From assembly GCA_020249025.1 (NCBI GenBank), contig JADCGM010000171.1, positions 1-31,948 on the forward strand: DNA of 31,948 nucleotides, written 5' to 3'. The notes beneath the pieces are model-generated. The model was not told the origin of the DNA and ran no database searches. It saw only the letters and a program-made list of their open reading frames with translations. The stretch comes from Alphaproteobacteria bacterium. GTDB taxonomy: Bacteria > Pseudomonadota > Alphaproteobacteria > Sphingomonadales > Sphingomonadaceae. Below are positions 1 to 31,948 of the stretch, piece by piece (the first letter of the stretch is position 1; each line of letters begins with the position of its first letter). The position numbers and the translations under genes were made by a program.

Positions 1-4
1 ATGC

Positions 5-79
<75 letters not shown>

Positions 80-91
80 CTAAGCCTGATT

Positions 92-120
92 TTCCTAGGG
101 TTTGAGCGACTTCCGGTCAA
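92..120 (-). promoter_or_regulatory. sigma70-like promoter for tRNA-Thr
   Basis: TTGACC (120-115), 17 nt spacer, TAGGAA (97-92), 12 nt upstream of the tRNA 5' end. Confidence 0.5.
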
Positions 121-161
121 CGCATGATGCGAACAATGCGCAAACGGCATCGGTTCGCGAA

Positions 162-189
162 GGCACACAAGGGGGCACAGTTTGTGCCC
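162..189. repeat. GGCACA repeats, candidate integrase arm-type sites
   Basis: GGCACA at 162-167 and 174-179, inverted TGTGCC at 183-188; GGGCACA/TGTGCCC is a 7 bp inverted repeat; located about 80-110 bp from the tRNA. Confidence 0.35.
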
Positions 190-218
190 GGTCCGTTCTC
201 ACGCTAGACCGCCCATCG

Positions 219-353
219 ATGGCGACCGCAAACACTCCCGAAGCGGAGGCCGCACTGGCGGCCGCCATGGCCCGTGCCGGCATCAAGCCAGCTGCCCGCA
301 AGCCGATCGGCGGTACGCAACGCAACTGGACGCTTGCTCCCCGGCCGTGCTGA
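219..353 (+). CDS. small hypothetical protein (44 aa)
   Basis: ATG at 219 (MATANTPEAEAALAAAMARAG...); its stop overlaps the next GTG start; no clear RBS. Confidence 0.25.
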   Translation: MATANTPEAEAALAAAMARAGIKPAARKPIGGTQRNWTLAPRPC

Positions 354-604
354 ACGATCAGCTCTATCCCGAGATCCCTGATGGCTTGCCGACCGAGCAG
401 CTGCAGGCACTTTGCCGGCGCTGGTCGACCTTTCGTGTTCAAATCCGGCGCGACGGCGACCTGGTCACCTGCCAAGCCGGGACTGACGACTGCCGGCCGA
501 AGTGGTCATCGCCAATCAAGGATGGCGACGTCCAGGCCGCGCGCCAGCGGGCAGCAAAGCACGCGGTCGACTACTGGCGCGGCGCTACGATCAGAGCCCA
601 CTGA
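347..604 (+). CDS. hypothetical protein (85 aa)
   Basis: GTG at 347 overlapping the previous stop; protein-like composition (LNDQLYPEIPDGLPTEQLQALCRRW...); convergent with the Dam-like gene, 14 nt overlap. Confidence 0.35.
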   Translation: MLNDQLYPEIPDGLPTEQLQALCRRWSTFRVQIRRDGDLVTCQAGTDDCRPKWSSPIKDGDVQAARQRAAKHAVDYWRGATIRAH

Positions 605-1451
605 ACAGCCCGCGGCCCGAAGGCTCGTCGAGCGCCTCCTGCGGAAGGTTCGAGATGATGAGCTCGCCAAAGGCCCGGCCTTCCCCGAGCATCCTCGTCG
701 CGATGTGGTAGACGACGTCGACCTCACGCATCGCAAAGCCGTCGAAGATCTCCCGCACCTCAGGCCGGTCATTGATCGACAGGATGAAGCACCCCTTCAG
801 CTCGCGCAGCTGGGCTGCCATCCGGGCAAAGTCGTCGGGCGAGAAGACGCCGTCCCCATAATCATCCTCGCAGCCCCAGTAAGGCGGATCGAGATAGAAA
901 AGGGTGTCGGCGTGATCGTACTTCGTGATGAAGACGTCGTAGCCCAGGCACTCGATCGTCACGCTCGACAACCGCGTGTGTGCCGCCTCGAGCATCGGGA
1001 CGAGCTTCGTCAGATCGAAGCCGGCCTGTGACCGGACGTCGACGCCGAAGGTGCGGCCCTTCACCTTCCCGCCCCAAGCAAGGCGCTGCAGGTAGAGGAA
1101 CCGCCCAGCCCGCTCGAGGTCCGTGCGGGTTGCAGGATCGACCTGCATCAGCCGCTCGAACTCGGCCCGCGAGGACAGCTGCCACTTCAGCGTGTCGAGG
1201 AACTGCGGATAGTGCCGCTGCAGGATCCGGAAGAGCGTCGCGACGTCGCGCGAGATGTCATTGATGACCTCGACGCTCGGCTTCAGCTCGCGGCGGAAGA
1301 ACATGCCGCCGGCGCCGACGAAGGGCTCGGCATAGCAGCGGTGAGGCACGCTCTCGATGATCGGGACGATTCGGCCTGCAAGGTTGCGCTTGCCGCCAAT
1401 GTAGCCGGCGAGGGGCAGCGCCCTGGGCGCCGGCGTGAAGCAATTCTCCAT
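591..1451 (-). CDS. DNA adenine methyltransferase, Dam/D12 class (alpha group)
   Basis: N-terminal GYIGGK, motif I EPFVGAGG, VINDIS, motif IV LFYLDPPY; typical orphan prophage methylase near the lysis end. Target sequence cannot be read from the sequence. Confidence 0.93.
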   Translation of the reverse strand: MENCFTPAPRALPLAGYIGGKRNLAGRIVPIIESVPHRCYAEPFVGAGGMFFRRELKPSVEVINDISRDVATLFRILQRHYPQFLDTLKWQLSSRAEFERLMQVDPATRTDLERAGRFLYLQRLAWGGKVKGRTFGVDVRSQAGFDLTKLVPMLEAAHTRLSSVTIECLGYDVFITKYDHADTLFYLDPPYWGCEDDYGDGVFSPDDFARMAAQLRELKGCFILSINDRPEVREIFDGFAMREVDVVYHIATRMLGEGRAFGELIISNLPQEALDEPSGRGLFSGL

Positions 1452-1600
1452 TTACTATTTCCCACGACATTCCCCTCTGCCCGGGTACCGGGTGCGGGGC
1501 GGCCAGACTTGGCCAGTTGAAGCCGTGGCGGGTGCATACCGTCAGTTCGCCGCATGCCAGTGCGGCGGCCCCCGCCGGCCGTTTGGCCGGCGGAGGACTT
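1452..1600 (-). other. multi-hairpin non-coding leader of the Dam-like gene
   Basis: Five consecutive stems: 1569-1596 (12 bp with one G-U), 1548-1567 (7 bp), 1526-1544, 1501-1514 (5 bp), 1480-1492 (5 bp); no credible ORF. Confidence 0.45.
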
Positions 1601-1624
1601 GAACGCGATCGGAACTGGCGAAGC

Positions 1625-1843
1625 TCAGTCGTGCTCGCCGGCCGCGATCTCGGCCTTGATCGTCTTCTTCTCCTTGCGAGCGATCAGCGCGCCGCCGACG
1701 ACGGCCGCGCCGAGGTTGATCGCCATCGCATGCGCCGGGAAGAGCGACGACAAAACGACGGCGGCCACCGGCGCGCCGCCAGCGCCAGCGATCGTCGACG
1801 GCTCGATCAGGCGACGGCCGAGCTTCTTGAGGAACTTTGACAT
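1625..1843 (-). CDS. holin-like small membrane protein (72 aa)
   Basis: RBS GGGAG before ATG 1843; basic N-terminus, EPST motif, two hydrophobic segments, basic C-terminal RKEKK; downstream of the endolysin once the IS is removed. Confidence 0.6.
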   Translation of the reverse strand: MSKFLKKLGRRLIEPSTIAGAGGAPVAAVVLSSLFPAHAMAINLGAAVVGGALIARKEKKTIKAEIAAGEHD

Positions 1844-1901
1844 ATGGACTCCCATGGCTCAGGCCGCGCGGAGCCGACCCGGCGCGCGGTCAAGTATCCC
1901 G

Positions 1902-1910
1902 ATGGTCGGA
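1902..1910. repeat. target-site duplication, left copy (ATGGTCGGA)
   Basis: Identical to 4435-4443 and abuts the left TIR. Confidence 0.85.
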
Positions 1911-1935
1911 GGGATCTATATACATTCGTGACCCG

Positions 1936-1964
1936 TTGACGTGGGTCATTTAATCACCTATGTT
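1936..1964 (+). promoter_or_regulatory. transposase promoter
   Basis: TTGACG (1936-1941), 17 nt, TATGTT (1959-1964); the -35 is bracketed by inverted repeat TGACCC (1929-1934)/GGGTCA (1943-1948). Confidence 0.65.
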
Positions 1965-1990
1965 GCTCTGGCGAGATTGGAGCGCATCCG

Positions 1991-2902
1991 GTGACAATGC
2001 AGTTCGACACCCTATTCCAGATGATGGCGGCGTTCCCCGACGAGCAGTCGGCGATTGACCATTTCACTGCGATCCGGTGGAAGGACGGCGCGTTCTGCCC
2101 GTTGTGCGGCTCGACGAAGGTCTATCACTTTTCGGACAAGCGCACGCATAAGTGCGGCGACTGCCGCAAGCGCTTCTCCATCAAGGTCGGCACTGTTTTC
2201 GAGGACAGCAAGATCGAGCTGCGCAAGTGGCTCATCGCGATCTGGCTGATCACGTCGCACAAGAAGGGTATCGCATCGACGACGCTCGCGAAGGACCTTG
2301 GCGTAACGCAGAAGACCGCGTGGTTCATGCTTCATCGCCTGCGCCATGCGGCCCGCACCCAGTCGTTCAGCAAGCCGCTGGATGGTGAGGTCGAGATTGA
2401 TGAGACCTACGTCGGCGGCAAGGCGCACAACCGCCACAAGGGCGACCCCAAGAACGGCCCCGGCACGTCGGGCAAGACGGGCGTAATTGGCGCTATCAGC
2501 CGAGGCGGTCAGGCTGTCGCCACAGTCATTGACCGTCCGGACACTCAGACGCTCGACAGCTTCGCCCACGCCGTTGTTTCGCCGGACGCTGCCCTTGTCG
2601 CCACCGACGAGCATTCCGGCTACCGCCACCTTGGCCGGACGTTCAACCACGGCATCGTGCGCCACAGCGCGGGCGAGTTTCGCAAGGGCGACGCGCACAC
2701 AAATTCGATCGAAGGCTTTTGGTCGCTGCTAAAGCGCCAGATCATCGGCATTCACCACTGGATCAGCCCCAAGCATCTCCAGCGCTATGTTGACGAGGCG
2801 ACTTGGCGCTTCAACCTGCGGGAGATCGCCGAAGGCGAGCGTGTGAACTCTCTTCTGGCGAGCGCCGAGGGGCGGCTTCCTTACAAGGTGCTTATCGCAT
2901 GA
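1991..2902 (+). CDS. tnp: IS1595-family DDE transposase
   Basis: Zn ribbon CPLCGS...KCGDCRKRFS, HTH region, VEIDETYVGG, VATDEHSGY, HTNSIEGFWSLLKR; GGAG 8 nt before the GTG start. Confidence 0.96.
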   Translation: MTMQFDTLFQMMAAFPDEQSAIDHFTAIRWKDGAFCPLCGSTKVYHFSDKRTHKCGDCRKRFSIKVGTVFEDSKIELRKWLIAIWLITSHKKGIASTTLAKDLGVTQKTAWFMLHRLRHAARTQSFSKPLDGEVEIDETYVGGKAHNRHKGDPKNGPGTSGKTGVIGAISRGGQAVATVIDRPDTQTLDSFAHAVVSPDAALVATDEHSGYRHLGRTFNHGIVRHSAGEFRKGDAHTNSIEGFWSLLKRQIIGIHHWISPKHLQRYVDEATWRFNLREIAEGERVNSLLASAEGRLPYKVLIA

Positions 2903-3444
2903 ATGCTGGATCGCCTCGAAATCCTCCCTTCGCCCTAGATATGGACTTTGACGAAGCGTTACGGCGCTTTATCAAAACAGACCCGCGTGAGTTGCGCGGG
3001 GATACCGCAATGGCAACCGGGGGAGGCGCAACCCAGATGCTCACATGGTCCAAGAAGCTCTCGCAGACTGACGCCCAACAGCCGACGAGCGGTGGTATCG
3101 TTCCGTATCTCCGGCTCATCAGGGGCAGCCTGGGCAAGGAGAACTTTCAGACGTGGTTCCGAACCAATTTCTTCGACAATTTGGCATGGAAGCCCGGCAG
3201 CGTCGGCCAAGAGACCGGCGTCGAGGTTGCTGATGTGACGTTCGATGTGACGCTCAATGGCGTCAACATCGGCCAATATACGTTGATGGTTTCACACGGC
3301 CCGAATCGCCAAGTGAACAACAACACCCCCAACACTTGGCTTCATTGGGGTCCGTTGCAGCCGATCCTAAGCAAGAACAATTTCACGGGGCGTCGAGCGC
3401 TGCTTACGCGGCGTCCGGACGGCACCTACAGTCTGGCAATTTGA
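2899..3444 (+). CDS. IS passenger: short IS1595-associated peptide fused in frame to a putative B3/EcoRII-N-like DNA-binding domain (alternative start 3037)
   Basis: ATG overlaps the transposase stop (ATGA); second ATG at 3037 with GGGGAGG upstream; WSKKLSQTDAQ resembles the KxLS/TxxD start of B3-like domains. Fold assignment is inference. Confidence 0.7.
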   Translation: MNAGSPRNPPFALDMDFDEALRRFIKTDPRELRGDTAMATGGGATQMLTWSKKLSQTDAQQPTSGGIVPYLRLIRGSLGKENFQTWFRTNFFDNLAWKPGSVGQETGVEVADVTFDVTLNGVNIGQYTLMVSHGPNRQVNNNTPNTWLHWGPLQPILSKNNFTGRRALLTRRPDGTYSLAI

Positions 3445-4293
3445 CGCTTGGCCAGCGCTCGGTCCGACTGCCCAGCGGATCGCGGCGTCGAATTGGTCTT
3501 GGCGCTGCCATCCCACCTTGCGCGTTTCGCAGCCGCTAATCGCATGTAGCCGCTGCTCGGCGACTGCAAGGAGGTCGATCGTGCCCGCCTTGAACTCTTC
3601 AACACCATCATTGATTTCAATGCCGATGGCGTTGCGGCCTTCCGTCGCTGCGGCGACAAGGAAGCTGCCGGAGCCGAAGGCATTGTCGAGCACTAGGTCG
3701 CCGGGGTCGCTGTAGGTCCGAACCAGATACTGGCCGAGCCCGACCGGCTTCTGAGTCGAGTGATAGACGCGCCCCTCGCTTTCGGCGGTCTTGTAATAAA
3801 CTACATCGGTTGGATAGCGCCCGCCCTCCGACTTGATGTGTGCCGGCCGGAAGTCGCCGTATGAGCCGGTGAGCTGGGCCTTGCGAACGCCCTTATCGTA
3901 GGCCTCGCCTTCGCCCATCTGTGGGTTGTAGGTGGGTTGCTTGGGGTAGAAGACGCAGATGTCCTCGTGGCGACGGAGCGGCTGACGCTTCGCGTTAAGG
4001 AAGTTGGTGGGCTTCGATTTCACCCACGTGATCTTGTATTTGAACCAGTCTTCCTTGCTACAAATCAGCTTGGCCGTGAATGGCCCCTGCGAGGTGAGAA
4101 GGATCGCGCCGCTGGGCGCAAGTATGCGCTCATACTGCTGCCACAGATCGTCGAGCGGGATAAGGCTATCCCAGCGGTTCTGCGTCACACCATAAGGTAG
4201 ATCACAGAGGATCAGGTTGACCGAGCCGTCCGGCACAAACGCCAGCGCATCTAGGCAGTCCGCTTCCAGTAGCGCCACACGGGGGATAGCCAT
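3367..4293 (-). CDS. IS passenger: site-specific DNA methyltransferase, N6A/N4C beta class
   Basis: Motif IV ILCDLPYG precedes motif I DLVLDNAFGSGS; HSTQKPVGL; ATG 4293 with GAGGT RBS preferred over TTG 4338. Confidence 0.92.
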   Translation of the reverse strand: MAIPRVALLEADCLDALAFVPDGSVNLILCDLPYGVTQNRWDSLIPLDDLWQQYERILAPSGAILLTSQGPFTAKLICSKEDWFKYKITWVKSKPTNFLNAKRQPLRRHEDICVFYPKQPTYNPQMGEGEAYDKGVRKAQLTGSYGDFRPAHIKSEGGRYPTDVVYYKTAESEGRVYHSTQKPVGLGQYLVRTYSDPGDLVLDNAFGSGSFLVAAATEGRNAIGIEINDGVEEFKAGTIDLLAVAEQRLHAISGCETRKVGWQRQDQFDAAIRWAVGPSAGQASNCQTVGAVRTPRKQRSTPREIVLA

Positions 4294-4434
4294 AACGACC
4301 TCGCTTGCCAGAGCCGAAACGTCGGCGTCGGTAAGCAAGGATAGGTTAACCCATTCTGAGCGCTAGAGAATTTTTCCCGGCGTTTTCTGAGAGTTGGTCG
4401 ATTTTCGGATGGGTCACAGAGATATATAGCCACC

Positions 4435-4443
4435 ATGGTCGGA
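4435..4443. repeat. target-site duplication, right copy (ATGGTCGGA)
   Basis: Identical to 1902-1910 and abuts the right TIR. Confidence 0.85.
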
Positions 4444-4610
4444 GGGAAGCGGGGCCGGCTGCGCCGGCTCAAACCCATTGATTCGCTTCGGTAAGAAACT
4501 GCCGCTCGCAGCCGCGCGTTCTCCGCGCGATCCCCGAGGCAGTGGGATCGTGTCGTGCGGGCCGCGCCGCACCCCCTAAGGGCGCGGCCCGCTAGTCCGT
4601 TTGAGTCGCC

Positions 4611-5117
4611 TCAGGCGAGCTCGAAGTGAGGACTGTCGCTTTCACCGCGCTCGCGCGGCTTGCCATCCTTGTCCCAGTCAGCGCCCCAGCGAACACTGAC
4701 AGGCGCATGGCCATCCTTCGCGCGGCGCTCGTTGACGATCGCGGTCGCCTTCTCGATCGCCTTGGCGACCAGATCGAACGGCTTCGTCTCCTTCCAGTCG
4801 TAGGGCGCAGGAAGGAGGTCGACAGCGTGACCGTAGCCGTCGGCCTGCTTTACGTGCTTCGAGGCCAGCGGATCGCGGAGCCAGGTCACGCGCGCCTCGC
4901 CCGGCCGAGCGTACTTTTCGGGCACGCCCATAGCCCGGCAGTGCGCCGCGGTGCGCCCCTTTCCGAAGTACTCCCAGCACTTCTCGCGGGTGCGGACACC
5001 CTCGACGACCATGAAGTCGACCTCGCTGACGCCGATCGCCGTCTCGACGATCTCGACCAGGACCGGATGCACGTCAGTCAGACGCTTCTTGGACTTCTCG
5101 CTCAGTACGAAAGCCAT
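4611..5117 (-). CDS. endolysin, M15-family Zn peptidase (T5-like L-Ala-D-Glu peptidase type)
   Basis: LSEKSKKRLTDVHP start, EGVRT, SKH, HAVD, RWGADW, DSPHFEL motifs. Confidence 0.92.
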   Translation of the reverse strand: MAFVLSEKSKKRLTDVHPVLVEIVETAIGVSEVDFMVVEGVRTREKCWEYFGKGRTAAHCRAMGVPEKYARPGEARVTWLRDPLASKHVKQADGYGHAVDLLPAPYDWKETKPFDLVAKAIEKATAIVNERRAKDGHAPVSVRWGADWDKDGKPRERGESDSPHFELA

Positions 5118-5131
5118 CGTTCTCTCCCATG

Positions 5132-5155
5132 AAAAAGGGCGGCCTGAGCCGCCCT
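5132..5155 (-). terminator. intrinsic terminator immediately upstream of the endolysin
   Basis: Minus strand AGGGCGGC-TCAG-GCCGCCCT followed by T-run (TTTTT including the stem T). Confidence 0.7.
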
Positions 5156-5180
5156 GCTGATCTCTCGATTTTGCGGCCCG

Positions 5181-5336
5181 TCAGGCCTTGGGCTCGACGT
5201 CTCGCGCTAGCGCCAACGGGCGCTCGATCTGCCCGAGCTTGGCCATCGCATCGGCGATGCCCTTGCCGATCGGAGCGCGGGTGCCGTCGACGAACGCCTT
5301 GGCCAGATGACGGCCGACTTCCTTGCGATCGCTCAT
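5181..5336 (-). CDS. hypothetical protein (51 aa, MSDRKEVGRHLAKAFVDGTRAPIGKGIADAMAKLGQIERPLALARDVEPKA)
   Basis: Not in the supplied ORF track; ATG overlaps the upstream stop (ATGA), GC-type codon usage, fills the gap before the terminator. Confidence 0.6.
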   Translation of the reverse strand: MSDRKEVGRHLAKAFVDGTRAPIGKGIADAMAKLGQIERPLALARDVEPKA

Positions 5337-5812
5337 CCCACGGGCTCCTCTTCGTTGTGGATCTGCGCCTCGATCGGCTCGAAGGTCCGAGCCAGCTCTG
5401 TCACCTTGTCGGCCGGCAGCTTCATCAGCTGCGCGAGCGACATGATCGAGGCCATGAAGTTCTTCAGGTCGTGCGTGCGCTGGCGCTGGACGTCGTCGAG
5501 GCGCTTGCCCATCGACGACATCTGGTTGGCGCAGTGCTGTCGCTCGCGCGCCATATCCTCGGCGTGCTTCTCGTGAGCCTGCGCGATCGCCTGCTGGTGC
5601 GCCGCGTTCTGTTCGAAGACGCCGCGTGTCAGCGTCTCGTTGAGCGCCGCCAGCGAGGTCGCGAGGCTGACCTCGGCATCGGTGTCAACCTTGCGGTCGG
5701 CACTGCTCTGGCTGCGGAAGTGGCGGACCGTTGCGAAGAACGCGGCCAGCCCTCCGCCGGCGCCCAGGAGCGAGATGAGCGCAAGAGCGAGCTGCATGTG
5801 TTCGCTGGTCAA
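5333..5812 (-). CDS. lysis-region membrane protein (N-terminal TM helix plus coiled coil; holin/antiholin-like)
   Basis: Hydrophobic LALALISLLGAGGGLAAFFATV followed by a helical soluble domain; lies between tail fibre and endolysin. Confidence 0.7.
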   Translation of the reverse strand: MTSEHMQLALALISLLGAGGGLAAFFATVRHFRSQSSADRKVDTDAEVSLATSLAALNETLTRGVFEQNAAHQQAIAQAHEKHAEDMARERQHCANQMSSMGKRLDDVQRQRTHDLKNFMASIMSLAQLMKLPADKVTELARTFEPIEAQIHNEEEPVG

Positions 5813-5901
5813 CGTGTGCCCCCCGCTGGTGGCTGATGCGGCCGCCCGGGTTAGGGCGGCGTCAGGTTGCCGTTATGGATTGCGAGCGGTGCTGCCGCTG
5901 A

Positions 5902-7743
5902 TCAGCCCCGCACCACGTCGACGATGCAGGTCCAGGCAGGATCGCGGACGACATCTTCGCGCAAAAGGCGGGACCAATCGTCCTCGCTAGGGTTCAGCAC
6001 GATCGCACGGCCCACGACCATCCGGCGTTGCGCCGGCGTCGGGTCATAGACGGTGATGCCCTTGATCCCGCCGGCACCGTCCGAAACAGCCACGACGTAG
6101 TCCCCGGGCGCCGCATCAGGCGCAAGCTCCACGATGCCCGGCACGACGCCGACGTAGGAGATGCGGTCGACTTTCTGTCGTTCCGCCTCGAGGCGGGCCG
6201 TGAAGATCGGAACCGCTACCTCGTACTCGATCAGCGCAGCCGCGTGGGCAGCCTCGGCCTCTTCGACAGCAGCGTTATGATCGGCACGCGCGGCCTCCCA
6301 CGCATCGAGCAAGTCTTGATAGGCGGCGACGGCGGCGGCGTGCTGCTCCTGTGCCTGCGCGACCAGAGCGTCGTACTGGGCCCTAGCCTTGGTCCATAAA
6401 TCCAGCTTCGCCGGGTGATCTTGCACCCGGGCCTCATGGGCCGACCGGGCAGAAGTCCATGCGTCATGGGCCAGCTCGTGCCTGACCATCCGACGCAGGA
6501 AGGCGTGATCGTCCTCATCCTCGCCACGCGGGGCGAGCACCGGCTCGCCGAGATCGAACTCGCCCGGTGCGACAGGAGCTTCGCCTAGCAGGAACGGCGC
6601 GATCTGCAACGGGGCAGGACCATCGCCGGGATGCTCGGGGCCATCGTACTCGGGCAGATCCAGAACGGGCCGCCGAGGCGCATCACCCACCGACGCGCGA
6701 TTGCCCCAGGTGTCGCCGCCGACGTAGGCTGGGTCCACCGACTTGATCGCCGGTAGGACCATCAGGGCAAAATCGGTCGTCACTTCGTTGCGGGCGGTCA
6801 GGCCGCAGATGCCACCCTTCGGCACCGCTCCGCACCCAGCGTGCTTGTAGCGATACTCGGCATAGTCGGACCCACTGGCGTTGATGCTGCCGGCCGCATT
6901 GATCGAACGGCTTGTGCCCTCGGCCCGGCCGACCTGGAGGACACAGCCTGCGCTGTTCGATGCCCAGAGATAGGCACCGTCCTTGATCGCCAGGACGTTT
7001 TCGGAGCCGTAGACAGTCAGCAGGTTGTTGGTGCCAACGATCCCGGTCGCGCGCGCGACCGTCATCACAGTCGTCGAGCCGATCATGGTCGTCACGAGGC
7101 CGCTGTCGCTGTGGGCGCGCAGCCGCAGTTCCACGTTCGGGATGAAGGTCAGCGAGCCTGCCACCCCGCCGTCGCGCCAGAGGGCCAGCTGGGGCGTGCC
7201 GTTGCCGCTGCCACCATTCGTCGCTTGGATACGGACAATGGGATCGGTGCCGGCGACGTGAAGCGTGGTGGCCGGCGAAGTGCCGATGCCGATCGCGCTG
7301 GAGAAGTTGAGCGTGTTAGGGTTGAGGATGGTCGAGGCGTTGATCGTGACCGAGTCGCCCGAGGCATCGCCGAGCGTCGTGTTGCCGTTGATCGCGACGT
7401 TGCCCGTGAACGTGGCGCCGGCGAGTGCTGCATAGAGCGCCGGGTTGAAGGTCGCCGCCGCGGCCGCAGAGGCGGCTGCAGCCAGCGCATGGTACTTGGC
7501 CGAATACTCACCGCCCGCGACCGCCGAACCCGTCTTCGTCGCCCAGTCCTGCGCAAGGGTCTTCGCCGCCTCGGCAGCGGCTGCGTCCGCTGCGGCCGCC
7601 GCCGCATCGTCATTTACGTCTTCGGCGAGCGCGTTCGCCTGGACCGCGAACGTCGGGAGCGCGGACAGGAACGCGTCGGCGCGCGCCGAGAAGTTCGCCG
7701 CATCGTCACGAGTCGGCGGCGTCGGAAGTGCCGTGATGGGCAT
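5902..7743 (-). CDS. tail fibre/spike with C-terminal peptidase G2-like autocleaving chaperone
   Basis: N-terminal MPITALPTPPTRDDAANFSARADAFL anchor, Ala-rich coil, Gly/Asn/Thr-rich beta region, then ASGSDYAEY...KGGICG...PAYVGGDTWG...VDRI...GDYVV motifs. Confidence 0.82.
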   Translation of the reverse strand: MPITALPTPPTRDDAANFSARADAFLSALPTFAVQANALAEDVNDDAAAAAADAAAAEAAKTLAQDWATKTGSAVAGGEYSAKYHALAAAASAAAAATFNPALYAALAGATFTGNVAINGNTTLGDASGDSVTINASTILNPNTLNFSSAIGIGTSPATTLHVAGTDPIVRIQATNGGSGNGTPQLALWRDGGVAGSLTFIPNVELRLRAHSDSGLVTTMIGSTTVMTVARATGIVGTNNLLTVYGSENVLAIKDGAYLWASNSAGCVLQVGRAEGTSRSINAAGSINASGSDYAEYRYKHAGCGAVPKGGICGLTARNEVTTDFALMVLPAIKSVDPAYVGGDTWGNRASVGDAPRRPVLDLPEYDGPEHPGDGPAPLQIAPFLLGEAPVAPGEFDLGEPVLAPRGEDEDDHAFLRRMVRHELAHDAWTSARSAHEARVQDHPAKLDLWTKARAQYDALVAQAQEQHAAAVAAYQDLLDAWEAARADHNAAVEEAEAAHAAALIEYEVAVPIFTARLEAERQKVDRISYVGVVPGIVELAPDAAPGDYVVAVSDGAGGIKGITVYDPTPAQRRMVVGRAIVLNPSEDDWSRLLREDVVRDPAWTCIVDVVRG

Positions 7744-7756
7744 GCTGGTCTCCGGT

Positions 7757-8653
7757 TCAGGTAAGGCCTTCGACCGTCAGGCTGCAGTAGCTGACGGACG
7801 GGAACGCGACGTCGATCGAGAAGTCCTTGTAGAAGCCGAAGATCGTCATCGACTCGAAGGCCTCCTCGCCGATCCACAGGACCGGCTGCGCCCGCAGGCT
7901 CGCGAGCAAGCGCTGGGCTGCATCGACCTGGTCGGTGAGGATGAGGCTGCGCGCCGTCATGCGCTTCGACCAGTTGCGCTCGACGACCGTCGTCACGCCG
8001 AAGTCGTCGGTCACTTTGCGGCTGTAGTCGACGATGCCGATATCGACGCCCTGTTCGGTCGAGCCGAGCTCGGCGGTCTTGCCGATGATCAGGCCGCCCA
8101 CGCTCACCGTATCGGTCGCGCCGCCGCCAAAGACCTCGACCTTGACGACGGCCTCTGGATAGACCGGCAGATCGAGGAACAGCGCCACCGTCTTCATGCC
8201 GATCGGCTCGAAGAAGTAGGCGAACCAGTTGTTGATGGCGACGCCCGAGGTCATGAACGACCGCTCGCCTTCGTAGACGACCGTCGCGTCGACGGTCATC
8301 GTCACCGTTGCACTCTCGGCCACAGTATCGATGAGCGCGAGGGTATCGACCGAGCCCGGTGAGAGTTCGACCGTAAGCGAGTCAGCCCGCGACGTTTCGG
8401 TGCCGACCCGGTTGTCGAACATCGCCCAGCGGTTCGTCGGCCCGAGATCCACCCACTTCGTCGGGTTGGTCGCAGGGTTGAAGCCGGTGTTGGCGCCAAC
8501 CAGCGACTCGTACCGCCGGTGCGTCGACGCCAGGATGACCTTCGCCCCAAGCGCGTAGGTTGTACCGGCGGCCCACGCGGGGTGATCGGTCTCGGGGACG
8601 TCACTGCTGACGAGTGAGGCGTCGGTGATGACGATCGGCCGGACGACCTTCAT
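7757..8653 (-). CDS. tail tip/distal tail protein (298 aa)
   Basis: True start MKVVRPIVIT at 8653 overlaps the TMP stop (ATGA); WAAGTTYALGAKV carbohydrate-binding-like motif; directly follows the TMP. Confidence 0.8.
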   Translation of the reverse strand: MKVVRPIVITDASLVSSDVPETDHPAWAAGTTYALGAKVILASTHRRYESLVGANTGFNPATNPTKWVDLGPTNRWAMFDNRVGTETSRADSLTVELSPGSVDTLALIDTVAESATVTMTVDATVVYEGERSFMTSGVAINNWFAYFFEPIGMKTVALFLDLPVYPEAVVKVEVFGGGATDTVSVGGLIIGKTAELGSTEQGVDIGIVDYSRKVTDDFGVTTVVERNWSKRMTARSLILTDQVDAAQRLLASLRAQPVLWIGEEAFESMTIFGFYKDFSIDVAFPSVSYCSLTVEGLT

Positions 8654-11600
8654 GCCGCGTCCCTCGTCTCGATCGCATCGCCGTCCGGCGTCACCCGTTC
8701 GAGGATCCGAGCGGTCTTGCCGGTGTGGCCGGCAGTCGCTGCGTGTCCTGCCCGGTTCTCGGCGCGCAGCTCGGAGACCTCGGAGCGCAGGCGGCGCAGC
8801 TCGGCGACGACGGCGCCGTCGTTCGCAGCGGACTGCGCGCCGGCGATCTGGCCCTGGATGAAGTTGTCCCACCAGGCAGGCTTTGCCGCGCCGGCGTTCC
8901 CGAGCATGGCCACGACGTCGGCAGCAGACGCGAACCCGCCACCGACCAGTGCCGCCGTTTCCTCGAGGCTGCCGGCGACGCGGCCGCGGATCCTCGCGAG
9001 CTCGGCGGTGTCGGCGGCACTCGCCTCGGCCGCGGCCAGCAGCGAGCCTGACAGCGAAGTGAGCAGGCGGGCCGCGTCCTGGTCGCCGCCGCGCGCCAGT
9101 GTCGTCGCATCCTCGAAGCGGGCCATGAGCGTGGCAAAGCTGCCGGTTTCGTCACCCATAACGCCGCGGATCCGCTGCACTTCGTCGAGCAGGCTATCGG
9201 TGATCGAGGCCCACGCATCCCGCAGCCGATCGGCGGCTTGCGTCGCCTCCTCCGCTGCCCGGGCGGCCTGCTCCTGCGCGGCCGTCTGGTCCTGCAATGC
9301 CCAGATCTGAAGCTGCAAAGCGCGGTTCGAGGCGTCGAGGCTGGCGAGATCGCGGGTCCTCAGCGCTGCTGTGTTCCCCTGCAGCTCGAGCAGCTGGCGT
9401 TCGAGGCCCGCGCGCTCCGAGAGGATCTGGGCCTGCGCGGCAGCGGCAGCCGCCGCCGCACGCTCAGCCTCGGCTGTCGCTGCGGCCGCATCTTCGAGGG
9501 ACCAGATGTAAAGCTGCAGCGAGCGATTGGAAGCGTCGAGCCCATCGAGCTCGCGGCGGCGCAGCTCGCCCGTGTTGCCCTGCATCTCGAGCAGCCGGCG
9601 CTCCAGGCCGGCGCGCTCGCTCGCGATCGCGGCCGCCGCCCGTGCGGTATCATCGAGTACCCGCTGCGCCTCGCTTGCGGCACGTGCCGCGGCTTCGGTT
9701 GCAGATGCCTGTTCCTCAAGCGCCCAGATCTGCAGCTGCAGGGCGCGGTTCGATGGGTCGAGCGCTTCGAGCTCGCGCCGGCGCAGCTCGGCCGTGTTGC
9801 CCTGCAGCTGCAGCAGCCGCTCCTCTAGACCGAGCCGCTCCTCTGCGATCGCGTTGGCGCGCTCGGCCGCCTCGGCTGCGGCGTCGGCGGCCGCCTGGGC
9901 GGCATCCTCGGCTGTCCCAAAAACGTCGGCGAACGTCGGCCCGAGCTTCAGCAGTGCGACATAGGCCTGCCGGCCAGCCTCGGTCGTCAGGTCCTGCGCC
10001 TCGACGAGCGCCCGGAAGGCGGCCGCGGTCGCCGGCATCTCCAGTCCGAGATCGCCCATGACGCGGGACAGCTGCGACGTGCGCAGCGCGGCCCGCTCGG
10101 CGTCCGTATAGAAGCTCTCGAAATAGTCGCCGATCGCCGACTGGGCAGCACCAATGTCGCCGAACTGGTCGACGAGCATCATGACGGCGTCGACGCCCAG
10201 GCGCGTCGACTGGCCGAGCAGGGCGAAGCTGCCGTTGAGCGCCTCGACCGTCGAGGCGACGCGGACGATCGTCTCGAAGTAGCCCTCGCCGACTCTCTGG
10301 AACTTCTCCAGGCCGGGGAGTGCTGCCTGCGCCATGTTGTCGGCGGCCGCCCCGAAGATCGCGGCGAGCTTCTCCTGGATCTCCTCGCCCTTCAGCCCCA
10401 TCAGATCGATGCGGCCGATATCGACCACGAAGCTCGCGAGCTTCGACTCGACCTCGCCGAGCGAGATCCCGAGCGGCCCGGCCGCCGCGCCGATCGCCTT
10501 GTTGAAGTCGGCGAAGATCAGCGCGAACTGGCGCTCCAGCTCGTCGTCCGCCGCCGTCGTCTGGGTGCTGTACTTCTTCGACGTCGTGATGCCGAAGGTC
10601 TTCTTCTTCTTCTGGACGTCGGAGAAGTACTCGGCAGCGAAGCCGCCATTGAAGATGTCGGCGAGCGACTGCGGTCCAGCCGAGATGCCCTGTCCGATGA
10701 TGCTCGTCTTCGTCCCGAACAGCGCCTTGCCAATACCGCCGATGAGGCCGCCGACGATCGGGATCTCGGAGAGCACGCTGAAGACGGCCCCGTCGAGGCC
10801 CGACAGCTTCGTGCCAAGCTCGACGCCGCCGCCCGACGCTTCGATGCCGCCGGTGCGCTGGACGAGGTTCGTCAGCCCGCCGATGTTCGCCTCGATGTTG
10901 CGAAGCGAAGCCAGCATCTGCGAGCTGTAGCGCATGGTCAGCGTGTCGACCTCGGTCAGCTGCTGGATGGAGCGGGCGATGCTCTCGCTCTGGGCTTCGT
11001 CATCACCGAAGACCGTGCCCTTGCCAGTGCTGTAGGTTGGCTTCGAGGATCCGCCACCGAATGCCCCCCCGATCGCCACGCCAAGCGAGGCGATGACCGC
11101 CGCCGTTGCCGCACCCGCCGCGATGTTCGCGGGGAAGGGGAGGGACCGGATCGAATTGACGACAGCCTCGACCGCCTTGACGGCCGTCGTCGCCAGAGAG
11201 TTGCCCTGCTCGACGCCGGCGCGCGCGGTATCGGACGCCGCCATGGCCGCATCGCTCGACAGCTTCGCGGCCGTCACGCCGCCCAGGAGCCCGATCTTGG
11301 TGGCGGCCGTCTGGATCGCCAGCCCGACTTCGATCGCGCGGAAGGCGGTCTCGGCCGCCTCGAGGGCCTTGTAGCCCTTGCTACCCTCCTTGAAGAAGCC
11401 CTTCGCAGCACCCGCGAGGTTGCCGTAGTCGTTGATCTGCAGGCGAGTGCGCTGGCGCTCGATCCGCTGCAGGGCAAGGAAGTCGCTGCCGGCAGCTTTG
11501 ACCGCCTCGGCATAGGCCTCCTGCCGCTCGACCATCTTGTCCATGCCGTTGACGAGCGCGCCAAGTGCACGGCCGCTGTTGCCGAAGACCCCGTCGAGAT

Positions 11601-13200
11601 CGATGTCGGCCTTCAGTGACAGGAACCGCTCGACCGACTCGTTGGCGCGCTTCCAGGCATCCGCGAAGCCCTCGATGTCGCGCTGCGCCATGTCGTCGAG
11701 CGACGTCGAAAGCACCTGCCGGGCGGCAATGAGTTCGTTGACGCGGCGCTCGGCATCGAGGCGCTCCTCGACCACCTTCCAGCTGACGCCGGCGCGAGCC
11801 TGCTCCGCACGAAAGCGCGCCTCCTCGAGTGTCGCGCCCTGCCGCATCAGGTCCAGCACGTCGGCGAGGTGTGCGGTCTCGTCGGTCAGGCTCCGCTCGG
11901 CGATCACACGGTTGAGCCGCTGTTCCGCCTCGATACGCGCGTCGATCTGGGCCTCGGTCACCCCGGCCTGCGCTTGCTGGATCCGGAAGCGCGCCTCCTC
12001 GACCTTCATGCCCGCGCCGATTAGCTCGACCTGCCGCGTCAGCCCGCTGGTATCGGCCTCGAAGTCCTTCTGCAGCTTCAGCAGTCGGTTGCGCTCTTCG
12101 AGCGCCGCCTTCGCCTTGCGGTTTCGCTCCTCTTCGGCCTTCTCGATCGCCTCCCAATCCGGCCCGGTCACCCCGGCGCCGGAAGTCGGGCGATCCTTGC
12201 CTGGAACCGTCCACTGGCCGGTCATGACGTGGAACTGATAGCCGTCAGCTGTTGGCCCGGGCTTCCTTGCCTGCCGATCGCGGGCCATACCCGAGCGGCC
12301 ATAGGCGGCCACGCCGGCACCGATGCCCGCGCCCGCGATGGCCCCTAGCGGTCCGCCGAGCAGCAAGCCAGCTGTGGCCCCGGCTGCAGCGCCCTTGAAG
12401 ACGTATTCCCAATCGGTCGGGGACATCAGGGATGCCGCCGTCGCAAGGCTGCTCAGGGCATCGGCGAGCCTCAGGATGCCGTCGGCGTTGTCCGCGACGA
12501 TTCCAGCGATCTTCGCCTCGAGTACCGTCTTAACGGCAGCCAGCTTATCGGCGGTCTGGTCGGCCTTCTGGATGTCGTCATCACCCAGCACCACGCCCAG
12601 CTCCTGAGCGGCCCGGCGGAGATCATCGATCTCGTCGGCGCCACCGGCGAGCAGCGTGTCGAGCTGCTGGCCTGCCTTGCCGAACAGCGCGATCTCGTAG
12701 GCCGCGCGCTGCGCTGCAGAAGGCATGGTGCCGAGCTTCTCAGCGATCTCCGGGATTAGATCGCCCGCGGTCTTCACATCGCCGTTGGTCTCGCGCAGCG
12801 ACAGCCCCAGCTCGCGGAAGACCTTGGCCTGTTCCTTCTCACCCTTCAGCGCCTTGCCGATGGTCTGGGTGAGCTTGGCCAGCCCCTTGTCCATCGCCTC
12901 CTGCTCGATGCCGACCTGAGTCGCCATGTAGCGATATTCCTGCAGGTCGCGCGTCGTGACGCCGAGCTGCTGGGAGACCTCCCCAAGCGAGGATGCGTAG
13001 TCGAGCCCGCGTCGGCCGACCTCGACCAGCGTGCCGATCGACAGGCCGGTTACGAAACCGCCGAGTGCCGTCTTCGCGACGTCGGTGGCGCGCTTGATCG
13101 ATCCCATCGAACGGTCGACGATCCCGGTCGCCCTGGTCATGTCGGATTGCAGGCGAGCGAGATTCGCGAGGATCTCGATTTCGAGGCTGCCGGCTTTCAT
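8650..13200 (-). CDS. tail tape measure protein (1516 aa)
   Basis: Start MKAGSLEIEILAN; long Ala/Glu/Arg helical protein with Gly-rich hydrophobic segments and internal repeats; follows the tail chaperones. Confidence 0.93.
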   Translation of the reverse strand: MKAGSLEIEILANLARLQSDMTRATGIVDRSMGSIKRATDVAKTALGGFVTGLSIGTLVEVGRRGLDYASSLGEVSQQLGVTTRDLQEYRYMATQVGIEQEAMDKGLAKLTQTIGKALKGEKEQAKVFRELGLSLRETNGDVKTAGDLIPEIAEKLGTMPSAAQRAAYEIALFGKAGQQLDTLLAGGADEIDDLRRAAQELGVVLGDDDIQKADQTADKLAAVKTVLEAKIAGIVADNADGILRLADALSSLATAASLMSPTDWEYVFKGAAAGATAGLLLGGPLGAIAGAGIGAGVAAYGRSGMARDRQARKPGPTADGYQFHVMTGQWTVPGKDRPTSGAGVTGPDWEAIEKAEEERNRKAKAALEERNRLLKLQKDFEADTSGLTRQVELIGAGMKVEEARFRIQQAQAGVTEAQIDARIEAEQRLNRVIAERSLTDETAHLADVLDLMRQGATLEEARFRAEQARAGVSWKVVEERLDAERRVNELIAARQVLSTSLDDMAQRDIEGFADAWKRANESVERFLSLKADIDLDGVFGNSGRALGALVNGMDKMVERQEAYAEAVKAAGSDFLALQRIERQRTRLQINDYGNLAGAAKGFFKEGSKGYKALEAAETAFRAIEVGLAIQTAATKIGLLGGVTAAKLSSDAAMAASDTARAGVEQGNSLATTAVKAVEAVVNSIRSLPFPANIAAGAATAAVIASLGVAIGGAFGGGSSKPTYSTGKGTVFGDDEAQSESIARSIQQLTEVDTLTMRYSSQMLASLRNIEANIGGLTNLVQRTGGIEASGGGVELGTKLSGLDGAVFSVLSEIPIVGGLIGGIGKALFGTKTSIIGQGISAGPQSLADIFNGGFAAEYFSDVQKKKKTFGITTSKKYSTQTTAADDELERQFALIFADFNKAIGAAAGPLGISLGEVESKLASFVVDIGRIDLMGLKGEEIQEKLAAIFGAAADNMAQAALPGLEKFQRVGEGYFETIVRVASTVEALNGSFALLGQSTRLGVDAVMMLVDQFGDIGAAQSAIGDYFESFYTDAERAALRTSQLSRVMGDLGLEMPATAAAFRALVEAQDLTTEAGRQAYVALLKLGPTFADVFGTAEDAAQAAADAAAEAAERANAIAEERLGLEERLLQLQGNTAELRRRELEALDPSNRALQLQIWALEEQASATEAAARAASEAQRVLDDTARAAAAIASERAGLERRLLEMQGNTGELRRRELDGLDASNRSLQLYIWSLEDAAAATAEAERAAAAAAAAQAQILSERAGLERQLLELQGNTAALRTRDLASLDASNRALQLQIWALQDQTAAQEQAARAAEEATQAADRLRDAWASITDSLLDEVQRIRGVMGDETGSFATLMARFEDATTLARGGDQDAARLLTSLSGSLLAAAEASAADTAELARIRGRVAGSLEETAALVGGGFASAADVVAMLGNAGAAKPAWWDNFIQGQIAGAQSAANDGAVVAELRRLRSEVSELRAENRAGHAATAGHTGKTARILERVTPDGDAIETRDAA
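9289..9849 (-). repeat. three ~46-aa repeats within the TMP
   Basis: IAEERLGLEERLLQLQGNTAELRRRELEALDPSNRALQLQIWALEE-like units at 9849-9712, 9627-9490 and 9426-9289. Confidence 0.9.
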
Positions 13201-13219
13201 CGACTGTCCTTCGTTGGGA

Positions 13220-13248
13220 TTGCCCGACCGCGCGCCGCCACATAGGTT
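13220..13248 (+). promoter_or_regulatory. promoter of the antisense moron
   Basis: TTGCCC (13220-13225), 17 nt, TAGGTT (13243-13248); RBS AAGGAG at 13256-13261. Confidence 0.55.
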
Positions 13249-13268
13249 GCGGCGCAAGGAGAACTGCG

Positions 13269-13475
13269 ATGCGGTACTGGTCGGCCAAGTGGGCCTTGAG
13301 AGTTTCGGGAGCAGCCGTAGGCGCTGCCGCCATCTACACTGGCGTGAACGCAATGATGTTCTGGGAGTCGGCACCGGCAATTGCCGTTGGCAACCTCATC
13401 ACATCGGCGACCATGCTCGCTTTATTCACGCTGTGCGAAGCGGTGTTTCAGATCATGCAACGCATGGAAGAATAG
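13269..13475 (+). CDS. antisense moron, two-TM small membrane protein (68 aa)
   Basis: Only plus-strand ORF in the tail operon; fills the gap between chaperone and TMP; strong RBS; lower GC; two hydrophobic helices. Confidence 0.75.
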   Translation: MRYWSAKWALRVSGAAVGAAAIYTGVNAMMFWESAPAIAVGNLITSATMLALFTLCEAVFQIMQRMEE

Positions 13476-13481
13476 CTAGAA

Positions 13482-13952
13482 TCAGCCCTTCCGCTTCGCT
13501 CTCGCGCCGAAGGCGGCCGCGAGCTTCTGCGCAACCAACTTCCGGTTCGCATCAATCTCCGACACCCACGGCGCCGGGCAGTCGACCTTCTCCGCTCGCT
13601 GGCTCTCGGCAAGGAAGACAGCCGACAGCTCCCGGATCATCCGAGTCTGCCAAGGCGGCAACCGCCGTCCCGTCTGCTGCTGCCAGGCCTGCAGCTCGCC
13701 CCAGCTGAGCGGCATCGCACCCATCCCGCCCGGTTGGACGGGACCAGCCTCCATCAGCATGTCGACCATCCAAGGGGCCGACAACGGCGGAAGCGGCACT
13801 GCAGCCCCTTCCGCCGTCATCTTCCGGATCCGGCTGACCGGCTCGACCGCTGCCGTCGAGCGGAGGGTCTTGCCACCCTCGGCCTTCGGCACCGCGTTCA
13901 GCCAGGCGAGTTGCCGGACGTAAAGGCTGAGCTCCTCGCTCAGCGCTTCGTA
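13482..13952 (-). CDS. tail assembly chaperone, frameshift extension (gpGT-like)
   Basis: Open in the -1 frame from 13952 (YEALSEELSLYVRQLAWLNAVPKAEGG...LSWGELQAWQQQTG...); lies between the gpG-like gene and the TMP. Confidence 0.75.
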   Translation of the reverse strand, partial: YEALSEELSLYVRQLAWLNAVPKAEGGKTLRSTAAVEPVSRIRKMTAEGAAVPLPPLSAPWMVDMLMEAGPVQPGGMGAMPLSWGELQAWQQQTGRRLPPWQTRMIRELSAVFLAESQRAEKVDCPAPWVSEIDANRKLVAQKLAAAFGARAKRKG

Positions 13953-13958
13953 AAATGG
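13926..13958 (-). promoter_or_regulatory. candidate -1 programmed frameshift signal
   Basis: C CAT TTT A at 13958-13951, 7 nt spacer, perfect hairpin GCTGAGC-GAGGA-GCTCAGC (13944-13926). Confidence 0.6.
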
Positions 13959-14347
13959 CTCCAGTCACCCACGTGGCGCGAAACCTGCTCGGCGATGAAG
14001 CCAAGTTTGCGATCACCGTAGACCGCCTTGAACATCTCGCGGCCGCCGTTGGGGTGCTCGGGATGGCCGAAGCCGTTGAAGCTGACCGTCAGGTCGGCGA
14101 GATCCTCGGCCTGCTCGGCGAAACGCTGCGCCGGCGTCTGGTCGGCCTTGCCCTTCTTGCGCAGCCGCTCGATCGCCCGGGCGTTCTGGCGCGACTGGAC
14201 AATGGCGAAGGGCTCGCTGCCCGGCCCGTAGACGGTGATGGAGATCGGCTTCTTCTTGTCGTCGAGCAGCGGTTCGTCGTTGCCGTTGAGCAGCTCGAAG
14301 GTGGACGTCTCTTCGGCGGCGACCTTGGTGATGTCGAAAACGGTCAT
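13940..14347 (-). CDS. tail assembly chaperone (gpG-like, 135 aa)
   Basis: RBS GAAGGA, start MTVFDITKVAA; ITVYGPGS motif; ends DWSHFTKR; follows the tail tube gene. Confidence 0.85.
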   Translation of the reverse strand: MTVFDITKVAAEETSTFELLNGNDEPLLDDKKKPISITVYGPGSEPFAIVQSRQNARAIERLRKKGKADQTPAQRFAEQAEDLADLTVSFNGFGHPEHPNGGREMFKAVYGDRKLGFIAEQVSRHVGDWSHFTKR

Positions 14348-14373
14348 GCTTGCATCCTTCACGGGAGGAGGGT

Positions 14374-14414
14374 GCGCTGGCCCGCCCCGCCCCGTGAACG
14401 GGGCAGGCCAGCGC
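14374..14414 (-). other. long stem-loop between tail tube and chaperone genes
   Basis: GCGCTGGCC/GGCCAGCGC (9 bp) enclosing GCCCCG-TTCA-CGGGGC (6 bp). Confidence 0.6.
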
Positions 14415-14444
14415 GGGTATTCCGGCCGTCAGGCCGGAAACTGC

Positions 14445-14903
14445 TTAGGCGGGATCGGCGACGACGCCGACGCCGGCCGAGTTGGTGGTGATCTCGAGGC
14501 TGGTCGTGGCGCTGGTGATCTGGTCGACCGAGCCTACGCCGATCTTGAAGCTCATCGCCTTGGCCCGGAAGTAGAACTTCGAGCCGTCCTGCAGCGTGAC
14601 GCAGTACGAATAGTCGTCATCGTCATCGACTGCGGCCTGCAGCAGCACCTGCCCGGCATCGTCCTGGTCGAGGCCGAGCCCGAGATTCATTGCGCCTTCG
14701 TTGAAGCTGCCCTTGTACTTCTGCGTGCCGCGCGACCCGACGGGGTTGTGCGTCACCAGCGAGAACTCGCGGCCGAATTCGCCGAGGTCCGTGATCTCGC
14801 CAACATTGACGAAGGTCAGCGCCTCGTAGCCGGCGACGTTGAAGGTGGCCGGCGCGGCCTTCACGATGCCGAGGGTCGACCCGGCACTGGTCTGAACAGT
14901 CAT
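14445..14903 (-). CDS. major tail tube protein
   Basis: RBS AGGAGA, start MTVQTSAGS; VGEITDLGEFG, KYKGSFNEG, DAGQ motifs typical of siphovirus tubes. Confidence 0.88.
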   Translation of the reverse strand: MTVQTSAGSTLGIVKAAPATFNVAGYEALTFVNVGEITDLGEFGREFSLVTHNPVGSRGTQKYKGSFNEGAMNLGLGLDQDDAGQVLLQAAVDDDDDYSYCVTLQDGSKFYFRAKAMSFKIGVGSVDQITSATTSLEITTNSAGVGVVADPA

Positions 14904-14921
14904 GCTCAATCTCCTGACATG

Positions 14922-14950
14922 AAAAAACCCGCGGCCGATCGGCGCGCGGG
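14922..14950 (-). terminator. intrinsic terminator upstream of the tail tube gene
   Basis: Minus strand CCCGCG(C)GCC-GATC-GGC-CGCGGG followed by TTTTTT. Confidence 0.7.
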
Positions 14951-14980
14951 GTGTGCTTTGCCGGGTGCGGCAAAGGCGGA

Positions 14981-15382
14981 TCAGGCCTCGTTGTAGGAGA
15001 CCCGAAAATCCTGTGGCTGCATGCAGATGCCCGCGGGCCCGTCGAGATCGGGACCGACGGCCTGCGTGTGAACGACGACGCGAGAGACCCCGGCGACGTT
15101 GCCCGGAGTCTCATTTGCAATGGCTGCCCGGACGAGCTCGATCAGCGCCTTCTGCCGCGGATAGGTGCTCGCCATCACCATCACCTGGACGCGATCTGTC
15201 ACCCGGCGCGATGCGCCGCGCTTGAGCGTGTGGCGATCGACGCCGCTGATCTGGCGCAGCTCGAGCGCGGGCAGAGGAGTACCCTGCGGAACGATGCCCG
15301 CCATGATCTTGTCCTCGGGCACCGCTGCGACAAGCGGCGCATGGGCGACGAGCATGGCCCGGATGATCGCGACGCCGTTCAT
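14981..15382 (-). CDS. tail terminator/completion protein (DUF3168-like)
   Basis: Size, position after the HK97 gp10-like gene, PQGTPLPA and RVQV motifs; GTGA/ATGA-type overlap with the upstream gene. Confidence 0.75.
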   Translation of the reverse strand: MNGVAIIRAMLVAHAPLVAAVPEDKIMAGIVPQGTPLPALELRQISGVDRHTLKRGASRRVTDRVQVMVMASTYPRQKALIELVRAAIANETPGNVAGVSRVVVHTQAVGPDLDGPAGICMQPQDFRVSYNEA

Positions 15383-15873
15383 TCGTCGTCCACCGTCAAC
15401 ACGGGCGCATCGAGGCCGATCTTCGAAAGCCGCAGCGAGATCTGCTCACCCACTGCGCCAACGATCTGCGCGACGTTCTCGTCGAGAGACCGGCGCATGA
15501 AGCCGATGCCCGGGAAGCCGGGATGGAATGGCCCGATGTGCTGCTTCTTGCCGCGCGAGATGTCGGCGCCCCGGGCCACGCTATGGGGCTGCACCCCGAA
15601 TTCGATCCAATGAGCAATATAGGCATGCTCGCCGGTTGCGCGCAGGCGGGCGATCACTTCCGTTTTCACGACGCGGGTCGACACCTTCAGCCCTTTGCGC
15701 AGCTGACCGGTCTCGTTGGCCTGGGAGCCGAGTGTTTCCTGGGCGGCCTTCTTCGCCACGTTCGCACCCGCGCGCATGCCGCTGCGCAGCACGTTCTTCT
15801 GCAGCCTGACGGGCAGGGTGCTCAGGAACCGCTCCAGCTCGGGTCCGCCCTTGAAGCTTTGGGTGGCGCTCAC
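15379..15873 (-). CDS. HK97 gp10-like tail component (164 aa)
   Basis: GTG start at 15873 overlapping the upstream stop; KGGPELERFL, TGQLRKGL, HWIEFGV, PGIGFMRRS motifs. Confidence 0.82.
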   Translation of the reverse strand: MSATQSFKGGPELERFLSTLPVRLQKNVLRSGMRAGANVAKKAAQETLGSQANETGQLRKGLKVSTRVVKTEVIARLRATGEHAYIAHWIEFGVQPHSVARGADISRGKKQHIGPFHPGFPGIGFMRRSLDENVAQIVGAVGEQISLRLSKIGLDAPVLTVDDE

Positions 15874-16238
15874 GCGATGTCTCCCGCCGTCGAGTAGTCT
15901 TCGCAGACGATCTCGATGCCGTCCCGATTGCCGAGCGTGGCAGGGCCGCCGACGATCTGCAGGATGCGCTCCTGCGCGGTTGCCGGATCGGTCCAGATGA
16001 CGCGCATCGTCGAGTTGATGCCGCGCCGGTAGGCAAAGCGGATCCGCACCGGGCGGGCCGCGATCGCGATACCGTCCGCCACCTTCTCCGAGCGCGAGGG
16101 CAGGACGTCCTGCACCTGCGCCCACACCGAGCGGACCGGCACCCAGCCGTCGACCGGCGTGCCGTAGGTCGAATCCTTGCCCGCCACCTTGCGCTCGAAG
16201 CGAACGCGCTGGTCGAGGTCGCCGGCGTTCAGGCGCAT
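15870..16238 (-). CDS. head closure protein (SPP1 gp16-like, 122 aa)
   Basis: MRLNAGDLDQRVRFER...W...VWAQV...IRFAYRRGINSTMRV pattern. Confidence 0.85.
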   Translation of the reverse strand: MRLNAGDLDQRVRFERKVAGKDSTYGTPVDGWVPVRSVWAQVQDVLPSRSEKVADGIAIAARPVRIRFAYRRGINSTMRVIWTDPATAQERILQIVGGPATLGNRDGIEIVCEDYSTAGDIA

Positions 16239-16831
16239 GCGCCCGACACCCACAGCTTGTCCGCGCTGACCAGTTCCTGAAAGCCGAGCGGCAGCTCCGA
16301 AACGATGTTGCCGATGTTCACCGCCTCGCGATTGCGCCACCAGTGGGCGATCAGCAGCTTCATGCCGGTCGCGAGGGAAGGGGCCTCCTCGGCGACCTTC
16401 GCCGCATCCTCGAAGCCGACCTTCGCCTCGATCGACACGGCAATCGCGCTCGTTGCCGTCGTCGGCCATGAAGCGCCGGGCAGCAGCTCGATGAAACCGC
16501 GCATGCCAGTGACCGCGCGGTAAAGGTCAGAGTCGAGCGTCTGTTCGTCGCCGGCGCTGTCGAGATACTTCACTGCCGTGATCTCGTGCACGGGGCCGCG
16601 CAGCAACTCGATCGAGCGCGCTTTGGGGAACGCATCGGCCCGGAACGTCACCTCGCGTCGCATGAGCAGCACGTTGGTCGCATGCTCGACGACGGACTGG
16701 GCGGCCCGGATGAGCGCTGTCAGATCGTCGTCATGCTCGGTCTCGTCGGCCTCGAGCTTCACCCACGACTTGGCGGCCGCAAGGTCGATCGCGAGCGGAG
16801 AGGCAGCGATTGCAGGGGTGAGCCAGATCAT
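16229..16831 (-). CDS. head-tail connector protein (HK97 gp6-like)
   Basis: IDLAAAKSWVKL, LTALIRAAQ, LLIAHWWRNREAV motifs. Confidence 0.88.
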   Translation of the reverse strand: MIWLTPAIAASPLAIDLAAAKSWVKLEADETEHDDDLTALIRAAQSVVEHATNVLLMRREVTFRADAFPKARSIELLRGPVHEITAVKYLDSAGDEQTLDSDLYRAVTGMRGFIELLPGASWPTTATSAIAVSIEAKVGFEDAAKVAEEAPSLATGMKLLIAHWWRNREAVNIGNIVSELPLGFQELVSADKLWVSGACA

Positions 16832-16878
16832 GTGCCTACCGCGCTCTAGTTGAGGAAGATTGAGGTGGGAGCAGGCCG

Positions 16879-17088
16879 CTAAGCGGCATCCGACCCGGTG
16901 CTGGCCTTGGAACTGGACGCACCCTTGCGACCCTTCTGACCGGCAGCTGAGCGCTCAGCATCCGTCGCCCAGTTCTCGGCGAGCGCCACGCGGGCGAGAT
17001 CGCCGGTCACTGTGTCGCCGGGCGCAAAGTCCTTCACGTGAACCTCCCCGTCGGGGACGCCCTTGAATGAGTGCGTTACGATTGCCAT
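16879..17088 (-). CDS. small head-region hypothetical protein (69 aa)
   Basis: RBS GGAGG; FKGVPDGEVH...GDTVTGDLARVALAENWA; position after the capsid accessory gene. Confidence 0.7.
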   Translation of the reverse strand: MAIVTHSFKGVPDGEVHVKDFAPGDTVTGDLARVALAENWATDAERSAAGQKGRKGASSSKASTGSDAA

Positions 17089-17110
17089 CGATGACCTCCT
17101 GCAAGCGAAT

Positions 17111-17135
17111 GGGAGGCCGGGTTTCCCGGCCTCCC
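17111..17135. other. perfect 11 bp stem-loop after the decoration-like gene
   Basis: GGGAGGCCGGG-TTT-CCCGGCCTCCC; no good U-tract. Confidence 0.65.
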
Positions 17136-17144
17136 AAACGACGA

Positions 17145-17555
17145 TTAGGCAGCGCCTTGGAAGTTCGGGTGACCGAGCAGCGCAAGCACGCTGATCAGGG
17201 CAGCCGAGGCATTCCCGGTCGGCGTGATGGTCAGGCGCACATAGCGCTTGTGACCGATGTAGCCGATCTTCCGCGTCTCGTTGTCATCGTCGAACCGGAA
17301 CCCAGCTGCTGCCTCCGTTCCGAGAAGCTCGCTATCGTCGACAGCGGCCGCGTCGGCGAGGTTGGCCTGGTCACCGTCCTCGACCAGCACCGCGAAGGTG
17401 GCGTCGGCATCACCCACCGCGCCGATCCCCAGAACGAAGGTCAGGCTGTCGTAGCCGCGGGTATCGATGATCGCGGAAACAGCCGGCGTGTTGTCCGCGA
17501 CCGATGCCGCGGCGATCGCCGTAAGGACAGCGACATGGCTATAAAGATCGCGCAT
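17145..17555 (-). CDS. capsid decoration/cement-like protein (136 aa)
   Basis: RBS GAGGAG; beta-rich, IDTRGYDS and IGYIGHKRYVRL motifs; directly downstream of the major capsid gene. Confidence 0.72.
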   Translation of the reverse strand: MRDLYSHVAVLTAIAAASVADNTPAVSAIIDTRGYDSLTFVLGIGAVGDADATFAVLVEDGDQANLADAAAVDDSELLGTEAAAGFRFDDDNETRKIGYIGHKRYVRLTITPTGNASAALISVLALLGHPNFQGAA

Positions 17556-17608
17556 TGGCGATTTCTCCTCAGTGTCGATTGAACAGGAAGTCGAGGCTCC
17601 GCGTGAGC

Positions 17609-17634
17609 GGGCGGGCGGCTGTAGCCGCCCGCCC
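17609..17634. other. stem-loop immediately after the major capsid stop
   Basis: GGGCGGGCGGCT/AGCCGCCCGCCC inverted repeat. Confidence 0.65.
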
Positions 17635-17637
17635 GGA

Positions 17638-18987
17638 TCAGGCTGCCATCTTCAGAAGCTTCAGCGCTTCGAAGTTCGTCGCGCCACCACCCACGCGCTT
17701 GCGCATGTGGTACTTCACGAACCCCGGCTGCGTGATGTTGTCACGCACCACGAAGATGCCCAGACGGTCGACGATCGTGTAGGCCTCCGCGAAGTCGCCG
17801 AAAGCGATCGGGAAAGCATTGGCGCCGATCGCCGGCATGTCCTCGCCATCGGTGACAGCGAAGCCGAAGATCGATTCGACAAGCGCACCGTCGCGCAGAC
17901 GAAGGTCGACAAGGTAGTTGCCCTGGCCGTCCTTCAGCTTGCGCACAGCGCCCACCGTGCGGCGCGCCATCAGGAAGTTGGCGTTCTGACGGTACCCGGC
18001 CTTCAGTTCGAAGATCAGGTTGATCAGCGCGTCTGCCGGGTCGTCGGCTGCAAAATCTGCAGCCCCACCGGACTTGACGAACTGGAAGGTGCCCCACGGA
18101 CGGACATCGTCCGCGGTTTCAGCGAAGTCATAGGACAGGAAGCCGCGCGGCTTGTTGACCCCGTCGCCAGAGACGAACGCAGCCGCTTCCTTGCGCGCGA
18201 ACTTCGCGATCGCCTTGTCGCCGACCCAGCTCTCGACGTTGATGCGCGCATCCTCGAGCAGCTTCTGCGTAACCTTGGGATACGCATAGAGCTCGCTCAC
18301 AGGGATCCGCCACATGCCGAGCTGGGCGGCGTCGGTCTGGCCTCGCGCCTGCTGCTCGCCGACCCAGGCCGCATCGACCTCGCCATTGTCGATCGGGCCT
18401 TCCAGGGCATCGCTGCCGATGGAGACGACGGTCGCGAGCTGACGCATCGGGGTGGAGTCGTAGATCTTCTTCACCATGCGCCCGTTCGTATCGGGCGTCA
18501 CGAGGAAGCCGCCGGCCGGATCCGACCCGACGCTGAGGGTAGTCAGCTTCTGCTCGTTCCGGCGCAGGTACCCATCGAGGGCGCCCTTGTACTCGCGCAT
18601 GTTCTCGACACCGAAGTCGGACTTGCCGATGATCTCGCCGAACTCGCGAGCGGCCTTGGCCTCGACGTCACCCGCGCCGCCGCCGAGCGATAGGCGGTTG
18701 GCCTTCGCCTCCATCTCATCGAGCCGCTTCTTCAGCTCGGCCTGGTGGTCGTCGATCGCCTTGTTGAGCTTCTCGACTTCGTCCTTGGTGACGGCGTCCT
18801 CACCCTTCTTCTCGGCCTGCTTGAGGCGTTCGTCGTTCTTGGACTTGAACTCCTCGAAAACCTTGGTGAGGTCGTCGACGGCCTTCTTCACCTCGACGGT
18901 GAGGTCTTCGTCCTTCTTGGTCTCGGGCGCGCGCGCCGCGATGACCGACGCACCCGCGAGGAGCGCGCCACGGCTAATGATCTTCAT
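17638..18987 (-). CDS. major capsid protein, HK97 family
   Basis: N-terminal coiled-coil delta domain, DPAGGFLV, TPMRQLA, PIAFGDF, RKRVGGG motifs. Confidence 0.96.
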   Translation of the reverse strand: MKIISRGALLAGASVIAARAPETKKDEDLTVEVKKAVDDLTKVFEEFKSKNDERLKQAEKKGEDAVTKDEVEKLNKAIDDHQAELKKRLDEMEAKANRLSLGGGAGDVEAKAAREFGEIIGKSDFGVENMREYKGALDGYLRRNEQKLTTLSVGSDPAGGFLVTPDTNGRMVKKIYDSTPMRQLATVVSIGSDALEGPIDNGEVDAAWVGEQQARGQTDAAQLGMWRIPVSELYAYPKVTQKLLEDARINVESWVGDKAIAKFARKEAAAFVSGDGVNKPRGFLSYDFAETADDVRPWGTFQFVKSGGAADFAADDPADALINLIFELKAGYRQNANFLMARRTVGAVRKLKDGQGNYLVDLRLRDGALVESIFGFAVTDGEDMPAIGANAFPIAFGDFAEAYTIVDRLGIFVVRDNITQPGFVKYHMRKRVGGGATNFEALKLLKMAA

Positions 18988-19002
18988 AATGGTAGCTCCG
19001 TT

Positions 19003-19794
19003 CTAGGCGCGGACACTTTCGGTCAGGCGCCGGAGGGACATGAGCATGTCCTTTGCCCCGTCACGGGGATCATGCTCGGACTGTCCACCTCCCTCACGGA
19101 GGTGTTGTTTGACGATCGCAACGGCCTTCACGGCGGTCGCGTTCGACAAGCCTAGGTCCCGCTTCAGCGCCGCTTCCAGCGCGCGCGGGTCGAAGTCACT
19201 CGACTTCACGTTTGCGATCTGCGCCTCGGGCAGCATCGCAAAGGTCACCAGCGAGATCTCCCAGAGGTCGACCTTCTTCAAGCGCCGCGCGCCTGTCGTT
19301 CTGTCGATCTCATAATCCTTGGTGCGATAGCCGATCGACAGACCTTTGACGGCGCCGGCCTGAATCAGGGCGCGCGCATCCTTGGCCTGCTGCAGGTCCA
19401 TCACCAGCTCGCCCGTGACCTTCAGACCCTTTTCGTCTTCGGTGACGTCCGTCCAGACCCCGACCGGAGTGTAGGGATCATGCTGCCAGAGCATTGGCGG
19501 CAGCGCCTTCTTCCTCCGCCACTCGGCAAGGCTGGCCTTGAAGGCACCGGCCTCCACGATATCGCCGCCCCGGTCGAGCAGGCCGAACACGGAGCCGTAG
19601 CCCGTGATCGTGCCTTCCTTCGCCTCGCCGCCTGCGAGCTTCAGCTCGCAGTCGAAGGCGAGTCGCGAGCAGCTGCCGCCGTCCTTGCGCTCTGGCGCCG
19701 TTGCGAGCGGCACGAAGATGCGACCCAGGCGTGCTTCGGCGACAGCAGGCTTCGTCTCCCGCAGCGGGGCGGGAGTGGCCGGGCGTTCCAGCAT
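19003..19794 (-). CDS. prohead maturation protease, HK97 family
   Basis: GYGSVF, DRGGDIV, MLWQHD, GLSIGY, LWEISLVTF motifs. Confidence 0.95.
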   Translation of the reverse strand: MLERPATPAPLRETKPAVAEARLGRIFVPLATAPERKDGGSCSRLAFDCELKLAGGEAKEGTITGYGSVFGLLDRGGDIVEAGAFKASLAEWRRKKALPPMLWQHDPYTPVGVWTDVTEDEKGLKVTGELVMDLQQAKDARALIQAGAVKGLSIGYRTKDYEIDRTTGARRLKKVDLWEISLVTFAMLPEAQIANVKSSDFDPRALEAALKRDLGLSNATAVKAVAIVKQHLREGGGQSEHDPRDGAKDMLMSLRRLTESVRA

Positions 19795-19803
19795 TGGCTT
19801 CTC

Positions 19804-21030
19804 CTAGGAGACGGTGATGTTCGGACGCGGCGGCGGCAGATCACGGCCATCCTGCAGCGCCATGTTGGCTTCGACGATGTACTGCGCGCCGCCTTCGTCG
19901 GTGCGCGGGTTCATGTCTTCGAGGTCGCGCCATTCGTCGGCGTTGATGATGCCGTTGCGGCGCATGATCTGCAGGCCTTCCTGTCGACCTTTGAAGTCGC
20001 CACGCATCAGGGCCTGGAAGTAGAACTTGAAGAACAGCCCGTCGGCCTGCTCCTTGTCGGTCAGCAGGTTTGCTTCCGCGGACTGCTCCAGTCGCGTGCC
20101 CCACGGCATGAGCGTGTGAATGACATGCGCGAGGAACATTTGCTCCGAGCTGGCATAGGTGGCGACCTTGTCCGCGGCCCCGACCATGATCGGCATGACG
20201 CGGAGCGCTCGGCAGTTCTCCTCGATTTGCAGTCGGCGCGTTTCGACATGTTGTGCGTCGACGCCCGACATCTGCTGCGCCATCCACTTGGCCGCGCGAT
20301 CGAGGACCAGCGGGGTGCCAGCATTCGCCGCCGCCGCCGACTTCTTGAGCCAGGAAACGAGCTTTTGGTGGTCTTCCGGTTTGAGCGTGCCCTCAACCGA
20401 ATAGATCCCCGAAGGCTGGATGCCGTTCTGATGCAGGCGCGCGTGAGCTTCCTCGAGCGCAAGGGACAGGCCGATAGCCTCGCGGGCCAGCTTTACCGCC
20501 TCCATGCCCATCCAGCTGTTCCAGGACGGACCGCGGAGGTGCCAGATATCTGAGGCCGGGATGTAACGGAGCGATCCGTCCTCGCCGGTGATCTGATACT
20601 CGAGAGAAAGGTCGTCGCGGCGTTTTACGATCACCTTGCCGGGCTCGATGATGAGCAGCTCATGAACCCGTCCGCCGACTCGGCTGATGAAAACGAAGGC
20701 ATTCCCGACCAGAACGAGATGGAAGAGGAGAGTCTCCCAGAACTCGAATGCGGTCTGATAGAAATTCGGGCGCCGATACAGCAGCCGGAAAAGCGGATGC
20801 TCGGTCGCATCCACCGATCCCCCGCCCGTCTTCGGTTTGCGGAGCCGACACGGCACCTGCGCGATGCCCTCGGCAATTACCCGACAGCAGGCGAGCACAG
20901 TCGTCACCGCCAGCGCCGTGGCGTAATTGACCTGCTGGCCCGATTTCGACGACGGCATCATGAGGAAGTCAGGAAGCGAGGTCAGGGCCTGCGCATCCTT
21001 GCGTCCTAGGAGGCGGTCAAACCAGCTCAT
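19804..21030 (-). CDS. portal protein, HK97 family
   Basis: ACCRVIAEGIAQVP, RPNFYQTAFEFW, GNAF, IWHLRG, INADEWRDLEDM motifs. Confidence 0.96.
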   Translation of the reverse strand: MSWFDRLLGRKDAQALTSLPDFLMMPSSKSGQQVNYATALAVTTVLACCRVIAEGIAQVPCRLRKPKTGGGSVDATEHPLFRLLYRRPNFYQTAFEFWETLLFHLVLVGNAFVFISRVGGRVHELLIIEPGKVIVKRRDDLSLEYQITGEDGSLRYIPASDIWHLRGPSWNSWMGMEAVKLAREAIGLSLALEEAHARLHQNGIQPSGIYSVEGTLKPEDHQKLVSWLKKSAAAANAGTPLVLDRAAKWMAQQMSGVDAQHVETRRLQIEENCRALRVMPIMVGAADKVATYASSEQMFLAHVIHTLMPWGTRLEQSAEANLLTDKEQADGLFFKFYFQALMRGDFKGRQEGLQIMRRNGIINADEWRDLEDMNPRTDEGGAQYIVEANMALQDGRDLPPPRPNITVS

Positions 21031-22787
21031 GCCGACTCCGTTTGCCAGAACGACTCCGAAGAGACCTCGTTTGCGATCGACAAGCCGATCGCCATGACGC
21101 CGGCGACGATGCCGTCGATCTTCTCGGCCGACCGCTTCTTGGCCGGCGCAAAGTTCATGTTCTCGTCAAACCGAACAACCGCGTTGCCGGCCATCCAGCG
21201 CAGGACCGGGTGGCCACCGTGGTCGAGCTGACCCGCGTAGATCAGCCGCTCGAACTGCTTCGTTGGCTCACCCAGCGTCTGGATGCCCTGCCGCATCAGC
21301 ACCAGCTTCTCGGCCTCGACACCCTCGCGCTGCAGGTCGCCGATCAGGCCTGTCGCGTTCCAAGGGTCGTACCCGACGAGCTGCACGTCGAAGTCCGACA
21401 TGCCCTCAAGGATCGCCTTTCGAACGAAGGCCTGGTCGACGTAGTCACCCGGCGTCGTTTCCATCGCACCGGCGGCAACCCACTTGTCGTAGGAAACACG
21501 GTCGTTCTTGACTCGCTCGATCAGCGTCTCTTCCGGCACCCAGAAGCGACAGAGCAGCTGCCAGCTCTTCTCATCGCCGATCGGCTCGAAAGCCCAGACC
21601 AGCGCTGTGACGTCACGGGTCGACGATACGTCGAACGCTCCCAGGCAGCGCCGGCCCAGCAGCTGCTCGCGCCGCGTCTTCCATGCCGTCGGGTCGGGCG
21701 CGCAGGCATCCCACTTCTTGACGTTCAGCCAGCGGACGGCAGCGTCCACCCACTGGTTGAGGTGGTAGCGCCTGAAGTGCGCTTCCGCCCTCGGGTTGTC
21801 CTTCGCAATCGCCGCCTCGCGGCGAAGGAAGGCCAGCGTCGGCGACAGCCCCAACGACGGGTTCGCACGCCGCCAAGCCTCCTCGTCCCGCCAGTCCGCG
21901 TCCGGGTCGGCCGCGAACATGACGACGAGCGTCGTTGCGTCCTCGATCCGGCCGTCGAGGATCGACACGCTTTCATCCCAGAGCGCGACGCCTGTCGGGT
22001 TCGACTTCAGTCCGGCCGTCGAGCCGTAGAGCTCGATCGGCTGCAGGCGCGCACCGGTGCCCTGCCGCAGGGTCGTCTCAACCTCGCGGCTGCGCCACTC
22101 GTGCATCTCGTCGCCGACGATGACGGTCGGCGACTTGCCGTGCTTGCCCGACTCGGCCCCCGTGAGCAGCTCGAAGAGCGCCGCACAGGGCTTCAGATAG
22201 ATCGACCGCGCGTGCGACTGGGTCTCGCTCGCGAGATCCGGCGCGTAGGCGATCATCGCCTTCATCTTGTTGAAGACGACCTTGGCCTGCTTCTCGTCGC
22301 GGGCGAAGACGAAACCCTGTCCGCCGACGACGCCCTCGATCGCCCAGAACAGCAGGCCGAGGGCGGCGAGGAATTCCGACTTGCCGGCCTTGCGCGGCAC
22401 CCAAAGCATCAGCCTCTTGAAGAGGCGGACGTGAACCTCAGTCGGCTCGCCGGTCAGAGGATCGAGAACCTCGATCGGCACCTTCCAGCCGACGAGCAAC
22501 CGGACCGTCAGCGCCTGCCATTCGAGCAGGCGGAAGGGCACGTTTGCAAAGCGGTCTTCCGTCAGTCGGAAGACCTGAGGCCAGAGCTCGACGACCGCGT
22601 CGGCCTTGGCCTCATCGAACCAGGCACCCGGCACAACAGCTGCTCGACGCCAGGCGACCCGCGCCCACTCGTAGGCAGGGTCGCCCGCATGCTTTGCCAG
22701 CCACTCGGGTTCAGCCCAGAGGCCTATGCCGGCCGCCGCCTGGATCGCGATCGCCGACGCCTCGCCGGCCGCGGCGGTCGCGGGCAT
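21027..22787 (-). CDS. terL: terminase large subunit
   Basis: Walker A VPRKAGKS, Walker B IVGDEMH, nuclease GAFDVSS, YDPWNA, KIDGIVA. Confidence 0.96.
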   Translation of the reverse strand: MPATAAAGEASAIAIQAAAGIGLWAEPEWLAKHAGDPAYEWARVAWRRAAVVPGAWFDEAKADAVVELWPQVFRLTEDRFANVPFRLLEWQALTVRLLVGWKVPIEVLDPLTGEPTEVHVRLFKRLMLWVPRKAGKSEFLAALGLLFWAIEGVVGGQGFVFARDEKQAKVVFNKMKAMIAYAPDLASETQSHARSIYLKPCAALFELLTGAESGKHGKSPTVIVGDEMHEWRSREVETTLRQGTGARLQPIELYGSTAGLKSNPTGVALWDESVSILDGRIEDATTLVVMFAADPDADWRDEEAWRRANPSLGLSPTLAFLRREAAIAKDNPRAEAHFRRYHLNQWVDAAVRWLNVKKWDACAPDPTAWKTRREQLLGRRCLGAFDVSSTRDVTALVWAFEPIGDEKSWQLLCRFWVPEETLIERVKNDRVSYDKWVAAGAMETTPGDYVDQAFVRKAILEGMSDFDVQLVGYDPWNATGLIGDLQREGVEAEKLVLMRQGIQTLGEPTKQFERLIYAGQLDHGGHPVLRWMAGNAVVRFDENMNFAPAKKRSAEKIDGIVAGVMAIGLSIANEVSSESFWQTESA

Positions 22788-22788
22788 G

Positions 22789-23418
22789 TCAGTTCGGACG
22801 CGTAGGCGGCGCCGAATCGAACCGTGACATCGCCCCGATCAGGCCGCCCGACGGGGGCGGCACCGGCGTGCCGGCCTCTGCCGAGGGCTTGGTCTGACCG
22901 CTGTCGAAGAGACCCGGGTTCTGCGCCGCTGCGAGCGCCTGGTCCTTGAACAGCGAATACTCATCCGAGGGCGTCAGACCGAACCGCTCGGAGAGCTTCA
23001 TCACCATGTCGAACGCCCGGTCGCGGATGGCGACGATCGGGCGGACGCGCTCCATGTAGCCGCCGGCGACCGTCTTCACCCGCTGGGTGTGGCCCTTCGC
23101 CTGGACGTCCTCGTTGGCGAGCACCCACTCGGCGAAGTACACACAGAAGAGCGCGAACATCGGGCGATGGTGCGGCTGCAGCCGATGCGTCTTTGCAAGC
23201 CGCGGCGCCAGATCCTTCCAGACCGCGATCGCGGGCGCAGCGTTCGCGCCGATGACGCCCGGCACCGCCAGCGGGTCGCCGGCGTCGGGTGCCTGGGCGA
23301 GCAGCTGCGCGACGCGCTCGGCTTCCTCAAGCCTTTTCTGGACGGCGCTCTTGCGCCGACCCGGGTTCCCCTTCGCCGCCTGGAGGCCCGGCGGGTCGGG
23401 CAGTCGACCTCTCGCCAT
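22789..23418 (-). CDS. terS: terminase small subunit, P27 family (209 aa)
   Basis: MARGRLPDPP...KGNPGRR start, RFGLTPSD motif; ATG 23418 with GAGG RBS. Confidence 0.92.
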   Translation of the reverse strand: MARGRLPDPPGLQAAKGNPGRRKSAVQKRLEEAERVAQLLAQAPDAGDPLAVPGVIGANAAPAIAVWKDLAPRLAKTHRLQPHHRPMFALFCVYFAEWVLANEDVQAKGHTQRVKTVAGGYMERVRPIVAIRDRAFDMVMKLSERFGLTPSDEYSLFKDQALAAAQNPGLFDSGQTKPSAEAGTPVPPPSGGLIGAMSRFDSAPPTRPN

Positions 23419-23721
23419 GGCCTCGCTCCCAAAAAAACTTTCCCGTGAATTACGCGCCGAAAAATTGGGTGTTGCAGTGCCGGTCCATTGGCGCGCCGGC
23501 TCAGAGATCCGACCCACCCCCGGCCCGTCAGGTCTGCGCCTGCCTAAGCCGGGCGAGTGGGGTGTGGCCTGCGAGCTTGCCCGGCTTTCACATTACGGGA
23601 CCACGGGTTTGCCCATGTCCGCCCTCTCGTGGTCTCGCTTCGGGGCGAGGGCGGCTTAGGGAGTGTTCGCTCAAACGCCAGCGCGGCCACAGCACTGGCC
23701 AAGGTTGATCCCAACCCGAAC
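23419..23721. other. candidate cos/packaging region
   Basis: About 300 bp with no credible ORF between HNH and terS; minus strand GGGGGTGGGTCGGATCTCT...GACCGG...AATTTTTCGGCGCGTAATT resembles the region upstream of terS in HK97-like cos phages. Cut site cannot be placed. Confidence 0.45.
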
Positions 23722-24057
23722 TCAGGTACGCGCCGCGCGTCGCTCCTCGCGCTGCACCTCGCCGTCATGGCAGGGCTTGCAGCAGCTCTCGAACGGGCCG
23801 GCGAGGAACAGCGTCCAGTTGCCGCGATGCGGCGTCGTATGGTTGACGACGGTCGCGATCGTGACCTCGCCACGCCGATCGCATCGCTCGCAGAACGGCT
23901 GCGCGGTCAGCTGAGCGAGGCGGATCGCCGCCCACGCTTTCGACTTGTACCAGTTGCGCCACGGCTTCTCGCGCCGGCGACGCTCATCATGCTCCTGGTC
24001 GCGATCGCGCTTCGTGCGCTGAGGGCGAAGCCGGAAGGTGCGCGGCGCACTCGGCAT
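23722..24057 (-). CDS. phage HNH endonuclease (HK97 gp74-like terminase cofactor, 111 aa)
   Basis: WYKSKAW, CERC, ATVVNH..PHRG, CKPCHD; located just upstream of terS. Confidence 0.88.
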   Translation of the reverse strand: MPSAPRTFRLRPQRTKRDRDQEHDERRRREKPWRNWYKSKAWAAIRLAQLTAQPFCERCDRRGEVTIATVVNHTTPHRGNWTLFLAGPFESCCKPCHDGEVQREERRAART

Positions 24058-24077
24058 GACGACCTCGACTGGCATCA

Positions 24078-24116
24078 GAAACGAACAACCCCGCCGGACG
24101 GTCTGTCGGGCGGGGT
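24078..24116 (-). terminator. candidate leader terminator of the late operon
   Basis: ACCCCGCC/GGCGGGGT 8 bp stem followed by U-rich TGTTCGTTTC on the minus strand; imperfect U-tract. Confidence 0.4.
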
Positions 24117-24123
24117 CGTTTCG

Positions 24124-24156
24124 ACCATAGCGATGGAATGTTGTGCGGTGTGTCAA
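24124..24156 (-). promoter_or_regulatory. candidate late promoter
   Basis: Perfect TTGACA (24156-24151); TATGGT lies 21 nt downstream; a 17 nt spacer gives only TCGCTA. Confidence 0.4.
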
Positions 24157-24171
24157 ATTCCACGGCAGCCG

Positions 24172-31948: not shown

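What the first reader, a model, noticed from the sequence alone, without database searches (positions are those of the whole stretch)
2899..3444. Stand-alone B3/EcoRII-N-like domain fused to an IS-associated peptide, with a second internal start
Seen: the ORF is coupled to the transposase stop, begins with FALDMDFDEALRRFIKTDPREL, then has a strong GGGGAGG RBS before ATG 3037 (MLTWSKKLSQTDAQ...SHGPNR...WLHWG...RRPDGTYSLAI, 135 aa). No PD-(D/E)xK, HNH or HKD motif is visible. Inference: the 135-aa part resembles the DNA-binding domains of PLD-type or EcoRII-type restriction enzymes, here without a nuclease, and two isoforms are possible. It could be a methylation-sensitive reader, a target-site guide for the transposase, or a restriction decoy.
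Basis: inference. Interest (0 to 1): 0.65.

Follow-up and report, generated by a model that had tools for sequence, protein, structure and literature searches.

The report
Nuclease-free B3 DNA reader on transposon
This gene encodes a small DNA-binding protein that is the recognition half of a BfiI-type restriction enzyme without its cutting half; it travels with a DNA methyltransferase as cargo of a jumping element inside a prophage, and what a "reader without scissors" does there is unknown.

Summary
ORF 2899-3444 starts on an ATGA overlap with the stop of an IS1595-family transposase. It has a conserved N-terminal peptide, a disordered linker and a 135-aa core.

The core folds with high confidence as a B3 / EcoRII-N / BfiI-C DNA-binding pseudobarrel: the top 13 structural matches all have this fold (Z 9.3-5.2), and the next match scores 3.8. 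By sequence profile the core is homologous to the C-terminal domain of about 400-aa proteins. [quoted passage not shown] The window protein has no nuclease domain.

The gene is not alone. With a beta-class N6/N4 DNA methyltransferase it is one of two passenger genes of a 2.5-kb IS1595 "transporter IS". That element has inverted repeats, a target duplication and a second copy in the same genome, and it lies in a prophage.

Close orthologues occur in two settings only, always with the orthologous methylase:
- the same transposon, as the long form;
- a four-gene Type IIG restriction-modification operon, as a 136-aa short form that starts where the window's internal ATG 3037 lies.

Function is inferred: a sequence reader working with the methylase. 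The first-stage reader also noted the whole element separately on this same DNA.

The parts
1902..1910 (.). Left target-site duplication (ATGGTCGGA; 8-9 bp)
   Evidence: An exact 13-nt direct repeat lies at 1902-1914 and 4435-4447. The ends were defined by comparison with the second copy and with other elements. Sister elements have clean 8-bp duplications: TTGTAGAA in L004 and ATTTTCAA in L010.
1911..1934 (+). Left terminal inverted repeat (GGGATCTATATAC...GTGACCC)
   Evidence: It pairs with 4411-4434. The pattern GGnnnCTATATA-N5-GTGACCC is shared by L003, L004 and L010; L006 keeps only the GG..CTATATAC part.
1936..1964 (+). Sigma-70-like promoter for the transposase/B3 transcript (TTGACG-17-TATGTT), lying within and just downstream of the palindrome GTGACCC..GGGTCA
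   Evidence: 9 of 12 hexamer matches. The region is conserved in the left-end alignment. Function is inferred.
1991..2902 (+). IS1595-family (ISXO2-like) DDE transposase, 303 aa
   Evidence: Pfam DDE_Tnp_IS1595 at 1e-38 and Zn_ribbon_IS1595 at 4e-11. NCBIfam transpos_IS1595 at 1e-58.
2899..3444 (+). Target gene, long form (181 aa): N-peptide, linker and B3-like core
2899..3036 (+). N-terminal extension: conserved acidic peptide P(F/L)xLDMxFxEALxRFxxTxPxE (predicted helices at residues 17-26 and 29-32) plus a disordered linker
   Evidence: Alignment A2. pLDDT is about 70 for the helices and below 50 for residues 34-43. pI is 5.0. The peptide is present only in transposon-borne copies.
3019..3039 (+). 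Internal ribosome-binding site GGGGGAGG and ATG 3037
   Evidence: An equivalent SD plus start codon is present in seven of the eight other transposon-type copies; the fossil L005 has only the ATG. The position coincides with the start of operon-borne orthologues.
3037..3444 (+). B3-like DNA-binding pseudobarrel core (135 aa, pI 10)
   Evidence: Structural matches at Z 9.3-5.2, all B3-type folds. Profile homology to the C-terminal domains of PLD nucleases.
3367..4293 (-). Partner beta-class N6/N4 DNA methyltransferase (second passenger gene). Its 3' end overlaps the B3 gene's 3' end by 78 nt.
   Evidence: Pfam N6_N4_Mtase at 2e-24. PADLOC MTase_II PDLC03251 at 9e-56. Best solved relatives are M.RsrI and M.MboIIA. 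It is 56-75% identical to the methylase next to every orthologue.
4411..4434 (-). Right terminal inverted repeat
   Evidence: A second copy of this end on contig C61 is identical to window 4308-4434 and diverges immediately after 4434.
4435..4443 (.). Right target-site duplication

Best explanation
SHOWN. The gene encodes a nuclease-free, free-standing B3-like DNA-binding pseudobarrel. By sequence it is related to the C-terminal recognition domain of PLD-type restriction endonucleases with the BfiI / NgoFVII architecture. With a beta-class DNA methyltransferase it forms a conserved two-gene module. Here the module is the cargo of a complete 2.5-kb IS1595-family transporter IS that has recently moved and sits in a prophage. 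Elsewhere the same module is part of a Type IIG restriction-modification operon: RHH regulator, methylase, 910-aa Type IIG enzyme, short B3 protein.

INFERRED. The only invariant partner is the methylase, and in every characterised relative the B3 domain reads the site that the cognate methylase blocks. I therefore propose that the protein grips, with its N- and C-arm cleft, the unmethylated form of the methylase's target sequence. It would then act as the methylase's site-reader partner, occupying or marking unmodified sites so that they are shielded from the cognate nuclease and/or methylated promptly. That is a restriction-alleviation-like role. It is useful to a restriction operon as a safety device, and useful to a transposon or phage entering a cell that has that restriction system.

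The acidic N-terminal peptide and the translational coupling to the transposase are transposon-specific additions. The internal start at 3037 would yield the ancestral short form.
For: - Fold: the model has pLDDT 84 overall and above 90 in the core. Foldseek's top hits are EcoRII-N, BfiI-C, UbaLAI-B3, ARF and VAL1. In the exhaustive structural search, ranks 1-13 are all B3 folds, then the score drops to Z 3.8.
- Ancestry: 78 of the best 150 family representatives are longer than 300 aa, with the domain at the C-terminus. Of the 77 scanned, 61 match PLDc_2 and 24 match RE_NgoFVII. Their profile hits BfiI at 1e-6 and R.NgoAVII at 0.012. Two genomic examples lie tail-to-tail with M.Eco57I-like methylases.
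- Module: the orthologous methylase is adjacent in every locus that extends far enough, 9 transposon-type and 6 operon-type.
- Independence from transposition: locus L005 has lost the transposase and the inverted repeats and has a stop codon in the N-peptide, yet keeps an intact core and methylase between housekeeping genes. Operon-type copies have no transposase at all.
- The segment TDAQQxT(S/T)GG(I/L)VPYLRL, which by alignment range falls roughly on the BfiI N-arm, is almost invariant across both settings but variable in the wider family (arm limits from PMC4267654). This fits one shared DNA specificity.
- The core is basic, pI 10.
Against: - No binding, methylation sensitivity or protein-protein contact was or could be tested here.
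- The methylase has a normal-sized variable region, so it does not obviously need a recognition partner.
- No shared operator or site motif was found between the two settings.
- The operon already has an RHH regulator, which leaves the role of the B3 protein there unexplained.
- The tight coupling to the transposase, and an N-peptide found only on the transposon, point at least partly toward a transposition-related role.
- The residue-level mapping to the DNA-binding arms is only approximate, from alignment ranges.
Confidence: 0.45

Rival explanations
1. Transposition accessory. The long form docks on the transposase through its N-terminal peptide, and its B3 core then either steers insertion toward particular (for example unmethylated, newly arrived) DNA or represses transposition.
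For: - The start overlaps or lies within a few bases of the transposase stop in every copy that still has a complete transposase.
- The N-peptide is conserved in all transposon-borne copies and absent from operon-borne ones.
- The peptide carries a stop codon in the one copy that lost the transposase.
- A natural in-frame fusion joins the transposase's zinc-ribbon N-terminus to N-peptide plus B3 (P0025 / L016).
- Two of the copies lie in viral DNA (window prophage; L010 from IMG/VR).
Against: - Orthologues function in operons with no transposase.
- The core and methylase persist after loss of the transposase (L005).
- No common motif lies near the six insertion sites compared, although power is low.
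- The N-peptide shows no significant similarity to any partner protein.
- Passenger genes of IS1595-family transporter IS are by definition not part of the transposition machinery (TnCentral preprint).
Confidence: 0.2
2. Transcriptional controller. The protein is a B3-fold analogue of restriction-modification C-proteins. It binds an operator in the element and sets methylase and/or transposase expression, possibly sensing how much of the genome is still unmethylated.
For: - Plant B3 domains are transcription factors.
- A conserved inverted pair CTGAG...CTCAG (CTAAG...CTTAG in L006) lies upstream of the methylase in four of the five copies aligned; the window has CTGAG twice in direct order.
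- The transposase promoter lies next to and partly within a palindrome.
Against: - The operon-type relatives already have an RHH regulator with its own conserved operator, and that operator shares nothing with the transposon's non-coding regions.
- The palindrome at the transposase promoter repeats the inverted-repeat core, so it is more simply a transposase site.
Confidence: 0.15
3. Nuclease-free 'restriction' or addiction module. The reader binds unmethylated sites tightly enough to block replication or transcription, and the methylase is the antidote. The pair would stabilise the transposon or exclude unmethylated invaders.
For: - The tail-to-tail reader/methylase layout mirrors that of the PLD-B3 restriction enzyme/methylase pairs.
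- The pair is retained after the transposase decays (L005, L015, L016).
Against: - It would be redundant in the Type IIG operons, which already have a nuclease.
- The gene is translationally coupled to a transposase, which is usually made at very low level.
- No toxicity data exist.
Confidence: 0.1
4. Functionless leftover of a restriction gene that was decapitated when the transposon captured it.
For: The domain is normally the C-terminal half of a nuclease, and capture of neighbouring DNA is how transporter IS are thought to arise.
Against: - The reading frame is intact in 17 loci at 42-57% identity.
- 42 of the best 150 family clusters are free-standing 125-160-aa proteins.
- Operon-type copies have their own SD and start.
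Confidence: 0.05

Closest known systems
BfiI C-terminal domain (PDB 2c1l, 3zi5) and the R.NgoAVII / NgoFVII B3-like domain (4rct, 4rd5)
   Same: Same pseudobarrel fold: Z 9.1 over 116 residues to BfiI and Z 5.7 to NgoAVII. The wider sequence family has the same two-domain layout, N-terminal PLD nuclease plus C-terminal reader, and its PLD part matches BfiI by sequence. Those enzymes pair with a methylase that blocks the site they read.
   Different: The window protein has no PLD domain or any other nuclease. Its reader domain is not detected by Pfam BfiI_DBD, EcoRII-N or B3 models. The partner methylase is beta-class, not a C5 methylase or an Eco57I-like gamma-class one.
EcoRII N-terminal effector domain (1na6, 3hqf) and UbaLAI B3 domain (5o63)
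   Same: Same fold (Z 7.6 and 7.0). In those enzymes it is a reader of the unmethylated target site that does not itself cut.
   Different: There the domain is covalently joined to a PD-(D/E)xK nuclease, which it autoinhibits. Here it is a separate polypeptide.
Plant B3 transcription factors (FUS3 6j9b, ARF1 4ldx, RAV1 1wid, VAL1)
   Same: FUS3 is the best structural match (Z 9.3). These are DNA-binding modules with no enzymatic partner in the same chain.
   Different: They are eukaryotic, 7-14% identical, and have no link to methyltransferases or mobile elements.
IS1595-family transporter IS (tIS); by end sequence and size probably the ISNwi1 subgroup with passenger genes (subgroup assignment from memory of ISfinder, not tested)
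   Same: DDE_Tnp_IS1595 transposase with zinc ribbon, short terminal inverted repeats, 8-bp target duplication, and passenger genes inside the repeats. The tIS concept is described in the TnCentral preprint.
   Different: In the literature I could search I found no record of this cargo, a methylase plus a B3 reader. One passenger is translationally coupled to the transposase.
Eco57I-type Type IIG systems (a bifunctional restriction/methylase enzyme plus a separate methylase)
   Same: The operon-type relatives have exactly this pair (PADLOC REase_MTase_IIG at 1e-237, plus MTase_II).
   Different: They carry two extra genes, an RHH regulator and the short B3 protein. The window element has kept only the methylase and the B3 protein.

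Membership tests
B3-like DNA-binding pseudobarrel fold (EcoRII-N / BfiI-C / NgoAVII-B3 / plant B3) | Open beta-barrel with two helices, superimposable on solved members | tested here: met
   Core pLDDT is above 90. Ranks 1-13 of the exhaustive structural search are all this fold: Z 9.3-5.2, 91-116 residues aligned, rmsd 2.9-4.1. The next match scores Z 3.8. Foldseek gives the same families.
B3-like DNA-binding pseudobarrel fold (EcoRII-N / BfiI-C / NgoAVII-B3 / plant B3) | N-arm and C-arm forming a basic DNA-gripping cleft with clamp Lys/Arg | tested here: inconclusive
   Only alignment ranges were available, no coordinates. By interpolation the conserved block at residues 57-73 falls on the BfiI N-arm (BfiI residues 210-231; PMC4267654). 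K52, R72, R88 and R137 are invariant. The core has pI 10.
B3-like DNA-binding pseudobarrel fold (EcoRII-N / BfiI-C / NgoAVII-B3 / plant B3) | Sequence-specific binding of double-stranded DNA | not testable with these tools
   Needs EMSA or SELEX.
Pfam sequence families B3 / EcoRII-N / BfiI_DBD | Match to the curated profile | tested here: not met
   No Pfam family matched at E <= 1. A family profile found no solved relative by sequence. The only lead is an ESM Atlas neighbour cluster in which 13% of members carry BfiI_DBD, score 0.88. I therefore file the protein under the fold, as a sequence family without a model.
PLD-type restriction endonuclease (BfiI / NgoFVII-like) | N-terminal HxK PLD nuclease domain | tested here: not met
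   The protein has 181 residues and no PLD match, whereas 61 of 77 long relatives have one. It is a relative of the recognition domain, not a member of the enzyme family.
IS1595-family transporter IS | IS1595-type DDE transposase with N-terminal zinc ribbon | tested here: met
IS1595-family transporter IS | Terminal inverted repeats and 8-bp target duplication enclosing transposase plus passenger genes | tested here: met
   Inverted repeats lie at 1911-1934 and 4411-4434, with a duplication of 8-9 bp. Four sister elements of 2517-2533 bp have the same ends; two of them have clean 8-bp duplications.
IS1595-family transporter IS | Evidence of mobility (more than one copy or site) | tested here: met
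   The second right end on contig C61 is identical up to the terminus and then diverges. Insertion sites differ in each genome. In one isolate assembly the element is a contig of its own (L006).
Restriction-modification controller (C) proteins | Small helix-turn-helix (Xre-type) dimer binding a C-box upstream of its own gene | tested here: not met
   The fold is a beta-barrel, not HTH. In operon-type loci the gene lies last, and a separate RHH protein with its own repeat operator lies first.

The most novel reading that the evidence does not exclude
A mobile 'epigenetic reader-writer' module. The methylase writes a mark, and a nuclease-free restriction-enzyme recognition domain reads its absence. 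The transposon uses this to tell unmarked (newly arrived or newly replicated) DNA from marked DNA. It could do so by guiding or timing its own transposition through the N-peptide/transposase contact, or by blocking unmarked DNA by occupancy alone. This would be a restriction-like self/non-self system, or a target-choice system, that works without cutting.
Probability: 0.15. Interest if true: 0.8.

Novelty: new variant of a known kind. Interest (0 to 1): 0.58.

Why it matters
B3-type readers in bacteria are known only as parts of restriction enzymes. It keeps a strict partnership with a methyltransferase in two very different settings, a restriction operon and a transposon that hops into phages.

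This gives a concrete, testable case of what a restriction system's recognition module does once separated from cleavage. It also gives a new type of transporter-IS cargo, which could matter for how phages and transposons cope with Type IIG restriction. It may bear on the long-standing idea that plant B3 factors derive from bacterial restriction-enzyme domains, because free-standing bacterial forms are the expected intermediate.

Tried and rejected
- N-peptide outside this family: a database search restricted to residues 1-46 returned only the window's own protein. Short-query BLAST against the transposase, both methylases, the Type IIG enzyme and the RHH protein gave nothing significant; the best was E 0.6.
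- N-peptide as a remnant of the PLD-B3 linker: no convincing alignment.
- Programmed frameshift fusing transposase and B3: the B3 frame is the -1 frame, but it is open upstream for only 3-240 nt depending on the copy, and I saw no slippery heptamer in the window sequence. Rejected.
- Sequence link of the reader domain to solved structures: the narrow profile gave only chance antibody hits, and the broad profile matched through the PLD part only.
- Viral predicted-structure library: no match.
- Shared insertion-site motif: none beyond GC-rich k-mers in six sites.
- Operator shared between transposon and operon contexts: none.
- Type IIG enzyme in the window's own genome (68% complete) or in 401 genomes of the class: not found. 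This can neither support nor refute an anti-restriction role.
- Free-standing family in 400 other genomes of the phylum: not found. The close form was found in 0 of 400 other genomes of the class. The family is rare in reference genomes.
- The alignment of diverse short forms was too variable for a locus scan.
- The original IS1595 family paper (Siguier et al. 2009) is not held, so the ISNwi1 subgroup assignment rests on my memory.
Full report
**What is there.** The window is contig C81 of a 68%-complete metagenome-assembled genome. Its left end is the lysis/tail end of a prophage. In order it holds:
- tRNA-Thr at 5-79;
- a D12 Dam-like methylase at 591-1451 (minus strand);
- a 76-aa predicted membrane protein;
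- the region of interest;
- an M15-type endolysin candidate at 4611-5117 (minus strand), followed by further large ORFs.

The region of interest holds three genes:
- an IS1595/ISXO2-type transposase, 1991-2902 (Pfam 1e-38, NCBIfam 1e-58);
- the target ORF, 2899-3444;
- on the other strand, a beta-class N6/N4 DNA methyltransferase, 3367-4293 (Pfam 2e-24; nearest solved relatives M.RsrI and M.MboIIA).

**The observation.** The ATG at 2899 overlaps the transposase stop as ATGA. The N-terminus reads ...PPFALDMDFDEALRRFIKTDPREL. GGGGGAGG lies at 3019-3026, 10 nt before ATG 3037. A 135-aa product runs from there. No known nuclease family or any other profile matches.

**The unit is a transposon.** A 13-nt exact direct repeat (1902-1914 and 4435-4447) flanks imperfect inverted repeats at 1911-1934 and 4411-4434. 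Three lines of evidence show the unit moves:
- A second copy of the right end starts contig C61. It is identical to window 4308-4434 and unrelated beyond 4434, which fixes the terminus and shows at least two insertion sites in this population.
- Four other elements have the same gene order inside the same kind of ends, at sizes of 2517-2533 bp: two Novosphingobium, one Roseobacter isolate in which the element is a contig of its own, and one IMG/VR viral contig. The three closest share GGnnnCTATATA-N5-GTGACCC. Two of the elements have clean 8-bp target duplications.
- The architecture, an IS with passenger genes inside its repeats, is the 'transporter IS' described for the IS1595 and IS66 families (TnCentral preprint).

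The B3 gene and the methylase are therefore cargo. The first-stage reader also noted the whole element separately (finding e1-5298631). I reached the same boundaries independently.

**Fold.** I predicted the structure with a 16-sequence alignment. Overall pLDDT is 84, and residues 47-181 are above 90. The N-peptide forms two short helices at about 70, and residues 34-43 are disordered. Foldseek against the PDB lists EcoRII-N, BfiI-C, UbaLAI-B3, ARF1, VAL1, LlaJI.R1-N and NgoAVII-B3. The search that does not depend on Foldseek puts thirteen B3-type pseudobarrels at ranks 1-13:

| Match | Z |
|---|---|
| FUS3 | 9.3 |
| BfiI | 9.1 |
| ARF1 | 8.9 |
| EcoRII-N | 7.6 |
| RAV1 | 7.5 |
| UbaLAI | 7.0 |
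| LlaJI.R1 | 6.5 |
| NgoAVII | 5.7 |
| next, unrelated fold | 3.8 |

(All.) The fold claim is as solid as a prediction can make it.

**Ancestry.** A profile of the family finds 834 cluster representatives at E <= 1e-3. Of the best 150:
- 78 are longer than 300 aa and carry the domain at the C-terminus;
- 42 are free-standing proteins of 125-160 aa;
- 12 are 161-200 aa, the size range of the N-extended form.

Of 77 long forms, 61 match the PLD-like domain and 24 match the NgoFVII nuclease domain. Their profile hits BfiI (1e-6) and R.NgoAVII (0.012) through that nuclease half. Two genomic examples lie tail-to-tail with M.Eco57I-like methylases, which is an ordinary two-gene restriction-modification system. 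The window protein is therefore the recognition half of a BfiI-architecture enzyme family, without the nuclease.

No Pfam model covers this reader domain. All named database members I looked up are 'hypothetical protein'.

**Two genomic settings, one constant partner.** Across 17 related loci I mapped the neighbours by tblastn and profile scans.

- **Class A** (window, L003, L004, L006, L010, L014, L015, L016, L005). Gene order is transposase, then the long B3 form, then the methylase on the opposite strand. Three copies are decayed. L015 has lost the DDE half of the transposase. L016 is an in-frame fusion of the transposase zinc-ribbon N-terminus to N-peptide plus B3 (P0025). L005 has lost the transposase and the repeats and lies between RNase D and exopolyphosphatase genes.
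- **Class B** (L007-L009, L018-L022). This is a co-directional operon of four genes: an RHH protein, the orthologous methylase (56-63% identical to the window's), a 910-aa Type IIG restriction/methylase enzyme (PADLOC 1e-237 over its full length), and a 136-aa short B3 protein.

The methylase is the only partner present in both classes. The block TDAQQxT(S/T)GG(I/L)VPYLRL is almost invariant across both classes but variable among the wider free-standing family. By alignment range it lies roughly on the N-arm that contacts bases in BfiI. This suggests one DNA specificity shared with the co-inherited methylase.

**The two starts.** The long start at 2899 is real, because the residues before Met15 are conserved and one orthologue has Leu there. 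The internal start is also likely to be used, for four reasons:
- Seven of the eight other class A copies have a purine-rich SD (GGGGA, AGGGA, GGAAGG and the like) upstream of an ATG, GTG or TTG that lies 2-3 codons before the core Trp. The spacing is 5-10 nt in most copies but irregular in L004 and L010.
- This holds even though the linker protein sequence is not conserved.
- Class B genes begin at exactly that position behind GGGAGG.
- In L005 a stop codon in the N-peptide leaves the internal ATG as the only route to an otherwise intact core.

Two isoforms are therefore well supported by comparison but not demonstrated.

**Mechanism.**
- Shown: the fold, the ancestry, the absence of a nuclease, the cargo status and the obligatory methylase partner.
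- Inferred: the protein reads the unmethylated form of the methylase's site and works with the methylase, shielding or marking unmodified sites. Such a restriction-alleviation-like role would serve both a restriction operon and a mobile element entering a cell that carries that operon. I put this at about 0.45.
- Rivals: a transposition accessory acting through the transposon-specific N-peptide (0.2); a transcriptional controller (0.15); a nuclease-free addiction or exclusion pair (0.1); a dead remnant (0.05).

The N-peptide pattern favours at least some link to the transposase: it is present only with the transposon and broken in the copy that lost the transposase. The persistence of core plus methylase without any transposase shows that the core's job is not transposition itself.

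**Limits.** I had no model coordinates, so there is no residue-level mapping to the DNA-binding arms. The methylase motif is unknown. No complex prediction was possible. The family is rare in reference genomes: 0 of 400 other genomes of the class have the close form, and 0 of 400 of the phylum have the free-standing family.

**Verdict.** This is a genuine, uncharacterised, free-standing B3-type reader that forms a conserved module with a methylase and rides a transporter IS. It is a new variant of known kinds and moderately to clearly interesting. Its biology is open and readily testable.

Noticed in passing
L016:183-1226 (protein P0025, 348 aa): A natural in-frame fusion. The N-terminal zinc-ribbon/HTH part of the IS1595 transposase, without the DDE domain, is joined to the N-peptide and B3 core, with the methylase still downstream. 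It could be a domesticated repressor-like derivative of the element.
   Followed up: partly
L005:5926-7403: A fossil of the module between RNase D and exopolyphosphatase genes in a Rhodobiaceae MAG. The transposase and inverted repeats are gone and the N-peptide carries a stop codon, but the B3 core and methylase are intact.
   Followed up: partly
L007:1988-6405; also L008, L009, L020-L022: A four-gene Type IIG restriction-modification operon (RHH, beta-class methylase, 910-aa Type IIG enzyme, 136-aa B3 protein). A conserved repeat, GCACCACTCCGGTGCAA-N-ATGGTGCAA, lies upstream of the RHH gene and is a likely operator. In L009 a DndB gene lies nearby and in L007 a serine recombinase, suggesting a defence island.
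   Followed up: partly
window 1926-1952: The transposase promoter's -35 box (TTGACG) lies inside a palindrome, GTGACCC-N8-GGGTCA, which repeats the core of the terminal inverted repeat. It is conserved in L004 and L010 and partly in L003. It is probably a transposase autoregulation site.
   Followed up: partly
window 4352-4395 and the equivalent right ends of L003, L004, L010, L006: A conserved pair of CTGAG / CTCAG pentamers (CTAAG / CTTAG in L006) about 35 bp apart lies between the right inverted repeat and the methylase start. It may be an operator or a 5'-UTR hairpin.
   Followed up: no
window 3367-3444: In this copy only, the methylase reading frame runs about 26 codons past the end of homology and overlaps the 3' end of the B3 gene in antisense by 78 nt. 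Sister elements have a gap of about 10-80 bp instead.
   Followed up: partly
window 1902-1914 / 4435-4447: The direct repeat is 13 nt, longer than the 8-bp duplication of sister elements. The extra GGGA matches the first four bases of the left inverted repeat. This is either coincidence or microhomology at the target.
   Followed up: no
window 591-1451 (minus strand): The prophage carries its own D12-class Dam-like methylase in addition to the transposon-borne beta-class methylase, so this prophage encodes two DNA methyltransferases.
   Followed up: no
G000 contig C61:1-127 (L002): A second copy of the transposon's right end sits at a contig edge, followed by a G-rich repetitive flank (GGGAGGGGTAGGGGAGGGGG). 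The assembly breaks inside the element.
   Followed up: partly
proteins P0075 and three others in alignment A6: A minority of long family members carry DUF6575 instead of a PLD domain in front of the B3-like domain. This is a second, uncharacterised fusion partner.
   Followed up: no
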